Source: a virus. Taken from it: a stretch of DNA of 64,000 nucleotides. The stretch covers positions 1 through 64,000 of the IMG/VR virus record IMGVR_UViG_3300042892_002240, one strand, 5' to 3'. The position numbers and the translations under genes were made by a program. Positions 1-64,000 of the stretch are shown one piece after another. The notes under the pieces are model-generated. The model had not been told where the DNA came from and did not search any database. It saw only the letters and a list, made by a program, of their open reading frames with translations. Within the stretch, counting starts at the first letter, position 1; each line of letters starts with the position of its first letter.

Positions 1-23
1 CGGCTTACTTATCGTGAGGTACC

Positions 24-1457
24 ATGTCTAAGTTTCTAAATAATCTTGATCTCAATGGCAATTCATTGTACAATGTTAGGTTACAAAACCTAGCTACGGC
101 ACCAGCAACCAGCGCAGCCGCAGGTGGCATCTACTACGATACCGTTGGTAACGTTATTAAGTTCCATAACGGGACATCTTGGGTAACTGTATCAGTAGGT
201 GGTCCAAACACTTACCAACCTCTTGATGCTGACCTTACGGCTATTGCCGCGCTTACTGCTACCGAAGGTTTCCTCAGGACTAATGGTGCTGGGACTTGGA
301 GTGTTGACACCAACACCTATTTAACTTCAAGTACTGGTGTAACCACAGTCAATGGTTCTAGTGGACCAATTATTAATGTGGCCCTAACCACTAATACTTT
401 GGCGCAATTTGCTGCTACTACATCTTCCCAGCTAGCAGGGGTAATTTCAGACGAAACTGGTACTGGCGCGTTGGTGTTTGCTAACACTCCAACATTTGTT
501 AGCCCTATTCTCGGCACCCCTACATCAGGAACATTGACTAATGCAACTGGCCTTCCCATTACAACTGGTGTTTCTGGGCTTGGTACAAATGTTGCTACAT
601 TCTTAGCCACTCCGTCATCTGCCAACTTGGCATCTGCAGTTACAGATGAAACTGGTACTGGGCTACTTGTTTTTGGTACCAGCCCTGCAATTACTACCTC
701 TATTACTACTGGTAGTGCTTCTTTTGCCCTAGTTAATACAACTGCTACAGAAGTTAACTTTGCTGGCGCAGCAACTACCCTAAACATTGGTGCTGCTACT
801 GGTACCACTACTATCAATAACAACACCGTTATTGGTGGAAACTTGACTGTTAATGGTACAACAACCACCGTAAACAGCACAGTTATAACTGTTGATGACA
901 TCCACATTGAATTGGGTGCAGTAGCGGTACCAACAGATATTACCGCTGAAAGTGGCGGTATTATCCTTCAGGGTCTAACCAATAAGACCCTTACTTGGAT
1001 TGGTACTAATACCGCATGGACGTCTTCAGAAAACTTTGATCTTGTTACGGGTAAGGCCTACAAGATTAATGGAACTAACGTTCTTTCAAGCACAACTTTG
1101 GGTTCTGGAGTTACTGGTTCGTCACTTACCTCAGTTGGTACAATTACTAGCGGTACTTGGACTGGTACAACCATTGCTGTTGCTAATGGTGGTACGGGTG
1201 CAACCACTGCAGCAGGAGCCAAAACTAACCTTGGCTTTACAACTAAGTTTGCTGAGCCTATTGGTGACGGTTCTGCCACGTCATTTACGGTTTCTCACGG
1301 CCTTGCTTCACGCGATGTGCAGGTCTATGTTTACGAAACAAGCTCACCATGGGAACGAGTGTTTCCTGATGTTAAGCATACCTCTACGTCTGTGGTAACT
1401 TTAGAATTTGCAGTCGCCCCAACATCCGCACAGTACCGAGTTGTAGTTATTGGGTAA
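24..1457 (+). CDS. Thr/Gly-rich virion fibre/structural protein
   Basis: 477 aa, repeated DETGTG.LVF units, beta-rich composition typical of phage fibre proteins; SD-like GAGGT upstream. Confidence 0.65.
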   Translation: MSKFLNNLDLNGNSLYNVRLQNLATAPATSAAAGGIYYDTVGNVIKFHNGTSWVTVSVGGPNTYQPLDADLTAIAALTATEGFLRTNGAGTWSVDTNTYLTSSTGVTTVNGSSGPIINVALTTNTLAQFAATTSSQLAGVISDETGTGALVFANTPTFVSPILGTPTSGTLTNATGLPITTGVSGLGTNVATFLATPSSANLASAVTDETGTGLLVFGTSPAITTSITTGSASFALVNTTATEVNFAGAATTLNIGAATGTTTINNNTVIGGNLTVNGTTTTVNSTVITVDDIHIELGAVAVPTDITAESGGIILQGLTNKTLTWIGTNTAWTSSENFDLVTGKAYKINGTNVLSSTTLGSGVTGSSLTSVGTITSGTWTGTTIAVANGGTGATTAAGAKTNLGFTTKFAEPIGDGSATSFTVSHGLASRDVQVYVYETSSPWERVFPDVKHTSTSVVTLEFAVAPTSAQYRVVVIG

Positions 1458-1474
1458 CACCATAAAGGAAAACA

Positions 1475-3196
1475 ATGGCTAACTTTCTAAAGTCCCTCTT
1501 TGTTAAGGGGGTCGAAATTGATACAGCCAGTGCAACAACTGGAAAAGTACTCACATACGATGGCACTAAGTTTGCTCCTGCAACCCCTGGTGCGGGTTCT
1601 TTAGCCCTTGACGACCTTTCAGATGTTGCTATTACATCTGTTGCTACAAACCAACTGTTGGTATATAACGGAACTAGTTGGGTAAACACTACTGGTCCTG
1701 TTGGCCCTGCTGGAGCTACAGGTGCTACAGGTGCTACAGGACCAACAGGTCTAACTGGAGCAACGGGTGCTACTGGGCCACAAGGCCCAGAAGGCCCTGC
1801 TGGTATGAATGGCGCAAATGGTTCTAATGGTAATACGGGTCCGCAAGGTGATACGGGTCCGCAGGGAGCAACGGGAGCACAAGGCCCAGCAGGTGCAACA
1901 GGCCCTGTTGCTGGTTCCGCTAATCAAGTTGTTTACAAAGATGGCTCCAACAATCCCGCAGGCAGTGTAAACCTACAATATGACACCTCAACTGGTCTTA
2001 TATTAGAAGGAGACTTAAGAGTTGATGGGGCTGGGATAAGTTCCACAACATTAAAAGTTGATGCTACTAACCATCGTGTGGGTATTGGCAAATACGACCC
2101 TGCTGAAAAACTAGATGTTGACGGCAATATTGCCCTAACAGGTTCAGTTATTTTTGAAGGTGCAACTGCTGACTCTTTTGAAACGACCCTAAGCGTTACT
2201 GACCCGACCGCCGACAGAACAATTACTTTACCTAATGTTAGTGGCACAGTAATTACCACAGGTGATACTGGTTCTGTAACAAGTACAATGATTCTTGACG
2301 GGACTATTCTTAATGCTGATATTAACACCGCTGCTGCTATTGACTTATCTAAACTTGCTTCAGGAACCTCTGCCCAAGTTGTAATTGCTAATGGTTCTGG
2401 TGTACCTACTTATAATAGTCTTACTGGTGATGTAACGGTTACAAACACGGGCGTAACAGCTATTGGCGCAAACAAAGTAACCCGATCAATGTTGGCCGCA
2501 ACAGAACAAATGCCAGTAGGCACCATTCTTATGTGGGCTGGTGGTAGTACTACTACAGCAACTTACACAACTGCTGATGTTCCAACTGGGTTTTTACTTT
2601 GTGATGGTACCGCAGTTTCTCGCACAACATACTTAGACCTATTTACCGCTATTGACATTAGGTATGGTAACGGAGATACTTCAACTACTTTCAACTTACC
2701 TAACCTTATTGCTTTTGCACCAGTTGGTTCTAAAACTGCTTCTGCAAAAACAAATGGTATTCGTGGTACGGCTAATGCCGTTGCTACTAGCTACACAACT
2801 ACCGGAGCTACTTCTGCAACAGCACACCACTCCCACACACTGACTGGCTCAAACTCCACTGCTTCAAACATTGGTATTACTGGTTCAAACTCCACTGCTT
2901 CAAACATTGGTATTACTGGCGCGAATAGTAACATCGCAGATAACCAGCACCGACATACTTACCAAAAGCCAACTTCTAACTACTTTCAAACCGACACTGG
3001 TTTTTCATATGCTATATCTGGAACCAACAGCAACATCGGCCTTGCTGGTTCTAACGCGAGCGCCTCGAACATTGGGCTTAGTGGTAGTAATGCTGCAGCT
3101 TCTAACCTCTCAGCCGCTACTCTAACTTCTGGAAATACAACTGCACATAGCCACACAATTTCTGGCCACGCGGTTGTTTACATCATTAAGTACTAA
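1475..3196 (+). CDS. Tail fibre with collagen-like G-X-Y stretch, tail-collar domain and HxH-containing tip
   Basis: 24 G-X-Y triplets (1694-1909); collar motif [30 protein letters not shown]...[13 protein letters not shown]; HSH/HRH/HSH motifs; ends YIIKY. Confidence 0.85.
1694..1909 (+). repeat. Collagen-like (Gly-X-Y)24 coding repeat
   Basis: [30 protein letters not shown]...GATGPV read from the translation. Confidence 0.9.
2844..2920 (+). repeat. 36-bp near-perfect tandem duplication ([12 protein letters not shown] x2) in fibre tip
   Basis: ctgg(c/t)tcaaactccactgcttcaaacattggtatta twice; degenerate peptide copies continue to ~3110. Confidence 0.9.
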
Positions 3197-3205
3197 GGAT
3201 TACAC

Positions 3206-3928
3206 ATGGCAGATTTTCCTAAAAAACTTCAAGATTTTTCAAGACCTCAAACCATAGGTAAATTCTATAAAAAAATAGGTACAGATGATTCTGTTGGAGT
3301 TTTTAGTTTTACAAGAATGGTTAATCCAAAAAATGCATTAGATGTAGATGTACCAAACGAACAACGTTGTGATGCTCGTTCTAAAAAAGGACCATCTGGG
3401 TTTCATGATTGGGACGCTGAAACAAGTACTTGTAGTTGTGGGTCTACTAATAAACCCTACGGTTTAACACACCATCACTACATTAAGTTTAATCAACTTG
3501 TGTGTATGCACACTGTAATGGATATTCCACCGTGCAGTGTAATTATGTACATGGAATTAAAAAATCCAGAAGATGAAATTAAAACTATTGAAGATTATCA
3601 TCACGAGCACACCAGGACACTCCAAGAATTATTTAGATTAATTATTGAATGGGATTTTGTTTATACAAACTTTAACAATAGAGAAGAAACAGCTATTGTT
3701 TGTAACGAAATTATGTCAAATATAAATATGCCAAGTGAAGTTAAAAACTGGTTTATTGAAGAAATGCCATCAGAAAAAGTTGGTAGGTATTTAGAAGGTA
3801 GCACAGACGCTAGGGTTAGAATTCCTGAATTAATACCAGATCTACCTGATTTTGTAAGTGAATGGTTTTTGACTAAAGTACTCTATAACAACAAGGGTAT
3901 TGGAAAGTACGATAGTTTTGATTCTTGA
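3206..3928 (+). CDS. Hypothetical protein, paralogue A with RCDA..FH.WD..CSCG..HH putative metal site
   Basis: 240 aa; full-length similarity to next ORF (HTRTLQEL.R..IEWD..YT, EK.GR.L.G.T.AR.R, IPDL). Confidence 0.75.
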   Translation: MADFPKKLQDFSRPQTIGKFYKKIGTDDSVGVFSFTRMVNPKNALDVDVPNEQRCDARSKKGPSGFHDWDAETSTCSCGSTNKPYGLTHHHYIKFNQLVCMHTVMDIPPCSVIMYMELKNPEDEIKTIEDYHHEHTRTLQELFRLIIEWDFVYTNFNNREETAIVCNEIMSNINMPSEVKNWFIEEMPSEKVGRYLEGSTDARVRIPELIPDLPDFVSEWFLTKVLYNNKGIGKYDSFDS

Positions 3929-4616
3929 ACCTTCAAAAAAAATAACTGATGGTTACGGTGAAGATAGCCATCCTGGGTACTTTTACCGTAAACAAGGGGT
4001 TGACGACAACAGGGGTTTATTTTGTGTTACCAAGTTTGATGTTATTCCAAAACAATTTTTAGATAATGGTGACTACATCAGATGTGACGCGGGGTACCCA
4101 GGGCCACGTAGTTTTCATTATTGGGATGGCACTGAATGTTCCTGTGGGCTTTCTACCCCTCCTGATCCTTCAACAGGCCACCACATAGTCCATCTTGATA
4201 ACGTTCGAGCATCTCTTCCTGTCATTGACGCCTATCCTTACGGAGCAATTATTTACATTGAATTGCATCCGGAAGAGTTAGAAGACCAGCTAATACTAGA
4301 GCCCCACCACACTAGGACCCTTCAAGAATTACTACGGTATTTAATTGAATGGGATTGGGCGTACACAGAGTTAAATAGCATTGAAGAAATTGCAGTAATT
4401 AGCAATGGGATAGTAAATACTTTAAATATTCCAAATTCTATAAAAGACTGGGTAATTGCCAATGTTCCTGAAGAAAAGTTGGGCCGCTTTCTCAAAGGTG
4501 AAACAAACGCCAGAGAAAGAACAACAAAACAAATACCAGACCTTACCGAAGAGCTTGATGAGTGGTTATACTCAAAAATTAACAAGTGCAGGACATACCA
4601 AGAATTTGGAGAATAA
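3918..4616 (+). CDS. Hypothetical protein, paralogue B (start uncertain: TTG 3900 or 3918)
   Basis: Same motifs as 3206-3928; overlaps the upstream stop. Confidence 0.75.
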   Translation: MILEPSKKITDGYGEDSHPGYFYRKQGVDDNRGLFCVTKFDVIPKQFLDNGDYIRCDAGYPGPRSFHYWDGTECSCGLSTPPDPSTGHHIVHLDNVRASLPVIDAYPYGAIIYIELHPEELEDQLILEPHHTRTLQELLRYLIEWDWAYTELNSIEEIAVISNGIVNTLNIPNSIKDWVIANVPEEKLGRFLKGETNARERTTKQIPDLTEELDEWLYSKINKCRTYQEFGE

Positions 4617-4617
4617 A

Positions 4618-5352
4618 ATGGAAGTGACATTCCCTGCTGGAAAATCAGGAATGATTGCAGTCTACGATGGTTTGCTTGCTGAAAACTGGTGTTCTTCTTT
4701 AATACAAAAACTACAGCCAGTTTATGATTTAATTTCTTTTGATGGCCAAACAATGGATGGTGTGCAAAAAGCAATTAAAAGAACTTCTGACCTACCGTTT
4801 GTAAACATGGAGCTATTAAATAGTAATGGTTTATCGTGGGAGTCTGACTTTAAAAAAGTTGATGAAGCAATTGTTGAAGGTATAAAAACCGCGTTGTCCC
4901 ACTACATGCAACAATACCGATCTCTTCACAGTTTAGTATTTCCGGTTGATTCTGGTTTTAATTTACAACGGTACACAAAAAATGAAGGATTTTATAGAGA
5001 ACATGTAGATTGTGTGCCTTGGGATACCTCTTCAAATAACAGAATCCTTGCAGCAATAGTGTATTTAAACACCGTAGAACACGGTGGCCACACTAACTTC
5101 CCCCTACATGAAGTGTCTGTTGCTCCAGTTGTTGGAAGGATTGTGCTGTTCCCAACGGCATGGACTCACCCTCATGAGGGTTGCCCATCTTTTTCAGAAG
5201 ATCGTTGGTTAATTAATACATTTATCATGTCAGGTCTTGTTGATAGTATTCAACCTAACAACACACCCCTTCCACAAAACAATGACCATGATCATTTTGA
5301 TCCAACGGATGAATTTGAATGGCAAGAAACAGGAGTAGAAAATGGCCAGTAA
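4618..5352 (+). CDS. 2OG-Fe(II) oxygenase (prolyl-4-hydroxylase-like)
   Basis: HVD (HxD), ILAAIVYLN..GG.T.F, G.IVLFP..WTHPH and distal R (EDRW); ATG 4618 after GGAG. Confidence 0.9.
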   Translation: MEVTFPAGKSGMIAVYDGLLAENWCSSLIQKLQPVYDLISFDGQTMDGVQKAIKRTSDLPFVNMELLNSNGLSWESDFKKVDEAIVEGIKTALSHYMQQYRSLHSLVFPVDSGFNLQRYTKNEGFYREHVDCVPWDTSSNNRILAAIVYLNTVEHGGHTNFPLHEVSVAPVVGRIVLFPTAWTHPHEGCPSFSEDRWLINTFIMSGLVDSIQPNNTPLPQNNDHDHFDPTDEFEWQETGVENGQ

Positions 5353-5515
5353 ACCCAAAGCCCAAAGCCCCAATGTACAAGTAGACATTAATAAAGTAAT
5401 TGAGTCCCTTGTAAATCAGATCGCCCAGCAGGCTCAGCGTGTAGCTGTCCTAGAGGCTACAATTGATGCTATACAGAAAGCCCCTAATGCACCTGGTTCT
5501 CAGGAGGAAGAGTGA
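5342..5515 (+). CDS. Small coiled-coil protein (57 aa, not in ORF track)
   Basis: MASKPKAQSPNVQVDINKVIESLVNQIAQQAQRVAVLEATIDAIQK..., AGGAG SD upstream, fills the gap between genes. Confidence 0.7.
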   Translation: MASKPKAQSPNVQVDINKVIESLVNQIAQQAQRVAVLEATIDAIQKAPNAPGSQEEE

Positions 5516-5523
5516 TTGTTCAC

Positions 5524-5715
5524 ATGTACCTTACAAAACAAAATAAGGCTTTGATTGCCTCTTATGCCCGTAGCGTCCTCGGAGCCGCCGTGGCTACCTA
5601 CACAGCTACACAGGACTGGAAGTTGACCCTAAATGCTCTCTGGGCTGCTGCTTTGCCTGTGGCTATGCGTTTCTTTAACCCCAATGACACGGCTTTTGGT
5701 AAAGGTGAAAAGTGA
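5524..5715 (+). CDS. Holin (actinophage type)
   Basis: Two hydrophobic segments, SYARS..GA..A and PV.MR..NP.D.AFG motifs, directly upstream of the endolysin. Confidence 0.75.
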   Translation: MYLTKQNKALIASYARSVLGAAVATYTATQDWKLTLNALWAAALPVAMRFFNPNDTAFGKGEK

Positions 5716-6524
5716 ATTTACCCTTTATTAAACTTGTTGTCCCCACCGCCCTTAAGCAGTATAAGAATGGTCAGTTAGCTGACAGCGTTCTTGCGCCCAT
5801 TAAAACCGGTGGAAAGATGTACGCACCAGTTGCGGCAGAGTTCAACAAGTTGTATGACGCAGCAATTGCCGCTGGTATCAAGCTAAAAAACGTTGGTGAC
5901 TACCGCTCATTCCAGGGTCAGTTAACAATGTTTATGGATCGTTATGTAACCACCGATACTGGTACGGGTGTAACCCGTCAATATGAGGGTAAGACCTGGT
6001 GGTTAAAGAAGGGCAAAGCTCCTTCAGCTGCCCCAGACCCAACTGGCCTTAAGGGTTCTAACCACGGTTGGGGTCTTGCCATTGACCTTGGTTACGACCA
6101 GGGTGGTAAGACCGCTTCGTTTGGTGTAAACGTTCCTGCTTTCCAGTGGATGTGTGCTAACGCCCCCAAGTATGGTTTTTACCTTCAGGGCAATAACCCT
6201 GCTTCTAAAGAGTTTGAAGCTTGGCACTGGCAGTACGCTCTCGGTGACGCTTCACCAGATGGTTCAGCTCAGGCCGCTCCAGCAGCAGCCCCAGCCGCCC
6301 CAGCACCTGCTGGTGGTGGCATGAAGTTTGATTACCCAGGTGCTCCAGTAGGTCTTGGTTCTAAGGGAGTACACGCTTCTTTGGTTCAAGCAATTATTGG
6401 TGCAAAAGCTGATGGTGATTTTGGCCCCAAGTCTGTTGCTTCTCTCAAGGCATGGCAAACTGCTAATGGTCTAACTGCGGACGGCTCCGTCGGTCCTGTA
6501 ACATGGAAGAAGATGTTCGGCTGA
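5712..6524 (+). CDS. Endolysin: M15 (VanY-like) Zn peptidase plus C-terminal peptidoglycan-binding domain
   Basis: YRS..Q, SNHGWGLAID, EAWHW; Ala/Pro linker; ADGDFGP..WQ..NGLTADG.VGP.TW. Confidence 0.9.
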   Translation: MNLPFIKLVVPTALKQYKNGQLADSVLAPIKTGGKMYAPVAAEFNKLYDAAIAAGIKLKNVGDYRSFQGQLTMFMDRYVTTDTGTGVTRQYEGKTWWLKKGKAPSAAPDPTGLKGSNHGWGLAIDLGYDQGGKTASFGVNVPAFQWMCANAPKYGFYLQGNNPASKEFEAWHWQYALGDASPDGSAQAAPAAAPAAPAPAGGGMKFDYPGAPVGLGSKGVHASLVQAIIGAKADGDFGPKSVASLKAWQTANGLTADGSVGPVTWKKMFG

Positions 6525-6537
6525 TAAGGAGCCCTTA

Positions 6538-7356
6538 ATGGCTGTAAGAGTTCAATTTAGACGAGGCACTGCTGCGCAATGGGCTGCAAGTACCGCCCCA
6601 CTTGCTGAGGGTGAACTTGGTTATGCCACGGACAATGGCCAAATTAGATTCGGTGCAGCTGGTGGAAGCATATGGAATAACTCAGCAATTGCTGCAGCTG
6701 GTGACATTAACGCTGTATACGCTGGAACGGGTTTAATTTACGGTGCTTTAACTAACGCTGGAGGAGCATCTTCTGGTTCGGCAGGTATTGTTGAACTTGA
6801 AGTTAACCCAGCAGCAGTTCTTATGGCTAGCACTATCACCGCCAAAGGTGACATGATTGTTGGTTCTGGCAGCGCAACGTATGTGCACCTTGCAAAGGGT
6901 ACAAATAATAAGTTCCTAACTGTAGACACTAGCGTTACATCTTCCAACTTAGCTTGGTCAAACACCCTTACTAACGGCATCTTAAAAGCCCCATTAGAAC
7001 AATGGAGCATTGCAGCCACCGTGCCTGGGACTCTTAATGCCACCACTGCGTCTGCCTGGTACTTTACTTCCAACACAACCGCAAACTGGACTTTGAATGT
7101 AACTAACGTTGCTTCATTACTAGCAATTGGACAGACTATAACGGTTTCGGCGGCGGTGACTAATGGTACGACTGGTTACTACCAATCTCAATTGCAAATT
7201 GAAGGTACAAACCAAACCGTAAAGTGGAACAACGGATTGACCCCAGCAACTACCGGTGGTAGTGCTAGTGCTATTGATGTGTACACTTTTACAATTCTTA
7301 AAACAGCTGACACTCCTACTTATGTGGTATTTGGCTCTAAAACAAAGTTTGCGTAA
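6538..7356 (+). CDS. Fibre protein with Mtd_N-like N-terminus
   Basis: QFRRGTAAQWAA...LAEGELGY.TD motif. Confidence 0.75.
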   Translation: MAVRVQFRRGTAAQWAASTAPLAEGELGYATDNGQIRFGAAGGSIWNNSAIAAAGDINAVYAGTGLIYGALTNAGGASSGSAGIVELEVNPAAVLMASTITAKGDMIVGSGSATYVHLAKGTNNKFLTVDTSVTSSNLAWSNTLTNGILKAPLEQWSIAATVPGTLNATTASAWYFTSNTTANWTLNVTNVASLLAIGQTITVSAAVTNGTTGYYQSQLQIEGTNQTVKWNNGLTPATTGGSASAIDVYTFTILKTADTPTYVVFGSKTKFA

Positions 7357-8852
7357 TGGCACTACTCAATAGCTTTACCGGAGCAAGTAGCAGGGCATTA
7401 GGTTTCTCTAATGCTGAACCACCTTCTGCGCCCACCATTAGCACTACTAAAACTGCAACTACAATTACTGTTACGTACACTTTAAACAGCGGTGCGTTCC
7501 CTATTCAAACAACCCAGTACAAACTTGATAGTGGTGCGTTTATTACTATTACAGGTGGGTCATTTACCTTAACAGGTTTAAGTGTAAACACTTCTTACAC
7601 CATTACAATGAGGTCAACTGACCTAGCTGGGCAAACTAGCCTTGAGTCTTCGTCAGTGGTTGTCACCAACACTGAAACTGCACCTTCCGCCCCAGCTTCA
7701 GTTACTGCCAGTTCTAGTTCATCAACTACTTTAAGTATTAACTTTACGGCAGCTACTGCTGGAACATACCCAATTGCTAGTTATCAATACCTTTTGTACA
7801 CAGGTGGTAGCCCTGTTGGTGACTGGGCAACAACTCCTACTGGCCCTGGTGAAACATTTATTCGTAGTAGTTTAACTGCTGATGCCACATACACAGTGTA
7901 TGTACGAGCTATTGCTTCTGTTACAACAACCCCCAGCAGTAACAACCTTGTTACAGCACAAGTTAATCCAGAAACCCCCGCAGCACCTGCATTAAGCTTT
8001 GCTAGCACTAGCAGTAGTGATCGTGCTAACGCTTTCCTTTCATGGGGGGCTGTTTCCTATGCAACGACTTACCATGTATACAGAAACAATGCATATTATG
8101 CAGCAACTAGTTCAACAGCAATGACTGTTGCAGTGTCCCCTGGGTCTAGTTGGATTTTTCATGTGTTTGCTGGAAACAGACTTGGTAATTTTTCTAATGT
8201 TTCTAATTTTAAGTACATGACTACGGGTCAAACAAACGTTGAATACACAAAAAGAAATAATTCAATTAGGTACGTAGCTGACCCAACGTTTAATTATGGT
8301 GGGGATGCGTACAACAGCGATGTTGTGTCAACGGTAACACTTCCAAATATACCTACTAACGACCCAAATACCGCTGGTTACATTTACATAAATTCTATGG
8401 GTGCAACTTTTGCGTGGATGCAGGCACCTGGAATTGCTGGAACACCTAGCTACACAACTAGTAAATATTCAGCAATTTATTCTTTTGCTGGTTCAGGTAG
8501 AACTACGGCTTGGAAAACAGATGCAACACTTTCAGGAAATGGTTGGGGTAGTGGTTTTAACACGACCAACATTAGTGGAACTAACGCAATCAACAAAGCT
8601 CTAGGAGACAACTACTTTTGTTATATCTCTACTGGGGGAACCGCTCTTAGCGGTAAAAGATTCTCTGTTGCTGCTTTAGGTGCAAGTTGGAGTTCTTTAT
8701 CGTCTGCTCCAGACCCCAATGATGCAACACAAAGCTACGGCACACTGATTGGGTACAACGCCGGGTCTTTTGAAACCGTCTACGCATACGCTTTAATCAT
8801 GTCTTCTTTATACGTAGAGGGCTACCAAACTACAGCAACTACCTACGCTTAA
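7356..8852 (+). CDS. Fibronectin type III repeat virion protein
   Basis: About three FN3-like units (PSAP..., L..NTSYTITMRS, L.ADATYTVYVRA) plus a C-terminal beta domain. Confidence 0.75.
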   Translation: MALLNSFTGASSRALGFSNAEPPSAPTISTTKTATTITVTYTLNSGAFPIQTTQYKLDSGAFITITGGSFTLTGLSVNTSYTITMRSTDLAGQTSLESSSVVVTNTETAPSAPASVTASSSSSTTLSINFTAATAGTYPIASYQYLLYTGGSPVGDWATTPTGPGETFIRSSLTADATYTVYVRAIASVTTTPSSNNLVTAQVNPETPAAPALSFASTSSSDRANAFLSWGAVSYATTYHVYRNNAYYAATSSTAMTVAVSPGSSWIFHVFAGNRLGNFSNVSNFKYMTTGQTNVEYTKRNNSIRYVADPTFNYGGDAYNSDVVSTVTLPNIPTNDPNTAGYIYINSMGATFAWMQAPGIAGTPSYTTSKYSAIYSFAGSGRTTAWKTDATLSGNGWGSGFNTTNISGTNAINKALGDNYFCYISTGGTALSGKRFSVAALGASWSSLSSAPDPNDATQSYGTLIGYNAGSFETVYAYALIMSSLYVEGYQTTATTYA

Positions 8853-8862
8853 GGAACACAAA

Positions 8863-9702
8863 TTGGCTCGCAAAAAGTTAAATTTACAAGACTCACTAAA
8901 AGACATTATTAAAAGACAACAAGAAGCACAAGAAGCTTTTGAAGGTAAAAGCAATAGGCGTGAACAGCTTTTTCGGTCTGATGAAGAACGTGAAGAAGAC
9001 GAAGCACGTATAGCATCAGGTGATTTTTATAGCTGGGGAAAAGACGAAACAGAGGAATCTGAAGAATCTGAAGAATCTGAGGAGCCTGAAGCAACAAGTG
9101 CCCCCATCCTCCCCCCACCTGAGTTAATTTACCCAATTACTCAATCTTCAAAGTTTGGAGCAGCATCTAGATACGATCTTACAATCACTAGAAAAGATAA
9201 GTATTCTGACTACCATGGGCAAGCTGCGTCAAAACAATCAACACGTGTAGCGGCAGCCCAGTGGATTCCAACATTTGACATTGACCTGGATGAACAGGGA
9301 AACCAAACATACAGCGGTTTTGGTGACATTTTAATTGGATTTGCAAGACCATCAAGGGCGCAAAGTTCAGGGTATGGAGCCCTCTACTATTGGGTGGGTC
9401 AAAACGAGGCTATTTGGGAAAACTTTAAAACAGCAGAATCTTTTGGTAAACAAGTAGAAGTTTTGGGTGATGGGGAACAGTTTGACCCAAGGCGTATTAC
9501 AGTGTACACAGAAGAACACTCAGCACATGATGAAATGGATGAGGGTGCTGAAGACACTGTTAGATGGATTTGGACTATCGGTTTTACCACCAATCGAGAT
9601 GCTGCAGAATTTGAAGCACTTAAGGCTGCACGTAAGGCTGAGGTTGCAGCACGAGCGGCAGAAAGAGCAAGAACTACAAAGGGTAAAAAAACTACCGAGT
9701 AG
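8863..9702 (+). CDS. Acidic protein with KTSC-like central domain
   Basis: STRV...W..F...Y.W.G....WENFKTAESFGK resembles the KTSC consensus; EES repeats. Confidence 0.5.
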   Translation: MARKKLNLQDSLKDIIKRQQEAQEAFEGKSNRREQLFRSDEEREEDEARIASGDFYSWGKDETEESEESEESEEPEATSAPILPPPELIYPITQSSKFGAASRYDLTITRKDKYSDYHGQAASKQSTRVAAAQWIPTFDIDLDEQGNQTYSGFGDILIGFARPSRAQSSGYGALYYWVGQNEAIWENFKTAESFGKQVEVLGDGEQFDPRRITVYTEEHSAHDEMDEGAEDTVRWIWTIGFTTNRDAAEFEALKAARKAEVAARAAERARTTKGKKTTE

Positions 9703-9716
9703 TATACTAACCAACT

Positions 9717-9983
9717 ATGAATAATTTGTACACAATTGGGCCGTTGTATTGGATTACCAGAGACACCGGAACTTACCAAGACAGAATCCTAGCAATCGGC
9801 TTTATGCGCCAAACTTCAGCACCCTGGAGAGTGGGTAGAGGGTTACATATACGCTTTGGAAAATACAGTTTTCAAGTTGGCTTGAGTAAAAAGTCAAGTA
9901 AAACAGATGACACCGAAGGCTTACTGTATGCTATGCAAGGTCGCGTGTTAGATGCATCTGTTGCAGAAATAGGAGAATGGTAA
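9717..9983 (+). CDS. Hypothetical protein
   Basis: 88-aa ORF, coupled to the next gene. Confidence 0.6.
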   Translation: MNNLYTIGPLYWITRDTGTYQDRILAIGFMRQTSAPWRVGRGLHIRFGKYSFQVGLSKKSSKTDDTEGLLYAMQGRVLDASVAEIGEW

Positions 9984-10210
9984 TGAAACTGTTTATGCGT
10001 TCAAAGTATGACACTCCAAAACCCCCCGCAATTCCCCGATTGGCAAAGCTTGATGTGTCTGAACTTTCTAATTGGTTTAACACAACTTTAATGGGCCTGG
10101 GTATGTCTTTTGACAAATGGAAACACCATGATGCTCCTGATGAAGTATCAATACACCTTGAAACACTGGTCCAATTGTGGTCAGAGATAAAATCTAGAAG
10201 TGAAAAGTAA
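9983..10210 (+). CDS. Hypothetical helical protein upstream of terminase
   Basis: AGGAG SD; stop overlaps the terL start. Confidence 0.6.
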   Translation: MKLFMRSKYDTPKPPAIPRLAKLDVSELSNWFNTTLMGLGMSFDKWKHHDAPDEVSIHLETLVQLWSEIKSRSEK

Positions 10211-11799
10211 TGGTAGATGAAGAATACGATCAACCTTCTGAACAAGAGATATCTGACCAAGGTGAAGAATTTTTAGACGAGTCTAACGACCTTGATGAAA
10301 CTTCAGCTGAATTTATTGACAACCTAGTACTCAAACTAATTCTTTTTACAGAAGAATTTTGTAATATTAAATTGTTCCCGTACCAAATACCTATTGCATA
10401 CAGAATTATTGAGTCAATAGTTATTGGTGACGGCGAAGAAATGACTCTGATTGCTACTCGTCAGTCTGGCAAATCAGAAGTTCTTTCAAACGTTCTTGCC
10501 TCAATGATGGTTATTTTGCCAAAGCTTGCACCGGTGTACCCAACCTGGCTTGGTAAATACGAAAAGGGTTTTTGGTGTGGGGTGTTTGCCCCAGTTGAAG
10601 ATCAAGCAGATACTGTGTTTAGTCGTATTGTAAGTAAACTTACTAGCGATCACGCTCTTGAATTCCTGCTAGATCCTGAAATTGATGACAAGGCCACGTC
10701 TGGGGGAGCCCGCGGTAAAGGCCGTATTATCAGTTTGAAACGTTCTGGCTCACTTTGCCGTATGCAGACTTGTAACCCTAAGGCAAAGATTGAATCAAAA
10801 ACTTACCACTTTGTAATGGTTGACGAAGCTCAAGAAGCTGATGAGTACATGATTGCTAAATCAATCAAGCCAATGCTTGCGTTCAATAACGGAACCATTG
10901 TTCTTACTGGAACAGCAACTAGAAATAAATCGTATTTCTATAAGATGATCCAATACAATAAGCGTAGAGATATCAATGGTAAGCGGAGCCATAGGCAATG
11001 CCATTTTGAATACGATTGGCGAGTTGCGGCAAAGTACAATACTAACTACGCAAAGTTTATTTCTAAAGAAAAAGTGCGCATCAACGAAGACTCAGATGAA
11101 TTTCAGATGTCTTATTGTAACAAATGGATCCTTGAAAAGGGAATGTTTGTTACAGATGATCGGTTAAACAGTCTGTACGACCCGTCAATGAACTTGATTA
11201 AACAATGGTGGAGAACTCCAGTTGTAGTGGGTATTGACGTTGCCAGAACAAATGACTCTACGGTTGTTACTGTGTGTTGGGTTGACTGGGACCACCCTGA
11301 CGGTTTTGGGTTTTACGAACACCGTATCCTTAACTGGTTAGAAATCAATAACACTGAATGGGAACAGCAGTACTTTGAGATTATTGACTTCCTTAGAAAT
11401 TATGATGTATATCGTATTGGTGTAGATTCCCAGGGCGTTGGTGGGGCTGTTGCAGAACGCCTACAGGTCTTACTACCCAACATTGAAGTAACGGGTGTTT
11501 CTTCAGACACCAAAACTCAAAACGAACGTTGGATCCATTTAACAGAACTTATTCAAAGAAACCAGCTAATTATTCCTGGTCATTCAAAAGCTAAAAGGAA
11601 TAAAACTTGGAAAAAGTTTAATCAACAGATGTCCGATTTGGAAAAGGTTTATAGAGGCCCATACCTACTGGCTGCTGCTCCTGATGAAAAGGGAGCATTT
11701 GATGACTACCCAGATTCCCTGGCTATTGCCTGTTCCCTATCAACTTTAGACACTATGCCTATGGTTACCGTGAGTGAATCCCCGTTCTTCGGACGATGA
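10210..11799 (+). CDS. terL: Terminase large subunit
   Basis: Walker A TRQSGKS, Walker B VMVDEAQ, LTGT coupling motif, RNase H-like VVGIDVA and DDYPDSLA. Confidence 0.93.
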   Translation: MVDEEYDQPSEQEISDQGEEFLDESNDLDETSAEFIDNLVLKLILFTEEFCNIKLFPYQIPIAYRIIESIVIGDGEEMTLIATRQSGKSEVLSNVLASMMVILPKLAPVYPTWLGKYEKGFWCGVFAPVEDQADTVFSRIVSKLTSDHALEFLLDPEIDDKATSGGARGKGRIISLKRSGSLCRMQTCNPKAKIESKTYHFVMVDEAQEADEYMIAKSIKPMLAFNNGTIVLTGTATRNKSYFYKMIQYNKRRDINGKRSHRQCHFEYDWRVAAKYNTNYAKFISKEKVRINEDSDEFQMSYCNKWILEKGMFVTDDRLNSLYDPSMNLIKQWWRTPVVVGIDVARTNDSTVVTVCWVDWDHPDGFGFYEHRILNWLEINNTEWEQQYFEIIDFLRNYDVYRIGVDSQGVGGAVAERLQVLLPNIEVTGVSSDTKTQNERWIHLTELIQRNQLIIPGHSKAKRNKTWKKFNQQMSDLEKVYRGPYLLAAAPDEKGAFDDYPDSLAIACSLSTLDTMPMVTVSESPFFGR

Positions 11800-11809
11800 C
11801 CAAAAAAGA

Positions 11810-11818
11810 TGCTAATCT
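11810..11818 (+). promoter_or_regulatory. Extended -10 promoter TGCTAATCT
   Basis: TGnTAnnnT in the intergenic gap before 11856. Confidence 0.5.
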
Positions 11819-11855
11819 GTACATATACCCCCGGTTCCTTTAGGAGGATCTAAAA

Positions 11856-12257
11856 ATGGCAGTATCTCCAAACCCCATGTTCCCCGAAGCCCAGCAGAAT
11901 GTTTTTGAACGTTCAATGGCACCCAGTATTCCTGGCAATCGTGGCCCTCTTCGTTTTGAAGAAGGCATTGCTACAGACACTGACGTTCCTAACGACTTTG
12001 GTATTGGTGCTTACGAAGACACGGCTCCGTCGCCTATGCGTCAGAACCACAACAACCCTGAGATGTTTTACAAGTATCCGGAAGAGACCTTGCGTGAGCG
12101 TGCTCACGTAGGTTCAGCTACCTGGATTGAAGCACCCGCAATGCTCAGTGACTTTGTTCAAGGTTCCATGTCAGGTGAAGGCATGCCCGTTTGGGAATAT
12201 GCTTATAATTCGGGTGGTCGTGCGAATCGCCCGAATCCGACTGTCGTTTACGACTGA
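11856..12257 (+). CDS. Pro-rich protein, probably virion-associated, monocistronic
   Basis: Strong AGGAGG SD, own promoter-like element and terminator. Confidence 0.65.
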   Translation: MAVSPNPMFPEAQQNVFERSMAPSIPGNRGPLRFEEGIATDTDVPNDFGIGAYEDTAPSPMRQNHNNPEMFYKYPEETLRERAHVGSATWIEAPAMLSDFVQGSMSGEGMPVWEYAYNSGGRANRPNPTVVYD

Positions 12258-12278
12258 TTGTTGTCCCCGACAGGGAAT

Positions 12279-12314
12279 AAAAGGACGGAGCCTTAAGAAA
12301 GCTCCGTCCTTTTT
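12279..12314 (+). terminator. Intrinsic terminator (A/T tracts on both sides)
   Basis: AAAAGGACGGAGC-cttaagaaa-GCTCCGTCCTTTTT. Confidence 0.9.
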
Positions 12315-12376
12315 GCATTTTGTAATCTAAGGTTCTTGATAGAGTGACTACTCCCCCCCTAGTGCATGGAGTGTCT

Positions 12377-12547
12377 ATGAACCGTCAAGATCTGTCAATG
12401 ATCGCCCATTTTCTTTCAAGAGTGTCTGTACGCGGATACCAGGAAGAAGCTGAACTGCTTGATTTAATTAATAAAGTTTATAAGCAAATCAATAATTCCA
12501 ACACAAGCACGATTACATATAGTAAGGTGGGCGACAAGGTTGCATAA
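12377..12547 (+). CDS. Small hypothetical protein
   Basis: ATG after GGAG; MNRQDLSMIAHFLSRV... Confidence 0.5.
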   Translation: MNRQDLSMIAHFLSRVSVRGYQEEAELLDLINKVYKQINNSNTSTITYSKVGDKVA

Positions 12548-12571
12548 ACCCAATCACACAAGGAGCACAAT

Positions 12572-12847
12572 ATGGAGCAGGTATCAAACCTGGTCAGTGA
12601 TCTTCTAGAGAGAAACTTAGTATCGGTTCGTAATGATTGTGGTTTTTCAAGACTACGAACGCGTATGCAAGAAGTTGAACTAGAGGCACTAGACCGAGCA
12701 GTAGAACTTATTAAACTTGATAATGGATCCGGTAAAGCCAAAGTGTATTCATGCCAGTGGCTTACTGAGGTACTTAACAAGCACGGTTACAAAATAAGTT
12801 CAAGCACAATATCTCGTCATCTATCAGGAAGGTGCGGTTGTGAGTGA
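12572..12847 (+). CDS. Small putative Zn/HTH protein (C...H..G.CxC)
   Basis: AAGGAG SD; C-terminal ISSSTISRHLSGRCGC; coupled to the phosphoesterase. Confidence 0.65.
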   Translation: MEQVSNLVSDLLERNLVSVRNDCGFSRLRTRMQEVELEALDRAVELIKLDNGSGKAKVYSCQWLTEVLNKHGYKISSSTISRHLSGRCGCE

Positions 12848-13973
12848 ACTATCAAATGACCTCAATAACAACTATTCATTAGGAAAAATTGCTGAATTAC
12901 TAAAGCGCAATGACATTGATCTTGCTGAAGTAGGTTCAGTAAAGAGGGTGTCTGTATACCAGTCGTTAACAAAGAACGAAGAAGGTCATGCAGAAATTCA
13001 TGACTTGTTTGGTATCCAGTTTAGTCCTGCATGGGAATCTGGTCCAGCGTGGCCAGTAGTTCAACCAGGTCCTTCTGTAAAAATCCCAGCAATTAAAGCA
13101 AAAGCTGAAAAGATCTCAGATCATCAAATTTGCGTAGTTTTACCAGATATGCAAATTGGTTATTTCCGTGCCTTAAACGGTGAATTAGAGGCCACCCATG
13201 ATGAAGCAGCAATGGACATTGCTTTGTCTATTACTAAGAGCCTTAACCCAGATTTGGTTGTAATGGTTGGGGACAACCTTGACTTCCCTGAGTTTGGTAA
13301 ATACAGACTTAGTAGTGCTTACGCCCTAACAACTCAAGCCTCTATTGATAGAGCTACAACGTTGTGCGCTCAAGTAAGGGCAGCGGCACCTAACGCTAAG
13401 ATTATTTGGCTTGCAGGAAACCACGAAGAAAGATTGGTGAATTTTGTTCTTGATAACGCGAAAGCTGCTTTTGGTATCCGTAAAGGCAATACGCCTGAGT
13501 CCTGGCCTGTTCTTAGCATTCCTTATCTCTGTCGTTTCGACGATTACGGGGTTACTTACATACCTGGCTATCCGGCTGGACAATTCTGGGTCAACGAACG
13601 CCTCCGCATCATCCACGGCACAAAAGTACGGAGTAACGGGTCGACAGCGCACGCGTACCTCGGTAGCGAAAAAACCTCTGTCCTTTACGGGCACATCCAC
13701 AGGCGTGAATGGGCTGAGCGGTCCCGTGAAGATTGGGATGGTGCAAAGACCATCATGGCCGCATCCCCTGGTACGTTGGCCAGATGCGACGGGGCCGTCC
13801 CATCTACCAAAGGATCCATCGACCTGGACGGTAGACCTATGACCATTGTGGAAGATTGGCAACAAGGTATTGGTGTTGTTACTTTCCAACCTGGAGATGG
13901 ACCATTCTGGTATGAACAAGTTCCTTTCCATAACAGATCCGCTATGTACAGAGGTAAGTTGTACACTTCGTAA
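12840..13973 (+). CDS. Calcineurin-like metallophosphoesterase
   Basis: PDMQ, GDNLD, GNHE, IIHG, GHIH motifs. Confidence 0.9.
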   Translation: MSELSNDLNNNYSLGKIAELLKRNDIDLAEVGSVKRVSVYQSLTKNEEGHAEIHDLFGIQFSPAWESGPAWPVVQPGPSVKIPAIKAKAEKISDHQICVVLPDMQIGYFRALNGELEATHDEAAMDIALSITKSLNPDLVVMVGDNLDFPEFGKYRLSSAYALTTQASIDRATTLCAQVRAAAPNAKIIWLAGNHEERLVNFVLDNAKAAFGIRKGNTPESWPVLSIPYLCRFDDYGVTYIPGYPAGQFWVNERLRIIHGTKVRSNGSTAHAYLGSEKTSVLYGHIHRREWAERSREDWDGAKTIMAASPGTLARCDGAVPSTKGSIDLDGRPMTIVEDWQQGIGVVTFQPGDGPFWYEQVPFHNRSAMYRGKLYTS

Positions 13974-13989
13974 GAAGTATGATTGTTGT

Positions 13990-14292
13990 ATGACTTACCC
14001 ATACAAACTTGCCATTATTGAATGGATTGACGCATTTGATGGTGATGAAACATGGGTATACAAAGACGAATATGACTTTAATCCAGTACTTCCAACCACT
14101 GTTGGTTGGATTCTTGAAGACTTACAAGAAGGGTATGTGTCTTTGGTTTCTACATTCTGTCAGTTTAAAAACAAAGCTGATTTGTATAGCAACATGATGC
14201 ACGTACCTTCTGGCATGGTTAAATCGTTAACTTACATTGATATACCTGCTAATATTAAGAAACCCAAAAGACTTAACAAGTCAGGATTTTAA
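13990..14292 (+). CDS. Hypothetical protein (IEW.DA...W type)
   Basis: ATG 13990 follows TATGAT by a 6-nt spacer; abuts the portal gene. Confidence 0.65.
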   Translation: MTYPYKLAIIEWIDAFDGDETWVYKDEYDFNPVLPTTVGWILEDLQEGYVSLVSTFCQFKNKADLYSNMMHVPSGMVKSLTYIDIPANIKKPKRLNKSGF

Positions 14293-15983
14293 TGCCCGTT
14301 GATTTCTGGTCACCAAGTTATCGTGCTTCGTCTAGCGACTTAACTGTCGCTATCTCTCCTCTTGGCCTGGTTGAGCTTGCTGACGAAGAGTTTGAAGTAC
14401 ACGGCCCACGTCTTAACCGTTACAGCGCATGCTGGGCTTGGTACCTTGGTCACCACTGGTCGTACCGTCGTGAGATGGGTGAGCAAAACATCACCCTTAA
14501 CTACGTACGTACTATGTCGGACTACATCACAAACTTCTGTTTTGGCAAAAGCGTTCAATGGCGGGTTCCTCCTCAAAACGGAGCAATTGTTCCACACCTA
14601 TTGCATAAGGTTTGGGAAGAAGACAACTCAAAACATTACGTCCTTTGGGAAATGGGCCAGCTTGCCAGTGTTACTGGTGACTGCTTTGTTAAGGTTGCTT
14701 ACGAAGAACCGTATGAAGACAGCCTAGGTATCTATCATTCAGGTCGCGTGCGAGTTATCCCAATTAACCCAGCACACTGTTTTCCTGAGTACCACCCTCA
14801 CGACCGTGACCGTCTTTTGCGTTTTAAACTTAAGTACCGCTTTTGGGGAACTTCTTCTGAAGGTACTCGCCAGGTCTACACCTTTACTGAAATCCTTACA
14901 GATGACACAGTTGAGCAGTACATTAACGACGAGTTAATTGACCAATACCCTAATCCTATTGGTGTTATTCCGATTGTTCACATTCCTAATATGACTATCT
15001 CGTCATCACCTTGGGGACAGTCAGACATCTGGGACATCATTCCGCTTAACCGTGAATTGAACGAAAAAATGACCGAAGTATCGGACATCATTAACTATCA
15101 CGCTGCTCCTGTAACAATCATTACCGGTGCTAAGGCAAGCCAATTGGAACGTGGACCCAAGAAAGTTTGGGCTGGTCTTCCTAAAGAAGCCAATGTATTT
15201 AACCTTGAATCCAGCGGAAACATGGCTGGGGCTTTGGAATACATTACGTTTATTAAGCGTTCTATGCATGAAATTACTGGTGTACCTGAAACAGCACTTG
15301 GGCAGTTCCAGCCAGTGTCTAATACATCAGGCGTAGCTTTGGCTATTCAATACCAGCCAATGATGAACCGTTTCCATATGAAACGTATTCACTTTACAAA
15401 AGGCCTTGAAAAGATTAATGAAGTTATTATTCGTACAGTTGCTGTATTTGAACCAGAATTGCTTGTGTATGATCCTTCAAAATCTGAGCAACCAGAACCA
15501 GACCAATTAACTCAACTAGACCCAGCAGATCCACTTACCTATAGAACTACTGTTCATTGGCCTGAGCCGCTTCCTGTTGATGTTCTTATCAAGCTTAACG
15601 AAGCTCAAGCCAAAATGGCAATGGGTCTTGAATCCAAAGAAGGAGCAATGCGCCTTCTTGGTGAAGAATTCCCAAGAGAGAAGCTTGCTGAAATCTTTGA
15701 AGAATTGCGAGATGATGCACTTGAGCAGGGAGCACTAGACATGCTTCGTGCACAAATAAATCAAGCTGTAATGCTTGCAACCGGATTGTTACCCGGACCT
15801 AATGGCAGCAGCACTCCTGCTCCAGATGGTAATGTAACAAGCGCAGGAGAACCTCAAGAACAGCAAGGCCCCTTACCGGGCACTGCTGCAACCGGTGGTC
15901 CTGCAGATGTTATGATTAACAATATAGTTGCAAAGGCATATGGAGCTAGGCTCGCCCAGCGTCGTGTGCCAGACGAAGAATAA
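14292..15983 (+). CDS. Portal protein (SPP1 gp6-like)
   Basis: 563 aa; GDCFVKV, NPIGVIPIVHIPN...WGQSDI, SGVALAIQY; located before scaffold and MCP. Confidence 0.88.
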   Translation: MPVDFWSPSYRASSSDLTVAISPLGLVELADEEFEVHGPRLNRYSACWAWYLGHHWSYRREMGEQNITLNYVRTMSDYITNFCFGKSVQWRVPPQNGAIVPHLLHKVWEEDNSKHYVLWEMGQLASVTGDCFVKVAYEEPYEDSLGIYHSGRVRVIPINPAHCFPEYHPHDRDRLLRFKLKYRFWGTSSEGTRQVYTFTEILTDDTVEQYINDELIDQYPNPIGVIPIVHIPNMTISSSPWGQSDIWDIIPLNRELNEKMTEVSDIINYHAAPVTIITGAKASQLERGPKKVWAGLPKEANVFNLESSGNMAGALEYITFIKRSMHEITGVPETALGQFQPVSNTSGVALAIQYQPMMNRFHMKRIHFTKGLEKINEVIIRTVAVFEPELLVYDPSKSEQPEPDQLTQLDPADPLTYRTTVHWPEPLPVDVLIKLNEAQAKMAMGLESKEGAMRLLGEEFPREKLAEIFEELRDDALEQGALDMLRAQINQAVMLATGLLPGPNGSSTPAPDGNVTSAGEPQEQQGPLPGTAATGGPADVMINNIVAKAYGARLAQRRVPDEE

Positions 15984-16035
15984 TCTGTTTTTATAAATTT
16001 GAGAAAAGATAAGCCCAACCAATAGGAGTCCAGCA

Positions 16036-16815
16036 ATGTCAATGCAAGCCAATGAAGACGGTATCCAAGTTCCTGTAGATGAGGCCCCGGCCCCTGTACA
16101 GAGCCCACGACCCGAAGAGAAATACTTTTCTGAAGAAGAAGTCCAGAAGATTCGTCAGCAAGAAAAGGGCAAGATGTACAAGCGTCTAGAAGATGCCGAT
16201 ACGCGTGTTAAGACCATGGAAGAACAACTTTCAGTTTTGAGTCGTGAGCGTGAATCAGCTATTAAAGATGCCGAAACTCGTGCTCGCAAAGAAGCTGAAT
16301 TGCTTCGTCAGCGAGAAGTTGAGGAAATGTCTGCCAAGGATCTTCTTCTAAAAAGAGAAGATGAATTCAACCAACGAATTAATCAGGTGGAAGAAGAGTG
16401 GGGTCAGAAGTTTTCTGATCTTGAAAAGCAGCGCCAAGCGCAAGACGCTATGCTCGAAAAAGAGCGTCAAATGCAACAGCTTGAGTCCTACCGTCAGCGG
16501 AGAATCCAAGCCGAGCAAGAAAATATTATTCCAGAACTGATTGACTTGGTAACTGGTAATAGTGAAGAAGATATCGAGAATAGCATTAAAGTACTTCGTG
16601 AACGGAGTAGTGCTATAATTGAAGCAATCCAGAGAACGAGTCAGCCAGCTCGTCCTAGGGGATCGCAGGTAACTGCGCCCCCAACTGGGCCAATGGATAA
16701 CCAACAGGAATACCAGACGTTAAGTGCGGAAGACATCCGTAACATGCCGATGGATCAATATGTCAAGATGCGTGACCGGCTATTACAGGCTCGATCCCCC
16801 CGGGGTCGTTTCTAA
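16036..16815 (+). CDS. Capsid scaffolding protein
   Basis: E/Q/R-rich coiled coil between portal and MCP, C-terminal M.MDQY.K.R motif. Confidence 0.8.
   Translation: MSMQANEDGIQVPVDEAPAPVQSPRPEEKYFSEEEVQKIRQQEKGKMYKRLEDADTRVKTMEEQLSVLSRERESAIKDAETRARKEAELLRQREVEEMSAKDLLLKREDEFNQRINQVEEEWGQKFSDLEKQRQAQDAMLEKERQMQQLESYRQRRIQAEQENIIPELIDLVTGNSEEDIENSIKVLRERSSAIIEAIQRTSQPARPRGSQVTAPPTGPMDNQQEYQTLSAEDIRNMPMDQYVKMRDRLLQARSPRGRF
16611..16619 (+). promoter_or_regulatory. Consensus extended -10 (TGCTATAAT) inside the scaffold gene, candidate MCP promoter
   Basis: Perfect TGnTATAAT ~240 nt upstream of the MCP start. Confidence 0.55.
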
Positions 16816-16856
16816 TTTAACTAAACCAACAACCCTATCCATCGGAGGATATTAAT

Positions 16857-17945
16857 ATGGCATTACCCGCCCCACAAGGAGGTGCGATTACCGGAGCAGG
16901 TCTTGGTTCAATTACCACGACCGGTTACTCCAGTGACGCAACCCTTTCACCCGCAATCCAGCAAATTTGGTCCAAGGAAATCTTGTTCCAGGCTATGCCG
17001 GTTCTTCGCTTTGAACAGTTCGCTGTTAAGAAGACCGAGCTTGGCGTTCAGCCTGGTTTGACCATCAACTTCATGCGTTACACCAACCTTGGAGTTAACG
17101 AAACCACAGGAGCTACCTTGTCAGAAGGTGTGCGTATGGAGCCGGTTGCCCTTTCGGCCAGCCAGATCCAGATCACAGTGACTGAACACGGTCAGGCTGT
17201 CGCCGTTACCGAATTGTTGCTTAACGCAGCATTTGATGACGTCATGGCTTCGTCTTCACGTTTGCTCGGTCGCCACATGGCACAGAGCATGGACATCCAG
17301 GCCCGTAACACCCTCTACGCAAACGGTGTTCCGTTCGCTGGTGGTTCAGCAGTAGCCCCGAACGTTGTCTTTGGTCGCAAGACCTTGGGTTCAACCCGTG
17401 GCTCAATTGCTCCGTACGACGCTGGTGTTTTGGGAAGCGCAAGCTCACCCGGCTACCTCAGCCCCGCATCAATCAAGGACGCAGTTGAAGTCCTTGCTGG
17501 TCAGAACATCCCTCGTTTGGGCGACACCTACGTGTGTTTCGTCCACCCGTCGCAGAGCCGCTCGCTCCGTGACTGGCCGGAATTCATTGAAGTCACGAAG
17601 TACGCCGCTCCCGGCAACTTCATGCTTGGTGAAATCGGTCGTTTGTACGACGTAGTGTTCATTGAAACCACACAGGTCAAGCAGGGTCTCACGATCCCGG
17701 CTGACTTGGACTCAGTGACCGCAGGCGCTCAGGCTCCTGACGCGTCGTCATTCAGCGCAATTATGATCGGTGACAACTCATTCGGTCATGCTATTGCCCT
17801 CCCAGTTGAACTCCGTGACGGCGGTGTCATTGACTTCGGTCGTGAGCACGGCTTGGCATGGTATGCAATTTGGGGCTTTGGTGTTATCACGCACGAATCG
17901 CGTGTGATTATCAACACCAAGGGTGGAGCAATTGGCTCAACCTGA
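16857..17945 (+). CDS. Major capsid protein (N4-gp56 family)
   Basis: PG.TINF.RY..L, L.EG, YVCFVHP, GEIGRLYDVVFIET, DFGR..G.AWY; GGAGG SD; strongly biased codons. Confidence 0.92.
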   Translation: MALPAPQGGAITGAGLGSITTTGYSSDATLSPAIQQIWSKEILFQAMPVLRFEQFAVKKTELGVQPGLTINFMRYTNLGVNETTGATLSEGVRMEPVALSASQIQITVTEHGQAVAVTELLLNAAFDDVMASSSRLLGRHMAQSMDIQARNTLYANGVPFAGGSAVAPNVVFGRKTLGSTRGSIAPYDAGVLGSASSPGYLSPASIKDAVEVLAGQNIPRLGDTYVCFVHPSQSRSLRDWPEFIEVTKYAAPGNFMLGEIGRLYDVVFIETTQVKQGLTIPADLDSVTAGAQAPDASSFSAIMIGDNSFGHAIALPVELRDGGVIDFGREHGLAWYAIWGFGVITHESRVIINTKGGAIGST

Positions 17946-17971
17946 GTTGACATCAATAATGATGTAGTATT

Positions 17972-18004
17972 GTGGGGGTGGGAAACCACCCCCACTTTAT
18001 TTTT
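17972..18004 (+). terminator. Terminator after MCP
   Basis: GTGGGGGTGG-GAAA-CCACCCCCAC followed by TTTATTTTT. Confidence 0.85.
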
Positions 18005-18025
18005 ACCACTGAACAAGGAGTAGCA

Positions 18026-18283
18026 ATGGCCGTTAAGAAACAAGTCCCACAAGTTTTTGTTGATGAGTCTACAGATGACGAAGGCGAAGATAGTGCAGTA
18101 ATTGAGGAGCCCGTAGTTGTAATGGCTAAGGATTCTGATGTAGTGAGTGCACGAGTTAAGGGTACATGGAAGATGTACTGGGGAACTCAAAGTTTTGATT
18201 TTGTTGATGGTAAGCGTTATAACTTGCCAAAGGAATTGTTTGCGTATTTGCGCAATAGTGGAAACATCTACGACACCCTCTGA
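18026..18283 (+). CDS. Small head-associated protein
   Basis: AAGGAG SD; G..F.F..GKRY..P...YL...G.I motif, directly after MCP. Confidence 0.65.
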   Translation: MAVKKQVPQVFVDESTDDEGEDSAVIEEPVVVMAKDSDVVSARVKGTWKMYWGTQSFDFVDGKRYNLPKELFAYLRNSGNIYDTL

Positions 18284-18291
18284 GGTTTTAA

Positions 18292-19635
18292 ATGCCCTAT
18301 GTAGTTCCTAATGCTGTTGATACAGTAACTAACCCCAAGTACCTCACTCTTGATCAAGCCGAACCAGATTCACTTGACTTTGAGGTACTTGGGGATAACA
18401 CTACTGGTGTAATTTTTGATTGTGAAGTTACATCCGCTATTGGTGGTCTGGCAGTAGACGTTAACGCTGGGGTAGTTTTGTTAAAAGGCACTGTTTATAC
18501 AGTGCAAACAAACCCCGCCTTGGCACTTTCAACTGGATTGAGTGCAGACCCCGCATTTGAACTAGTTGTGGCTAGATTAACTAGTGGCGTAATGGTCCCG
18601 ACAGTTTTGCTTGGTACCTCTAGTGCTACAAACCCAGCTTTTCCAACTTCGTTAAGTAGTAGCATTACTACTTCTGCGTCGTCGTTTAACCCCGCTACAG
18701 ATGTTTTGTTAGCAGCAGTTTACCGAAGTGGTAGCACGGCTATTACCGAAAAGAACATTGTTGACAAACGTAAACTAGTGCAAACTGCTATCCCTTATCG
18801 TTCTTCTAGTGCACCTTTAACTACCGATGGCAGCCAAGGTGACTTGTACTTTCGTACAGGAACTTTGCCTAATGGAGAATCTGGCCTTTACGTTAAAAAG
18901 GATAGTTCTACCTGGGTCCAGCTTGCAACAGCACCTGTGTCTCCTGGAGTGCCTATTGGTACTGTAATTACCTGGATTGTATCTACACCACCAGACGCTT
19001 CTCTATGGCTTGAATGTAATGGTACTACTGCATCTATTAGCACATATCAAACTCTTTCTGACTTGCTTGGTACCACTTACGGTCCAAAAGATGTAAACAC
19101 TTTTACACTTCCTAACTTTGCAGGAATGTATTTAGCTGGACAGCCGTCTTCAGCTTCTGCTGGAGTAATTGGAACAGCGGATGGCAATGTAAACCATGAA
19201 GTTAAATTGGTTTCAAATAACTTGCCTTTACACCAACACGGCATTGACCATGGCCACGCAGGTGGATCTACTGGCAACGCTGGTGGCCACGACCATGGTA
19301 CCGGTGTTACTGGCGAGGACTTTGCAACACGTCGTCAGACCTACGCTGAAGCTGGTACACAGCGATATGTAGCTCCTACCGACTCTGGTGGCCTTACAAC
19401 ACCTTCAGATGGTTTTGCTGACAAGTATGTACTTGCTGCCGGTGAACTACCTATTCAAGGTATGTCTATGTTTTGGGTTGAAAAGACTGCTTTTCAACCA
19501 GACCATGCTCACACTAATGTCAGTGTTCCAACTACTAGTGGATTACTGTCTGCTGCGGCTGGTTTAACTACACCAATTGCAGTAGATATCCAACCTCGGA
19601 CAATGTACGTAAAGTATTACATTAGGGCGCTATGA
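18292..19635 (+). CDS. Tail-collar domain fibre protein
   Basis: PIGTVITW...WLECNG...Y..L..LLG.TYG....FTLPN; HQH/HGH/HDH/HAH motifs; ends YYIRAL. Confidence 0.8.
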   Translation: MPYVVPNAVDTVTNPKYLTLDQAEPDSLDFEVLGDNTTGVIFDCEVTSAIGGLAVDVNAGVVLLKGTVYTVQTNPALALSTGLSADPAFELVVARLTSGVMVPTVLLGTSSATNPAFPTSLSSSITTSASSFNPATDVLLAAVYRSGSTAITEKNIVDKRKLVQTAIPYRSSSAPLTTDGSQGDLYFRTGTLPNGESGLYVKKDSSTWVQLATAPVSPGVPIGTVITWIVSTPPDASLWLECNGTTASISTYQTLSDLLGTTYGPKDVNTFTLPNFAGMYLAGQPSSASAGVIGTADGNVNHEVKLVSNNLPLHQHGIDHGHAGGSTGNAGGHDHGTGVTGEDFATRRQTYAEAGTQRYVAPTDSGGLTTPSDGFADKYVLAAGELPIQGMSMFWVEKTAFQPDHAHTNVSVPTTSGLLSAAAGLTTPIAVDIQPRTMYVKYYIRAL

Positions 19636-19778
19636 ACCTAGATAAGCCTACTAATATCCCAGCAGCACAAGTGCTTTTAAAGCGGTCAACTGATGTAGCA
19701 CGGCACCGAGAACAACAACCTGCGTATAACCAGCCAACCCAAGACACCCTCCCCGGTGTTAGCTCTAACGATTCGTAG
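19632..19778 (+). CDS. Small hypothetical protein (48 aa, not in ORF track)
   Basis: ATGA overlap with upstream stop; MNLDKPTNIPAAQVLLKRSTDVARHRE... Confidence 0.5.
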   Translation: MNLDKPTNIPAAQVLLKRSTDVARHREQQPAYNQPTQDTLPGVSSNDS

Positions 19779-19790
19779 TAAACTACTTAC

Positions 19791-20588
19791 GTGGCTACTC
19801 TTGAAGACATCAAAACAATTGCACGAACTTACCTTCGTGACTTCCCAAGGTTTTTCCAGACAACTTTTGATGTTTCTGGCCGCACCTACGAACTTGGGCA
19901 CACCAACGTAGATGCTTCTACTATTTGGGTTGCAAGGTATGTAGTAAATGGTGCAACTACCGAACTAACCCCTTCTGACTACTCTCTTGATGAGCGCAAT
20001 GGTGTTTTGCGTTTGGCAACATTGCCGGCGGCAAATACTAAACTTCTTATTGAAGGGTACTACTACGAGTGGGTTACCCCCACTGACTTGGACTTTTATA
20101 CTAGGCGGGCGGTTGAAAAACACGTTCATAATTTAAACCTAGCTATTGACCAACTGTCTGATGTTGTAATCAACGCTATTGGTATAGCAGCCATTACAGA
20201 GTGCTTATGGGCTCTTATGACTGAATACAGTCGTGATATTGATGTTATTACATCTGAATCAGTCCACATCCCTGCCAGTCAGCGTTTTAGGATGGTTCAA
20301 GGACTTTTGGCTCAATGGGAAGCTGAATACAAGCGTCACGCCACAGCCCTAAACATTGGGTTTGACAGGCTTGAGGTATTTAACCTTCGTAGGGTTTCTA
20401 GAAACACCAACAGGCTTGTGCCTTTGTACAAATCCAAAGAACTGGGTGACTTCTCGCCAATGGAACGCCTGTGGCCTGAAATTGACAGTGGAATTGTTGA
20501 CTCTGAAATTAAGGGTGACAATTTGCGAGAAACAGTGTATGTTGATACCACTCCGCCATCTGGTCAAACCACGAGTGCTTATTACTAA
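19791..20588 (+). CDS. Head-tail adaptor/neck protein
   Basis: Position after head genes; DV..SE.V.IP.SQRFR motif. Confidence 0.6.
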   Translation: MATLEDIKTIARTYLRDFPRFFQTTFDVSGRTYELGHTNVDASTIWVARYVVNGATTELTPSDYSLDERNGVLRLATLPAANTKLLIEGYYYEWVTPTDLDFYTRRAVEKHVHNLNLAIDQLSDVVINAIGIAAITECLWALMTEYSRDIDVITSESVHIPASQRFRMVQGLLAQWEAEYKRHATALNIGFDRLEVFNLRRVSRNTNRLVPLYKSKELGDFSPMERLWPEIDSGIVDSEIKGDNLRETVYVDTTPPSGQTTSAYY

Positions 20589-21124
20589 TGGACGTACGCC
20601 GAGAGCTTGATTTAATTAACAAGCACTTTCGCAGGCATCGTGAAATTGCTAGCGAAGCTGTAATTTGGTATGAGTTTTTGCCATTAGGCTCATCTAGCGC
20701 AGGAAGCATCTATGATGATGTGTACGACGAAGGCGTCAAGGGTGCTGGCGGTAAAAGCTACGGACCTGGTATTACCTTACCCGTTATGTTGGTTAGTGAA
20801 ACCGAAGATCAACGGCGGTCAATCCCAGAGGGTCGTCAAGTTGTACAAACAATTGACATGTTTATTGCAATTAAAGACATGCGAGAAGCGGGGATATCTG
20901 CCCCATGGGAATACCGTTACCATTTAAATGACATGTTTGTCTACGATGGCCGTTACTACCAGGTGTTTGACTACAAAGTTAGAGGCCGCTTAAAAGACGA
21001 TGTGTTTGTACTAGTTCAAGGTATTGAAATTTACATAAATCAGGAATACACAAACGATCCAGGGTTGCCTACCTTGACTGCCACTAACTACCCTTGGCCA
21101 GCACAGCTTCCCAGTTTAGGCTAA
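20588..21124 (+). CDS. Head closure/stopper protein
   Basis: Synteny; beta-rich, D.F.YDG.YY.V. Confidence 0.55.
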   Translation: MDVRRELDLINKHFRRHREIASEAVIWYEFLPLGSSSAGSIYDDVYDEGVKGAGGKSYGPGITLPVMLVSETEDQRRSIPEGRQVVQTIDMFIAIKDMREAGISAPWEYRYHLNDMFVYDGRYYQVFDYKVRGRLKDDVFVLVQGIEIYINQEYTNDPGLPTLTATNYPWPAQLPSLG

Positions 21125-21182
21125 AATAAAAGTAACTCAACGTGCGTTGAGGGCCTACCGCCTAGAACTTTGGAGAATTGCC

Positions 21183-21578
21183 ATGCAAAAGGCTAATTCA
21201 CAACCTGCTTCATCCAAAAGTTCTGCACCCTTCTTTGACCCCAAATCTTTTGCTACCGGATGCGTTGAAATCATTCAAGCATTGCAAGAAGATTTTAAAA
21301 CTGCTGCTAAAAAAGCCACGCGTGAATACCAAAAACGCATACGCTCTGAGGCATCCAACAACCCGTCATGGGCCCCATTTGCAAACAATTTATATGCAAC
21401 TTTTGATGCAAAAAACAATAAAGTTGTTGTTGGGATTGATGGCACTGACGAACTTTTAGACAGAATTGCAGAAGTTGAATATGGTACTGGAATTGTTCCA
21501 CCAGTTCCTTTATACCGTAAATTTACAACTGAATCTGCTCAAGAAGTTCAATTACTTGTAAATAAGTACAGCCGATGA
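21183..21578 (+). CDS. Neck/tail completion protein
   Basis: EYGT...PP.P..R motif as in HK97 gp10-like proteins; synteny. Confidence 0.5.
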   Translation: MQKANSQPASSKSSAPFFDPKSFATGCVEIIQALQEDFKTAAKKATREYQKRIRSEASNNPSWAPFANNLYATFDAKNNKVVVGIDGTDELLDRIAEVEYGTGIVPPVPLYRKFTTESAQEVQLLVNKYSR

Positions 21579-22276
21579 CTAACCCCGGATTTCTCCTTGC
21601 AGAAGATGCTGCGATTAAACATCGTTTATCAAACATTTCTGTTTCCGATGATCGAAATGCTACGCGTATTGCTAAAGTTTTCTTTAGATACCCAGAAGGG
21701 GAAACGGAAAAAGAATACCCTTTTATAACCATTGAAAATGTTGGATTACAGCACGACAGATCCCGCCAGCTTTCTGAAACTAATTATTATTTTTCTAATG
21801 CTGCTGGTGCGTCTTTATCCCCAGATTATGTTAATTACTACCCTTCGGAATTAGATAACGCTGGCATGGTAGCTGCATTGGGTGCTAATAGCTTTCTTAA
21901 AATGGAATCATTTGTTCCAGTTATGCTTACTTATCAAATTTCTACGTATGCCAGAACTGCGCTGCATGACCGGCAATTAACTTCTAAAATGTTACGCAGG
22001 GTAACCCCATTCCGTCGTGGGTTTATTGATGTTCCTGAAGACGGCACAATTCGTCGTTTTGATCTTCTGTCATGGGGCAACTCGGACCTTCTTGACGGAG
22101 AAACTGGGTATCGTAAACGTATATTTAGGAAAGTGTACACAGTACAAATGTCTGCTGAGATACCTACATCCGACCTTGCCGCAGTCAAGCAAGTTACATC
22201 GGTTGTTGGTAGTATTAATAACGCAGATAACGAGAATCCCACAATATTCACCCACTCGTTTTCGGAGGATTTTTAA
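21575..22276 (+). CDS. Tail terminator/sheath stabiliser
   Basis: YPFITI, PV.L.YQI..Y motifs; directly before the sheath gene. Confidence 0.6.
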   Translation: MTNPGFLLAEDAAIKHRLSNISVSDDRNATRIAKVFFRYPEGETEKEYPFITIENVGLQHDRSRQLSETNYYFSNAAGASLSPDYVNYYPSELDNAGMVAALGANSFLKMESFVPVMLTYQISTYARTALHDRQLTSKMLRRVTPFRRGFIDVPEDGTIRRFDLLSWGNSDLLDGETGYRKRIFRKVYTVQMSAEIPTSDLAAVKQVTSVVGSINNADNENPTIFTHSFSEDF

Positions 22277-23862
22277 TGGCAACTTATACAAACCCAGGTG
22301 TGTACGTTAGTGAATCAACATTGGTTAACAACGTACAACGTGCAAATACGGCCCAGTCAGTTGCAGTCTTCATTGGCACTGCACCTCGTGGTCCCATGAC
22401 CCCTACGTTAATTAACTCATGGAGTGGCTTTAAAGCTTACTATGGGGACATTACAATTGGAAACGAATTGGGTTACTCGGTTTACCATTATTTTGCTAAT
22501 GGTGGGCGCGACGCGTATATCATCCGCACCTTGCATACCTCTGGTGCTGCCCCGCTGGCTCGTTCTGCTGCTTCCTACGTCACCTACTTTCCCGCAGGCA
22601 GCGGAAGTAGTGCTGGCGCTTCAGCGATGTTTACTGCAGTTGCAGCAAACCCTGGAGCATGGGGTACTGGTTTAACTATTACTACTTCAAGCAGTCCTGC
22701 TGCACCATCAAATGTAACAGCTTCCTACCCAACTTTTAATGTTTCAGTAAAACTTAATGGTACTGAAGTTGAAAACTGGAATGAAGTTTCATTGGATCCC
22801 TCAAACAACCGTTACCTCCTTGATGTAGTTAACACTTATTCAAAGTACATCACTGTTGCCTCACCTGCTGGAGCAACAGTTGGTTGGGCAATTAAGGAAG
22901 ATGTTGCTGACGTCTTTACTTTTGCTGCTTATTCAACTCCTTTTGAATCCGCTACAGTTTCTGCCAGCGTAGCTACCAACGGCACAGACGTTGGTGTTGG
23001 AGATTATCAAGCTGCAATTGGCAAAGTTGACAGTATTACTGGTTCTTTGTTGATCAACGTTCCTGGTCAAACAAACTCAAGCATTGTCACTACGGCGCTA
23101 AACACGGCTGAAGCCCGAGGTGATTCGTTTGTAATCATTGACCCAGCAGCAAGTGGTACAACTCTTACCAGTGTTACTGGAGCTATTTCTTCCTACCCCA
23201 AGTCATCCTACGGTGCTGTGTACTACCCGCAGTTGCTCATGGCTGACCCAACAAAGACCGGTCCTGCAGCAGTACGTAACACTTTCCCAGGTGGGGCAGT
23301 TGCTGGTGTTTATATGCGCAGTGAAATTGCTCGCACGGTGGCTAAGGCCCCCGCTGGTTATGACTTGGACATTCGTAACGCTTTGGGACTTACTGGCTCG
23401 TTTACAGAATCAGAAGCTGGCGCATTATACGAAACGCACAACGTAAACTTGTTTAAATCAATTCCCGGAGCAGGGATTGTCATTAACGGTGCTCGCACGT
23501 TGAGCAAGGCAACCCCAGCTAAGTACATCCCAATTCGTCGTTCATTAAATTACTTGAAGCAGGTTATTAAAGCCGAAACTGCTTTTGCGGTGTTTGAGCC
23601 TAACGATGAGCGTTTGTGGACTCGTATCAACATGAATGTTTCTTCATTACTGAGTGACTTCTGGCGTGCTGGTGGTCTAAAGGGCGCTAATGCTAACCAA
23701 GCGTTCTATATCGTTTGTAACAGTACTAATAACACGTCTACTACGATTAACAATGGGGAAGTACATGTTGAGGTTGGAGTTGCCTTGCAATACCCAGCCG
23801 AATTTATTGTTATTAATTTAAGCCAATGGACCGGTGGCTCTAACACCGTTTCAACACTCTGA
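22276..23862 (+). CDS. Contractile tail sheath protein
   Basis: Y..PGVYV.E, F.G.APRGP..P.LI.SW..F, YFANGG, KAPAG, GARTL, FEPND..LW, PAEFIVI. Confidence 0.95.
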   Translation: MATYTNPGVYVSESTLVNNVQRANTAQSVAVFIGTAPRGPMTPTLINSWSGFKAYYGDITIGNELGYSVYHYFANGGRDAYIIRTLHTSGAAPLARSAASYVTYFPAGSGSSAGASAMFTAVAANPGAWGTGLTITTSSSPAAPSNVTASYPTFNVSVKLNGTEVENWNEVSLDPSNNRYLLDVVNTYSKYITVASPAGATVGWAIKEDVADVFTFAAYSTPFESATVSASVATNGTDVGVGDYQAAIGKVDSITGSLLINVPGQTNSSIVTTALNTAEARGDSFVIIDPAASGTTLTSVTGAISSYPKSSYGAVYYPQLLMADPTKTGPAAVRNTFPGGAVAGVYMRSEIARTVAKAPAGYDLDIRNALGLTGSFTESEAGALYETHNVNLFKSIPGAGIVINGARTLSKATPAKYIPIRRSLNYLKQVIKAETAFAVFEPNDERLWTRINMNVSSLLSDFWRAGGLKGANANQAFYIVCNSTNNTSTTINNGEVHVEVGVALQYPAEFIVINLSQWTGGSNTVSTL

Positions 23863-23876
23863 TAGGAGACTCATAA

Positions 23877-24491
23877 ATGGCACGTTCTACTGTTACCGAT
23901 CCGGTTCGTAACTTTAAATTCCAAGTTTCAATTGTTGCTAAAGGGGCCCTTGCTACATACGCAAGTGGCCTAAGTAATATTGGATTTGCGGTTATGTCTG
24001 GTCTTTCTGTTCAAAATGAAATGGTTGGGTACCGTGAAGGTGGAATGAACACCCACCCACACAAGTTTATTGGCCAATCGGATTTTGCTCCGGTTACCTT
24101 TAGCCGTGGCGTATTTTCTGGTCAAGACCAAATGTACAAATGGCAACAATTCTTGCATTCTTGGAATCAAGCGTCGGATGGTTCAAAAAGTGGTACAAAC
24201 ACCGCAAAAGGAAACGACTACCGTTGTGACATTCTTGTAAAAATCTTTGATCACCCTATTTCCTCAGGTTCCTATTCAAACCCAGGTGACGTTGACACTT
24301 CAAACATTGCACCAGGTGACGCTCGACTTGGTTTTAAACTCTTTAACTGTTTCCCCGGCGCTTACTCATTGAGTGACCTTAACGCCGCTGACAGCGGTTT
24401 AATGGTCCAACAAATGACTGTTCATCACGAAGGTTTTGTGGTAGCTTGGAACAAAGAAGATGTTACAGCACTAGCTACATTAGGTGGCTAA
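23877..24491 (+). CDS. Tail tube protein (T4 gp19-like)
   Basis: DPVRNFKF.V, GF...SGL, YREGG, P.TF.RGV, L.A, HEG. Confidence 0.9.
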   Translation: MARSTVTDPVRNFKFQVSIVAKGALATYASGLSNIGFAVMSGLSVQNEMVGYREGGMNTHPHKFIGQSDFAPVTFSRGVFSGQDQMYKWQQFLHSWNQASDGSKSGTNTAKGNDYRCDILVKIFDHPISSGSYSNPGDVDTSNIAPGDARLGFKLFNCFPGAYSLSDLNAADSGLMVQQMTVHHEGFVVAWNKEDVTALATLGG

Positions 24492-24511
24492 TTAACTATT
24501 AGGAGAAGTAC

Positions 24512-25309
24512 TTGAGTACACAACAAGAAGCCAATTCGTTAAATCTATCTATTTCAGACCCAGTACCAGCATTACAAGAACCAGAAAGTCCATTAGTTAC
24601 TCTTCAAAGAGGAGTTGTTGACCCTGACACTGGAGAGTGGCAAGTTGACGCTGAAGTCCGAGAAATGAATGGTGGCGACGAAGAGTACCTAGCTACCATT
24701 GAATCCAAAGGCAATATCACTTACGCCGAGTACATGGCTGCTCTATTAAAAAGAGCAGTCGTACGTATTGGTTCGTGTGTTATCTCAGATAGCCCATCTA
24801 TTTTGGACACCATCACAATTGGTGATCGTGACATCTTATTCCTTGGGGTAATCAAAGCCACGTACGGTTCTTCAAAGAAGTTTCAAGCAACTTGCCCAAA
24901 TTGCAACAAAAGCAATGATGTAGTTATGAATTTAATTGAAGATTTTCCAATTCAAGAACCAAATGTAAACTTACGTTCTACAATTACCCAAACTCTTAAA
25001 AACGGAAAAGTTGTAAGATTACGTCTACCTAATACAGGAGACAGTATTCATGTGGGTAAAAACAGCACATTATCTGCTGTTCAGAACACTTTGATGCTTT
25101 CTAGATGTGCTGTTTGGGATGAAGCTGACCGCCCAGCTAACGCTGAAGAATGGGCTAAATCACTTAACGTTGCAGATCGTAGTATGCTTGTAAATGCACT
25201 GCTCAGTATTGAAGCAGGGCCCAAAATTGAAGGGGTGAATATCCAATGCGCCCATTGTGGGGGAGACATCTCCGTAATGCTTGATTGGATATCCCTTTTA
25301 CTTGGTTAA
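24512..25309 (+). CDS. Tail/baseplate assembly chaperone (T4 gp26-like) with two CxxC motifs
   Basis: VREM.G.DEE.L, L.IGDRD.L, CPNC, CAHC. Confidence 0.75.
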   Translation: MSTQQEANSLNLSISDPVPALQEPESPLVTLQRGVVDPDTGEWQVDAEVREMNGGDEEYLATIESKGNITYAEYMAALLKRAVVRIGSCVISDSPSILDTITIGDRDILFLGVIKATYGSSKKFQATCPNCNKSNDVVMNLIEDFPIQEPNVNLRSTITQTLKNGKVVRLRLPNTGDSIHVGKNSTLSAVQNTLMLSRCAVWDEADRPANAEEWAKSLNVADRSMLVNALLSIEAGPKIEGVNIQCAHCGGDISVMLDWISLLLG

Positions 25310-25442
25310 TCTTAAATACACTTATTGGGAATACGAACTCATAGCCTCTGTTTACAAAGGGTTTAACCTTACGGATTTACGGTCAATGACTGTCCGCCAA
25401 CGGGACTTTTGGTTCCATATGGCAAAATGGAGAAGCAAGTAA
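25278..25442 (+). CDS. +1-frame extension/small ORF of the tail chaperone (possible frameshift product)
   Basis: Open +1 frame ...LVNLKYTYWEYELIASVYKGFNLTDLRSMTVRQRDFWFHMAKWRSK; no good SD/ATG at its 5' end. Confidence 0.65.
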   Translation, partial: CLIGYPFYLVNLKYTYWEYELIASVYKGFNLTDLRSMTVRQRDFWFHMAKWRSK

Positions 25443-25455
25443 GGAGGCATTATAA

Positions 25456-27837
25456 ATGAGTAACAACTTATCCCAGTCTGGTGCTGAAGGTTCAATTGGC
25501 GGCTTTGGTAGCCGCCTTATGAAGGCTGTCGGGCAAGGGCTCTCTATTAACCCACAGTCTTTATCAGGCGCAGACAAGAGCATTGACGCCCTCTTAGGGA
25601 AACTTAAAAAAGTACAAGCTCAACTGGATGGTATTAATAAGTCTGCCGCTGCCGCGGGTCTTTCTTTAGCTGGGGTAAACACCACAACAGCAACAACTAT
25701 TCAAGGTGCCGCTGGCACCAACGTGGCTGGTGGACCCACCCCTTCTGGTGGTGGGTCTAAGCCCACAAAAATGATTAGCACTTTAAAAAGTGCTGGTGCA
25801 GAATTTTTAGGTATTGGTGGTGACCCTCTTGCAAAAGCAGCATCTTCATTAGGAGTTGAAGGCTTTGCTAAAGCTAACCCTTACGTAGCTGTTGCTGCAG
25901 CTGGCACCAAAATGATAAACATGGGTATTAGCGCCGCTAACAAAAGCATGGCTAAAAACCGAGATTACACTTTGCAAGCAGACCGCACGTCAGTCTTGTA
26001 CCAACAAATGCATGGTTTAACGCAATTGGGTGTTAGCACTAAATACAGAATGCCATTAACAGACTACCGTCTTGGTGCGGGTGGTATTGAAGACATTATG
26101 GCTATGGAATCTGCTACCGGTATTAGTGGTGTCCAGCAAGCTTCAAGTATTGAAGCCATGCGCACTATGAGTGGATATGGTTTAAGTACGGGGGATGTTA
26201 CCAACATGATTGGTAATTTGGCTTCCCCTGGTACTGCTAACCAGATGTTCATGATGGGTGGAATTGGGTTAATTGGTCCTGGCGGAAAACAAAGATCAAT
26301 GATGGACGTAATGAAAAGCATTGTGCAAAGCGCAGGACTTACTGATAAAAAAATGGTTGATTCTGCGTTTGCTCCAGGTTCTGTAACCCGTTCAAAATTA
26401 AAGCAAATGGGTGTCCCTGATTCAATGATTACCCAAGTACTTCAATACGCTAAACAAAACATTACTTACAAAGAAAAGGGTGGCAAAGGACTATACGATC
26501 CTAGTGTTAAAGCACAAAGACAAACTATGGGTATTGAAGGAAACTTTGCAACTCAAGTTGAAGAAACTCAAAGATTAGAAACTAAAAGAAGTGAAAACTA
26601 TTCTCGTCGGCAAGTAGATAACTACGCCGAACTTGAGAAACAAACTCAAAGTTTGACTAAAATGTTTGGTGCCTTAGAAGACACTTTATCTGGGTTAATT
26701 GGCGGCATTGGTTCTCAAAAAATTGCAACTTCTATTTTTACAGGCTCAACAGGGTTTTTGGGTGACCCCCCAAGTGGATCGGGTGGTGGTACTAAGCCCG
26801 CTGTTTCAAACGCAAAAAAAGAAGTTAAAAGTAGCAACAAGAGCGACGACAGTATTTACGTACCAATTGAAGGTGCTGGCCGTGTTTCTATTTCAAAACT
26901 TAAATCACGTGAAGATTTTAAAAAAGTACACCCAAAACTACAAGAACGAGTACTTGGTCTACTACGAGCCCACCCAGAAGTTGGGTATGGTGGTGGGTAC
27001 AGAGATGACGATTTCCAAGAAGTTTTGTTTAAAAACAACTACAGCAAAACGTCTTTGTCAAAAGCTGAATATGACGGTTTAGACGCTGCTTCTAAAAAAG
27101 ATTACAAACAATGGGGTGGCACTTACTGGGTTAAAAAAGCAGGCGGGCATGATGTTGCTGCTCCTGGCCGCTCTATGCACAAACTTGGGTTAGCAGTTGA
27201 CTTAGGAAGTTCTAAAGCTGCAGAAGACGCAATTCGTAAATTTGCAGCAAACTATCAATTGCGACATGCTGGTGCTCGTAACGAAGTCTACCACGTAGGT
27301 CCTTCTGACCTACCTGAGTCAAGAGAGACATATGAAGCACGTGGTGCAACATGGGGGTACGGCACAGATGGTCCAACCCCTAAAGATTCAAGTTCGGATG
27401 CTGGTTCAGTAGGTGCTACACCTATTGCAGCCAGTGGCTCAGGTGTCAGCGCCTTAGAACCTCCCGCAGCGGAGGGTTATGGAGCATCTGGAATGGAACA
27501 CAGGCCTTACCAGAACATATCTACAAGAGTTGCAGCTGATGTTGGTGGGTCAATAAACGCTAGTAGAACACCTTCTATGTCTATGCCAGCAGCTTCGTCA
27601 GTTAAATTGGGGGATCCAGAACCAATTCAAACTCTTGAAACAACCCGAATGGTTAGATCAAACTCTAGTCAAAGTGGTCAAAGTGTTTCAGTAGTAAAAA
27701 GCGGAACTACTATAAATCTAAGTCCAACAATAAACATCTCTGGTGCTGGTTCAAAGGCAGACTTAAAAAAGATTGCAAATGAACTTATTACATTAATGCG
27801 CCATGAAGTGGAGTTAGAAAGTTTGAGAGGAAGATAA
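25456..27837 (+). CDS. Tape-measure-like protein with M15 peptidase domain
   Basis: A/G/S/M-rich helical N-half; VHPKL..R, GYRD...Q, APGRSMHKLGLAVD, EVYH. Confidence 0.8.
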   Translation: MSNNLSQSGAEGSIGGFGSRLMKAVGQGLSINPQSLSGADKSIDALLGKLKKVQAQLDGINKSAAAAGLSLAGVNTTTATTIQGAAGTNVAGGPTPSGGGSKPTKMISTLKSAGAEFLGIGGDPLAKAASSLGVEGFAKANPYVAVAAAGTKMINMGISAANKSMAKNRDYTLQADRTSVLYQQMHGLTQLGVSTKYRMPLTDYRLGAGGIEDIMAMESATGISGVQQASSIEAMRTMSGYGLSTGDVTNMIGNLASPGTANQMFMMGGIGLIGPGGKQRSMMDVMKSIVQSAGLTDKKMVDSAFAPGSVTRSKLKQMGVPDSMITQVLQYAKQNITYKEKGGKGLYDPSVKAQRQTMGIEGNFATQVEETQRLETKRSENYSRRQVDNYAELEKQTQSLTKMFGALEDTLSGLIGGIGSQKIATSIFTGSTGFLGDPPSGSGGGTKPAVSNAKKEVKSSNKSDDSIYVPIEGAGRVSISKLKSREDFKKVHPKLQERVLGLLRAHPEVGYGGGYRDDDFQEVLFKNNYSKTSLSKAEYDGLDAASKKDYKQWGGTYWVKKAGGHDVAAPGRSMHKLGLAVDLGSSKAAEDAIRKFAANYQLRHAGARNEVYHVGPSDLPESRETYEARGATWGYGTDGPTPKDSSSDAGSVGATPIAASGSGVSALEPPAAEGYGASGMEHRPYQNISTRVAADVGGSINASRTPSMSMPAASSVKLGDPEPIQTLETTRMVRSNSSQSGQSVSVVKSGTTINLSPTINISGAGSKADLKKIANELITLMRHEVELESLRGR

Positions 27838-29657
27838 TGGCAGACGGTTACAGAAATAATGGGTTGTTTAAAATTGACCCAGATCTTGAAAAAGCAAGAG
27901 ATCGTGGCATCGTTAACCCACCTTTTTTATACCCACCTAAGACAGTTCGGTTTTTAGACGCTCAAGATTCATTAGATGGTGTTGCCGCAGGTGAATTTAA
28001 ATCATATGAGCTACAACGAGGTTACTTGAGAAATTTAGCTCAACCAATGATGGGCGAAACACCAATTAATAAATGTAACTTTCAATTTAACCCACAAGAT
28101 ATTAGGCAAAGCGTTCAAATGCGCGAAGACATGTATTTAGCAGTACTGCAGGACCCTGTGCAACTTTCACAGCCCATTGGCGCTCAAATGAACTTCCAAT
28201 TTGACTTGTTGTTTGATAGACAAATGGAAGTAGCACGAGGACTAGGTGGGGCTGGTGTGAGTGAAGAAGTGGCTGACCAAATTGGTGTTATGAGGGATTT
28301 AAAAGTGCTGTACGCTGCCATTGGTCAAGGTTTATCTGAAGGTATGGTTGAAAGCCAACTAAAAGCATTACAAGATGGTGCTACTAGAGTTTATGGTAAT
28401 AACAACCCAGCCACCACCCCAGACAATGGGGATGATGCCGAAACTCCCGTTGCACCAACTTTCTCAGCATTTGATGAGCTTGGTACGCAAAACGGCACCG
28501 ACTTTTTAAATATGAATACTGGAAACGCGGCTTTTCTTATGCCAAACCCAGTGCGTTTAATGTTTGCATCTTTGTTTATGCTAGACGGATTTGTTACCGC
28601 AACTAATGTTGAATTCTTAAAGTTCAGCACTAAAATGGTGCCTGTAACTTGCAAAGTAAGCATTTCAATGATGGCTGTATACATTGGATTTGCAAGAAAA
28701 GACACATTTTTAACTACACAATTTCAATCAGCAGCTGATGCTGAAAATGAAGCAAGACGAGCCGATGAAGCAGGGAGTAGGGAACTTCTTGAAGCTTTAA
28801 ACATCACAGGTAAGTCTGTTACGTGGGGGTTTAACTGGGAGTTTACCAAAGGGATGGCGAACGACGGAACACTAAGTGGTCAAACAGATGTTGACAATTT
28901 TGAAGTATTTCCCGCTAATCCTAATGATATTAACAACGGTAACCCTTTAACGGTTGGCCTTGCTGTAAAAACAAAACCATCAAAATACGTTAATACTAAT
29001 AACAACGCCCCCGAAGAACTTAATGAAAACTTTGTTTTTAGATTTGATAAAGTTAAACCTAAAAGGGGCAGCGGACGAGACACTGATGAAATTTTAAGAT
29101 TATACGAAGAAGACGCTCAATTTACTGTATCTTATAATTGGTCGTGCAGAATATATGGAGACCCAACACGAAACTCTACTAATGGTGGGTGGTTAAACAC
29201 AACAGATCCTAACCGTATTATAATAGCCGCAACTGAAGAACAATCTTGGATTAATAAACGTTTTTCTGACAGTGTTTCTAGGGCGCTTGATGACAACAAT
29301 GATTGTGTGTTGCTTGGATTATACCAAGGTTCTAAAAGTGCTTCAAGCAAAAGCGAGTGGGGTGCGGGAACAAGTGGGGATAACCATGGTGACTCTAACG
29401 CTCGTAGATTACTAATTCGTGGTAAGCGGGGAAAAGTAGCTGAATTAACAAATGGTGCTGCTTCTGCTAGACAAAACGCAAACGGATCCGGGTACTACAT
29501 AGTTGTTTGGCAACTTGAAATGACAGGGCTTGTTGCTGGATTGCGCCCTCACTCGAGGCCTGCCCCAGAACAACAATGTATCGTACAAATAAAAAACTCT
29601 AGCGAGAGATTATACATAAATTATAACAACTTAGATTGGACAGCTGGAGGTTCCTAA
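27837..29657 (+). CDS. Tube-initiator/baseplate protein with C-terminal extension
   Basis: FQFNP..I, F.LLFDR, P.RL.F...F...G.V motifs typical of contractile-tail tube initiators. Confidence 0.6.
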   Translation: MADGYRNNGLFKIDPDLEKARDRGIVNPPFLYPPKTVRFLDAQDSLDGVAAGEFKSYELQRGYLRNLAQPMMGETPINKCNFQFNPQDIRQSVQMREDMYLAVLQDPVQLSQPIGAQMNFQFDLLFDRQMEVARGLGGAGVSEEVADQIGVMRDLKVLYAAIGQGLSEGMVESQLKALQDGATRVYGNNNPATTPDNGDDAETPVAPTFSAFDELGTQNGTDFLNMNTGNAAFLMPNPVRLMFASLFMLDGFVTATNVEFLKFSTKMVPVTCKVSISMMAVYIGFARKDTFLTTQFQSAADAENEARRADEAGSRELLEALNITGKSVTWGFNWEFTKGMANDGTLSGQTDVDNFEVFPANPNDINNGNPLTVGLAVKTKPSKYVNTNNNAPEELNENFVFRFDKVKPKRGSGRDTDEILRLYEEDAQFTVSYNWSCRIYGDPTRNSTNGGWLNTTDPNRIIIAATEEQSWINKRFSDSVSRALDDNNDCVLLGLYQGSKSASSKSEWGAGTSGDNHGDSNARRLLIRGKRGKVAELTNGAASARQNANGSGYYIVVWQLEMTGLVAGLRPHSRPAPEQQCIVQIKNSSERLYINYNNLDWTAGGS

Positions 29658-29658
29658 T

Positions 29659-29901
29659 ATGGCTACATACACTAGTTCTAACCGATACAGATTGTCCGTA
29701 GCAAACACCACCGCTGATAGGGTTGCTTACACAACACGTAGCTACTACCAATACACTTCCAAACAAGGTGACACTTTTCAAATCATTGCTTCAAAAATCT
29801 TAAATGATGGTACACGCTATTGGGAAATTGCAGATTTTAATCCTCAAATTCAATGGCCGGATGTAATTCCTGCTGGAACAACCCTTCGGATACCTAGATG
29901 A
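29659..29901 (+). CDS. LysM-domain baseplate protein
   Basis: GDTF..IA...L.D..RYWEIAD.NP....P..IPAGT.LRIP. Confidence 0.85.
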   Translation: MATYTSSNRYRLSVANTTADRVAYTTRSYYQYTSKQGDTFQIIASKILNDGTRYWEIADFNPQIQWPDVIPAGTTLRIPR

Positions 29902-31061
29902 TTATCCATAGTGGCAACCCACTTTCTCCAAAAACCTATATTGCTTTACATAATGTTGAAGTTGACTATCATTCAATCCAACAAGCAACTTTAGACCTTT
30001 GTGTTAACAAACACGATATGGTTGTTTTAAAACTTGCAGGTATTCCTGCAAAATACATTACTGACTATATTGACGCACCAGTGAGATTAAATATATCTTC
30101 TGGGCCAGGTAGGTTTCAGGACTTTTGTGGACGTGTGTTGTACGTTGAACCCGAATCTGATAGCCGTGAGCCTCTTGTAAACAGAAGCCCTTTTCAAACA
30201 GTGCGTCTAGTTTGTTTTGGTGCATCAATGTCAATGATGGGCGCAAAAAGTAAACTTTGGGAAAATGTAAGTATTAAATCAATTGCTGAAGAGTTGTGTA
30301 ATACCTATCGGTTTAGCCTTGATGTAATTGATGACAACTTCATTTTACCTAGACTTATGCAAAAAGGTGAGTCTGACTGGGCTTTTTTAATTCGCATATG
30401 TGAAAAATACGGGTATTCCGTTACTGTCCATGGGACTCACATGCACATCTGGGACCCTTTTAAAGCCATTGGGAGGCGCCCCTCATACGAAGAGTTAACT
30501 TCTGTTTCTGCAAAAATTGCTGCGGCTCCAGGAAACATCCTCAGTTTTAAAGGTACTTTTGGGTACGTAACTCCACAAGGTTACTCAACTAACTACGAAG
30601 TTAGCTCGCTTGACAGTGATGGTGTTTCACAAACTGTTTCTAGCACTGCATTTTTAACGGGATCATGGTCTGGGGTTAACCACCCATCTAAATTTAACAA
30701 CGTAGTTTTAGAGGCTGTACAGACAATTGCAGAGGCTGAAAAAATAGTTGGTGCAAAAGAACGACGCACATTCCCGTTTAATGCAAGTGTAGAGATTAGC
30801 GCAGGTTCTGGAATTGTTCCCGGTGGAGTTGTTAAAGTAACTGGTTACAACTCACACTTTGACGGTTTGTGGTATGTTCGGGACGTAAAACATACCATTG
30901 GTGGCTCTAGTTATTTTACAAAACTAGAAATTAGTAGAGACTTTAATACCTCTGAATCTTTTGTAGTACCCCCAACACAACTAGCACAAGCAGCCCCAGA
31001 GCCTGAGTTTGTTGCAGGAGAATGGCGCGCAAGTTCAGAAAGAGTAAATGCGTATGTATAA
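29898..31061 (+). CDS. Baseplate hub (gp27/P2 gpD-like)
   Basis: Q.GESDWAFL.R....GY; PG..V...G....DG.WYV..V.H. Confidence 0.8.
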   Translation: MIIHSGNPLSPKTYIALHNVEVDYHSIQQATLDLCVNKHDMVVLKLAGIPAKYITDYIDAPVRLNISSGPGRFQDFCGRVLYVEPESDSREPLVNRSPFQTVRLVCFGASMSMMGAKSKLWENVSIKSIAEELCNTYRFSLDVIDDNFILPRLMQKGESDWAFLIRICEKYGYSVTVHGTHMHIWDPFKAIGRRPSYEELTSVSAKIAAAPGNILSFKGTFGYVTPQGYSTNYEVSSLDSDGVSQTVSSTAFLTGSWSGVNHPSKFNNVVLEAVQTIAEAEKIVGAKERRTFPFNASVEISAGSGIVPGGVVKVTGYNSHFDGLWYVRDVKHTIGGSSYFTKLEISRDFNTSESFVVPPTQLAQAAPEPEFVAGEWRASSERVNAYV

Positions 31062-31812
31062 CGGGATGCAAATATATCGAGCAGTAGTAACTGCGTCGTC
31101 TTCAACTACTGGTTCTCTTTACGTTTCTATTCCATCAGTGCTTGGCACAAGCACAAGCATCGCTGTATCTACTATTGGCCGAGCAGCAGTATCTGGTGTA
31201 TGGGCTGTTCCTAATGTTGGGGAACAAGTCCTTGTAGCAGTAGAAGACGACAAGTTTTCTAATGTGTTTTTGTTGTACCCAGTTGAGCCTCCAGTAATCG
31301 CAGTTGAGCCTCCAGTAATCGCAGATGCGTCTGTTACTACAGATAAATTAGCCAATGCGTCTGTTACTACAGATAAATTAGCCGATGATTCAGTAGTAAA
31401 CGAAAACCTTGACATGTACCGCATGAGAGTTAGGCGGGTAACCCCACAAACTGTAGGCCCTTTATCAACTGGTCTTATTGAATTTGACACTTTAGATTTT
31501 GAAAAATACAATAATAACTCATGGATTGGGGGGCTTCCAAGTCAGGCAATTTTTCCCCAATCTGGATTATACGCAATTAGTGTAACAATAACTACAAGTG
31601 CTGCTGCTGGAACGCAAACCGCAATGCTTACAGTAGATAATTTTGTGTCTGCTACTCCGGTAACGTCTTTTGCGGGAGCTTTGTCAATAGTACTTACATG
31701 TAATATGTTTTTTTATGGCACAGAGGTACTTTCACTTAAAGTTGTTAATTCAAACAGCAGTTTGAGCAGATCATACACAGCAATGTTATCAATGATATTA
31801 CTAACGGAGTAA
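31048..31812 (+). CDS. Baseplate spike (gp5/gpV OB-fold) with C-terminal beta-sandwich
   Basis: YRAVV, V.IP.V, WAVPNVGEQVLV..E; C-terminal SGLY.I.V.I C1q/TNF-like pattern. Confidence 0.7.
   Translation: MRMYNGMQIYRAVVTASSSTTGSLYVSIPSVLGTSTSIAVSTIGRAAVSGVWAVPNVGEQVLVAVEDDKFSNVFLLYPVEPPVIAVEPPVIADASVTTDKLANASVTTDKLADDSVVNENLDMYRMRVRRVTPQTVGPLSTGLIEFDTLDFEKYNNNSWIGGLPSQAIFPQSGLYAISVTITTSAAAGTQTAMLTVDNFVSATPVTSFAGALSIVLTCNMFFYGTEVLSLKVVNSNSSLSRSYTAMLSMILLTE
31280..31384 (+). repeat. Two adjacent perfect tandem duplications (21 bp x2, 30 bp x2)
   Basis: cagttgagcctccagtaatcg x2, then atgcgtctgttactacagataaattagcc(a/g) x2. Confidence 0.92.
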
Positions 31813-31814
31813 CT

Positions 31815-32225
31815 ATGAAAGCTATTAAAATTCCATTTCAATTTAGCGGTGGTAAGACTGCTACAACTTCATCTATGTCTGTGGCTACAGAGCAGAAAAT
31901 TGTAAACGTTCTTGTGACCCAAAAGTATGAACGTGTTATGCGCCACAAATACGGCTTTGGTATCCAAACTTTACTATTTGATGTAATAGATGAAATTGAG
32001 CTTACAGACCATATTGTAGAAGCAAAGCTAGATATCCAAGCGGCAGTTAGTGATGTATCTATCCTTGATGTAAAGCTTGCCCCAACAAACTCTATAGCGG
32101 CTTTTGGGTCACCAGAGACTACACTAGGTATAACAGTAGTTTACAAACTACCTTTAGGTTCCCCTCAATTAGTAAAGTTTGATGTAGTTTCCCCAACGAA
32201 TCTTACTGAAGATTCATTTATTTAG
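31815..32225 (+). CDS. Baseplate wedge gp25-like
   Basis: I.IPF.F, L.T...ERVM...YG.G...LLF. Confidence 0.85.
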   Translation: MKAIKIPFQFSGGKTATTSSMSVATEQKIVNVLVTQKYERVMRHKYGFGIQTLLFDVIDEIELTDHIVEAKLDIQAAVSDVSILDVKLAPTNSIAAFGSPETTLGITVVYKLPLGSPQLVKFDVVSPTNLTEDSFI

Positions 32226-32234
32226 GAGTAAGAA

Positions 32235-33680
32235 ATGGCACTTGAAAGACCAGGGTTTGACTTTGCAAGCCGAGATTATTCAAATATTCGTAGAGACCTT
32301 TTAGCCCGAGCTGAAAGGACTGTACCGGAATGGACGGACAGAGACCCGTCTGACTTTTCTATGGTCCTAGTTGACATGTGGGCATACATGGGGGACATCC
32401 TCCATTACTACATTGACCGTGCTGCGGGAGAATCTTTTCTAGACACGGCTACTCAAAGAGAAAGTGTATTGGCCTTAGCTAACCTTTTTGATTACAAACC
32501 ACGCAATAGGACTGCAGCAAGAGCAACAGTTTACGTATCAAACTCAACTTCCTCGTCAGTTCCTATTGTTATCCCTGCTGAAACTGTGTTTTCTGGTTCT
32601 TTTAATAACACACTATACAATTTTTACTCAGAAAATGAAGTATCGGTTGCTGGTGGTGGAACAGTTGCGGTTACTGTAAAAGAAGGATCTATTATATCTG
32701 CAGAACAATTAACTACCTCTGCATCTGGTCAGATTGGGCAAAGGTATTCTCTTTCAAAAACAAATGTTATTCCAAATACTGTTCAGGTATCAGTAGACGA
32801 AGATGGTACTTCATATATAAACTGGACAAGGGTTGAAGACACCAACGTTGTCGCTTCTGGTGTTAACGCCTACGCTGTTTATGTAAACTCAGCAAATACA
32901 ACTGAAGTTGTTTTTGGCAACAGATTGAGTGGTCGTATTCCTCCAACTGGAGTAAAGATCCAAGCAAAGTACAAAATTACCAGTGGTTATTCTGGAAATG
33001 TTGGAACAAACTCAATTACTTCTATTAGGACTGCCATTTCTGGATTGTCGGTAGCTTCATCAACTTCTGCAGTTGGTGGGACTGACGGAGAAACAGTTGC
33101 GTCATTAAAAACGTCTATTAAATCAATTATCAAATCTCAAGATCGTGCAGTAACTTTAGGCGACTTTGTTAATAGAGCTTTGTTGGTTGATGGTGTGTAC
33201 AAAGCAGTATGTCAATTTGCCCCAAATGCTGGAGGTGGAAGTGTAACTGTTTATGCAATCCCCTACATTGCTGACTTCACTTCAGCTTCTGCAGGTTCCT
33301 ACGCATTAGAAACTGACACAAAGACAAGCATTAACACATCATTGCAAGCGGTGGCTACCTTGGGCGTAACAGTTACTACTGCAGCTTCTGTTACATTTGT
33401 TCCTAAATCAATTTCTGCATCAGTAACAATTAACAATTCATATGTGCAATCATCAGTTGTTACCGCTGTTACTGCTGCTTTAACTGACTTGTTTGAATTA
33501 GACAGCTTAGATTTTGGTGAAGCACTAAACCTTGGTGTTGTGTACAAAACAATTCATGGAATTGAAGGAGTTGAGTACTCAACTGTTGCACTCACTGGTA
33601 GTGATCCTACCAATATTCAATTTATGAAAAAAGGAAGTATTACAATTGTGCCTACTGGAGGAATTACTAGTTCGTCATGA
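32235..33680 (+). CDS. Baseplate J/gp6-like wedge
   Basis: DF.SRDY..IR..L, PEWTD...SDF, E.FL.TA..RESV, FG....G.IP..G, GG.D.ET, RAVT..DF. Confidence 0.9.
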   Translation: MALERPGFDFASRDYSNIRRDLLARAERTVPEWTDRDPSDFSMVLVDMWAYMGDILHYYIDRAAGESFLDTATQRESVLALANLFDYKPRNRTAARATVYVSNSTSSSVPIVIPAETVFSGSFNNTLYNFYSENEVSVAGGGTVAVTVKEGSIISAEQLTTSASGQIGQRYSLSKTNVIPNTVQVSVDEDGTSYINWTRVEDTNVVASGVNAYAVYVNSANTTEVVFGNRLSGRIPPTGVKIQAKYKITSGYSGNVGTNSITSIRTAISGLSVASSTSAVGGTDGETVASLKTSIKSIIKSQDRAVTLGDFVNRALLVDGVYKAVCQFAPNAGGGSVTVYAIPYIADFTSASAGSYALETDTKTSINTSLQAVATLGVTVTTAASVTFVPKSISASVTINNSYVQSSVVTAVTAALTDLFELDSLDFGEALNLGVVYKTIHGIEGVEYSTVALTGSDPTNIQFMKKGSITIVPTGGITSSS

Positions 33681-35413
33681 CACGTAAATCTTTTACTCTT
33701 AGAAATATTAACTCTCCTTATGGTTCTTATTTAGCGTATCCATCAAATGGTGCTTCAGCACCTGGAATGGCCGCTAGGGCAGATGATGACACTCGTCTCC
33801 GTTCTGACGATATCCAGTTAGCACCAGTCCTCACATCTAACTTAATTCCAGGAACACCTGGTTCTTTGGTTGGCTTTTTTGGTGCTGAAGTAACAGACTA
33901 CACAAGCATTAACCTATCTTGGGCAGCACCCCTTGTTGAAACAATACCATCGTCAATCCCTGCTGCTACAAGAGTAATTATTGTTTATTCTGCTTTTGGA
34001 GAACCCCCAACTATTAGTGATGGGAACATCCTTGTAGACACTAACAACACAACCACGTACACTCATACTGTTCCTGAAGGGGTGTGGGCCTATTACACCA
34101 TATTTGTAAAATATGAGTCTATTGCTGGTGGAGCATTTTATGAAGCTGCTGAATCTTTGTCTGTTTTAGTACCTAAAAACTATGGTAGTTCTAGTGGCTT
34201 GTATTCAAAAATACCTTTGTATTACAGAATTTTAGATGGCGACATGGACTTTGGTGATGGGGGCCCCCTTAACAAGTACCTTTCAACTATTGGTTGGGAC
34301 ATTGACAAAGTAAGAACTGAAATTGATTATTTAATGACTTTTAAAGACCCGCAAATTGCGGATGGCCAAGCATTGGACTACTTAGCAAAAGACTTTGGAG
34401 TTAATTTAGAAAGTCGTGAATTAGGTGCTTATCGCCTTAGAAATATCCTAGGTAGCATTGGCACACTCCGCAGATCAATTGGAACTGTTTCCGGAATTGA
34501 AACGTTTATGACTGCTTTAACCGGCTCTAACGTAACAGTTGATACTGTAAACAAAGTTATAAAAGTGCACGCTCAAAGAATTAACTTAATTAAAGACCCA
34601 AACATATATTTTGGCCTTGACAGTGTTTTTGACATGGGTTCACCTGCAGGTGCATTTACAACGTCATATGACGCTGGATTTTATGACACTACGTCATACC
34701 CTGCTTCAGCAACCTTTGATGGTGGTTCTGCGTCAGCTACTGGTTCTGTTGGGACTAACCCAAACGCAAAATGGACAATAGCTTATGGAACAACAACTTC
34801 GTTGTTGTTAACTACAAACGACGATGTAAAAGTTAGCTATGGGGACACTTTCTATTTTTCTGTACAAGATTCATCAACCGTAAGTGCACAAGCAGCTATT
34901 ACAAAAGTTGGGCTATACACCTCTGGTGCTGTTGTGGTTGTTGAAGACTCTGCACCAAAAACTATTGGTAGTACAAAATATTGGAAGTTTGTAATTCCAA
35001 GTTCTGTTTCTGCTAACACCCCTGTTTTTCTAGGTATTACTTATCAAAACGCTTTAATTACTGACCCTGCGACGGCATTTAGAAGAATGCTGCTTGAAAG
35101 ATTTATTAATGGGCAGTACTTTGATGGTGACACAGTTTTAGGTGGGTGGCTTGTAGGTGCGTCATCTAACGTGTCTGATTACCGCTGGTATGACTCGGCC
35201 AGACCAGACGCAACTCAAGACACTTTAAGAAACAACTCTTTTTCTGTGTACAACGCCAACTACCAAAAAACTAAGGTAGTAGCAAACAGACTTCTAATGG
35301 ATATACTCCCAATTACACAACTTAGTACTAGCGCAACCCAATATAGTAATCAAGCTAGTATCCCAAGCCCTTTGTGGTCAATTAGGTTTAACTATGTTCC
35401 AGGAGACACATGA
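33677..35413 (+). CDS. Baseplate wedge (gp7/P2 gpI-like) with extension
   Basis: LY.KIP.YYR..D, L..LA..FG, R..GT..GI. Confidence 0.7.
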   Translation: MTRKSFTLRNINSPYGSYLAYPSNGASAPGMAARADDDTRLRSDDIQLAPVLTSNLIPGTPGSLVGFFGAEVTDYTSINLSWAAPLVETIPSSIPAATRVIIVYSAFGEPPTISDGNILVDTNNTTTYTHTVPEGVWAYYTIFVKYESIAGGAFYEAAESLSVLVPKNYGSSSGLYSKIPLYYRILDGDMDFGDGGPLNKYLSTIGWDIDKVRTEIDYLMTFKDPQIADGQALDYLAKDFGVNLESRELGAYRLRNILGSIGTLRRSIGTVSGIETFMTALTGSNVTVDTVNKVIKVHAQRINLIKDPNIYFGLDSVFDMGSPAGAFTTSYDAGFYDTTSYPASATFDGGSASATGSVGTNPNAKWTIAYGTTTSLLLTTNDDVKVSYGDTFYFSVQDSSTVSAQAAITKVGLYTSGAVVVVEDSAPKTIGSTKYWKFVIPSSVSANTPVFLGITYQNALITDPATAFRRMLLERFINGQYFDGDTVLGGWLVGASSNVSDYRWYDSARPDATQDTLRNNSFSVYNANYQKTKVVANRLLMDILPITQLSTSATQYSNQASIPSPLWSIRFNYVPGDT

Positions 35414-35664
35414 ACTACATAATTAGTGCATTAGCTGTTTACAAGCTGCTTCAAGTAATTGACTCTTTACTACCAAGAGAACCAATGCCATGGGTTAAAA
35501 ACATTGCTGGGGTTATTCTTGGGTATGCGGCAGCATTGATAGTTGACATTGACAAGTGGTATGTGGCCGGGTTGGTAGTTGCCACTATTGCTGGTAGCGT
35601 CCAGTTAGTATTGAGGTTAACAACACTGTTGGGCGACTCAATAGAAAGAAAAACCCTACGTTAA
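35410..35664 (+). CDS. Small membrane protein (2-3 TM)
   Basis: Hydrophobic stretches, basic C-terminus. Confidence 0.6.
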   Translation: MNYIISALAVYKLLQVIDSLLPREPMPWVKNIAGVILGYAAALIVDIDKWYVAGLVVATIAGSVQLVLRLTTLLGDSIERKTLR

Positions 35665-35674
35665 GGAGAACCAC

Positions 35675-36403
35675 TTGAAAGAGTTTTACGGAATTGTTGG
35701 TGCTGGATCTGCGCCAAAGAAAGTAATTGATGCCGCATTAAATGATATTGGCACTCAATCGTCATTTATTATTCCGTGGTACGGAAGCATGTCTAAAGGT
35801 TTAGAAGTTGTGTACGACTGGGTTCTTGACAATGACGTGTCTTTTATTATCGCTGCTTTAGAGGGTGTTAAAAAAGTTCCTAAATCTCTAGCTGAAAAAG
35901 CAGGAGGTATTGTGAATGTTGAAGATGTAAATGACTACATTCTGTGGGACCTTAAAGGTAAAGAAGTTCCTGGTATGTCATTAGTTCTTTGGGATGAAGA
36001 AGATGAACCTTCATCAACGCGACTTGCAGCAATGTCAATTGGTATGCAATTGCCAACCCTTGAACTTACAAATGGCCTTGTTCCTATTATGCTGGATGAC
36101 TCACCAGATGTGCAGGTTGTTGTAAGTGATGAGTTGCCAGACATTGATGAAGCTGCATATGACAGAGAAACCCTTGAAATCATGCCAACTGCGTTAGTTA
36201 AGCGAATGGCAAAAGATAAAGGGTTTGAACCTAAATCAAAAGAAGAAGCAGTAGAAATGCTTTCGCCTACAAAAGAAGATGAGAAAGTCATTGGTTCTAT
36301 TATCTTCCTAATGAACGACGGTTCAGAAATTGGGTTTAATGGCACTGAAGCAATCCTTAAAGAAATGTTTAAGATTGTGGCCAAGCATTCTGTGCAATGG
36401 TAA
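35675..36403 (+). CDS. Hypothetical protein (alpha/beta N-domain, Rho-N/HeH-like motif)
   Basis: AAGGAG SD plus TTG; LE.M....VKR.AK..G...KSKEE...L. Confidence 0.6.
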   Translation: MKEFYGIVGAGSAPKKVIDAALNDIGTQSSFIIPWYGSMSKGLEVVYDWVLDNDVSFIIAALEGVKKVPKSLAEKAGGIVNVEDVNDYILWDLKGKEVPGMSLVLWDEEDEPSSTRLAAMSIGMQLPTLELTNGLVPIMLDDSPDVQVVVSDELPDIDEAAYDRETLEIMPTALVKRMAKDKGFEPKSKEEAVEMLSPTKEDEKVIGSIIFLMNDGSEIGFNGTEAILKEMFKIVAKHSVQW

Positions 36404-36419
36404 ACCTACTTACATAAAA

Positions 36420-36447
36420 GAAAAGGCCCCCTTGCGGGGGCTTTTTC
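36420..36447. terminator. Bidirectional terminator between convergent units
   Basis: GAAAAGGCCCCC-TTGC-GGGGGCTTTTTC. Confidence 0.9.
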
Positions 36448-36480
36448 ATTTCTAGTGATAACTACCACTAGTTAGTGAGT

Positions 36481-36597
36481 TCACTTCTTCTTAGCAACTG
36501 CCTTTTTCTTTGCAGGAGCCGCCTTCTTCTTAGCGGGGCCCTTGCCAAAGCCGGGATCCTTCTTATCTTTCAAACCACATCCACATGCTGTGCACAT
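36481..36597 (-). CDS. 38-aa peptide MCTACGCG plus Lys/Ala-rich tail (not in ORF track)
   Basis: MCTACGCGLKDKKDPGFGKGPAKKKAAPAKKKAVAKKK; strong GGAGGT SD 6 nt upstream. Confidence 0.8.
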   Translation of the reverse strand: MCTACGCGLKDKKDPGFGKGPAKKKAAPAKKKAVAKKK

Positions 36598-36642
36598 ATT
36601 ATTTACCTCCCTTCCTATATTTGCTTGTCTTTTTAGCAGCCA

Positions 36643-36942
36643 TCAGCAGTCCCAAGCACGAAGAGATTTGTTAATACGAGAATCTGGGTCATTAGCTGTC
36701 TTGGCTGAAGTATTCTTCTTCTTCATACCTTCCATACGTGCACAAAAAGACTCACGACGTGCTGCTGACTTTTCAGACTTAGCTGCTTGTTCTTTTTTCA
36801 CCGGAGGCTTGAGGTTGCTGCCCGGGTTTGCCTTTTCATAAGACTTGCGTCCCTTTTCATTAAGACCACCCTTAGGGTCCTTGCCTTCGGCACGAGACCA
36901 AGCGGCTGTCTTTTTTGCTGGGGCTTTTTTCTTTGCTGCCAT
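36643..36942 (-). CDS. Basic conserved phage protein (DUF6321-like)
   Basis: W.R.EGK.P.GGLN.KGR.SY, RR.SFCARM.G, SRINKSLRAWDC; AAGGAG SD. Confidence 0.75.
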   Translation of the reverse strand: MAAKKKAPAKKTAAWSRAEGKDPKGGLNEKGRKSYEKANPGSNLKPPVKKEQAAKSEKSAARRESFCARMEGMKKKNTSAKTANDPDSRINKSLRAWDC

Positions 36943-36952
36943 ATTGGCTCCT

Positions 36953-37387
36953 TTATTTGGTTGAGGCCCGAAGTTGCCAGGACCATTTATTGTGGTTGTC
37001 AATGCGATCAGCAAGGAAATTCATAATTCCTTGTTCGTCTTTCTTTTGAGCCTCATCAAATGCTTTTTTAAGAGATTTAAGAAGGGCTTCATTTGCCGTC
37101 AACAGGGACTTGGCCATTGCTTTTGGATTAGGTTGTACATCTTTAAAATCAAGGGTGCGAAGATCTAAGAACTTTTGCAGGCTAAATGGAGCGTAATCGT
37201 CAAGTTTACGAATGTTTTCTGCAATTAGGTCAATTGACCCATAGGCATCTTCGTAGATTTCTGAAAACAAAGCGTGATATTGGCTAAAATCAGAACCTTC
37301 TACATTCCAATGGTATCCATGGGCCATAAAGTAAAAAGTGACTACATCTGAAACAAGCACTTTGAGAGCTTTAACAAGGGCTTCCAT
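36953..37387 (-). CDS. dps: Dps family ferritin-like protein
   Basis: HWNVEG.DF...H.LF.E.YE, D.IAE.IR.L, H.K..W.L; AGGAG SD. Confidence 0.92.
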   Translation of the reverse strand: MEALVKALKVLVSDVVTFYFMAHGYHWNVEGSDFSQYHALFSEIYEDAYGSIDLIAENIRKLDDYAPFSLQKFLDLRTLDFKDVQPNPKAMAKSLLTANEALLKSLKKAFDEAQKKDEQGIMNFLADRIDNHNKWSWQLRASTK

Positions 37388-37398
37388 TTTGTCTCCTA

Positions 37399-37486
37399 CA
37401 AAAATACTGGGGTATGTGAAGTATACCCCACACACCCCAGCGTTTTGTAAAAACGCCAGGCTGAAGAACCACCAACTAACCTGGCA
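37399..37486 (-). ncRNA. Candidate structured leader/small RNA upstream of dps
   Basis: Three stems on the minus strand with G-U pairs; the last (15-16 bp) is followed by UAUUUUU; preceded by TTGTAA-18-TATACT. Confidence 0.5.
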
Positions 37487-37491
37487 GCCCC

Positions 37492-37521
37492 AGTATAGAG
37501 GGTCTTTTTAAAAGATTACAA
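37492..37521 (-). promoter_or_regulatory. Sigma70-type promoter TTGTAA-N18-TATACT (minus strand)
   Basis: Reverse complement of agtata (37492-97) and ttacaa (37516-21). Confidence 0.5.
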
Positions 37522-37568
37522 CCCGGCTGTTGCAAAAGCCACAAGATCTCGTGTACAGTCATGGACCC

Positions 37569-38810
37569 ATGACCACCAACGTTTTTGACGGCCCTTTCTT
37601 AGCAGTCCCAGTTTGGGCTGTTGGGGAAATTAGGGATTACGGACAGCCCCGAGATTTACAAGTCTTGCTTGGGTTGGTCGCCCTTATGGAACGCCGAACC
37701 AAAGAAATTGCAGCTTCTGTAATACAGATAGCCGAGTATGTTGGTGTCTCAAAAGAGACCGCAAAACGGTCACTAAAGTGGTTGGCAGACCACAAAGTAA
37801 TCACAGTTATCCACAGGCAAAAACCATTAGTAAATGTTTACACACTGCACTACACACCGCCCGTTAAACACGGAGATAGGGTCATGGGTGACCCTATGAT
37901 GGGGTCACGAGAGACCCTATATGGGGTCACAGAAGACCCTATGGTGGGGTCACAGGTGACCCTATCTACAACAACAAAAGACCAGCATGATGAACCTTTT
38001 TCAAATTTCAATATAAAGATACTAAATAGAAGTACTAAAGAGATAGTAAAGAAAGCCGCAAGCGGCACGGAGGGCGAGATGATTTTAGGTTCAGATCCAG
38101 ACGATCCAGTTAGTGGTTTTGAACTTCCCCCAAAGAAAAAAGTACCTAGAAAAACAAATCAGTTTGTTAACCATTTCCTCAGCAACAAACACTCAATCAT
38201 GTCTAGCTCACACAGTCCAAAAGATGTAATGATTTTAAGAAAAACGTTTAGCACCTTGATTGACTCAGGTTTAACAGAGTTCACCATCATGCAAATGGTC
38301 ACAAAATTCTTTTCGGTACAACGTTGGCGGGAAGCAGACAACACTGTTTTGTTATTTTGCACCAAAGACATCCAACAGAAATTGATGGAGCAGGTTGAAA
38401 CAACAGTAGTTTCAGACAACCCCGTATTGTCCCTGATGATGAATGACTTTGAGCGCCTAGATCTTGATATCCCCTGGCCAGCAGCAATGGACTTAGTTCT
38501 TAAAAAAGTTGTCATTCGTCACGGCATGGATGTTTGCTACAGATATCCTGAAATTGTTGCTGAGTTAATAACCATCCACAACGGTGCGTTTTACTCAGAT
38601 GAATTTAATACTTCTTTGTCTGCGCTAAACTCTCTTATAAGAGTTATATCCGGAGAAGAACAAGAAGACTCAGCGTTGCTTTTAAAAGAAGTTGCGCACT
38701 TGGGTTTACCAGAAGAACTACTTAAACTTTCAAGTTCCAATCTACGTCTACCAGCGGATTCCATTGTTGAAGCGGTCTACAACTACCGAAGGGCAACCCA
38801 TGGACGATGA
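37569..38810 (+). CDS. Replication initiator-like protein (N-terminal wHTH, internal iterons)
   Basis: S...IAEYVGVSKETAKRSLKWL....VI HTH; repeats directly after it; upstream of DnaC/DnaB. Confidence 0.75.
   Translation: MTTNVFDGPFLAVPVWAVGEIRDYGQPRDLQVLLGLVALMERRTKEIAASVIQIAEYVGVSKETAKRSLKWLADHKVITVIHRQKPLVNVYTLHYTPPVKHGDRVMGDPMMGSRETLYGVTEDPMVGSQVTLSTTTKDQHDEPFSNFNIKILNRSTKEIVKKAASGTEGEMILGSDPDDPVSGFELPPKKKVPRKTNQFVNHFLSNKHSIMSSSHSPKDVMILRKTFSTLIDSGLTEFTIMQMVTKFFSVQRWREADNTVLLFCTKDIQQKLMEQVETTVVSDNPVLSLMMNDFERLDLDIPWPAAMDLVLKKVVIRHGMDVCYRYPEIVAELITIHNGAFYSDEFNTSLSALNSLIRVISGEEQEDSALLLKEVAHLGLPEELLKLSSSNLRLPADSIVEAVYNYRRATHGR
37875..38055. repeat. Four iterons GGGTCA-N4-(T/A)GACCCTAT (22-23 bp period) plus AT-rich tract: probable replication origin
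   Basis: GGGTCA at 37879, 37902, 37924 and 37947, each forming an inverted repeat; A-rich 37990-38055. Confidence 0.85.
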
Positions 38811-39168
38811 CGACGACACCTACCACGAATACACCTTTAACAGCGTAGAAGACATTTTTGTTTTTGTTGAATGGGTAAGGGCCAATTTTGATGATGCCGA
38901 AGAATACGAAACATGGTTTTTGTACGCGATGGACGATGACATCCCCCCAACAACTTTTTGCACAAGAGGGAAAAAGGTTGAACAACCCCTACACTCCTGT
39001 GTAGAGTGCAAAGCCCAGTTCCTAACACAAGCCGGGTTAGACGTCCATCAAAAAGTAGTGCACAAGAATAAGAAGAAGATCCAAAAGCAGTTTTGGGAGA
39101 TTGTAAACAACTCCTACGAGAACCACCAAGAGGAAACTAATGACAAAGGAATTTCAGACCCCGACTGA
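38800..39168 (+). CDS. Protein with classical C2H2 zinc finger
   Basis: HSCVECKAQFLTQAGLDVHQKVVH = C-x2-C-x3-F-x5-L-x2-H-x4-H. Confidence 0.7.
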   Translation: MDDDDDTYHEYTFNSVEDIFVFVEWVRANFDDAEEYETWFLYAMDDDIPPTTFCTRGKKVEQPLHSCVECKAQFLTQAGLDVHQKVVHKNKKKIQKQFWEIVNNSYENHQEETNDKGISDPD

Positions 39169-39727
39169 TTGGAAGTCAGCAGCATGGTGGCGTAATCGTT
39201 CACCTGAAGAGCGCGTGTTTCACGCAAAGGTTCCACCACGCTTTTACAGCGTTGAAGACATTACGGTTACTTCTAGCGTTAGCAAATGGCTTGCTAATTA
39301 CAAACCAGGCGACAGCTTAATTCTTCATGGTAAATCCGGCACTGGCAAAACTACTGTTGCTCAAGCAATTCTTCGTGAGTTAATTTCTTCCCACAAGTTG
39401 TCAGGCAGGTTTGTAACTTCTGATCGTTACCTTGAGATGCTCAAAGATCAGTTTGATAGCGAGAACGTTCTCCCATCCATGTACTCAAGCCCTTACTTGG
39501 TTAAGTACATTCAAGGCGTATTTGACATCTTGCTTCTTGACGGGGTTGGCCAAGAAAGGGAAACAGACTTTTCTATCCACGAGATTGGGAGCCTTATCCG
39601 CCGCCGCTACGAAGACATGCGCACAACCATTATCACGACTACGTTAGGCACAACTGATTTCACCCGCAGGTACGGAGAGCGTGTAAAGAGTGCTGTCATT
39701 GACATGCACGAAGAAAAGGTGTCTTAG
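39140..39727 (+). CDS. DnaC/IstB-like AAA+ helicase loader
   Basis: GKSGTGKT, LLLDGVG.E, R.RY....TIITT, RYGER..S. Confidence 0.85.
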   Translation: MTKEFQTPTDWKSAAWWRNRSPEERVFHAKVPPRFYSVEDITVTSSVSKWLANYKPGDSLILHGKSGTGKTTVAQAILRELISSHKLSGRFVTSDRYLEMLKDQFDSENVLPSMYSSPYLVKYIQGVFDILLLDGVGQERETDFSIHEIGSLIRRRYEDMRTTIITTTLGTTDFTRRYGERVKSAVIDMHEEKVS

Positions 39728-39728
39728 C

Positions 39729-40172
39729 ATGGAAGGCGGCAACATTTCCCAAAGTGTCCGTTCAGGACAAGCTTGTTTTTTTGAAGACTTACTTGTTTCC
39801 CGCCCCACAGGCGCTTCTTTAATAAAATCAAAATATTACGAAAAAACAGGTGACTGGAAATCTGCGTTAAAACTTTGGAAACCAAATGACCTTCCTTTAA
39901 AGTCTTTAATTGACACAGTTGAAAGGTTGCATGTCTCAACTGAAGTTATAACTTTTTTAAGTCCCGATGCCGTAGAACCTATTTATCAATGGTTAGTTCG
40001 CAAAGGCGTTATGACTAATGTTGAATACTACGAAAGCGTAGAGGACTACAGCGTTGACCTCCGGTATAACCGATCAATAACAACCGTCTATGTAGCAAAA
40101 CAAGAAGATGCACTTATACTTGGCCCCCGGTCTACAGTCGTAAGTCCGAACACTCAGTGGGGAAGATTTTAA
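39729..40172 (+). CDS. Hypothetical protein (HAD-like fold, degenerate)
   Basis: FFEDLLV, EVITF, WL.R.G pattern; no DxD. Confidence 0.5.
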   Translation: MEGGNISQSVRSGQACFFEDLLVSRPTGASLIKSKYYEKTGDWKSALKLWKPNDLPLKSLIDTVERLHVSTEVITFLSPDAVEPIYQWLVRKGVMTNVEYYESVEDYSVDLRYNRSITTVYVAKQEDALILGPRSTVVSPNTQWGRF

Positions 40173-41425
40173 TGGCATCCAGCGAGCTCTATCTAATCTC
40201 AAAAGTAATTCACGAAAAAGATGCCTCTGCTCCAGTCAAGGCTGGACTTAAGCCAGATCACTTAACGGGTGAGTGGTCAGACATTTGGCGTTGGATTTTA
40301 GAGTTCCAACAAACACACGGTTCCGTACCTACGGAACGCGTACTACTACGAGAGTACGGTGGGGTAACACTCCAAGACGTAAAAGATGAGCCATTTTCGA
40401 GGCTGCTTGATGAAATCTTTGAGGCGTATAGAAAACGCTGTTTGTTGGATGCACTACAACCAGCAATCAACGCCTTAAACGCCGACGATGTAAACGCCGC
40501 TTTAGCATCCCTTACTTCAGGCATTCAAAAAGCTTCAGTGGAAGCGGCACGCCTACGTGATGTTGACATTATTCAAAACTGGGAAAACCGTATTAACCGC
40601 TACGAAGAGATGCGTTTACAACCAAACGCTTTACGTGGTATTCCTACTGGGTTCTATGGTCTTGACAAAATCACTCACGGACTGCGCCCACAACAATTCA
40701 TTGTGTTTGCTGGAGAACCAAAACGTGGTAAATCTCTATTTGCCTTGATCCTCGCCAACTCAGCGCACGTTCATGGTAAACGCCCGTTGTTTGTTTCTTT
40801 TGAAATGAGCATTGAAGAGCAAGAAGCTCGCTATGACTCTTTGATTGCCAAAGTTCCGTATGACAGGATTTTGTCAGGAGATCTAAATACAAAGGACATG
40901 ACCAAGATTCACAAAGCTTTATCTATCCGCAAACACATGCAGCCTTTTGTATTCAGTGAAGACACCGCGTCGTTGACTACAGTCAGTGCATTAGCAAGCA
41001 AGGTGCAGGAGTATTCTCCAGACGTGCTATTTGTTGACGGTGTGTATTTGATGGATGATGAAGAGGGTGAAGCAAAAGGTAGCCCCCAAGCGTTGACTAA
41101 CATTACGCGTGCATTAAAGCGTATGGCTCAGCGTTTTGACATCCCTGTTGTTGCTACAACTCAGGTTTTGTCTTGGAAGCTACAGAACCGCAAGACTCGT
41201 GCAGTTACTGCTGACGCAATTGGGTACACCTCTTCATTTGCTCAAGATGCCGACTTGATTCTTGGTGTAGAGCGCAACCCAGACATTGATGACCAAGCAA
41301 TTATTAGAGTTGTCTTAGCTCGTACAGCCCCTACTGGAGAAGTACACGTTAAATGGGATTGGACAACCATGGAGTTTGAGGAGGTTATGGGTGATGCAGA
41401 AGCAACTGACCCCTCATTTGACTGA
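40172..41425 (+). CDS. dnaB: Replicative DNA helicase
   Basis: GIPTGF..LD..T.G, GEPKRGKS, SFEMS, VDGVYLM, LKRMA....PVV..Q, QDAD. Confidence 0.92.
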   Translation: MASSELYLISKVIHEKDASAPVKAGLKPDHLTGEWSDIWRWILEFQQTHGSVPTERVLLREYGGVTLQDVKDEPFSRLLDEIFEAYRKRCLLDALQPAINALNADDVNAALASLTSGIQKASVEAARLRDVDIIQNWENRINRYEEMRLQPNALRGIPTGFYGLDKITHGLRPQQFIVFAGEPKRGKSLFALILANSAHVHGKRPLFVSFEMSIEEQEARYDSLIAKVPYDRILSGDLNTKDMTKIHKALSIRKHMQPFVFSEDTASLTTVSALASKVQEYSPDVLFVDGVYLMDDEEGEAKGSPQALTNITRALKRMAQRFDIPVVATTQVLSWKLQNRKTRAVTADAIGYTSSFAQDADLILGVERNPDIDDQAIIRVVLARTAPTGEVHVKWDWTTMEFEEVMGDAEATDPSFD

Positions 41426-42314
41426 TCTTAGTGACATTCTAAAAGTCTCAGGGGTAGAAGTACTCCGTGTTAGTGATCGGGAAATAACAGGTAGGTGCCC
41501 AGTCCACGAAAGGGTTACTGGTCACGCAGACAACTCCCCTTCTTGGAGCATGAACGCGTCTACCGGACTTTGGCTTTGCTTTTCATGTGGAGCACGTGGC
41601 ACTCTTTCTATGCTCCTTTCCGAATTATCGGGAGAAGCAGGTATATCAGCTCAACAGTTTTTAATTAACGCTGGCATGCAGCGGCTTACTAGCTCAGACG
41701 CGTCTACTTACCAAGTCCCACAGAAACTAGATACTGAAGCTTTTTTTAAGTTTGAAAGAGTCTCCGATAAGCATTGCTTTTCAAAACACCTTGATCCCGA
41801 CATTATCTACCGTTACGGCGTTAGGTGGAACCCAACCAACAAGTCATGGTGCATACCCATTATTTCAAGCATGGGTAGCCTCATGGGGTGGCAAGAAAAA
41901 CGACCGGGTTGGGTACGTAACTTTCCTGTTGGCATTGAAAAGTCCAAGACCTTATTTGGTGTAGAACGTTTCAGGAGCAAGACTTCGGTCCTTGTTGAAT
42001 CTCCATTAGACGTAATTCGTTTTGCCATGGTGTTTTCTAAACCCCAAGCTGTCGCATCCTTTGGTGCTCAAGTTTCAAAAAGCCAAATGGACCTGCTTTT
42101 ACACATGTCAGACACGATTGTTATAGCCATGGACAATGACGAGGCTGGGATTGAATCCAGCAAACGCCTGTACAAGAACCTCGGGACTCCCCGTAAGGGT
42201 ATAAAGTGGTGGAACTACTCCACTACTAGTGCTAAAGATATTGGCGACATGACAGACGACGAAATAGAAACCGGACTACTAACTGCTACCGTTGTTCCTC
42301 CCTGGATTCGGTAA
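41394..42314 (+). CDS. dnaG: DNA primase (CHC2 Zn finger plus TOPRIM)
   Basis: CPVH...D.SPS...CFSCG; VES.LD; DNDEAG; KDIGD. Confidence 0.9.
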   Translation: MQKQLTPHLTDLSDILKVSGVEVLRVSDREITGRCPVHERVTGHADNSPSWSMNASTGLWLCFSCGARGTLSMLLSELSGEAGISAQQFLINAGMQRLTSSDASTYQVPQKLDTEAFFKFERVSDKHCFSKHLDPDIIYRYGVRWNPTNKSWCIPIISSMGSLMGWQEKRPGWVRNFPVGIEKSKTLFGVERFRSKTSVLVESPLDVIRFAMVFSKPQAVASFGAQVSKSQMDLLLHMSDTIVIAMDNDEAGIESSKRLYKNLGTPRKGIKWWNYSTTSAKDIGDMTDDEIETGLLTATVVPPWIR

Positions 42315-43861
42315 TGTTTAAAGGAAAGCTTTACCCATATCAAGAAGAGTCGGTAACCAAAATGGTTGACCGTGGGCAAATGCTTTTAGGCCTTGTAATG
42401 GGTGCTGGCAAAACCGTAACTACTATTGCAGCCGTTGAAGAGTTGTTTGTTCTCAATGAGATTGACAAGTGCTTGATCATTGTTCCAGCTTCATTAAAAT
42501 ACCAATGGAAACGGGAAATAGAAAGATTTACTGATTCTCGCGTAATAGTCATTGACGGTACACCAAAAGCCCGTGAAAAACTGTGGAGAGTAGCAATATC
42601 AGCAAGATACATTGTTGCCAATCCAGAAAGCCTTACAAAAGATGTTGAACATTTAAACCGGCTAAATGTTCAAGCAGTTGTTGTTGACGAAGCAACCATT
42701 ATTAAATCAAGGGTAAGCAAAAGATCTAAGTTAATTAAACGCATTGGCAAAAAAGTTAACTACCGGTTTGCCCTAACAGGGCAGCCAATTGAAAACCGGC
42801 CAGAAGAGTTGTTTTCAATTATGGAATTTGTTGACCCAAGCATCCTGGGTAAGTTTGATTTGTTTGACCGTACTTTTATTGTTAGGGACCACTTTGGTAG
42901 ACCCACTAGGTACAGGAATTTGGACAGCATGCACGCTTCGTTATCTGAATGTCTAATCCGCAAGACGCGAGAAGACATTGCAGATCAACTTCCAAAGATT
43001 GTTCATCAAACCATTCCAGTTCCCTTTGATGTAAAAGGTGCAATTTTATACAAAGCTATTTCTGCTGACTTATTGCATCAGCTACAACAGGCCATGAGTA
43101 GCCATGGTGGTTCATTTAGCTTATGGAACCATTACAACGACCCAGAGTCAAATGCTGCGCAAGGCCAAATTATGTCTAGGTTGACAACCTTAAGAATGCT
43201 TTGTGACAACCCAGAATTAGTAAAACATTCTGCCCTTCTATACAGGGACCCATCAAAGCCAGATCAAGGCAGCGCATATGCCGACCTCCTAGATAGTAAA
43301 GGCATGTTAACCGGGGTATCTGAAACTCCAAAATTGTCTGCTGTTTTAGATTACATTGAAGAAGTTCTGGCTGAAGATCCAATTAACAAAGTTGTTTTAT
43401 TTTCTTTCTTTAAAGACAACCTTCGTTACATCCAAAAAGCCACTTCTAAGATAACAAACTCAGTCTTATTCATGGGTGGTATGAACGCCGAAGAAAAAGA
43501 CGAAGCTAAGCAGTTATTCTCTAATGACCCCAACACACGCTTGTTCTTATCTTCAGATGCTGGTGGATACGGCGTTGACCTTCCAATGGCCAACTACCTT
43601 ATTTCCTATGACCTTCCTTGGAGCAGCGGAAAGCTTGAACAAAGAGAAGCTCGAATTATTCGTTTGTCATCCACTTTTGATCACGTAACCATTGCTACAT
43701 TTGTCATGCAAGGTTCAATTGAAGAACGACAATACGAAATGCTCCAACAGAAACGTTCCATTAGTGAGGCGTTTATTGATGGAAAACATCACGACGTACG
43801 TGGTGGTTTTGACATTACATTAGGTAGCCTAACAACATTCCTACGAGACTCAAAGGTTTAA
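42314..43861 (+). CDS. SNF2-family helicase
   Basis: L.PYQ, MGAGKT, VVDEAT, LTG.P.EN..EL, GG.G.DL..A, Q...RI.R. Confidence 0.9.
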   Translation: MFKGKLYPYQEESVTKMVDRGQMLLGLVMGAGKTVTTIAAVEELFVLNEIDKCLIIVPASLKYQWKREIERFTDSRVIVIDGTPKAREKLWRVAISARYIVANPESLTKDVEHLNRLNVQAVVVDEATIIKSRVSKRSKLIKRIGKKVNYRFALTGQPIENRPEELFSIMEFVDPSILGKFDLFDRTFIVRDHFGRPTRYRNLDSMHASLSECLIRKTREDIADQLPKIVHQTIPVPFDVKGAILYKAISADLLHQLQQAMSSHGGSFSLWNHYNDPESNAAQGQIMSRLTTLRMLCDNPELVKHSALLYRDPSKPDQGSAYADLLDSKGMLTGVSETPKLSAVLDYIEEVLAEDPINKVVLFSFFKDNLRYIQKATSKITNSVLFMGGMNAEEKDEAKQLFSNDPNTRLFLSSDAGGYGVDLPMANYLISYDLPWSSGKLEQREARIIRLSSTFDHVTIATFVMQGSIEERQYEMLQQKRSISEAFIDGKHHDVRGGFDITLGSLTTFLRDSKV

Positions 43862-43862
43862 A

Positions 43863-44318
43863 ATGATCAACAAACCAAAACTTCCAGATAGAGAAGATGC
43901 CAACATTCCTACAAAAGAGCTTCTTGGGCGGATTGCTGAGGAGTACAAAAAGGCAAAAGAATTTGCCGAAAGCACCGCTAAGCGTGCCGATGAACTAAAG
44001 AAAGAACTTGTTCGTCAGGTCTCCCAGTACGGTACCCCAGACGACAAGGGACACAAATGGATGGCCGCCGGCAATATGCAATTAAAGCATGAGCGTCGTG
44101 TTGGTAAAGCCTTTGACCTAGCTTCAGCAATTGATTGGGCAAAACAAACTGGAATTTGGGATGCCGTAAAAGAAATTGTTGAAACAACCAATGAAGACTT
44201 AATCTTGCGGTACTCATGGGAACACCCCGAGCATCAAGACACAGTTGCAAGGTTTTACACAGAACGTGAAACTTGGGCTTTTAAATTAGTTGATCAAAAA
44301 AGCTACGACGACGAATAA
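43863..44318 (+). CDS. Hypothetical protein (Gam/Gp157-like coiled coil)
   Basis: Helical N-half, located in the recombination block. Confidence 0.5.
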   Translation: MINKPKLPDREDANIPTKELLGRIAEEYKKAKEFAESTAKRADELKKELVRQVSQYGTPDDKGHKWMAAGNMQLKHERRVGKAFDLASAIDWAKQTGIWDAVKEIVETTNEDLILRYSWEHPEHQDTVARFYTERETWAFKLVDQKSYDDE

Positions 44319-44761
44319 TGTCAAAAGACCCTCTTGATCTTTTTAACTCCCTTCCGGATTACCCGGGAAAGACGCCGCCTAAAAACAGACAAGAAACAAC
44401 AAAAAAGTTTAAGCCCATTGCCGAAGACCGGCTAAATGGGGCAAAGCCAACCATTTTTGTAATTAACGGTGTTGAGCAGCACTTCTTTTTAGTAGGGGAT
44501 TTAGCAAAAGCCCTTAATAGGAGACCGGTTACAATCCGGAAGTGGGAACTTAACGGGTGGTTACCAAAAGCAAAGTACCGGACAACTTCTCCCAAGGGAA
44601 CACAAATTCCTGGAAAAGTTCAAAAAGGACGTAGGCTTTACTCTTTGAATCAGGTAGAGTTTCTAATTACCGCGTTGTCGCGGTATGAGATAGACAACCC
44701 AGCTAAGGCCAACTGGGACGGCTTCAGACAACACATCAAAAACGAATGGCCCAACGATTAA
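44318..44761 (+). CDS. MerR-like HTH DNA-binding protein
   Basis: GDLAKALNR...TIRKWE..G.LP...R...GRRLYS. Confidence 0.8.
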   Translation: MSKDPLDLFNSLPDYPGKTPPKNRQETTKKFKPIAEDRLNGAKPTIFVINGVEQHFFLVGDLAKALNRRPVTIRKWELNGWLPKAKYRTTSPKGTQIPGKVQKGRRLYSLNQVEFLITALSRYEIDNPAKANWDGFRQHIKNEWPND

Positions 44762-44767
44762 GGAAAA

Positions 44768-45478
44768 ATGATGAGCAGATATGATGATGATGACGAAGAG
44801 ACCATGGAAGAAGCACCAGTGCGTGCTACTTCTAACCTCAAGTTAGTAGTAGAGGACAAGGAAGAAGAGCCCGAAGCGGACGAAGCCCCTGCGGCTAGTT
44901 CAATCCGCCGTGGTTGGGGTGCTGCTGAAACAGTCAAGCACGCCGATTCTCCTTTTGCCCAGCGCCTACGAGTTACCGAAGAACCAACAATTGTTAAATT
45001 TGTTGAAGACGAGCCTTACGCTTCTTACCGCCAACACTGGGTAGAGCGTTCGGGGCAGAAGTCATTTACTTGTATTGCCGAGTCGGACCCCAAAGGGTGC
45101 CCACTTTGTGACGCTGGTATGCGCCCCTCAACTCGCTTTGCGTTCAACGTAATTCAAATGACCTCAGATGGTGAACCCACTTTGAAGTCCTACGAAGTTG
45201 GCCCACGAGTTATTGACCAACTTAAGAATTTCCATAACGACCCACGCCAAGGCCCATTGTCCAAGCATTTTTGGGCAGTTAGCCGTTCAGGCAAGGGTGC
45301 CACCTCAGCCACCAATCATCAGTTGGTTAAAGAGCGTGACCTTGAGGAATGGAACATTGACCAGTTAACAACAGAGACCTTTAAGCTTCTTAAGTCAAAA
45401 GCTTACGGTCCTGAGATTATTCAGATTCCTTCACGCAAGGATCTTCAGCAGATCGTTCTTGACGACCTGGATAGCTGA
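44768..45478 (+). CDS. Single-stranded DNA-binding protein (gp32-like)
   Basis: Y.QHW, F.C......CPLC, F.FNV; acidic termini; upstream of polA. Confidence 0.7.
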   Translation: MMSRYDDDDEETMEEAPVRATSNLKLVVEDKEEEPEADEAPAASSIRRGWGAAETVKHADSPFAQRLRVTEEPTIVKFVEDEPYASYRQHWVERSGQKSFTCIAESDPKGCPLCDAGMRPSTRFAFNVIQMTSDGEPTLKSYEVGPRVIDQLKNFHNDPRQGPLSKHFWAVSRSGKGATSATNHQLVKERDLEEWNIDQLTTETFKLLKSKAYGPEIIQIPSRKDLQQIVLDDLDS

Positions 45479-45480
45479 AG

Positions 45481-47568
45481 TTGGAGACAAACTTGTCTAA
45501 CGTAGGGGGCTTAACGGCCCCCTACGTTGTCTCTACGATAGAAGAACTACACGACATTGTTGCAGAAGTGACAAGGGTAGGTGCTTTTGCTTTTGACGTT
45601 GAGACCTTTGGTGCCGTAGACAGGCATCCTGACGTTTTAAAACATATTGAAAAAGAATGGCAAAGCCATGTTGCCACCCTTACTACAAAGAATGATGACA
45701 TCCTTGCTAGATCAAGGGACATTGTTTGTGGTCGGTGGAGAAACACCCTTGCTCTTGACCCTATGCGCAATAGCGTGTTTTGGTTGGGTATTGCTACAGA
45801 GGGTAAATCTTGGGCTATCCCTATGGGGCACCCAAATGGTGAAATCATTATTCCCGAAGAACGTGGTGATGGTACAACTATCCCACCGGAGGGCTACAGG
45901 AAATTTACGGCCAGTGGAAAAGAGTCCATGGCTAAGTCAAGGTACTTTAAACCTGCAGTATTCAGCGACCCACCAAGTCAGCTAACTTGCGCAGAGGTTT
46001 TTGAAGTCCTTAAACCTTTGTTCTTTAGCGACATTGTTAAGATTGGCCACAACGTAAAGTTTGACGCACGGTCTGTCAGAAAATACTTTGACGGTGAATT
46101 GCCCGCAGAGCCTTTCTTAGACACAATGATTATGCAGCACATAGTCAATGAGAACCTTTCTGAGTACAGCTTGACCCATATCATCTCTCATAACTTTGAG
46201 GGGCACAACGCTTATCATGCAGATGGGAAGCTTGGCGCAATCATTATGGATGTGCCATTTTCAAAAGCCACAAAGTATGTGCACCTGGATGTTCGTTGGA
46301 CATGGTTGCTTTACAAGACACTATGGCGCAAGATCTCTTCTGTACCTGAGCTACTCTCCTGCCTAAGGCAAGATATGCGAGTGCTCCATGTACTAATGGA
46401 GATGGAAGACACTGGGATTCCTGTTAATCACAGAGCAATGGTTGCTCTTGGAAAGCAACTAGAAATACGCCTTAGTGAGCTTCTGCTTGGCATGATGGAC
46501 TACGCCCCTCCTGGTTTCAACCCGGATAGCGTTAAACACAAACAACAATTACTGTTTAACAAGAAGCGTGAGGGTGGGTTAGGTCTAAAGCCAACCAAGA
46601 CAACCCCTAAGGGTACTGCTTCAGTAGATGAGGAAAGTCTTCACAATCTTGAAAGCAAACATCCAATTGTTCCAATGATGATTGAGTGGTCTGAAACTAA
46701 AAAGCTCGTGTCAACTTACGTTGACGGGTTGCTCCCCAAACTTCATCACGGTGGGCTTCACCCCTCTTTTCACTTGCACAGAACCGCAACTGGAAGATTG
46801 TCTTCAAGCAACCCTAATCTTCAAAACATTCCACGAGAGAGCAGCGTACGAAGCCTGTTTGTTGCCCCCGAGGGTTACCAACTACTTGTTGCTGACTACG
46901 ACCAAATTGAGCTTCGTGTTATGTGCATGTTTTCTCATGATCCCAAAATGAGCGAATTCTTCTTGACGGGATCGGACATCCACTCGGGTGCTGCGGCGCT
47001 GGTCCTAGGCAAGCCAATAGAGGAAGTTACCTCAGAAGAGAGGCAGCTTGGCAAAGGCGTCAACTTCCTGACTGCCTACGGTGGGGGGTCACAGAAGCTA
47101 GCCAGGACTACTGGTATTGACGAAGAACATGCCCGATTTGTGATTGATCAGTATTACAGACAGTTCTCTGGCATTACAAAATGGAAGCAAGATGTCATTG
47201 CAGAGGGTAGGCGCAAGGGTTATGTGCAGACAATTTCTGGCCGTAGACGCCATTTGCCTGACCTATCTGCATCAGACAACACTTTACGCTCCCGTGCAGA
47301 ACGACAAGCGGTAAATGCAGTTGTTCAAGGTTCTGCAGCAGACATTTGCAAAAAAGCAATGATTGATGTGTATGATGACCTAACACCAAAAGGGGCAAAA
47401 ATGCTTGTGCAAGTACACGACGAATTAGTTGTACTCGTAAAGGATTCAGACGTAGATGAGTTTATGCCCTTGCTTATGTCATCAATGGGTGATGGGGTCG
47501 TTTACGAAGGTATACCATTAAAGGTATCGTGTGACTCAGCAGGTAGTTGGTCTGAGGCGAAAGGTTAG
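45481..47568 (+). CDS. polA: Family A DNA polymerase with 3'-5' exonuclease
   Basis: FDVET, HNVKFD, YVHLD; TGRLSSSNPNLQNIP, ADYDQIELR, KGVNF..AYG, VHDEL. Confidence 0.95.
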   Translation: METNLSNVGGLTAPYVVSTIEELHDIVAEVTRVGAFAFDVETFGAVDRHPDVLKHIEKEWQSHVATLTTKNDDILARSRDIVCGRWRNTLALDPMRNSVFWLGIATEGKSWAIPMGHPNGEIIIPEERGDGTTIPPEGYRKFTASGKESMAKSRYFKPAVFSDPPSQLTCAEVFEVLKPLFFSDIVKIGHNVKFDARSVRKYFDGELPAEPFLDTMIMQHIVNENLSEYSLTHIISHNFEGHNAYHADGKLGAIIMDVPFSKATKYVHLDVRWTWLLYKTLWRKISSVPELLSCLRQDMRVLHVLMEMEDTGIPVNHRAMVALGKQLEIRLSELLLGMMDYAPPGFNPDSVKHKQQLLFNKKREGGLGLKPTKTTPKGTASVDEESLHNLESKHPIVPMMIEWSETKKLVSTYVDGLLPKLHHGGLHPSFHLHRTATGRLSSSNPNLQNIPRESSVRSLFVAPEGYQLLVADYDQIELRVMCMFSHDPKMSEFFLTGSDIHSGAAALVLGKPIEEVTSEERQLGKGVNFLTAYGGGSQKLARTTGIDEEHARFVIDQYYRQFSGITKWKQDVIAEGRRKGYVQTISGRRRHLPDLSASDNTLRSRAERQAVNAVVQGSAADICKKAMIDVYDDLTPKGAKMLVQVHDELVVLVKDSDVDEFMPLLMSSMGDGVVYEGIPLKVSCDSAGSWSEAKG
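45499..45528 (+). promoter_or_regulatory. 12-bp hairpin in the first codons of polA (terminator or translational operator)
   Basis: AACGTAGGGGGC-ttaacg-GCCCCCTACGTT. Confidence 0.65.
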
Positions 47569-47572
47569 CACT

Positions 47573-48004
47573 ATGGCAATGAGCCCAATAGACAAACGCA
47601 ATTTTTACTTATCCCTATCTATTATGGAAGGACAAAAGATTGCTTCAAACGCAGGGTTTGCTGTTCCTTCTGCAGAAGTGCAGGAAAGCGAAATAGTAGA
47701 CACTATTAGTAAATGGGTCATCCTTACAGGTTTAGGCATTTTTGACAATGTAAAACAATGCTCTGATTGGATGCTAGAAGTTGTTAAAGTGCACAATGAT
47801 TTAGATGACGACGAATTAGAAAGCACCCAAAACGTGTTGATGTCCTTTGGTATGTCTTTAATATCCCACCTGGTAGACAATGAATTACTTGAACTTCCAG
47901 AAACCACGCATGCCCCAGTTTCAGAATTAAACAGAGAAGCATTACTAAACTTATTGTCGTTTAGAACCGACAGTGAAGATGATGAGGAGGAAGACGATGA
48001 GTGA
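47573..48004 (+). CDS. Hypothetical acidic protein
   Basis: ORF in operon, overlapping the next start. Confidence 0.6.
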   Translation: MAMSPIDKRNFYLSLSIMEGQKIASNAGFAVPSAEVQESEIVDTISKWVILTGLGIFDNVKQCSDWMLEVVKVHNDLDDDELESTQNVLMSFGMSLISHLVDNELLELPETTHAPVSELNREALLNLLSFRTDSEDDEEEDDE

Positions 48005-48398
48005 TTGGTGGTCACGTAAACTTACAGGTAACGCTCCAGCAGCCCCTGCTCGTACTTTTAACACCCCAGTTTCTACACCACCAATTGGTATACGGCAAAA
48101 CACCATGGCTGTTACCCCCTTGCATAGTCAAGATGTTGCCCAGCAACAAGTGCTTGATGAAGGCCGATCTGCAACAGATCAAATTGGCATGAGTGACGCA
48201 ATCCGTTTATGGAAAGGCGGAGAAGCTCACAGACGTGACGGTAACTCTAGTTGCCCGTCATGCGGTAGTGGTCTAGTTTTTTCTAGAACAGGTAGAAGTG
48301 GTACAACAGTTAATGGTAACGCCCCAGCACCACGATGTTTTTCATGTGGGTGGAATGGTATGTACGAACAGGCAGACCAAATTTCTTGGTCAGCATAA
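47997..48398 (+). CDS. Zn-ribbon protein
   Basis: CPSCGS...RCFSCGW; GGAGG upstream. Confidence 0.7.
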   Translation: MSDWWSRKLTGNAPAAPARTFNTPVSTPPIGIRQNTMAVTPLHSQDVAQQQVLDEGRSATDQIGMSDAIRLWKGGEAHRRDGNSSCPSCGSGLVFSRTGRSGTTVNGNAPAPRCFSCGWNGMYEQADQISWSA

Positions 48399-48411
48399 CG
48401 AGGAGAACAAA

Positions 48412-49428
48412 TTGAAAACCGAAGAGCATGAGACGCTTGCGTCTATTATTGCATCCATTAACAAGAAGTACGGCGAAGACATTGTTGTACAAGGTAACCG
48501 TGTAAAAGAAGAACTTCCCCGCATTACAACTGGCATCCTTGCCTATGACTTAATGCTTGGTGGTGGCTGGCCTATGAATCAGTGGTCTGAAATCATTGGG
48601 GATGAATCATCCGGTAAGACTGCAATTGCTTATAAAACTATTGCAGCCAATCAAGCGTTAGACCCTGAGTGGATTGCTATGTGGGTTGCAGCAGAAGAGT
48701 TTGTGCCTGAGTACGCCGCAGCAATTGGTGTTGACTTAGAACGTTTGTGGGTTGTTGAAACAAACATTATGGAACACGCTTATGATCTGATTATTCGGAC
48801 CATGCAGAACCGTGCCGTTGACTGTATTGTCCTAGACTCGCTTCCGGCACTTGTACCTAGTGATGAAAACGAAAAAACAATGGCAGAGTTCCAAATGGGG
48901 CTTGGTGCACGACTTACTGGTAAGTTCTTCCGTAAGTCATCCAAAGCACAGAAACGTTCTATGGTTAATGAAGACCGTGGTTGTACTGGCTTGATCATTA
49001 ACCAATGGCGTGAAAAGATTGGCGTCATGTACGGTGACCCCCGCACTACACCAGGCGGTAAAGCCAAGAACTTCCATTACTTCTGTCGCGTTGAAGTAAA
49101 ACGGGATGAATGGATTAAAGAAAAAGACGAGTCAGTAGGCCAAACTATTCGTGGGCGTACCATGAAGAACAAGACTTACAAGCCACAACAAGTAGCACAG
49201 GTAGATTTTTACTTTACTGACTCAAATGGTTTCTCCCTTGGGGAGTTTGACACCATTAAAGACATTGTAAACATTTGTATTGCTACAGAAATTGTTACTC
49301 GTGGTGGTGCTTACTACAACTACGATGGCCAGAAATGGCAAGGTAAGGATGCTTTGTTGCAAGCCGTAAGAGAAGACCTAGAGTTGCAAGCAGTACTCAA
49401 ACAGAAAGCTACAGAGAAGTTTCTATGA
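48412..49428 (+). CDS. recA: RecA recombinase
   Basis: TG...D..LGGG.P, EI.GDESSGKT, DS..AL.P..E, INQ.REKIGVMYGDP.TTPGG.A. Confidence 0.95.
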   Translation: MKTEEHETLASIIASINKKYGEDIVVQGNRVKEELPRITTGILAYDLMLGGGWPMNQWSEIIGDESSGKTAIAYKTIAANQALDPEWIAMWVAAEEFVPEYAAAIGVDLERLWVVETNIMEHAYDLIIRTMQNRAVDCIVLDSLPALVPSDENEKTMAEFQMGLGARLTGKFFRKSSKAQKRSMVNEDRGCTGLIINQWREKIGVMYGDPRTTPGGKAKNFHYFCRVEVKRDEWIKEKDESVGQTIRGRTMKNKTYKPQQVAQVDFYFTDSNGFSLGEFDTIKDIVNICIATEIVTRGGAYYNYDGQKWQGKDALLQAVREDLELQAVLKQKATEKFL

Positions 49429-49763
49429 TTCTTGGTCGTGAAGACCCCAAAGATAAACAACGACAAATAATGAAAGCTTCTAAAAAGCAGGAATTACGTT
49501 CTGCTAAGGCTTACAATGGAAGTCGTAACGCAGGATCAGGTTCTGGGTGGATGCGTAAAAATGACGTGCGCACCCATGACATGCTTATAGAAAACAAATT
49601 GACATACAATGAAAAGTCTTACTCAATTAAGTCCAAGGAACTACAGGAGTTAACGCAACGTGCTGTACTTGAAGATCGTCTTCCTGTGCTTCAGTTCGAC
49701 CTTGGCGGGCGTAATTACGTCATTCTTAATGAAGCAGACTTCCAAATGATTATTGGAGAATAA
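49425..49763 (+). CDS. PD-(D/E)xK nuclease/resolvase-like protein
   Basis: QE...AK...G....GSG.GW..K.DV....IENK. Confidence 0.75.
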   Translation: MILGREDPKDKQRQIMKASKKQELRSAKAYNGSRNAGSGSGWMRKNDVRTHDMLIENKLTYNEKSYSIKSKELQELTQRAVLEDRLPVLQFDLGGRNYVILNEADFQMIIGE

Positions 49764-49945
49764 TGGACAAATACGATTATTATTGCGCAGGAATGCTAGA
49801 TGGCACTAATGATTTTAAAAAATCTGATGTTGACTGGCAAACTATTGCTAAAAATTTGTACAAAATTATTCAACAAGGAACAAAAATGCCTGTACATTTA
49901 GGGATTCAATACATTGACGACTACTTGGAGGCAACACGTGACTGA
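49763..49945 (+). CDS. Small hypothetical protein
   Basis: GGAG SD, coupled on both sides. Confidence 0.55.
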   Translation: MDKYDYYCAGMLDGTNDFKKSDVDWQTIAKNLYKIIQQGTKMPVHLGIQYIDDYLEATRD

Positions 49946-50807
49946 TACACCATGGAACATGCAAGACTATAAAACTATGATGCGTGCAAAAGGTCGGTTG
50001 CTTCCTATTGTAGAACAAGTAGCTGCTAGAGAAGCAGCATCAAAAAACTCACATAGAGATACCAAGCATCTCCATCCAAGTGAGCTATCTAAAAAAGATT
50101 GGTGTGCTCGGGCCGCTGTATACAAGATTACTGATGTTCCAGGATCAGACGAATCAGTTGCTTTTGGTCGTCTAAACATTTTTGCTGAAGGGAACTCTAT
50201 TCATGCTAAATGGCAGACGTGGTTATGGAAAGCAGGAATCCTCTCGGGGGTATGGAATTGCAAAGCGTGTGGCGTTGTTTGGGTTGGTGTCTCCCCTACT
50301 GCTTGTGTTAGTTGTAAGTCTGATCGGATTAAGTACGGCGAGGTTCCTCTATCTAATGATGAACACCGGATACTCGGGCACGCGGATGGAGAGATATGCG
50401 ATAAAGACGGCGCAGCACTCATCGAGATCAAGAGCGTAGGTATTGGTACAGTTCGGTTTGAAAAACCCTCTTTGTTTATGGACTACAGCAAGGGTGAACT
50501 TACAATTGACAAAGTATGGAAAGAAATCAAAACACCATTTGCTTCCCATATTCGCCAAGGCAACATCTACATGTACTGCACTGGCATTGACACCATGGTT
50601 TTTATCTATGAGTGGAAGCCCACGCAAGAGGTAAAAGAGTTTGTAGTTAAATACAACCCTGACATTATGGAACCCATCCTAGAAAATTGCAAAACAGTAA
50701 TTGAGCATCTTGATAATGAGACAACTCCAGATCGCCCATCTTGGGCAACAGTTAGTTCTTGTTCAGGATGCAAGTTTTGCCCGTACAAGAAAGTGTGTTG
50801 GAAATGA
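49938..50807 (+). CDS. Cas4-like exonuclease (Fe-S, PD-(D/E)xK)
   Basis: PS....C.R, G..IH, GHADG, IEIKS, Q...YM, C..C..CPY..C. Confidence 0.88.
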   Translation: MTDTPWNMQDYKTMMRAKGRLLPIVEQVAAREAASKNSHRDTKHLHPSELSKKDWCARAAVYKITDVPGSDESVAFGRLNIFAEGNSIHAKWQTWLWKAGILSGVWNCKACGVVWVGVSPTACVSCKSDRIKYGEVPLSNDEHRILGHADGEICDKDGAALIEIKSVGIGTVRFEKPSLFMDYSKGELTIDKVWKEIKTPFASHIRQGNIYMYCTGIDTMVFIYEWKPTQEVKEFVVKYNPDIMEPILENCKTVIEHLDNETTPDRPSWATVSSCSGCKFCPYKKVCWK

Positions 50808-51307
50808 CCCGAATCATATCTAGCGTTCCTACGGAGGAGAACCCAGCAATTGTTAGGTTTAATTCCAAGTTTGTACTCCCTAGTCGTCCTGGGGAATCCG
50901 CACCCTCTATTCCCCGCAATCTTGATGATATGAGCGACCGGGAGCTAATGGAACTGTACTCTCAGTTCATGGCTTGGGTTTCCTACAGCAAAGCGGAGCT
51001 TGTAAAAGCAGAAATTGAAGAAGAATCTGGCATTCATAAAAGCCGAGTAATTGAAGCTACTGCGTTGATTGACCAATGGGGTATTAGCGCCAAAGGGGAC
51101 TTAGTAACCCTGGCCAAAGCACGACGAGACATTGACCCCAAGGTTGTTGCACAGCAAGAAAAAAACCAAATCTCAAAGGCTTACCGAAAGCTAGTAGAGA
51201 CTATGTTTGAATCCTGCGAACGTGGAGCACAATTGCTTTCACGAGAGCTAAGTCGTAGAATTGGTTTAAACGGTAAAGAACAACGTACATCACGGTTTGG
51301 AGCATAA
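50804..51307 (+). CDS. Helical recombination-mediator-like protein
   Basis: Long helical protein ending LSRELSRR, in the recombination block. Confidence 0.5.
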   Translation: MTRIISSVPTEENPAIVRFNSKFVLPSRPGESAPSIPRNLDDMSDRELMELYSQFMAWVSYSKAELVKAEIEEESGIHKSRVIEATALIDQWGISAKGDLVTLAKARRDIDPKVVAQQEKNQISKAYRKLVETMFESCERGAQLLSRELSRRIGLNGKEQRTSRFGA

Positions 51308-51308
51308 A

Positions 51309-51482
51309 ATGACAACATGGCATGAAGTTGGCGCTAAAAACGCTCAAATAGAAAACGAACGCAGGCGTCAAGACGCTAACGCTCGTGCGTCAATTGGCCC
51401 TATTAGTGATGTAAACCAGACTCTTAAAGAAATTAAAGCATTATTAATTGAAATCCGAGAAGCCATTAAAAATGGCGAATAA
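51309..51482 (+). CDS. Small hypothetical protein
   Basis: GGAG SD; coiled C-terminus. Confidence 0.55.
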   Translation: MTTWHEVGAKNAQIENERRRQDANARASIGPISDVNQTLKEIKALLIEIREAIKNGE

Positions 51483-51834
51483 AGCAAAACAAAAGGGAAC
51501 TTCCTTTGAAACCCTAATTCGTCAATACCTAAACGACAATGGTTTCCCGGTAGCACACCGAACCGTCCTTAAAGGCGGGGGGGACACTGGGGACATCAAT
51601 GGCATTAGGAATAAAGCAAATCGTCAAGTTGCTGTACAATGTAAAAACCAAAAGGCGTTTGCCCTTAGCCAATGGTTAAACGCCACTATTGAGCAAGCAG
51701 ACAATTTAGGTGGTGCAGTTCCCGCTTTGGTTGTTAAACGCCCAGGTAAGGGTGAAAAAGCCGTGGGTGATTCCTACGCTGTGCTTAGGTTATCTGATTT
51801 GGTTCAATTACTTAATGAGGCTGGTTACTTCTAA
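51472..51834 (+). CDS. Holliday junction resolvase (archaeal Hjc-like)
   Basis: KQKGTSFE..I..YL...GF, D.GDI, VQCKN, W......QA. Confidence 0.8.
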   Translation: MANKAKQKGTSFETLIRQYLNDNGFPVAHRTVLKGGGDTGDINGIRNKANRQVAVQCKNQKAFALSQWLNATIEQADNLGGAVPALVVKRPGKGEKAVGDSYAVLRLSDLVQLLNEAGYF

Positions 51835-51893
51835 ACTTATGTACCACAGTGCATGTTGCATTACCCGTACATAAAGTAAATGGAGACACCCCC

Positions 51894-52178
51894 ATGTCAG
51901 ACGAAGAACAAATTGAAGACATCGTAAAAGTATCCGGCACAAGTAACCCACAAAGCGTTGGGTCTATTGTTGCCCGCTCGGTTGTAGCAGGACAGTCACC
52001 CAAGATTCGCGCAATTGGCGCAAGTGCTGTAAACCAAGCTTCTAAAGCTTGTGCTATTGCTAGAGGGTTTGTTGCACCAAGAGGCATTGACCTCTTGTTT
52101 GTAATCGGCTTTGATGACATTAAAGGTGATAACGGAGAAACAATCTCAGCTATTACATTCAGACCAGTCGCCCGATAG
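51894..52178 (+). CDS. spoVS: SpoVS family protein
   Basis: KVS..SNP.SV, AIGA.AVNQA.KA.AIARGFVAP.GIDL, F.DI...E.ISAI.F. Confidence 0.92.
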   Translation: MSDEEQIEDIVKVSGTSNPQSVGSIVARSVVAGQSPKIRAIGASAVNQASKACAIARGFVAPRGIDLLFVIGFDDIKGDNGETISAITFRPVAR

Positions 52179-52192
52179 TACTTCTTTAAAAG

Positions 52193-52201
52193 TGGTAATA
52201 T
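52193..52201 (+). promoter_or_regulatory. Extended -10 promoter TGGTAATAT
   Basis: Intergenic, before the 1382-aa gene. Confidence 0.5.
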
Positions 52202-52235
52202 TTGATAGAGCTGCTACAACTATGCGAGGTTTCTA

Positions 52236-55200
52236 ATGGCAAAAAAGACCCCTAAAGTTATCAAATCTGGTAACAACAGAGAAAACACTAAAAACCCAAC
52301 ACCGGCTGCGGAAAAGTCAGAACCCAAAGCAAAAAGAACTAAGACGCAAGCTAAAGCAGATCGTCAATTAAAAATTCAAATTGATGCTGAAGCTCGTGAC
52401 TTAATATACGACGATCCAAGCTTAAGCATGGAAGAAGCTCGCTCAGAAATTATTGCTCGTCGTTACAAGCTTGACGAAAAAGTTGCTAATGAAGATGACA
52501 CTGCCGAAGCCCGAGAAGTTGCGGTAGACCCAACAGACATCACTAGTGCGGACACCGGTGAAGCTCGCATTGCTGACACCACTGAATTTTCGGACCTTGA
52601 AAACACAGGGGAAAACGTTCAAACAGAGACTTTTGACCCTACAACCATCCGTGGTTACACCCCAGAAGAGGGTGCACCATTAGGTGGTCCTGATAAAGAA
52701 ACATACGCATATTTATCCCCTGAAGAGCGTGTTGCTAAATTAGCTGATCAAAGACTTGCAGCTGGCGCTGAAGGCGGTCTTGACGATCAAACAACTTTGC
52801 CTGCAGACTTGCGTAGTACAACACCTCGTCCAGGGAGAACTCCTCGTCGTTCAATCTTTTCAAGAAGAGGACAAGTTGCTCAAAGTTACGTAGACACTCT
52901 TGATGTTTCTGACGAAGCTGCGCAAGGAAAAATGGATTCAAACAGGCGTGGTGCAGCCTTTGCTGTAGGCGGTACGCCACTTGCAGAAGGGGAACTTGGC
53001 CCCCGTTTAACGTCCCCAATTTATAATGACACTGACCCCCGCAGATCAGCGACTACACGTACTCCAGAAGAAATTGTTATGGACAGAAAGCCAGGAACCC
53101 CAGGACGCAGCCTTGGTGGCGGGTTAATCCTAGGTCGTCGTTTTAGAGGTAGAAAAGGATACAACCAAACCCCAGGTGTCGTTGAAGTTAACGAAGATAA
53201 CGCAACAAGGGCTCTAATTGGCAACGTTGATTTAGCCATTCAAAACGCAATGAGTAGTGTTGGTGCACGCCCAGCAGGACCAAGAAGTTCTGGGGCAGAC
53301 CTTACCGTTGAACAAGCTCGTACCTCTCCAGAACTTAGAGGAGCTTTGCAACAAGGAAGCATGCAAGGTGTGCTTTCTACTCAAACAGGCGACGACGTAA
53401 CTCAAATGGTTGGCTCGTTCACAACCCGAGATAGCTCCGCCCGTACTTCAGGAACAATGCCTGCAGAGGAAGCAGATGCTGCGTCACGCGAAACAACTCG
53501 TGTAGTTCCTAAAATTGACGCAAGTGGCAATGAAATGAAAGATCCTCGCAATGCTGATGTAACTTTGACAGAGCTTGCCAATCCTCGTGTTGCCCCACGC
53601 CCAGCAGCATTTCCTGAAGAAGGATTCGCAATCCCTTCAATTTTTGGTAGCCAGCAATTTCGAATGACTGCTGAATACTTACAGGCACGCAATGACGCAG
53701 AAACAGCCGCACGCGCAAGAGCCACTAGCGGTAGGGTTAAAGACGCAGATTTTGCTGCTTCTCCTGTAGGGCAAGAAGCCGCAGCACGTGCAGAGGCCAA
53801 CGAACCATTGCCTCACACCATGGTTCCAAACCCAGCGTTCACTCCTGTTGATGAACAAGGTATGCCTTATGAAGAAGGCCCAGAAGCTGACGCTGAACGA
53901 ATTGGTATGGCAGAAGCAATGGCTAGAGGACGTCGCTCTACCGGTCGTTCATTCCGCGTTAGAAAAACCGGCCGTACCGGTGAATCTAGAAACAGAGACT
54001 TTGTTAGCACCCGTACTCCAGGACAAGATGAGTACTACCCTACAAAACCAGAGTACAAAAAAGTAATTAGAGTTGCACCAGGTTCCGCAACAAGACAATA
54101 CGCTAAAGATGAAAACGGAAAAACAATCCTTGACGAAAGAGGAAAGCCAGTACCGTTGCGCGATGCTGAGGGCAAACCGGTTGTTTCTGCACAGGAAACA
54201 AAAACTGTGGATGAACCTACTGGCAGAAGAGTAGCTGATTACGGCCCAGAAACTGCTGTTGGCCCAGATATTGTTAGAGAAGCTACCGCTGCATTGCGTG
54301 AATCAAACGGTGGCATGACAGAAGAGCAGGCACTTGAAGGTGCTACTTTGTTTACAGCAGCTGAAGATGAAGCTCAAAAATCTAGGGAATCAGAAATGGT
54401 TCATCAAGGCCAAACTGCTGGGATTTCTGATCATGGTGAAGTTTCCACAACCACTGGTTCTGGTAAAAACCCTCTTCCAAAAGATGTTACGGCACGTAAA
54501 GCCCTTATCCCAGCAACTGTTGGTGGAACTGTTCAAGCTGACATTATTGACCCGGAAAAAAAGGTTACTAAAAAGGTATTAGATCCAACTACTGGAAAAA
54601 TGGTTAACCAAGAGGTATCTCAGTTGGTTGAGCATGTTACTGCTGGTGTTGCTGACCCAGAAAAAAAAGCACGTATTGCTGAAGGTTTGTTAGTTAAAAC
54701 AACCGACACTCAATTTACTGCTCCAAAAGAAGACGAGTTTGGTGTAGAAATTGAAGAAGAAGCAGAAACAAACCCACTTGATACTGGTGTAGACAAAACG
54801 CCTGCAAGAGGGTACTCCCCAACAATGCGCCCTCACCCACTCACTGGAACCCCAGCACCAGAGTTTAAAGACACTGGTCGTCCAAGAAGAGATAAAGTTC
54901 AACATGAAGCAGCTTTAGCAGAGTGGTCAAAGTACAACACAGTTGATAAGTCCCCAGAAGCTATTCAACAAGCAAGAGACCTACAACAAGCAAGCCGTAT
55001 TGCTGAACGTGATCAAAGACTTGCAGATTCGGGCAATAGTCCAGAAGCCTTGCAAAGAAGCAACGATGCAAAAGCTGCAGATATTGCAGCCGGCATTGCA
55101 GCAAGTACCCCAGAAGCTATAGCAGCCAACGCAGAAGCTGCTAAAGCAGACGCAGCCAAACGCAAAGAACAGAGTGATGCTACTGCACGACGCCAAAGAG

Positions 55201-56384
55201 AAAACCCTCCTTTGGAAGCCTCGGCTCCACCAGGAACTCCTTCTAAAGAAGAGCTTGCAGTTGCAGAGAAATCAGGCAGATCAGTAGAAGAGGTTATGGC
55301 TGCCCCCGCAGCAATTGCCGCAAAGACTGCAGCAGAAGCAAAAGAAAGAAAAGCCAATGACCCGTATGACGAAGCAAACACGCCAACCCTTGCAATTGGC
55401 GGCGGTAGCAGGATACGCAACGCTGTTTACCCACAAACATTACCTTCAGGAGCAGCACACCCTTCTGCTGGTCAGATAGTCCGTACTCGTAATGGCGCTG
55501 TTGTTGAACACGACGTGGCTACACACACCCCACGTTTTGATGAAAACGGGAACTTTAGCCACCTTGAGAGCACCCTTCCTGCGTACGAACAAAAGGTTGA
55601 ACCAATCACTTTGTCAAGAGTTTCTCCTGAGGATAGGTTCCGTATTGAGACGGCTAACAAGTTATTGGCAAAAGAAGGAAAGCCTGCAATTGTTGCTACA
55701 AGCGCAAACCGTGGCGTTCTTGAACCTGGCGTAGAAGACCATGGCACTACTTTTGGAGCAATTCCAGGTATTGTTCCGCCTTCACCAACTGTCACTAGGC
55801 CGGTTAGCACTAGCGTTCCTGGAGCAGGTGTTTCACAGCGCATTGTTAGAGATGCCAGCGGTGAAATTGACAGAGCAGCATCAAGCGGAACTGTTACATC
55901 TATGGATGTTACTGTTGCCAACCCACGTTGGCACCTTGGAAGCCAGGTTAGAGTTGGTCAGCCAGCGGTAACAACTAGAGGAGTCTCTTCCCCTAATGCA
56001 CCTATTACTAATCAACGTCAAGAAGCACTTGCTCAACTACGTAGACGTCCTGGCCAACCATTGGAAGGTCAGCCAATGCCTCGTAGAGCGCAAGAAGGTA
56101 TTATTGTGCAACCGTCTGGGTACATCCACCCAGCGTTAACCAGGGATGCTGTTGCTAGAGGCGCCAACTCAGGTACTACAGAATCACGACCTGCATTCTT
56201 GGTTGAAAACCCTGCCACCCAGGGCCCAGGCACTTATGTATCTCCGGATGCAACTGCACAACCAATTAATGCAAATTCACGACGGGTTGCAGAACGACGA
56301 TTTGGTCCTGCAATGGACCGCACTGCAGAGGAAGAACAAGCCCGCATAACTAGCGCAATGGGTGGCGGACAGTTTAATAAGTGA
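52236..56384 (+). CDS. 1382-aa low-complexity, probably largely disordered protein
   Basis: Rich in A/E/T/P/R/G/D; no Cys seen and only two Trp; GAGGT SD. Confidence 0.8.
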   Translation: MAKKTPKVIKSGNNRENTKNPTPAAEKSEPKAKRTKTQAKADRQLKIQIDAEARDLIYDDPSLSMEEARSEIIARRYKLDEKVANEDDTAEAREVAVDPTDITSADTGEARIADTTEFSDLENTGENVQTETFDPTTIRGYTPEEGAPLGGPDKETYAYLSPEERVAKLADQRLAAGAEGGLDDQTTLPADLRSTTPRPGRTPRRSIFSRRGQVAQSYVDTLDVSDEAAQGKMDSNRRGAAFAVGGTPLAEGELGPRLTSPIYNDTDPRRSATTRTPEEIVMDRKPGTPGRSLGGGLILGRRFRGRKGYNQTPGVVEVNEDNATRALIGNVDLAIQNAMSSVGARPAGPRSSGADLTVEQARTSPELRGALQQGSMQGVLSTQTGDDVTQMVGSFTTRDSSARTSGTMPAEEADAASRETTRVVPKIDASGNEMKDPRNADVTLTELANPRVAPRPAAFPEEGFAIPSIFGSQQFRMTAEYLQARNDAETAARARATSGRVKDADFAASPVGQEAAARAEANEPLPHTMVPNPAFTPVDEQGMPYEEGPEADAERIGMAEAMARGRRSTGRSFRVRKTGRTGESRNRDFVSTRTPGQDEYYPTKPEYKKVIRVAPGSATRQYAKDENGKTILDERGKPVPLRDAEGKPVVSAQETKTVDEPTGRRVADYGPETAVGPDIVREATAALRESNGGMTEEQALEGATLFTAAEDEAQKSRESEMVHQGQTAGISDHGEVSTTTGSGKNPLPKDVTARKALIPATVGGTVQADIIDPEKKVTKKVLDPTTGKMVNQEVSQLVEHVTAGVADPEKKARIAEGLLVKTTDTQFTAPKEDEFGVEIEEEAETNPLDTGVDKTPARGYSPTMRPHPLTGTPAPEFKDTGRPRRDKVQHEAALAEWSKYNTVDKSPEAIQQARDLQQASRIAERDQRLADSGNSPEALQRSNDAKAADIAAGIAASTPEAIAANAEAAKADAAKRKEQSDATARRQRENPPLEASAPPGTPSKEELAVAEKSGRSVEEVMAAPAAIAAKTAAEAKERKANDPYDEANTPTLAIGGGSRIRNAVYPQTLPSGAAHPSAGQIVRTRNGAVVEHDVATHTPRFDENGNFSHLESTLPAYEQKVEPITLSRVSPEDRFRIETANKLLAKEGKPAIVATSANRGVLEPGVEDHGTTFGAIPGIVPPSPTVTRPVSTSVPGAGVSQRIVRDASGEIDRAASSGTVTSMDVTVANPRWHLGSQVRVGQPAVTTRGVSSPNAPITNQRQEALAQLRRRPGQPLEGQPMPRRAQEGIIVQPSGYIHPALTRDAVARGANSGTTESRPAFLVENPATQGPGTYVSPDATAQPINANSRRVAERRFGPAMDRTAEEEQARITSAMGGGQFNK

Positions 56385-56396
56385 TAACCTGACCAT

Positions 56397-56687
56397 ATGA
56401 CATCACTATTTGCAGCAAACGGATTACTAGAAACAACTGAAGGCAAGACTTCAACACTTCTAACAGGTGGTGGGGAATGGTCTCCAGAAGAGATTAAAGC
56501 AATGACACCACGTCTGGCTACCCAAGCAGAGTACAACTTTAGAGCAAAGCAAGAAGCGGATAAGAAAATTAAACAAGCTGAAGAAAACGCCTACAACATG
56601 GAATTAATGAAAAACTACAAAAACAACGTAAAGACATTCCGAATTTACGACCCGATCACAAAGACGTATTCTCCGCCTAATAAGTAA
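56397..56687 (+). CDS. Hypothetical protein (probably leaderless)
   Basis: ATG follows TGATAACCT by a 6-nt spacer. Confidence 0.6.
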   Translation: MTSLFAANGLLETTEGKTSTLLTGGGEWSPEEIKAMTPRLATQAEYNFRAKQEADKKIKQAEENAYNMELMKNYKNNVKTFRIYDPITKTYSPPNK

Positions 56688-56691
56688 CTAT

Positions 56692-56856
56692 ATGTCACCA
56701 AAGAAGAACCAAAATGATTGGCGCACCCTAGCCAACAACCAAGATTACGCTGATCAATTTGATGACTGGTACACAGAAGAAGCAATTCGGGATACCAAAA
56801 ACAAGCGTCGTGAAAAGGATCGACATGCCAGCAAAGAAGATAACTTCTATTATTAA
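56692..56856 (+). CDS. Small charged protein (54 aa, not in ORF track)
   Basis: MSPKKNQNDWRTLANNQDYADQFDDWYTEEAIRDTKNKRREKDRHASKEDNFYY. Confidence 0.5.
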   Translation: MSPKKNQNDWRTLANNQDYADQFDDWYTEEAIRDTKNKRREKDRHASKEDNFYY

Positions 56857-56960
56857 AAGGAATGAAGAAGCCCGCAGGCAAGCGGCGCCTAGACCCATTT
56901 CTATGGTTGGCGCTGGTAGCCAAGGTGGGATGTTAACGGGCATGGGAACTGGTGGAGATC

Positions 56961-57473
56961 GTGGCTAGTCAGCAAGCTGCCAATCAACAAACATTTACAA
57001 ACTGGGGCAGCAGTTACGACCCCTACTCCAATGACGCTCAGACGGCAGCACTTGGACCAACCCCTACCTTTCGTAACCCTAAAGACGCTCGTTTAGCCGC
57101 CTGGGGCTCTTCCCCAGACACACAGTATCCAGATGGGTACCTTGGCACCTTATCGGCCAACAGGCGCCAGGATAAGGTTACAAACGCCATTCAACGCAAT
57201 AACGCTCGCCCATACACCAGAGGCGTCCACAAAGGTGAGCGTATTAACCCCGGTGACTACGTTTGGCCCGATGAATTCAACCCCATGACTGGCTTGTTAC
57301 TGCAATCACAAGGTAAGAAGTTTGCTCCAACTGGGGCTGTAAACGCTCACCTTACTAACGGTGGTAAGGCTGGGCCTAAAGGCGTACCGGGAAGCTTGAA
57401 TCGCCCCAAGCAAGAAGTAATCAACCTCCAGAGGCAGTCAATGCTCAAATCATTAGCTCCGTCCTGGAAGTGA
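56961..57473 (+). CDS. Hypothetical protein (PDGYLG...RGVHKGERI motif)
   Basis: GTG after GGAG; Pro/Gly-rich. Confidence 0.65.
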   Translation: MASQQAANQQTFTNWGSSYDPYSNDAQTAALGPTPTFRNPKDARLAAWGSSPDTQYPDGYLGTLSANRRQDKVTNAIQRNNARPYTRGVHKGERINPGDYVWPDEFNPMTGLLLQSQGKKFAPTGAVNAHLTNGGKAGPKGVPGSLNRPKQEVINLQRQSMLKSLAPSWK

Positions 57474-57521
57474 CATTAAATAACCTGATAGAATTATCAC
57501 AACTTAACAAAGGACTTTATT

Positions 57522-57962
57522 ATGGCATTTAACCTTCCAGGCATTTTAGGACGCAATAACCAAGCACGACAAGATCGCCTTAATGAAGTTCATAACGATA
57601 CACTCCGTCGAGCAAAAAGTGATGTTGACAATGCAATATTTAGTCGGGAACAAGCACTTAACAGTAAAGACGCATCTCCTGACAGTTTTTCTCGTAGATC
57701 AAACAATTCAAAAGCAAAAACTGAGGTTTCACTTGCGGGTACTGCACAAGATTCTTTGTATGGACATAAACTTAACGCTGTTAAAACAGCTAAAGAGCAT
57801 GTTTCTAACTTAAAAGAAAAAAGTTTATTAGGCAAAGGTGAAGACCGCCGCAAACTGGGTGAGGTTAGTTCTGCTAAAAAAGATGCTAAAGCATTGGCTG
57901 CAGACGCTGAAAGTTTTAACCCTATGAAGAAAAAAATATACAACCCGCTAGCTGAGTTATAA
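57522..57962 (+). CDS. Basic helical protein, MAFNLPGILGRN paralogue 1
   Basis: AAGGA SD; extended -10 TGATAGAAT at 57486. Confidence 0.75.
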   Translation: MAFNLPGILGRNNQARQDRLNEVHNDTLRRAKSDVDNAIFSREQALNSKDASPDSFSRRSNNSKAKTEVSLAGTAQDSLYGHKLNAVKTAKEHVSNLKEKSLLGKGEDRRKLGEVSSAKKDAKALAADAESFNPMKKKIYNPLAEL

Positions 57963-57972
57963 AGGAGCCATC

Positions 57973-58407
57973 ATGGCATTTAACATTCCAGGAATTTTAG
58001 GACGTAACCGTCAAGCACGCCAAAGCATGGTTGAAAATACTATAGCTGATGCTCACCAAGCAGGTGAAAGCCGTTTTCAAGACAAGTATCATGACACCAG
58101 AGAGCAGTTAGTAGACAGCATTGGTAAAAAGAAGGCTGAAAAAAGTGCTCGAGTTATTGGTCAAATGGGATACGAGAACGTAACTAACGACAGCATGACT
58201 GACGCTGTTAGTAAAGCAGCTTCAAAAGTTGAAGAATTAAAATATGCCCGTGCTAATAGCAAATGGGACGAAGAAGTGGAACGCCGCCCAGGCCGTGGAG
58301 AAGTACGCGGTGCTAAAAAAGATGTAAAAGCTTTGAAAAAAGCTGAAGTTAAAGTAGCACGCCATTTAAATAACGCATGGAACGAACCTCCCCTAAACGA
58401 GGACTGA
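57973..58407 (+). CDS. Basic helical protein, MAFNIPGILGRN paralogue 2
   Basis: AAGGAG SD; shares the N-terminus and GEV..AKKD.KAL with the previous gene. Confidence 0.75.
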   Translation: MAFNIPGILGRNRQARQSMVENTIADAHQAGESRFQDKYHDTREQLVDSIGKKKAEKSARVIGQMGYENVTNDSMTDAVSKAASKVEELKYARANSKWDEEVERRPGRGEVRGAKKDVKALKKAEVKVARHLNNAWNEPPLNED

Positions 58408-58412
58408 AACTT

Positions 58413-58688
58413 ATGGCTACTCCTCGTAAACCAGGTATGTGGGCTGATGGTATGCCAATTGCTCCAGGCTCTCGCCTTCGCGTAGATCGCCCAACTCTTG
58501 CCGCAAAGAAGATTAGGCCTACTTTAAGTCTTACTTCTAATCAAGATGATGCACCACCCATGGGTATGGCTCGCCCACAGATTCCTGCCCACCTAAAAGC
58601 TCCGGTTTACAACGAACCAGATCCAGCTGGAGGTATGGCCCGCCCACAACTTCCCGAACACTTAAGAAATCTACAGCAAGGAAAGTAA
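58413..58688 (+). CDS. Pro-rich protein with GMARPQ.P.HL repeat x2
   Basis: GAGGA SD; internal duplication. Confidence 0.65.
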   Translation: MATPRKPGMWADGMPIAPGSRLRVDRPTLAAKKIRPTLSLTSNQDDAPPMGMARPQIPAHLKAPVYNEPDPAGGMARPQLPEHLRNLQQGK

Positions 58689-58690
58689 TC

Positions 58691-58987
58691 ATGGCACGCC
58701 CCTGGCAGTCACGACAAGAGTTTCTTACGGATCAGGCTTTGCAGTCTGCTATTAGCGATCCTGAAACTATTCGCAAGACCCGCCCTGTTGTGCCCCAGCA
58801 GCTATTCCCCGAACGTGAAGGCTTTAGTAAACAAGAAGGCACTATTCAAACAATTCTAAACATTGATCGTTACATGCCTACTAAGCGTTCATGGTTGTCT
58901 GGTATGCCAGTTATGCGCACATCTATTGAAGATGGTAGTTTTGAAGGCTCAGGAAGATACTCAATGAACAGTATGTGGGGTGGCTAA
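58691..58987 (+). CDS. Hypothetical protein
   Basis: AAGGA SD; coupled. Confidence 0.65.
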   Translation: MARPWQSRQEFLTDQALQSAISDPETIRKTRPVVPQQLFPEREGFSKQEGTIQTILNIDRYMPTKRSWLSGMPVMRTSIEDGSFEGSGRYSMNSMWGG

Positions 58988-59274
58988 TGAAGAGTGAATG
59001 GGACCCAATGGGTGGGGATATCACCCAAGCATCTACTTTAGGTAAAAACCCAGCCCAAACCAATATGGCAGCTAGTTCGGTTACAACTGGATACGCACGG
59101 GATTTGGCAGAGGCGGGCCATGGTCCAGGAAGCGACCCTGCTTTGTTTCGTCACAAAAAAGCAAACATGTCAGGAAATGCGCTTTTACCCACACCTTCAT
59201 TTGAAAAATCTCAAGGTAATACTCCACGAGCAATGCAACGTGCTGACATGCCTAAGACAAGGATGGTTGTCTAA
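58987..59274 (+). CDS. Hypothetical low-complexity protein
   Basis: TAATG overlaps on both sides. Confidence 0.6.
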   Translation: MKSEWDPMGGDITQASTLGKNPAQTNMAASSVTTGYARDLAEAGHGPGSDPALFRHKKANMSGNALLPTPSFEKSQGNTPRAMQRADMPKTRMVV

Positions 59275-59831
59275 TGCCTAGAGAAGACTTAAGTCCTTTG
59301 TCAACCTCTAACAGAGGTGCTACATCCAACCTTTTAATGGCTGGTAGCACAGTTAAAAGTGGCATGGATGTCAAGCTAGAAATGCGCTACGGTGGTCAAG
59401 CAGACGCTGGTTCTTACTCTGGCCATATGGGTTCTATCATGGATAATGGTGGAGCTTTCATGCAAGACAGGGTAAACCGTCGAGGTAGTTTTGGTGGCGG
59501 TAGCAGTTTTGGTGGCGGTGGCGGTGGTGTAGGTGGTACTGCTCGTAACTATGGCCCAGGTAACCCTGGTGGTTACAACTGGAACACTGTTGATAAAGGC
59601 GTTAACTTTGTTAAGAAGAAACTAAAAAATGTAAATAACGCTATGACCCAAAGCAGAAACGATTACAATCGTAATCTTATTGAGAACAAAATTGACGAAA
59701 TTCGTGACCAAGTTAAAAGCACAAAAAAACAAATAAAAAGTTGGAACGCACCAATTAAAGCAGCCAACAAACGTTTTCCTGGGATGCCCCCCCTACCTAC
59801 AATCCCCACTCCATGGGCTCAATCGCCCTGA
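59274..59831 (+). CDS. Gly-rich protein
   Basis: GSFGGGSSFGGGGGG stretch plus coiled coil. Confidence 0.65.
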   Translation: MPREDLSPLSTSNRGATSNLLMAGSTVKSGMDVKLEMRYGGQADAGSYSGHMGSIMDNGGAFMQDRVNRRGSFGGGSSFGGGGGGVGGTARNYGPGNPGGYNWNTVDKGVNFVKKKLKNVNNAMTQSRNDYNRNLIENKIDEIRDQVKSTKKQIKSWNAPIKAANKRFPGMPPLPTIPTPWAQSP

Positions 59832-59843
59832 TAGGATATAACT

Positions 59844-60068
59844 ATGGCAGTTAACGAATCCCGATCAATGAACGACGACCTCCACTCAGGTGTTAATGAT
59901 GGTCGCCTAAAGAGCATTACCCCTGATCGTGGGGGTGTTGTTGATATGGCTGAGGTTACAGTTCGGGCAAACCTGCTTCAAACACAGTATGGAATGTCTG
60001 ACCTTATGAATAGAGTTCAGACCCCAAACGTAGACAACAACTTTGAAACAGGGTATGCTGAAGACTGA
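59844..60068 (+). CDS. Hypothetical protein (probably leaderless)
   Basis: ATG follows TGATAGGAT by a 6-nt spacer. Confidence 0.6.
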   Translation: MAVNESRSMNDDLHSGVNDGRLKSITPDRGGVVDMAEVTVRANLLQTQYGMSDLMNRVQTPNVDNNFETGYAED

Positions 60069-60073
60069 ATAGT

Positions 60074-60090
60074 GTTGTCAAAGTGACAAC
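60074..60090. promoter_or_regulatory. Inverted repeat GTTGTCA-aag-TGACAAC (possible operator)
   Basis: Perfect 7-bp IR in the intergenic gap at a module boundary. Confidence 0.4.
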
Positions 60091-60115
60091 GTTGTACTAC
60101 TAATTAGGAGCACAA

Positions 60116-60571
60116 ATGCCTCGGCTATTGACTTGCCAGTCGTGCGGCACAATGTACCGTATGCGGGACTACGAAGGACCAACTGAGTATGACATGGAGC
60201 TCATTGAGCTCTGTCAGAGGCACCTTGGTCAAGCTGCTGACCCAAACCCTGACTCTCACCTATCTCTCATTCTGCGTTGTGATGAAGAAACGTGGGCCAA
60301 GCTTGGGGATGAAACCCAAGTTAAAAAAGAACTTATGCAAAATGAGATTGAAGTTCGTGAAGTTCGTGACGATCTTAAAGTGGAAGCACTCAAGTGTTTT
60401 GCTAGGCACTCAAGCCCCAAGCAAGGTTGCATTGATTACGAAGATGAGTCTAAGACTATTGGCCGCAAAATTGGTGTACCTCAAGCACACAGGCAATACC
60501 TCTGCCACTATTGTCCAGCCCAAGCATTTGTAACTCATGGCATTCGCAAGAAAAAGGGTATGTACGACTAG
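60116..60571 (+). CDS. Cys/His-rich putative Zn-binding protein
   Basis: CQSC, H...H, C...H......C, CHYC; AGGAG SD. Confidence 0.7.
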   Translation: MPRLLTCQSCGTMYRMRDYEGPTEYDMELIELCQRHLGQAADPNPDSHLSLILRCDEETWAKLGDETQVKKELMQNEIEVREVRDDLKVEALKCFARHSSPKQGCIDYEDESKTIGRKIGVPQAHRQYLCHYCPAQAFVTHGIRKKKGMYD

Positions 60572-61044
60572 TGATCATTTTTAACTTTGATGTACTCGCA
60601 CGACCGGGTGCGTCACTAGCAGTACGCCAACCAGACCCAGACGGCAGGGCAATTTGGCGCATGATGTTTGAACACTACACAGGGCGTATTTGTGTTGTTT
60701 CAACTACTGAATACCCAAAGATTCAATTTGAGGAATGGTTAAAACGGGAACAATTTAAAGCTTCTGTTTATGAGTTTTTAGATGTACCAGATGCGGTTCT
60801 TAAAGCTGAGCGTGTTCACATCATTGGTTCATCTTTTGGCAGAATCACTTGGTATGTAGACAACGACCCTCTTGCCTGCGCAGAAACTCTTAAATTAGGC
60901 ATTCCTACCTTGTTGGTTGCTTCTCCTTACATTGTTAGACCTGAGTGGGGTGGCACCAAAACAACTAAGGAATGGGGAACCCTTGTAACAGAGATGGACG
61001 AACAAGCCTTAAAAGCATCTGAAAAGTCTTGGAGGGAAATGTGA
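60571..61044 (+). CDS. HAD-like fold protein (degenerate)
   Basis: IIFNFDVLA, EWLKRE, YVDNDP....L..GIP.L. Confidence 0.55.
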   Translation: MIIFNFDVLARPGASLAVRQPDPDGRAIWRMMFEHYTGRICVVSTTEYPKIQFEEWLKREQFKASVYEFLDVPDAVLKAERVHIIGSSFGRITWYVDNDPLACAETLKLGIPTLLVASPYIVRPEWGGTKTTKEWGTLVTEMDEQALKASEKSWREM

Positions 61045-62471
61045 AAGTGTTCTTTGGTGGGGCTGAGAAAGGCTCCCACAGAAACATCCTGTTAGCTAAT
61101 GACGTTGAGTACATGGCAGTCAATTTGACTCATTTGCCTATTCCTAAAACTAAAGAATTCAGCATTCCTAATACGTTTAAAAACGCTGGGGTTATTGTGT
61201 ACACCTCTGAGGGTGACGAAGACACAAATAGATACAATGACTTTATTCGGCAGCATGCTGATGACCTTGCCTTTGTAGTGGGTCGCCCTGATTATGACGG
61301 AGAATGGCTTGGGGAAAAGTACATTCCTGTGTGGTCAGATGGTGATGACTTAGAACGCTTAGCTTGGTTGTGCCAACGCCATGGTCGGGCAGCTATCTCA
61401 GACAAAGCAATTAATGCTAAAACTCTTCCCCGAATTAGGTCGCTGTCACAAAGATGGGGCGCTGCATTGCTCGGTATTACTAGCAAGCCAGACATCATTG
61501 AAGCCCTTCCTTGGGCAGCAGTAATTGTTGGTTCATGGACTAGCACTTTGCGTTATGGGGAAACTCAAATCTGGGACGGACACGCTTTGCGACGATATCC
61601 AGCTCAACAAAAAGAGTCGTCTAGACGGAAGCACCGGCCCGACATTATTCGTCTAGGAATTGACTTTGATGCTGTTATGGAAGACGACGTAACTACTGTT
61701 GGAGCGTTAGCAATTCGTTCTTGGCTAGCTTGGGAAGACCATACAAATTTGGGCTATGACCCTGAAGAAGGTGTAGACGAAGAGGAGTTTGTAAACAATG
61801 AAGAGGGGGAGATAGCAACTATACCCCCTGAAACCCATAGTGGGGTTAAACCGGCTTCTAGGGGGTCTGGTATTGCTACCGGCCCTATAGAAAAGCGGCA
61901 CGACAGTGAACGGCTATTACTCCCTGTTATGGGTATTGAGCACATTGTTTCAATGGGTACACAAATGCCTAATGAGCAGGGAGAAGTCATTGAAATCGAC
62001 CCTGCAGAAACCGCTGTCATTAGATATCAATCAAACCCATTGCGACAGTGTGATAGTTGCTATCTGGCCTCAAGATGTCCTGCATTCAAGGAACATTCAG
62101 ATTGTGGTTTTAGATTGCCTATTGAGATCCGTACAAAGGATCAACTTAACGCCGTTTTGCAAGCCATGATTGAAATGCAAGCAAGCCGAGTTTTGTTTGC
62201 TAGGTTTGCCGAAGAGCTTGAGGGCCAAGGTCTTGACCCAGCTTTGTCGTCTGAAATGGATCGCTTGTTTTCGCTCATTGACAAGTTTAAGAACATCTCA
62301 GATACCCGAGATCTCATGAGAATTGAGGTTGAGGCAAGGGGTGGAGCCGGCGTTCTCTCTAGATTGTTTGGAAGCAAAGCAGGGGAATCAGCCAAGCAAC
62401 TTCCTGGCGGGGGTATGAGTGCTAGTCGCACTGATCAGTTTATTTCTGATGTAATCAATATTGGCGAATAA
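61041..62471 (+). CDS. TGT/DpdA-like TIM-barrel protein fused to a CxxC-x5-C..C domain and helical C-terminus
   Basis: FFGG.E, IPVW, LLG.T, SW....RYG.T pattern recalls TGT-like phage proteins; CDSCYLASRC...C. Confidence 0.45.
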   Translation: MKVFFGGAEKGSHRNILLANDVEYMAVNLTHLPIPKTKEFSIPNTFKNAGVIVYTSEGDEDTNRYNDFIRQHADDLAFVVGRPDYDGEWLGEKYIPVWSDGDDLERLAWLCQRHGRAAISDKAINAKTLPRIRSLSQRWGAALLGITSKPDIIEALPWAAVIVGSWTSTLRYGETQIWDGHALRRYPAQQKESSRRKHRPDIIRLGIDFDAVMEDDVTTVGALAIRSWLAWEDHTNLGYDPEEGVDEEEFVNNEEGEIATIPPETHSGVKPASRGSGIATGPIEKRHDSERLLLPVMGIEHIVSMGTQMPNEQGEVIEIDPAETAVIRYQSNPLRQCDSCYLASRCPAFKEHSDCGFRLPIEIRTKDQLNAVLQAMIEMQASRVLFARFAEELEGQGLDPALSSEMDRLFSLIDKFKNISDTRDLMRIEVEARGGAGVLSRLFGSKAGESAKQLPGGGMSASRTDQFISDVINIGE

Positions 62472-62507
62472 TGGTGTATGCTAAGTTCCCCTACTAAAGG
62501 ATGTACG

Positions 62508-62819
62508 ATGAACAACTCGCATAACTCCATAGAAGAACTTGACCCATATCAAACTGCCGAGCAGCTAGTAAAGATGGCCATTGACTTAGGTTCAGATACT
62601 TTAAGCATGACTATCAATGATGTATCAAAATCATTAGTTGAAGCAGCCCACTTGATTACCCATCTTGCCGATGAATCAAACCATTACCGTTTAAAGACTC
62701 AAGTAGTGGTCAATGTAAACGGGACAGATCTACTGGTTGACCAAGCAGTGGTAGACAAGCTGTTTGCTTCTACTGTTCAGAATCTCATTACTAATGCCCT
62801 GAATGAAACTACGGTCTGA
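62508..62819 (+). CDS. Hypothetical protein
   Basis: AAGGA SD; extended -10 TGCTAAGTT at 62479. Confidence 0.6.
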   Translation: MNNSHNSIEELDPYQTAEQLVKMAIDLGSDTLSMTINDVSKSLVEAAHLITHLADESNHYRLKTQVVVNVNGTDLLVDQAVVDKLFASTVQNLITNALNETTV

Positions 62820-63121
62820 TGGATACTGACGCTTCAAAGCAGGCAATGATTAACGCCCTGACACAACGTGTTGAGCAACTTGAAGAAGTGTTACAAAGTA
62901 TTCTTCCCCCAGCAATGTCGTATTACTCAGAAGAGTTATTTGCTGCTGGGTGGTTGACTGGTTTAGAGAAAGAACTACCCCAGCACGTATCATCTATTGA
63001 CAAGGCCGCTACTCTTCTTGGTATGATACCTGTATCGTGGCATTATAAGGAAGAGAACTCGATTTGGCACACAACTTGGAAAAAGTACCCAATTACGTCT
63101 ACCAAGACCGACGACGTTTAG
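62819..63121 (+). CDS. Hypothetical protein
   Basis: TGATG coupling; SEE..AAGW..GLE motif. Confidence 0.6.
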   Translation: MDTDASKQAMINALTQRVEQLEEVLQSILPPAMSYYSEELFAAGWLTGLEKELPQHVSSIDKAATLLGMIPVSWHYKEENSIWHTTWKKYPITSTKTDDV

Positions 63122-63285
63122 CTTCTGCTATTTTTTTAACTACCATTGTTTCAGTATCTAATTCTTTTTCAAAGAACGGAACTGGTTGGCCTTTCTTATC
63201 TACTTTTGGATTCTTTTTTATCCTAACAACTGGACCACTTGTACTTGGAAAACTACTTGACATTTTGGGTGAAAAAGATGTTTAA
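63064..63285 (+). CDS. Possible small membrane protein
   Basis: Two hydrophobic segments; start uncertain. Confidence 0.4.
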   Translation: MAHNLEKVPNYVYQDRRRLASAIFLTTIVSVSNSFSKNGTGWPFLSTFGFFFILTTGPLVLGKLLDILGEKDV

Positions 63286-63303
63286 AGAAATTAATAACAA
63301 CTA

Positions 63304-63678
63304 ATGGATTGGCTTGAGCAATCTGCTTGCCGTGGTAAAAATGTTGACATGTGGTATGCGCCACTAGATGCATCAAACCCTAATGATTACTACGCTGTAG
63401 GTAAAACTGCTTGTAGAAATTGTTCTGTGTGGAAAGATTGCATGAAGTTAGGTGCAGAAGAAACATGGGGCATGTGGGGTGGGTTAACACCACAAGAGCG
63501 TAGAGGTACAGTAAAACTTCAACACGGAACACTTGAGAGTTACCGAAAAGGTTGCCGGTGTACTCCGTGTATTGATGAATCAATTGCTGCTATGGACTAC
63601 ATCATGCCAATAGTTCTTCCTTCTCGCGGAGAAACTTTTGATGTAAAGTCCCTGCTCTACGCACTAATTAATCCTTGA
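63304..63678 (+). CDS. whiB: WhiB-family Fe-S transcription factor with extra HGT..Y..GCRC..C motif
   Basis: W...AC...C..C.V...C, WGMWGGLTPQER. Confidence 0.9.
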   Translation: MDWLEQSACRGKNVDMWYAPLDASNPNDYYAVGKTACRNCSVWKDCMKLGAEETWGMWGGLTPQERRGTVKLQHGTLESYRKGCRCTPCIDESIAAMDYIMPIVLPSRGETFDVKSLLYALINP

Positions 63679-63771
63679 TGTAGGGAGTTACCGTCATGAG
63701 ATGGTAACATATGTGTATGGCCCTACCCCCAAAGTAGGGCCTTTCCATATCCCCTATCAAGGAGAAAACTA

Positions 63772-64000
63772 TTGCGTAAACTTACCCTCACGAGTGCAGT
63801 CATTGTGGGCGCTCTACTACTCACAAACTGTAACGGAACAGTAAGGACACAAGAAGTTCCAATCTCAGTAACTACCACAACAATTACCCCACAAACAACT
63901 ACATCCACTACATCCACAACAACTACGACAACCACAACAACTACGACAACACTTGTTCCATTAGGTTCTAAATGCGAAGAACTCGCCCCCATTGCTTTAC
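63772..64000 (+). CDS. Secreted/lipoprotein with poly-Thr stalk (truncated by window end)
   Basis: TTG after AAGGAG; MRKLTLTSAVIVGALLLTNC signal/lipobox-like; Thr run; ends KCEELAPIAL. Confidence 0.7.
   Translation, partial: MRKLTLTSAVIVGALLLTNCNGTVRTQEVPISVTTTTITPQTTTSTTSTTTTTTTTTTTTLVPLGSKCEELAPIAL

Follow-up and report, generated by a model that had tools for sequence, protein, structure and literature searches.

In phage T4, gene 38 lies directly after gene 37 and encodes a chaperone for the gp37 tip, and in phages of the T2/S16 type gp38 is an adhesin which caps the gp37 needle. Fibre tips of the gp37/gp12 type are homotrimers, in which Fe or Zn is held by six His residues per site. P4H-like 2OG-Fe(II) oxygenases are among the commonest unexplained genes of aquatic phages and are filed as auxiliary metabolic genes. 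In the cyanophage A-1(L), the arm domain of gp34 was described as gp37-like and receptor-binding; when expressed by itself in E. coli, it bound host cells (PMC10966104). A link between fibre-like proteins and oxygenases has been suggested by Iyer et al. 2010, according to whom dioxygenases may modify the tail-collar and collagen-like proteins encoded beside them; these predicted bacterial operons are cellular, and contain sulfotransferases alongside dioxygenases of the beta-hydroxylase or phytanoyl-CoA-hydroxylase types (PMC2938197).

The locus analysed here belongs to an uncultured tailed phage of about 92 kb (IMGVR_UViG_3300042892_002240). The window, i.e. the whole stretch of DNA analysed, consists of positions 1 to 64,000 of this record. 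A sequence-only reading of the window had described, at 1475-5352, a collagen/Collar fibre followed by two paralogues, A and B, and a P4H-like oxygenase. The four tightly coupled open reading frames were verified at these coordinates, and the features discussed below are the following.

1475..3196, + strand: fibre, 573 aa, with an N-terminal part, collagen-like run, Collar domain and C-terminal needle
1694..1909, + strand: collagen-like G-X-Y run, residues 74-145 of the fibre (72 residues), Pfam PF01391 Collagen
2519..2710, + strand: Collar domain core, residues 349-412 of the fibre, PF07484
2948..2989, + strand: central tip loop, 14 residues, the window version of HxH-x-Y-F-K-P-N-S-G
3206..3928, + strand: protein A, 240 aa, uncharacterised family
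3900..4616, + strand: protein B, paralogue of A, likely start TTG 3918
4618..5352, + strand: P4H-like 2OG-Fe(II) oxygenase, 244 aa, ATG 4618 within ORF 4456-5352, PF13640
36953-37435, - strand: ferritin/Dps-like protein of the same phage

The coupling of starts and stops can be read directly from the sequence. The TAA of the fibre is followed by 9 nt containing AAGGA and then by the ATG of A; the TTG of B at 3918 stands behind GGAAAG, and B overlaps the 3' end of A; a single base separates the TAA of B from the ATG of the oxygenase, which is preceded by GGAG. No terminator-like sites were found within the four-gene block. The three genes behind the fibre had also been called AT-rich. This was strongly the case for A, the GC content of which (0.328) is the lowest of any 700-nt segment in the 64 kb (mean 0.439, sd 0.034), and was less marked in the oxygenase (0.388, 4th percentile) and in B (0.401, 12th percentile). 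The operons of Iyer et al. 2010 (PMC2938197) share with this locus a Collar protein, the proposed substrate, co-encoded with a 2OG dioxygenase. The present module differs from them in being phage-borne, in the P4H type (PF13640) of its oxygenase, in containing an additional, new protein family and in having no sulfotransferase (none by Pfam among the ten genes between 24 and 8852).

The fibre tip and its linkage to A and the oxygenase

Pfam matches of the fibre were obtained to Collagen (residues 74-125, E 6e-13) and to Collar (PF07484; 55.9 bits against a cut-off of 24, E 4e-15, and E 5e-17 in a second scan). Three HxH motifs lie at residues 452, 492 and 558, and the C-terminal strand is VVYIIKY. 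In the monomer model the Collar domain (pLDDT 82-96) and the last strand (model residues 233-237) were of high confidence. The needle had a pLDDT of about 40-55, and the comparisons, in which the model of residues 336-573 was used, concern the Collar part only: the best matches were 8KEC (Z 9.2, rmsd 5.9, 101 aligned, 32% identity), T4 gp12 1OCY (Z 9.0, rmsd 3.0, 75 aligned) and T4 gp37 2XGF (Z 7.3, rmsd 5.3, 71 aligned). Just 9 chains reached a Z of at least 2 in the fold search, and beyond these three hardly anything matched. On the basis of sequence and model, the C-terminus of the fibre is classed as a collar-needle tip of the T4 gp37/gp12 type. The SNxxxSN repeats are degenerate needle repeats substituting for HxH units.

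The T4 gp37 tip (2XGF; chaperones gp38 and gp57A) shares with the window fibre the collar-needle arrangement with HxH on both arms, and an accessory gene lies immediately after the fibre gene in both cases. In T4, however, there is no oxygenase in the slot after the fibre, and the Y-F-K-P-N-S-G loop is specific to the present group. The closest solved relative of the fibre C-terminus is A-1(L) gp34, the protein in 8KEC (phmmer E 0.004), although its tip reads HAH-G-V-P-F in place of the Y-x-K of the present group. A tblastn search with A detected no member of the A family in any of 50,697 phage records. When a typical tip fibre was used as the query, the sole match in the phage records was the Collar domain of S-CAM7. 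It appears that no isolate among the records searched carries the module. When 185,579 prokaryote genomes were scanned twice with narrow peptide patterns, neither short- nor long-form relatives of A were detected.

Related modules, with one or two A-family copies, were recognised by sequence in dozens of independent environmental phage contigs, and the earlier suggestion of a fibre-linked module could be checked on these. The forward survey comprised 37 short-form A-family modules after dereplication, and 14 long-form modules were compared with them. The oxygenase was directly downstream of A in 34 of the 37 short-form modules and in none of the 14 long-form ones, while a Collar fibre with 3-12 HxH motifs was directly upstream in 32 of the 35 short-form modules evaluable in this respect. 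A reverse scan for the exact pattern H-x-Y-[FT]-K-P-N-[SA]-G, which covers the tip loop only, yielded 30 loci, among them contigs missed by the A-based search; A and the oxygenase were present in all 29 evaluable loci, with A immediately 3' of the fibre. The linkage to the fibre was thus found in both directions.

The tip-loop motif was present in 29 of the 33 fibres immediately upstream of A, the other four having a degenerate loop only. These 33 fibres contain 3-12 HxH motifs. In the triple-fibre arrays of L011 and L089 the tip loop occurs solely in the fibre adjoining A. As far as these alignments go, the central tip loop, and not the number of HxH motifs, is what accompanies the module, and the conserved partner of A and the oxygenase is the gp37/gp12-like collar-needle tip, not collagen. 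The tip loop is a candidate site of docking or modification. Its Pro has given way to S, A, G or T in about a third of the fibres, which together with the four degenerate loops means that a prolyl target is not universal; KP was dropped as such a target because of the Pro replacements. The window carries two HxH fibres and two A-family copies, which suggested one A paralogue per HxH fibre; this pairing was also dropped, as three fibres go with a single A in L088 and with two A in L011, L089 and L091.

Proteins A and B and the oxygenase

A and B had been read as full-length paralogues of no recognised family, and both statements were borne out. They are 41% identical over 222 residues (E 6e-54), and the motifs quoted for them (RCD, FH.W, CSCG, HH, RTLQEL.R..IEW) are present and conserved in the A family. 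C55, H67, W69, C76, C78 and H91 are invariant in an 11-sequence alignment; in A, C55 is part of an invariant R54-C55-D56, and the helical C-terminal half bears RTLQELFRL.IEW. Residues H67, C76, C78 and H91 are conserved as a set and probably form a structural Cys2His2 Zn site, at which the long loops of this compact protein would be pinned. Some family members have lost all putative zinc-site residues as a block while the invariant core is kept, which suggests a structural site. This separate core (RCD, Y-x-E, RTLQE, EW) is common to relatives after other fibre types, and the strongest motifs of A are found also in the long-form relatives, which follow unrelated fibre types.

Neither A nor B matched Pfam, PHROG or NCBIfam at E up to 0.01, and this includes the profiles of known fibre chaperones and adhesins (GP38, Tfa/Caudo_TAP, S74), with which A shares the gene position immediately 3' of the fibre (32/35 and 29/29 loci). 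A profile search of the PDB with A gave a chance match only (E 0.53). The AlphaFold2 model of A has a pLDDT of 92.9 and a pTM of 0.91. A Foldseek search, proposed earlier as a check, returned no PDB match for this model at E up to 0.001; VIA-align gave a Z of 3.5 at best, for RRM-like chains, and an ESM Atlas search gave no usable match. A is thus a confidently modelled protein for which these searches gave no solved fold or protein family. The family is newly defined; it is phage-only, comprises at least 206 clusters at 50% identity and is always located beside host-recognition genes.

A single A-family copy is present in 30 of the 37 short-form modules. In the tree, B belongs to a separate clade (96/94 support), which also includes the second copies of L007 and L069 as well as two singletons, L003 and L055; A-family pairs arose repeatedly. 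B is an old paralogue of A. Singletons of the A type and of the B type both exist; the suggested heterodimer, as an obligate one, was therefore given up.

The third gene proved to encode a P4H-like oxygenase, as had been read (PF13640, 55.2 bits against a cut-off of 27). It has the triad H129-x-D131...H186, a basic residue at 196 and a short DHDH tail. Across 33 modules there is no variation at H129, D131, H186 and some 20 other positions, and residue 196 is R in the window and K in the other oxygenases (six aligned). The best solved relatives are the Bacillus anthracis P4Hs 5iax and 3itq (E about 2e-6), with which the triads align. By these alignments the enzyme is P4H-like with intact catalytic residues. 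The PF13640 fold, the HxD...H triad and the basic 2OG-binding residue are shared with bacterial and viral P4Hs (5iax/3itq; PBCV-1, Chlamydomonas). The module differs from the P4H systems in that it has no conserved collagen-type X-Pro-Gly site, that its oxygenases frequently have a His/Asp-rich tail, and that these are tied to the A family and to a single type of fibre. Such tails (e.g. DHDHPHDH) end about 24 of the 33 oxygenases and are missing in about 9. Cyanophage 2OG-Fe(II) oxygenases (phrog_61) are about 30% identical to the module enzyme, and in cultured cyanophages they stand in non-fibre contexts. As side observations, L047 has a zinc-site A gene in a 115-kb record in which no oxygenase or Collar gene was found, and related oxygenases occur without A; both were counted against a role in fibre maturation.

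A possible role in fibre-tip maturation and its alternatives

The gene order, the coupling, the two-way co-occurrence, the intact catalytic residues and the fold class of the fibre are observed. From these we infer that A may bind the tip and that the oxygenase may act on a residue of the fibre. The chain would leave the Collar domain, descend through a needle of metal-binding HxH or SN repeats, turn at the HxH-x-Y-F-K-P-N-S-G...HxH loop and ascend to complete the Collar with its last strand. A (here also B), in the gene-38 position, would be an accessory factor for this tip, either a chaperone or an adaptor holding it. The translationally coupled oxygenase would act on the fibre while it is being assembled, the most likely site of hydroxylation being a Lys, Pro or Asn of the conserved tip loop. 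We consider the chances evenly balanced that A serves specifically this tip, in assembly or as an adaptor, and that the oxygenase modifies the fibre tip by hydroxylation. The more specific proposal, that Lys, Pro or Asn of the distal loop of the needle is hydroxylated while A, as a zinc protein of new fold, holds or presents the tip, is put forward tentatively. Against this reading, the A-1(L) gp34 arm bound host cells when made alone; as a rule, such needles need neither A nor the oxygenase.

That A (and B) might instead be a distal adhesin or cap like gp38 of T2 and S16, docking on the needle tip and setting host specificity, was suggested by the gene-38 position behind a gp37-like needle, by a conserved tip loop resembling the docking site of a separate cap, and by the repeated origin of paralogue pairs; the two paralogues could then represent two specificities, with the oxygenase modifying the cap or the fibre. 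Like gp38 of the T2/S16 type, A is a protein of roughly 230-260 aa encoded behind a needle fibre. However, A is the slowest-evolving of fibre, A and oxygenase, and in 342 of 460 related pairs its conservation exceeds that of the fibre C-terminus (it is lower in 105), which argues against an adhesin and fits a chaperone or an enzyme partner. A has no glycine-rich hypervariable segments, its top motifs are retained behind unrelated fibre types, no homology to T2/S16 gp38 or sequence similarity to T4 gp38 was detected, and neither the GP38 family nor any solved adhesin was among its matches. An adhesin role is hence regarded as unlikely. We also see little likelihood that A and the oxygenase take up Fe(II) or Zn and pass the metal on to the HxH sites in the needle, with hydroxylation secondary or absent. 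The joint conservation of the Cys/His site of A, the HxH motifs of the adjacent fibres, the His/Asp-rich tails on an Fe-binding fold and the ferritin/Dps-like protein of the same phage are consistent with such metal loading. Against it, all catalytic and 2OG-binding positions of the oxygenase are under strong constraint, the His tail is absent from some modules, the window fibre has a full module with just three HxH, co-occurrence follows the tip loop, the A-1(L) needle arm was produced alone, and the block loss of the zinc site points to a structural function.

Collagen had been considered as a substrate of the oxygenase. The 72-residue run of the window, the relatedness to bacterial collagen-type P4Hs and L002, where A, the oxygenase and a GT2 glycosyltransferase come behind a collagen-rich fibre of 1509 aa, would agree with a collagen-type prolyl hydroxylase which stabilises the triple helix of the fibre. 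But collagen-like runs occur in only 4 of the 33 fibres adjoining A and are absent in 29, and the closest relatives, L001 and L004, lack the run, yet have A, B and the oxygenase with 86-95% identity; the run is optional across the module family. In the window run Pro occurs 10 times in X, as noted earlier, and never in Y, where Lys is also missing, so the linked fibre does not offer the Y-position Pro of a collagen-type substrate. This explanation appears extremely improbable, and collagen as the substrate was abandoned. It is quite unlikely, too, that A and the oxygenase act off the fibre, on a component of the host envelope, another virion protein or a small molecule, their position reflecting late-gene co-regulation or a recombination hot spot. 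The non-fibre contexts of the cyanophage relatives would agree with this, as would a related clade whose cassettes also encode other oxygenases and a tryptophan halogenase; such oxygenase cassettes were read as secondary-metabolite pathways by Iyer et al. 2010 (PMC2938197). Nevertheless, the near-perfect two-way linkage to one tip type together with coupled translation is hard to explain without a shared function.

One oxygenase clade is tied in both directions to a short conserved tip loop of a receptor-binding fibre, and viral oxygenases with an unexplained role thereby gain a concrete candidate target. A hydroxylated tip would be, to our knowledge, the first enzymatically hydroxylated phage receptor-binding protein, and would give the first substrate class for the abundant 2OG-Fe(II) oxygenases of marine and freshwater phages. 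If the tip is modified, host-range prediction from the fibre sequence alone misses a chemical layer; metal loading, if it took place instead, would bear on the idea of phage fibres as a sink of scarce iron.

A search for longer, fused forms of A (A-oxygenase or fibre-A) detected none, which carries little weight. The module had been regarded as exchangeable, and this agrees with the variation observed. The N-terminal parts of the fibre differ between related modules, and the oxygenase has been swapped beside near-identical A genes (99% identity in A, 63% in the oxygenase), thus parts are exchanged between phages. The latter difference also speaks against a tightly co-evolved complex of A and the oxygenase.

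Gene organisation of the module

The virus record is 92.5 kb long in full and rated complete by CheckV, the window being its first 64 kb, and it belongs to a contractile-tailed phage in which the terminase, portal, major head protein and tail sheath could be recognised. The four ORFs described in the sequence-only reading are present, where the tail-fibre genes end and immediately ahead of the lysis cassette.

Table. Genes of the module and the following endolysin
1475-3196, + strand: fibre with Pfam Collagen and Collar domains
3206-3928, + strand: A, ORF, paralogue of B
ending at 4616, + strand: B, ORF, paralogue of A
4618 (ATG) to 5352, + strand: oxygenase, PF13640
5712-6524, + strand: VanY/PG_binding endolysin (Pfam)

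The tight coupling proposed for these genes was confirmed, the junctions being short or overlapping throughout the block. An AAGGA overlaps the fibre stop codon 9 nt ahead of the ATG of A, B starts with a TTG within the 3' end of A, and at the last junction a single spacer base separates the TAA of B from the ATG of the oxygenase, which a GGAG precedes. No terminator-like site was found within the fibre-A-B-oxygenase block. The claim that the genes are AT-rich holds strongly for A, whose GC content of 0.328 is the minimum among the 700-nt windows of the 64 kb (mean 0.439 +/- 0.034), but B and the oxygenase are moderately low in GC. Straight after the module, the lysis region (5342-6524, + strand) contains ORFs of 57 and 67 aa and then the endolysin with VanY and PG_binding_1 domains; this endolysin is present again downstream of the module in the related loci L004 and L011, and the 67-aa ORF also in L004.

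The A family and the oxygenase

A and B are full-length paralogues (41% identity, E 6e-54) and, as had been supposed, stand outside known families, since neither matched Pfam, PHROGs or NCBIfam. An exhaustive profile search (E up to 0.001) yielded 206 representatives of the family at 50% identity, and a Pfam domain was absent from every member tested. Short forms of about 210-305 aa, A and B among them, carry R-C-D followed by H...C-x-C-G...H. Long forms of 340-390 aa have only the C-terminal two thirds in common with them and miss the Cys/His cluster; a near-invariant RT.xELFRLIxEW helix is common to both. C55 and E148 never vary in an alignment of 47 sequences, and R54, D56, Y115, E141, W149 and W220 almost never do. 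Among the 37 closer sequences, 34 retain H67, C76, C78 and H91 jointly (H91 is replaced in three of those); the ten most divergent ones have largely lost all four. We infer that these four co-varying residues form a putative structural zinc site and that the residue set centred on RCD is probably the functional core of the family.

The AlphaFold2 model of A, built from this family alignment (pLDDT 92.9, pTM 0.91), has a helical C-terminal half with a small, long-looped N-terminal sheet packed on it. Foldseek gave no match in the PDB at E up to 0.001, the top Z of an exhaustive VIA-align comparison with 48,161 chains was 3.5, for RRM-like chains, and the only matches in BFVD were three uncharacterised proteins of uncultured Caudovirales.

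In the maximum-likelihood tree the first copies of the two-copy loci L007 and L069 group with A and the singleton of L002 (support 98/98), and their second copies group with B and the singletons of L003 and L055 (support 96/94). The duplication is therefore old, and each type can function without the other; two or more further duplications are independent. An obligate A/B heterodimer, following the suggestion that the two might act together, was not borne out, as 30 of 37 modules hold a single copy and singletons of both types occur.

The best solved relatives of the oxygenase are the collagen-type P4Hs of Bacillus anthracis, and, like P4Hs, it has K or R after the distal His. H129, D131, H186 and about 20 further positions are invariant across 33 distinct modules, and His/Asp-rich C-terminal tails occur in about 24 of the 33 enzymes. 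Judged from its sequence, the oxygenase is an enzyme under purifying selection. Its closest cultured relatives are cyanophage 2OG-Fe(II) oxygenases of no known function (about 30% identity). A sister clade (about 35-39% identity; L131-L138, L146, L147) occurs without A. Its genes lie behind fragments of HxH or collagen-like fibres, and their cassettes also encode a tryptophan halogenase (PF04820, E 8e-102) and two additional 2OG oxygenases (PF13640, PF13759). The cassette in L134 (261-8259) is preceded by a fibre-like protein of 1123 aa that contains two G-X-Y runs and 14 HxH motifs.

In a comparison of 460 related module pairs, which are mutually non-independent, the oxygenase was the less conserved partner of A in 337 and the more conserved one in 117, and some pairs combine 99% identity of A with 63% of the oxygenase. 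Near-identical A genes beside strongly diverged oxygenases imply recombination breakpoints between the two genes; the comparison shows oxygenase alleles to be exchanged through recombination. In the pairs L218/L225, L069/L070 and L063/L103, A has 82-99% identity and the adjoining oxygenases 46-63%.

Association with one type of fibre tip

The synteny analysis covered 237 loci, taken from IMG/VR and from JGI metagenomes, which were annotated with local HMMs (A family, oxygenase, Collar) and counted after dereplication. The oxygenase lies directly downstream in 34 of 37 short-form modules, and in 32 the gene directly upstream encodes a Collar protein containing 3-12 HxH motifs. Of the three exceptions lacking the oxygenase, L018 and L022 are in fact long-form genes that had been called as short ones. 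The remaining exception, L047 (7626-8339), is a genuine family member with the putative zinc site and the sole such gene found without oxygenase or Collar fibre; neither gene was found in its 115-kb record (55% complete), where it is convergent (tail-to-tail) with a 699-aa fibre bearing an S74 intramolecular chaperone domain. None of the 14 long-form modules has an oxygenase, and the genes preceding long-form members encode large fibre-like proteins of other kinds, fn3 domains being present in some. In L016, L023, L028, L034 and L038 (e.g. L038:4630-9017) the long forms are often tandem pairs, and the fibre-like proteins ahead of them (600-730 aa, some with fn3) have a common N-terminal MAIEV..GSSWQ; a gene of 557-558 aa comes next in L016, L018 and L038, the one in L016 being a portal gene. 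After the oxygenase, L002 (11428-12246) carries a family-2 glycosyltransferase, its fibre being collagen-rich and 1509 aa long, and L003 (11409-12281) a PA14-domain protein.

The constant architecture of the fibres begins with the Collar domain, followed by descending HxH repeats that recur about every 11-13 residues and in some fibres, that of the window included, are partly replaced by SN..IG repeats. Then come a central loop, HxH-x-Y-F-K-P-N-S-G-A-N-N-N-T-G-G-(4)-HxH, ascending HxH repeats and a last hydrophobic strand with IIK or IIR at its end. A monomer model of the C-terminal 238 residues of the window's fibre was confident only in the Collar part and the last strand, and its structural matches were A-1(L) gp34, T4 gp12 and T4 gp37, with almost nothing besides. 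As judged by homology to gp37, the distal tip corresponds to the middle part of the needle excursion. This tip loop was found in 29 of 33 adjacent fibres, and L011 and L089, which have triple-fibre arrays, show it only in the copy adjoining A. A reverse scan of IMG/VR with the exact pattern H-x-Y-[FT]-K-P-N-[SA]-G gave 30 loci; in 29 A and the oxygenase directly follow the fibre, and the remaining locus is truncated where its contig stops. The linkage is therefore two-directional, and A and the oxygenase are firmly linked to one fibre tip type.

Possible roles of A and the oxygenase

The most economical reading is that A, in the gene-38 position, would serve this tip type as an adaptor or as a factor in its assembly, and that the oxygenase would hydroxylate the fibre, probably within the conserved tip loop. 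Alternatively A may be a cap or an adhesin; however, 342 of the 460 pairs show higher conservation of A than of the fibre C-terminus and 105 show the opposite, which argues against a host-range-determining adhesin. Hydroxylation of collagen, the substrate favoured in the sequence-only reading, would be another alternative, but a collagen-like run (at least six G-X-Y triplets) occurs in only 4 of 33 directly adjacent fibres, the modules of L001 and L004 are near-identical to that of the window yet without collagen, and in the window's own run ten Pro residues occupy X and none occupies Y. Collagen is thus not the constant partner of the module. Loading of metal by the module, or a target other than the fibre, would be further alternatives to a tip assembly factor acting beside a fibre hydroxylase.

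Iyer et al. 2010 (PMC2938197) proposed for bacterial operons that dioxygenases act on the tail-collar and collagen-like proteins encoded with them, and the related arm of A-1(L) could be produced without such helpers (PMC10966104). No description of the fibre-A-oxygenase triad or of the A family was found in the literature.

Two other genes of the window may be mentioned. A second Collar-domain protein (18292-19635, + strand; 447 aa, 4 HxH motifs, C-terminus YYIRAL) is flanked by the genes of the major head protein and of the tail sheath, has no Y-x-K tip loop and adjoins neither A nor an oxygenase. A ferritin/Dps-like protein (36953-37435, - strand; PF00210, E 9e-17), adjoining a DUF6321 protein (36643-37014, - strand), represents iron handling in a phage with HxH fibres and an encoded Fe(II) enzyme.

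Follow-up and report, generated by a model that had tools for sequence, protein, structure and literature searches.

Between the replication-initiator gene and dps, the 64,000 nucleotides of viral DNA analysed here (the window) carry what looks, from its sequence, like a promoter-led structured RNA of about 90 nt. It is well supported that this is a conserved, strand-specific and undescribed RNA element. With regard to its function, we favour a small RNA acting in trans, which would use the loop of its first hairpin as an anti-RBS sequence (RBS, ribosome-binding site) against the replication genes and a set of other genes tagged by a common start motif; on the sequence patterns presented here, this reading has about an even chance of being correct.

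The window belongs to a viral record that is complete at 92.5 kb and for which a close isolate relative was not found. A tblastn search with the initiator against 50,697 phage records gave zero matches, and Dps gave weak ones only.

Architecture of the element in the window

All parts of the element are read from the minus strand. The putative promoter P1 (37492..37521) is sigma-70-like, with TTGTAA at 37521-37516 and TATACT at 37497-37492 separated by 18 nt, and is also returned by a promoter scan. Hairpin 1 (37455..37485) starts 6 nt past the -10 TATACT and consists, in the predicted fold, of an 8-bp stem with the arms GCCAGGUU (37485-37478) and AGCCUGGC (37462-37455) and a 15-nt apical loop, AGUUGGUGGUUCUUC (37463..37477), which is the proposed base-pairing seed and whose consensus among the relatives ends in CUCC. 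It is followed by the U/A-rich linker GUUUUUACAAAAC (37442..37454) and by stem 3 (37406..37441), which has 16 bp including four G-U pairs, is terminator-like in the window and is listed by the terminator scan. The sequence AUUUUUG, with its U-run at 37400-37404, stands 3' of stem 3, and a second TATACT at the apex of stem 3 (37420..37425, read 37425-37420) is proposed as the -10 of a separate dps promoter, P2. The SD of dps (AGGAG, 37397-37393) and its ATG (37387-37385) complete the arrangement; dps itself occupies 36956-37387 on the minus strand (Pfam Ferritin, 6e-17). The start of the RNA gene is located about 80 nt ahead of the divergently oriented initiator gene (phrog_270), which begins with ATG at 37569 on the plus strand. 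All these features, namely the promoter, stem 1 with its loop, stem 3 with its G-U pairs and U-run, the second TATACT and the divergence from the initiator, had been named in the original prediction and are present. P1, P2, the 3' end of the RNA and its pairing in vivo are what we infer from them.

The 113 nt from 37380 to 37492 (minus strand) fold with a minimum free energy (MFE) of -50.1 kcal/mol (z -6.31), which was equalled by none of 200 shuffles, whereas the plus strand of the same stretch reaches just -30.9 kcal/mol (z -3.1). In the MFE as well as in the centroid structure, bases of the linker pair with the dps SD region and thereby form the 5' strand of an outer helix round stem 3. The linker also contributes to a window-specific stem 2, GCGUUUU/AAAACGC, which had been proposed earlier. 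It can be drawn, but it lies outside both MFE and centroid and is absent from every relative. Furthermore, stem 2 and stem 3 share just two bases, and as an alternative stem it would leave the terminator unbroken. A small hairpin with the dps SD in its loop, UUUUGU-AGGAG-ACAAAA, can likewise be drawn but is weak and only loosely paralleled elsewhere.

Conservation and selection at the RNA level

A search with the Dps protein yielded 80 viral loci. About 10 diverged lineages, all of them uncultured phages of ~92 kb with Dps proteins that are 72-92% identical, have the structure in the same arrangement ahead of dps. In all seven lineages in which the spacing was checked (window, L004, L007, L024, L038, L043 and L046), TTGnnn-17/18-TAnnnT is followed after exactly 6 nt by hairpin 1, and a similar promoter was found in L005 and the variant L054. 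The stems of hairpin 1 vary by lineage (GCCAGG, CCGGG, GCUGGA, AACCAGU, UACCGAG, ACACCGAG), and the 15-nt loop AGUUGGUGGUUCUCC is almost invariant across the hairpin-bearing lineages. A covariation check, which had been suggested together with the original prediction, revealed changes on both sides in seven of nine hairpin-1 pairs (14 distinct sequences), and the covariation score of 0.414, compared to 0.149 for shuffles, was reached by none of 500 shuffles. When loci were searched with the covariance model R1, those bearing the hairpin had exactly one copy each and the hairpin-less ones zero.

Selection at the RNA level, which had been postulated from the G-U pairs of the window, is further indicated by strand preference. 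The dps-sense strand is more stable by 2-19 kcal/mol in 15 of 15 variants, and these variants contain 3-10 G-U pairs on that strand versus 0-2 on the other.

The same observations bear on the alternative that the conserved 15 bp act as DNA, either as a site for the initiator or a regulator recognising GGAGAACCACC or as a replication-priming hairpin. Such a role would fit the position of the element, which adjoins replication genes here and follows a Toprim/primase-like gene in L149 and L188, two contigs discussed below; in addition, the same double-stranded sequence is present at several places, and the U-run of L149/L188 belongs to the other strand, hence strand use is not uniform. However, the flanking arms covary and keep pairing rather than sequence, the G-U pairs favour one strand in all 15 variants, and the other examined copies of the motif are found at gene starts in mRNA sense, for which RNA pairing fits better. 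Moreover, the initiator site of two lineages matches the loop only via a 2-nt bulge. The likely iterons are also unrelated to the loop: a repeat search detected four tandem palindromic iterons ATrGGGTCAnnnnnGACCCTAT at 37876-37965 inside the initiator ORF, and a pattern search detected a DnaA box (37807-37815) just upstream of them. The origin very probably lies at these iterons and the DnaA box, and hairpin 1 was rejected as an origin or iteron, its loop motif occurring once in the intergenic region. Iterons elsewhere, covariation and strand asymmetry together render both a DNA site for a protein and a hairpin of the origin unlikely, and we consider an element acting as DNA quite improbable.

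Searches for known families likewise point to an undescribed element. At the gathering threshold, Rfam 15 gave zero matches for the window and eight related loci; under permissive settings, the best match within 37250-37700 was mir-338 with 21 bits against a threshold of 57 (E 0.12). Together with strand specificity, conservation and a putative promoter of its own, this supports the earlier suggestion of a novel phage RNA element. An origin of the loop from a tRNA, which was considered owing to a likeness to fragments of D-loop and T-loop, was discarded: ARAGORN was negative, with no tRNA or tmRNA genes in the window, and no T-stem could be drawn. Mimicry of the 3' end of 16S rRNA, which reads GUUGG-AUCAC-CUCCU where the loop has GUUGG-UGGUU-CUCCU, was likewise set aside as a resemblance only. 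A host copy or prophage origin was also rejected, since the 18-mer has 21 matches among 185,579 prokaryote genomes, which is about chance level, and all of them are coding or without hairpin. Among viral contigs, the exact 15-mer mostly matches coding sequences of the VGGSP type, and a hairpin accompanies it only in the dps-linked loci and in L149/L188.

Downstream parts of the element and the expression of dps

The interval between hairpin 1 and stem 3 varies among the lineages in sequence, length and number of hairpins, and in two lineages this variable middle has an additional hairpin and GGUGGUU for a second time. Every lineage has a long stem-3 hairpin at the same position, the arms of which differ strongly in sequence; this statement is based on folds of each single sequence, because column-wise covariation from a MAFFT alignment was dropped due to misaligned lineages, the loops and bulges of which differ. 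A U-run follows the terminator-like hairpin in most lineages but not in all. It is absent in one lineage (L046/L049/L056), weak in L024, and thus not conserved. A hexamer TAnnnT (TATACT, TACAAT, TAAACT, TAAAAT or TAGAGT) is situated at or beside the stem-3 apex in all lineages, 28-37 nt before the dps ATG, and the -10 of dps in hairpin-less relatives is similarly placed. The conservation of this -10-like hexamer suggests that dps has its own promoter, and the hexamer is probably the -10 of it. The relatives without hairpin 1, which form one clade, have dps behind a simple promoter.

These features need to be weighed with regard to a rather unlikely alternative, a 5' leader acting in cis on dps. 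According to it, P1 would be the only promoter, stem 3 would terminate transcription or, together with the outer helix, hide the SD, and a signal or factor at hairpin 1 would open the structure so that dps is made. Folding predicts the outer helix, which encloses stem 3 and extends to the SD or spacer of dps, for the window and most other lineages, and its two strands change together (UAGGUC/GACCUA in L025, UAGGUUC/GAGCCUA in L043, for example); in L038 and L046, the second GGUGGU copy pairs with ACCAC. The missing U-run in L046, L049 and L056 implies that the RNA must run into dps there, and several lineages show pairing of the loop with the dps start at -15 kcal/mol. In the window, however, this duplex amounts to -6.7 kcal/mol and ranks 1550 of 2044; since it is inconsistent elsewhere, loop 1 was rejected as a cis-acting anti-SD for dps. 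Further points against a cis leader are the -10-like hexamer kept in the stem-3 loop, the relatives that lack hairpin 1 and keep dps behind a plain promoter, and the identical loop in L149 and L188, where dps is not nearby. A riboswitch-like or metal-sensing attenuator of dps, as originally envisaged, is disfavoured in particular: only one hairpin loop is invariant and not a multi-helix ligand core, a conserved antiterminator is missing, as stem 2 is restricted to the window and has only two bases in common with stem 3, the U-run is not kept in all lineages, and an Rfam match is absent. Nevertheless, a cis leader and a trans-acting small RNA can coexist, and it is plausible from the modelled outer helix that read-through RNA from P1 is poorly translated, which would be a cis effect.

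The order promoter, immediate hairpin with conserved loop, terminator is known from lambda nut and HK022 put. By analogy, the hairpin could load an antitermination factor or modify the polymerase and so permit read-through into dps. Apart from this similarity in outline, the terminator U-run is not conserved, the 15-nt loop is unlike boxB or put, Rfam was negative, and the complementarity between the loop and gene starts would be left unexplained. We therefore regard a nut/boxB-like or put-like function as very improbable.

Complementarity of the loop to gene starts

The conserved loop matches sites in the start regions of the adjacent replication genes. The initiator starts with ATG-ACCACCAAC (37569..37580, plus strand), and its 9 nt past the ATG are perfectly complementary to GUUGGUGGU of the loop (duplex -16.9 kcal/mol). 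It begins in this way in seven lineages, in which ATGACCACCAAC is invariant while the neighbouring codons drift synonymously. The initiator -10, TACAGT (37554-37559), ends 9 nt upstream of the ATG, and with so short a distance the mRNA is probably near-leaderless. Two lineages with leadered initiators (L038 and L046 types) have the start region (A/G)AGGAG-CCACC-start instead, of which GGAG-CCACC pairs with CUCC..GGUGG of the loop round a 2-nt bulge. The start region of the DnaC-like helicase loader (phrog_50; 39118..39142, plus strand; ATG at 39140), which is followed by the DnaB helicase (40157), contains an exact 11-nt repeat of the antisense loop sequence; here, GAGAACCACCAAG (39118-39130) is located just 5' of the SD. 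A third site is the start region of a 242-aa gene of unknown function (35665..35677, plus strand), which reads GGAGAACCAC followed by TTG.

Among the 131 predicted gene starts of the own genome, loop duplexes have a mean of -8.9 kcal/mol (sd 2.6). The best one involves a 162-aa gene with AAGGAGAACCACC-ATG at genome position 72296 (minus strand; -19.8 kcal/mol), the second-best the loader at 39140 on the plus strand (-19.1 kcal/mol), and the third the initiator. When the loop was fully shuffled, none of 400 trials gave a second-best duplex of this strength, compared to 2 of 400 when its anti-SD part was kept, and three matches of -16 kcal/mol or lower occurred in 11 and 24 of 400, respectively (p about 0.03-0.06). 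With all 2043 candidate start codons, shuffled loops equalled the best partner in 28 of 110 trials, which is not significant; the energy rank was rejected as proof of targets for this reason, and the test that was retained is confined to the 131 predicted genes. The support from these own-genome statistics is moderate.

Orthologues in other lineages were compared as well. Duplexes with the loader are at -17.7 kcal/mol in hairpin-bearing versus -12.2 kcal/mol in hairpin-less loci, those with the 242-aa gene have means of -15.0 versus -9.8 kcal/mol, and those with the initiator are at -16.8 versus -14.8 kcal/mol. The complementarity of the initiator, loader and 242-aa-gene starts is kept across the hairpin-bearing lineages. 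Hence, a conserved seed is accompanied by conserved complementary sites in start regions, as expected for a base-pairing small RNA.

Several observations speak against a trans-acting small RNA. A G/U-rich loop that includes an anti-SD favours pairing at any start region. The loop is invariant and the target sites differ, so that compensatory changes between loop and target are absent; in L005, the loop change from GUUGG to GUAGG even weakens the complementarity to its own initiator. In the one lineage devoid of a U-run, the RNA has to serve as a leader of dps. Finally, the own genome contains just two exact copies of the 10-mer described in the following section.

A stereotyped start motif and parallels in other phages

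Beyond the replication genes, a stereotyped start motif, (A)AGGAGAACCAC(C)-ATG, occurs among the phages with hairpin 1. The exact 10-mer GGAGAACCAC was found 0-4 times per hairpin-bearing genome when the antisense copy of the hairpin itself is excluded (3-4 copies each in G001, G002, G003 and G006, two in the own genome, and 0-2 in the less complete G007-G010), at an expectation of about 0.2 per genome and with 0-1 in the reversed-pattern control. All examined copies, which come from the first four of these genomes and the own one, are at gene starts, 6-9 nt before the ATG. GGAGAACCAC is asymmetric, contains AGGAG, is near starts and is overrepresented in one orientation, like the start-associated sequences of cluster K phages considered below. 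Most of the genes tagged in this way are without a known function. In seven relatives lacking the hairpin, 0-1 copies were counted, and the one examined is away from starts. However, the hairpin-less loci form a single clade, which makes the joint absence of motif and hairpin, and likewise the above contrast in duplex energies between the two sets of loci, approximately one evolutionary event and therefore weak evidence; the correlation of presence and absence was not accepted as an independent argument.

The loop is also found outside the dps-linked loci. L149 and L188, two apparently unrelated contigs, have the identical 15-nt loop on a GC-rich hairpin with the stem CCCCCGCG/CGCGGGGG, flanked by the Toprim/primase-like gene and by a small HTH gene in convergent orientation. 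At least seven genes of L188 start with CAGGAGAACCACA..ATG, and several similar ones exist in L149. L188 also keeps the 5' part of the loop, which its start motif does not use; another constraint may act on it, which is a further point against reading the loop solely as a trans-acting seed.

A comparable situation is found in mycobacteriophages. Those of cluster K carry 11-19 start-associated sequences (SAS), GGGATAGGAGCCC, the reader of which is unknown (PMC3203893, PMC11373665, PMC12699233). The SAS forms an extended RBS a few bases before the starts of some non-structural genes and is conserved beyond what pairing with 16S explains (PMC3203893). Pope et al. (2011) mentioned one reversed SAS per K1 genome, based on four K1 phages only, which is placed off gene starts (PMC3203893). 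In Adephagia, we counted 16 forward copies and one reversed, and the reversed copy, read on the gene-sense strand, represents the 10-nt loop CCUCCUAUCC of a hairpin of ~20 bp. The hairpin region folds at -47.9 kcal/mol (z -4.9), gave no Rfam match and is located in the gap between genes 92 and 93, where late transcription is reported to start (PMC11373665). Hairpin and loop are kept in CrimD, LastHope, Validus, Niklas and Amelie, with compensatory changes in the stem, whereas the homologous spot of the K3 phage Keshu and of SirPhilip is without an anti-SAS loop. A non-exhaustive literature search found no description of this hairpin.

The uncultured phages and Adephagia are alike in combining an asymmetric extended RBS with a single reversed copy in a hairpin loop. 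They differ in the motif, GGGATAGGAGCCC in cluster K as opposed to (A)AGGAGAACCAC(C), in the copy number, 11-19 as opposed to 0-4 exact copies per genome, and in the phages and presumably the hosts concerned. Taken together, three apparently unrelated groups, i.e. the uncultured phage family, L149/L188 and the cluster K1 mycobacteriophages, might each encode an 'anti-SAS' RNA, in which a single hairpin loop is the exact complement of a tagged RBS and would switch a whole gene set off (or on) together. We put this generalisation forward tentatively, as a possibility suggested by the sequences and with the chances tilted against it.

Proposed mode of action and comparison with known regulators

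For the trans-acting small RNA, we propose the following course of events, in which the start of P1 at the foot of hairpin 1 and the loop pairings are read from the sequence, and transcription, termination, the P2 promoter and the regulatory outcome are what we infer. The host-type promoter P1 would start an RNA at the foot of hairpin 1 that extends over ~86 nt to the end of stem 3. In the window, stem 3 and the U-run would stop most transcripts, and in some relatives the RNA probably extends as a leader of dps. Hairpin 1 would display its loop AGUUGGUGGUUCU(C/U)C as a seed, which could pair with codons 2-4 (ACCACCAAC) in the near-leaderless mRNA of the divergent initiator gene, with GAGAACCACCAAG beside the SD of the loader, and with the genes that start by (A)AGGAGAACCAC(C)-ATG. 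Such pairing would block ribosome entry and thus limit or time protein synthesis from the replication genes and further non-structural genes. At its apex, stem 3 would provide the -10 of P2, such that the dps mRNA begins in the 3' arm with its SD free, and in read-through RNA from P1 the dps SD would be locked in the outer helix and poorly translated.

Known phage and plasmid RNAs offer partial precedents. The c4 RNA of P1 and P7 (RF01695) and the CI RNA of P4 have exposed loops that can pair, through complementarity, with ribosome-binding regions in mRNAs of neighbouring phage genes, and block the translation of these mRNAs; c4 RNA is encoded beside its target, not on the opposite strand. The element described here would be similar in directing an exposed loop against ribosome-binding regions of nearby mRNAs and in being encoded next to its target. 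It differs in lacking any Rfam or structural match and in its predicted divergent promoter, whereas c4 is cut from the transcript of its target. Also, the target of c4 is an antirepressor operon and not, as proposed here, replication genes plus a dispersed start motif. R1 CopA, pT181 RNAI, ColIb-P9 Inc RNA and lambda OOP resemble the element as short structured RNAs beside an initiator with a loop directed against the start region. However, the CopA-type RNAs originate from the strand opposite their target, run across it and have full complementarity, compared to 9-13 nt of one loop here, and the RNA (~37485-37400, minus strand) and the initiator (37569, plus strand) are divergent without overlap, other than in CopA/ctRNA pairs. 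By analogy, the element would work like regulators of the c4 or CopA type but belongs to neither family.

More distant are cyanobacterial Yfr1, which is host-encoded and has a conserved C/U-rich single-stranded motif between hairpins, and T4 RegB, a protein nuclease that cuts GGAG in the start regions of early genes. Both control a set of mRNAs via the SD region, which is a functional analogy and not homology, and the motif of Yfr1 lies outside a hairpin loop.

Significance

As a caution, the case illustrates that a structured RNA with a terminator before a metal gene need not be a riboswitch. Regulatory RNAs of phages are few and stem mostly from model phages. The element would add a new RNA family, situated at the heart of the replication module of widespread uncultured ~92-kb phages. 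If our preferred reading is true, one hairpin controls the initiator, the helicase loader and a small RBS-tagged regulon, and would be an RNA counterpart of the protein-based shut-off of early genes. If the more tentative anti-SAS interpretation is also true, it would name the long-sought partner of the mycobacteriophage SAS. With the parallel in Adephagia, the 15-year-old question of the SAS reader becomes directly testable, in a phage and a host that are both amenable to laboratory work.

Initiator gene start and probable replication origin

The replication-initiator gene, which is divergent from dps, most likely starts at ATG 37569 instead of TTG 37530 as given in the ORF listing (window 37530-37571, plus strand). 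Its promoter elements, TTGCAA-18-TACAGT, end 9 nt upstream of this ATG, and this short distance of the -10 element implies a near-leaderless initiator mRNA. In the lineages of two relatives retrieved via Dps, L038 and L046, the initiator gene has a normal leader with AAGGAG as SD.

Within the initiator ORF, four tandem palindromic repeats of 22-23 bp (ATrGGGTCAnnnnnGACCCTAT) are located at window 37876-37965, and a perfect DnaA box, TTATCCACA, is found about 60 bp upstream of them (37807-37815). The repeats together with the DnaA box very probably represent a lambda-O-like origin inside the initiator gene. Similar GGGTCACCCATGACCC repeats also exist in relatives without hairpin 1, such as L008. 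A pattern search in the complete viral record furthermore revealed four perfect, co-oriented DnaA boxes within 137 bp at 81570-81706, outside the window.

Comparable hairpins in other phages

The 15-nt loop of hairpin 1 occurs in identical form on a GC-rich stem in two apparently unrelated viral contigs of approximately 45 kb, L188 (3864-3905, plus strand) and L149 (2914-2955, minus strand). There, the hairpin separates a Toprim/primase-like gene from a small HTH gene in convergent orientation, and the U-run is situated on the opposite strand. Near-identical CAGGAGAACCACA..ATG starts were observed at at least seven genes in L188 and several in L149.

In Mycobacterium phage Adephagia (JF704105, about 58639-58739; L236:38640-38740, plus, gene-sense strand), a hairpin of ~20 bp displays the only reversed start-associated sequence, the stereotyped extended RBS of cluster K phages, as its 10-nt apical loop, CCUCCUAUCC. 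It is located in the gene 92-93 gap, where a late transcription start has been reported (PMC11373665). Five other cluster K phages keep this hairpin with compensatory stem changes; Keshu and SirPhilip lack it.

Variants of the region upstream of dps

The first hairpin of the divergent relative L054 (2388-2503, plus strand) differs, with the loop UUCGUGGUGGUU followed by AUGGUUAUCCU, and was not detected by the covariance model built on hairpin 1. Its dps SD reads AGGAU instead of AGGAG, and AUCCU/AGGAU is possibly a matched change. The lineages L038 (1638-1728) and L046 (2390-2488) carry on the plus strand a second GGUGGUU copy directly 5' of stem 3, with predicted base-pairing to the ACCAC/CCAC that separates the dps SD from the ATG. 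The dps start region of these phages is itself of the tagged type, complementary to the hairpin-1 loop, and this pairing would mask it in cis.
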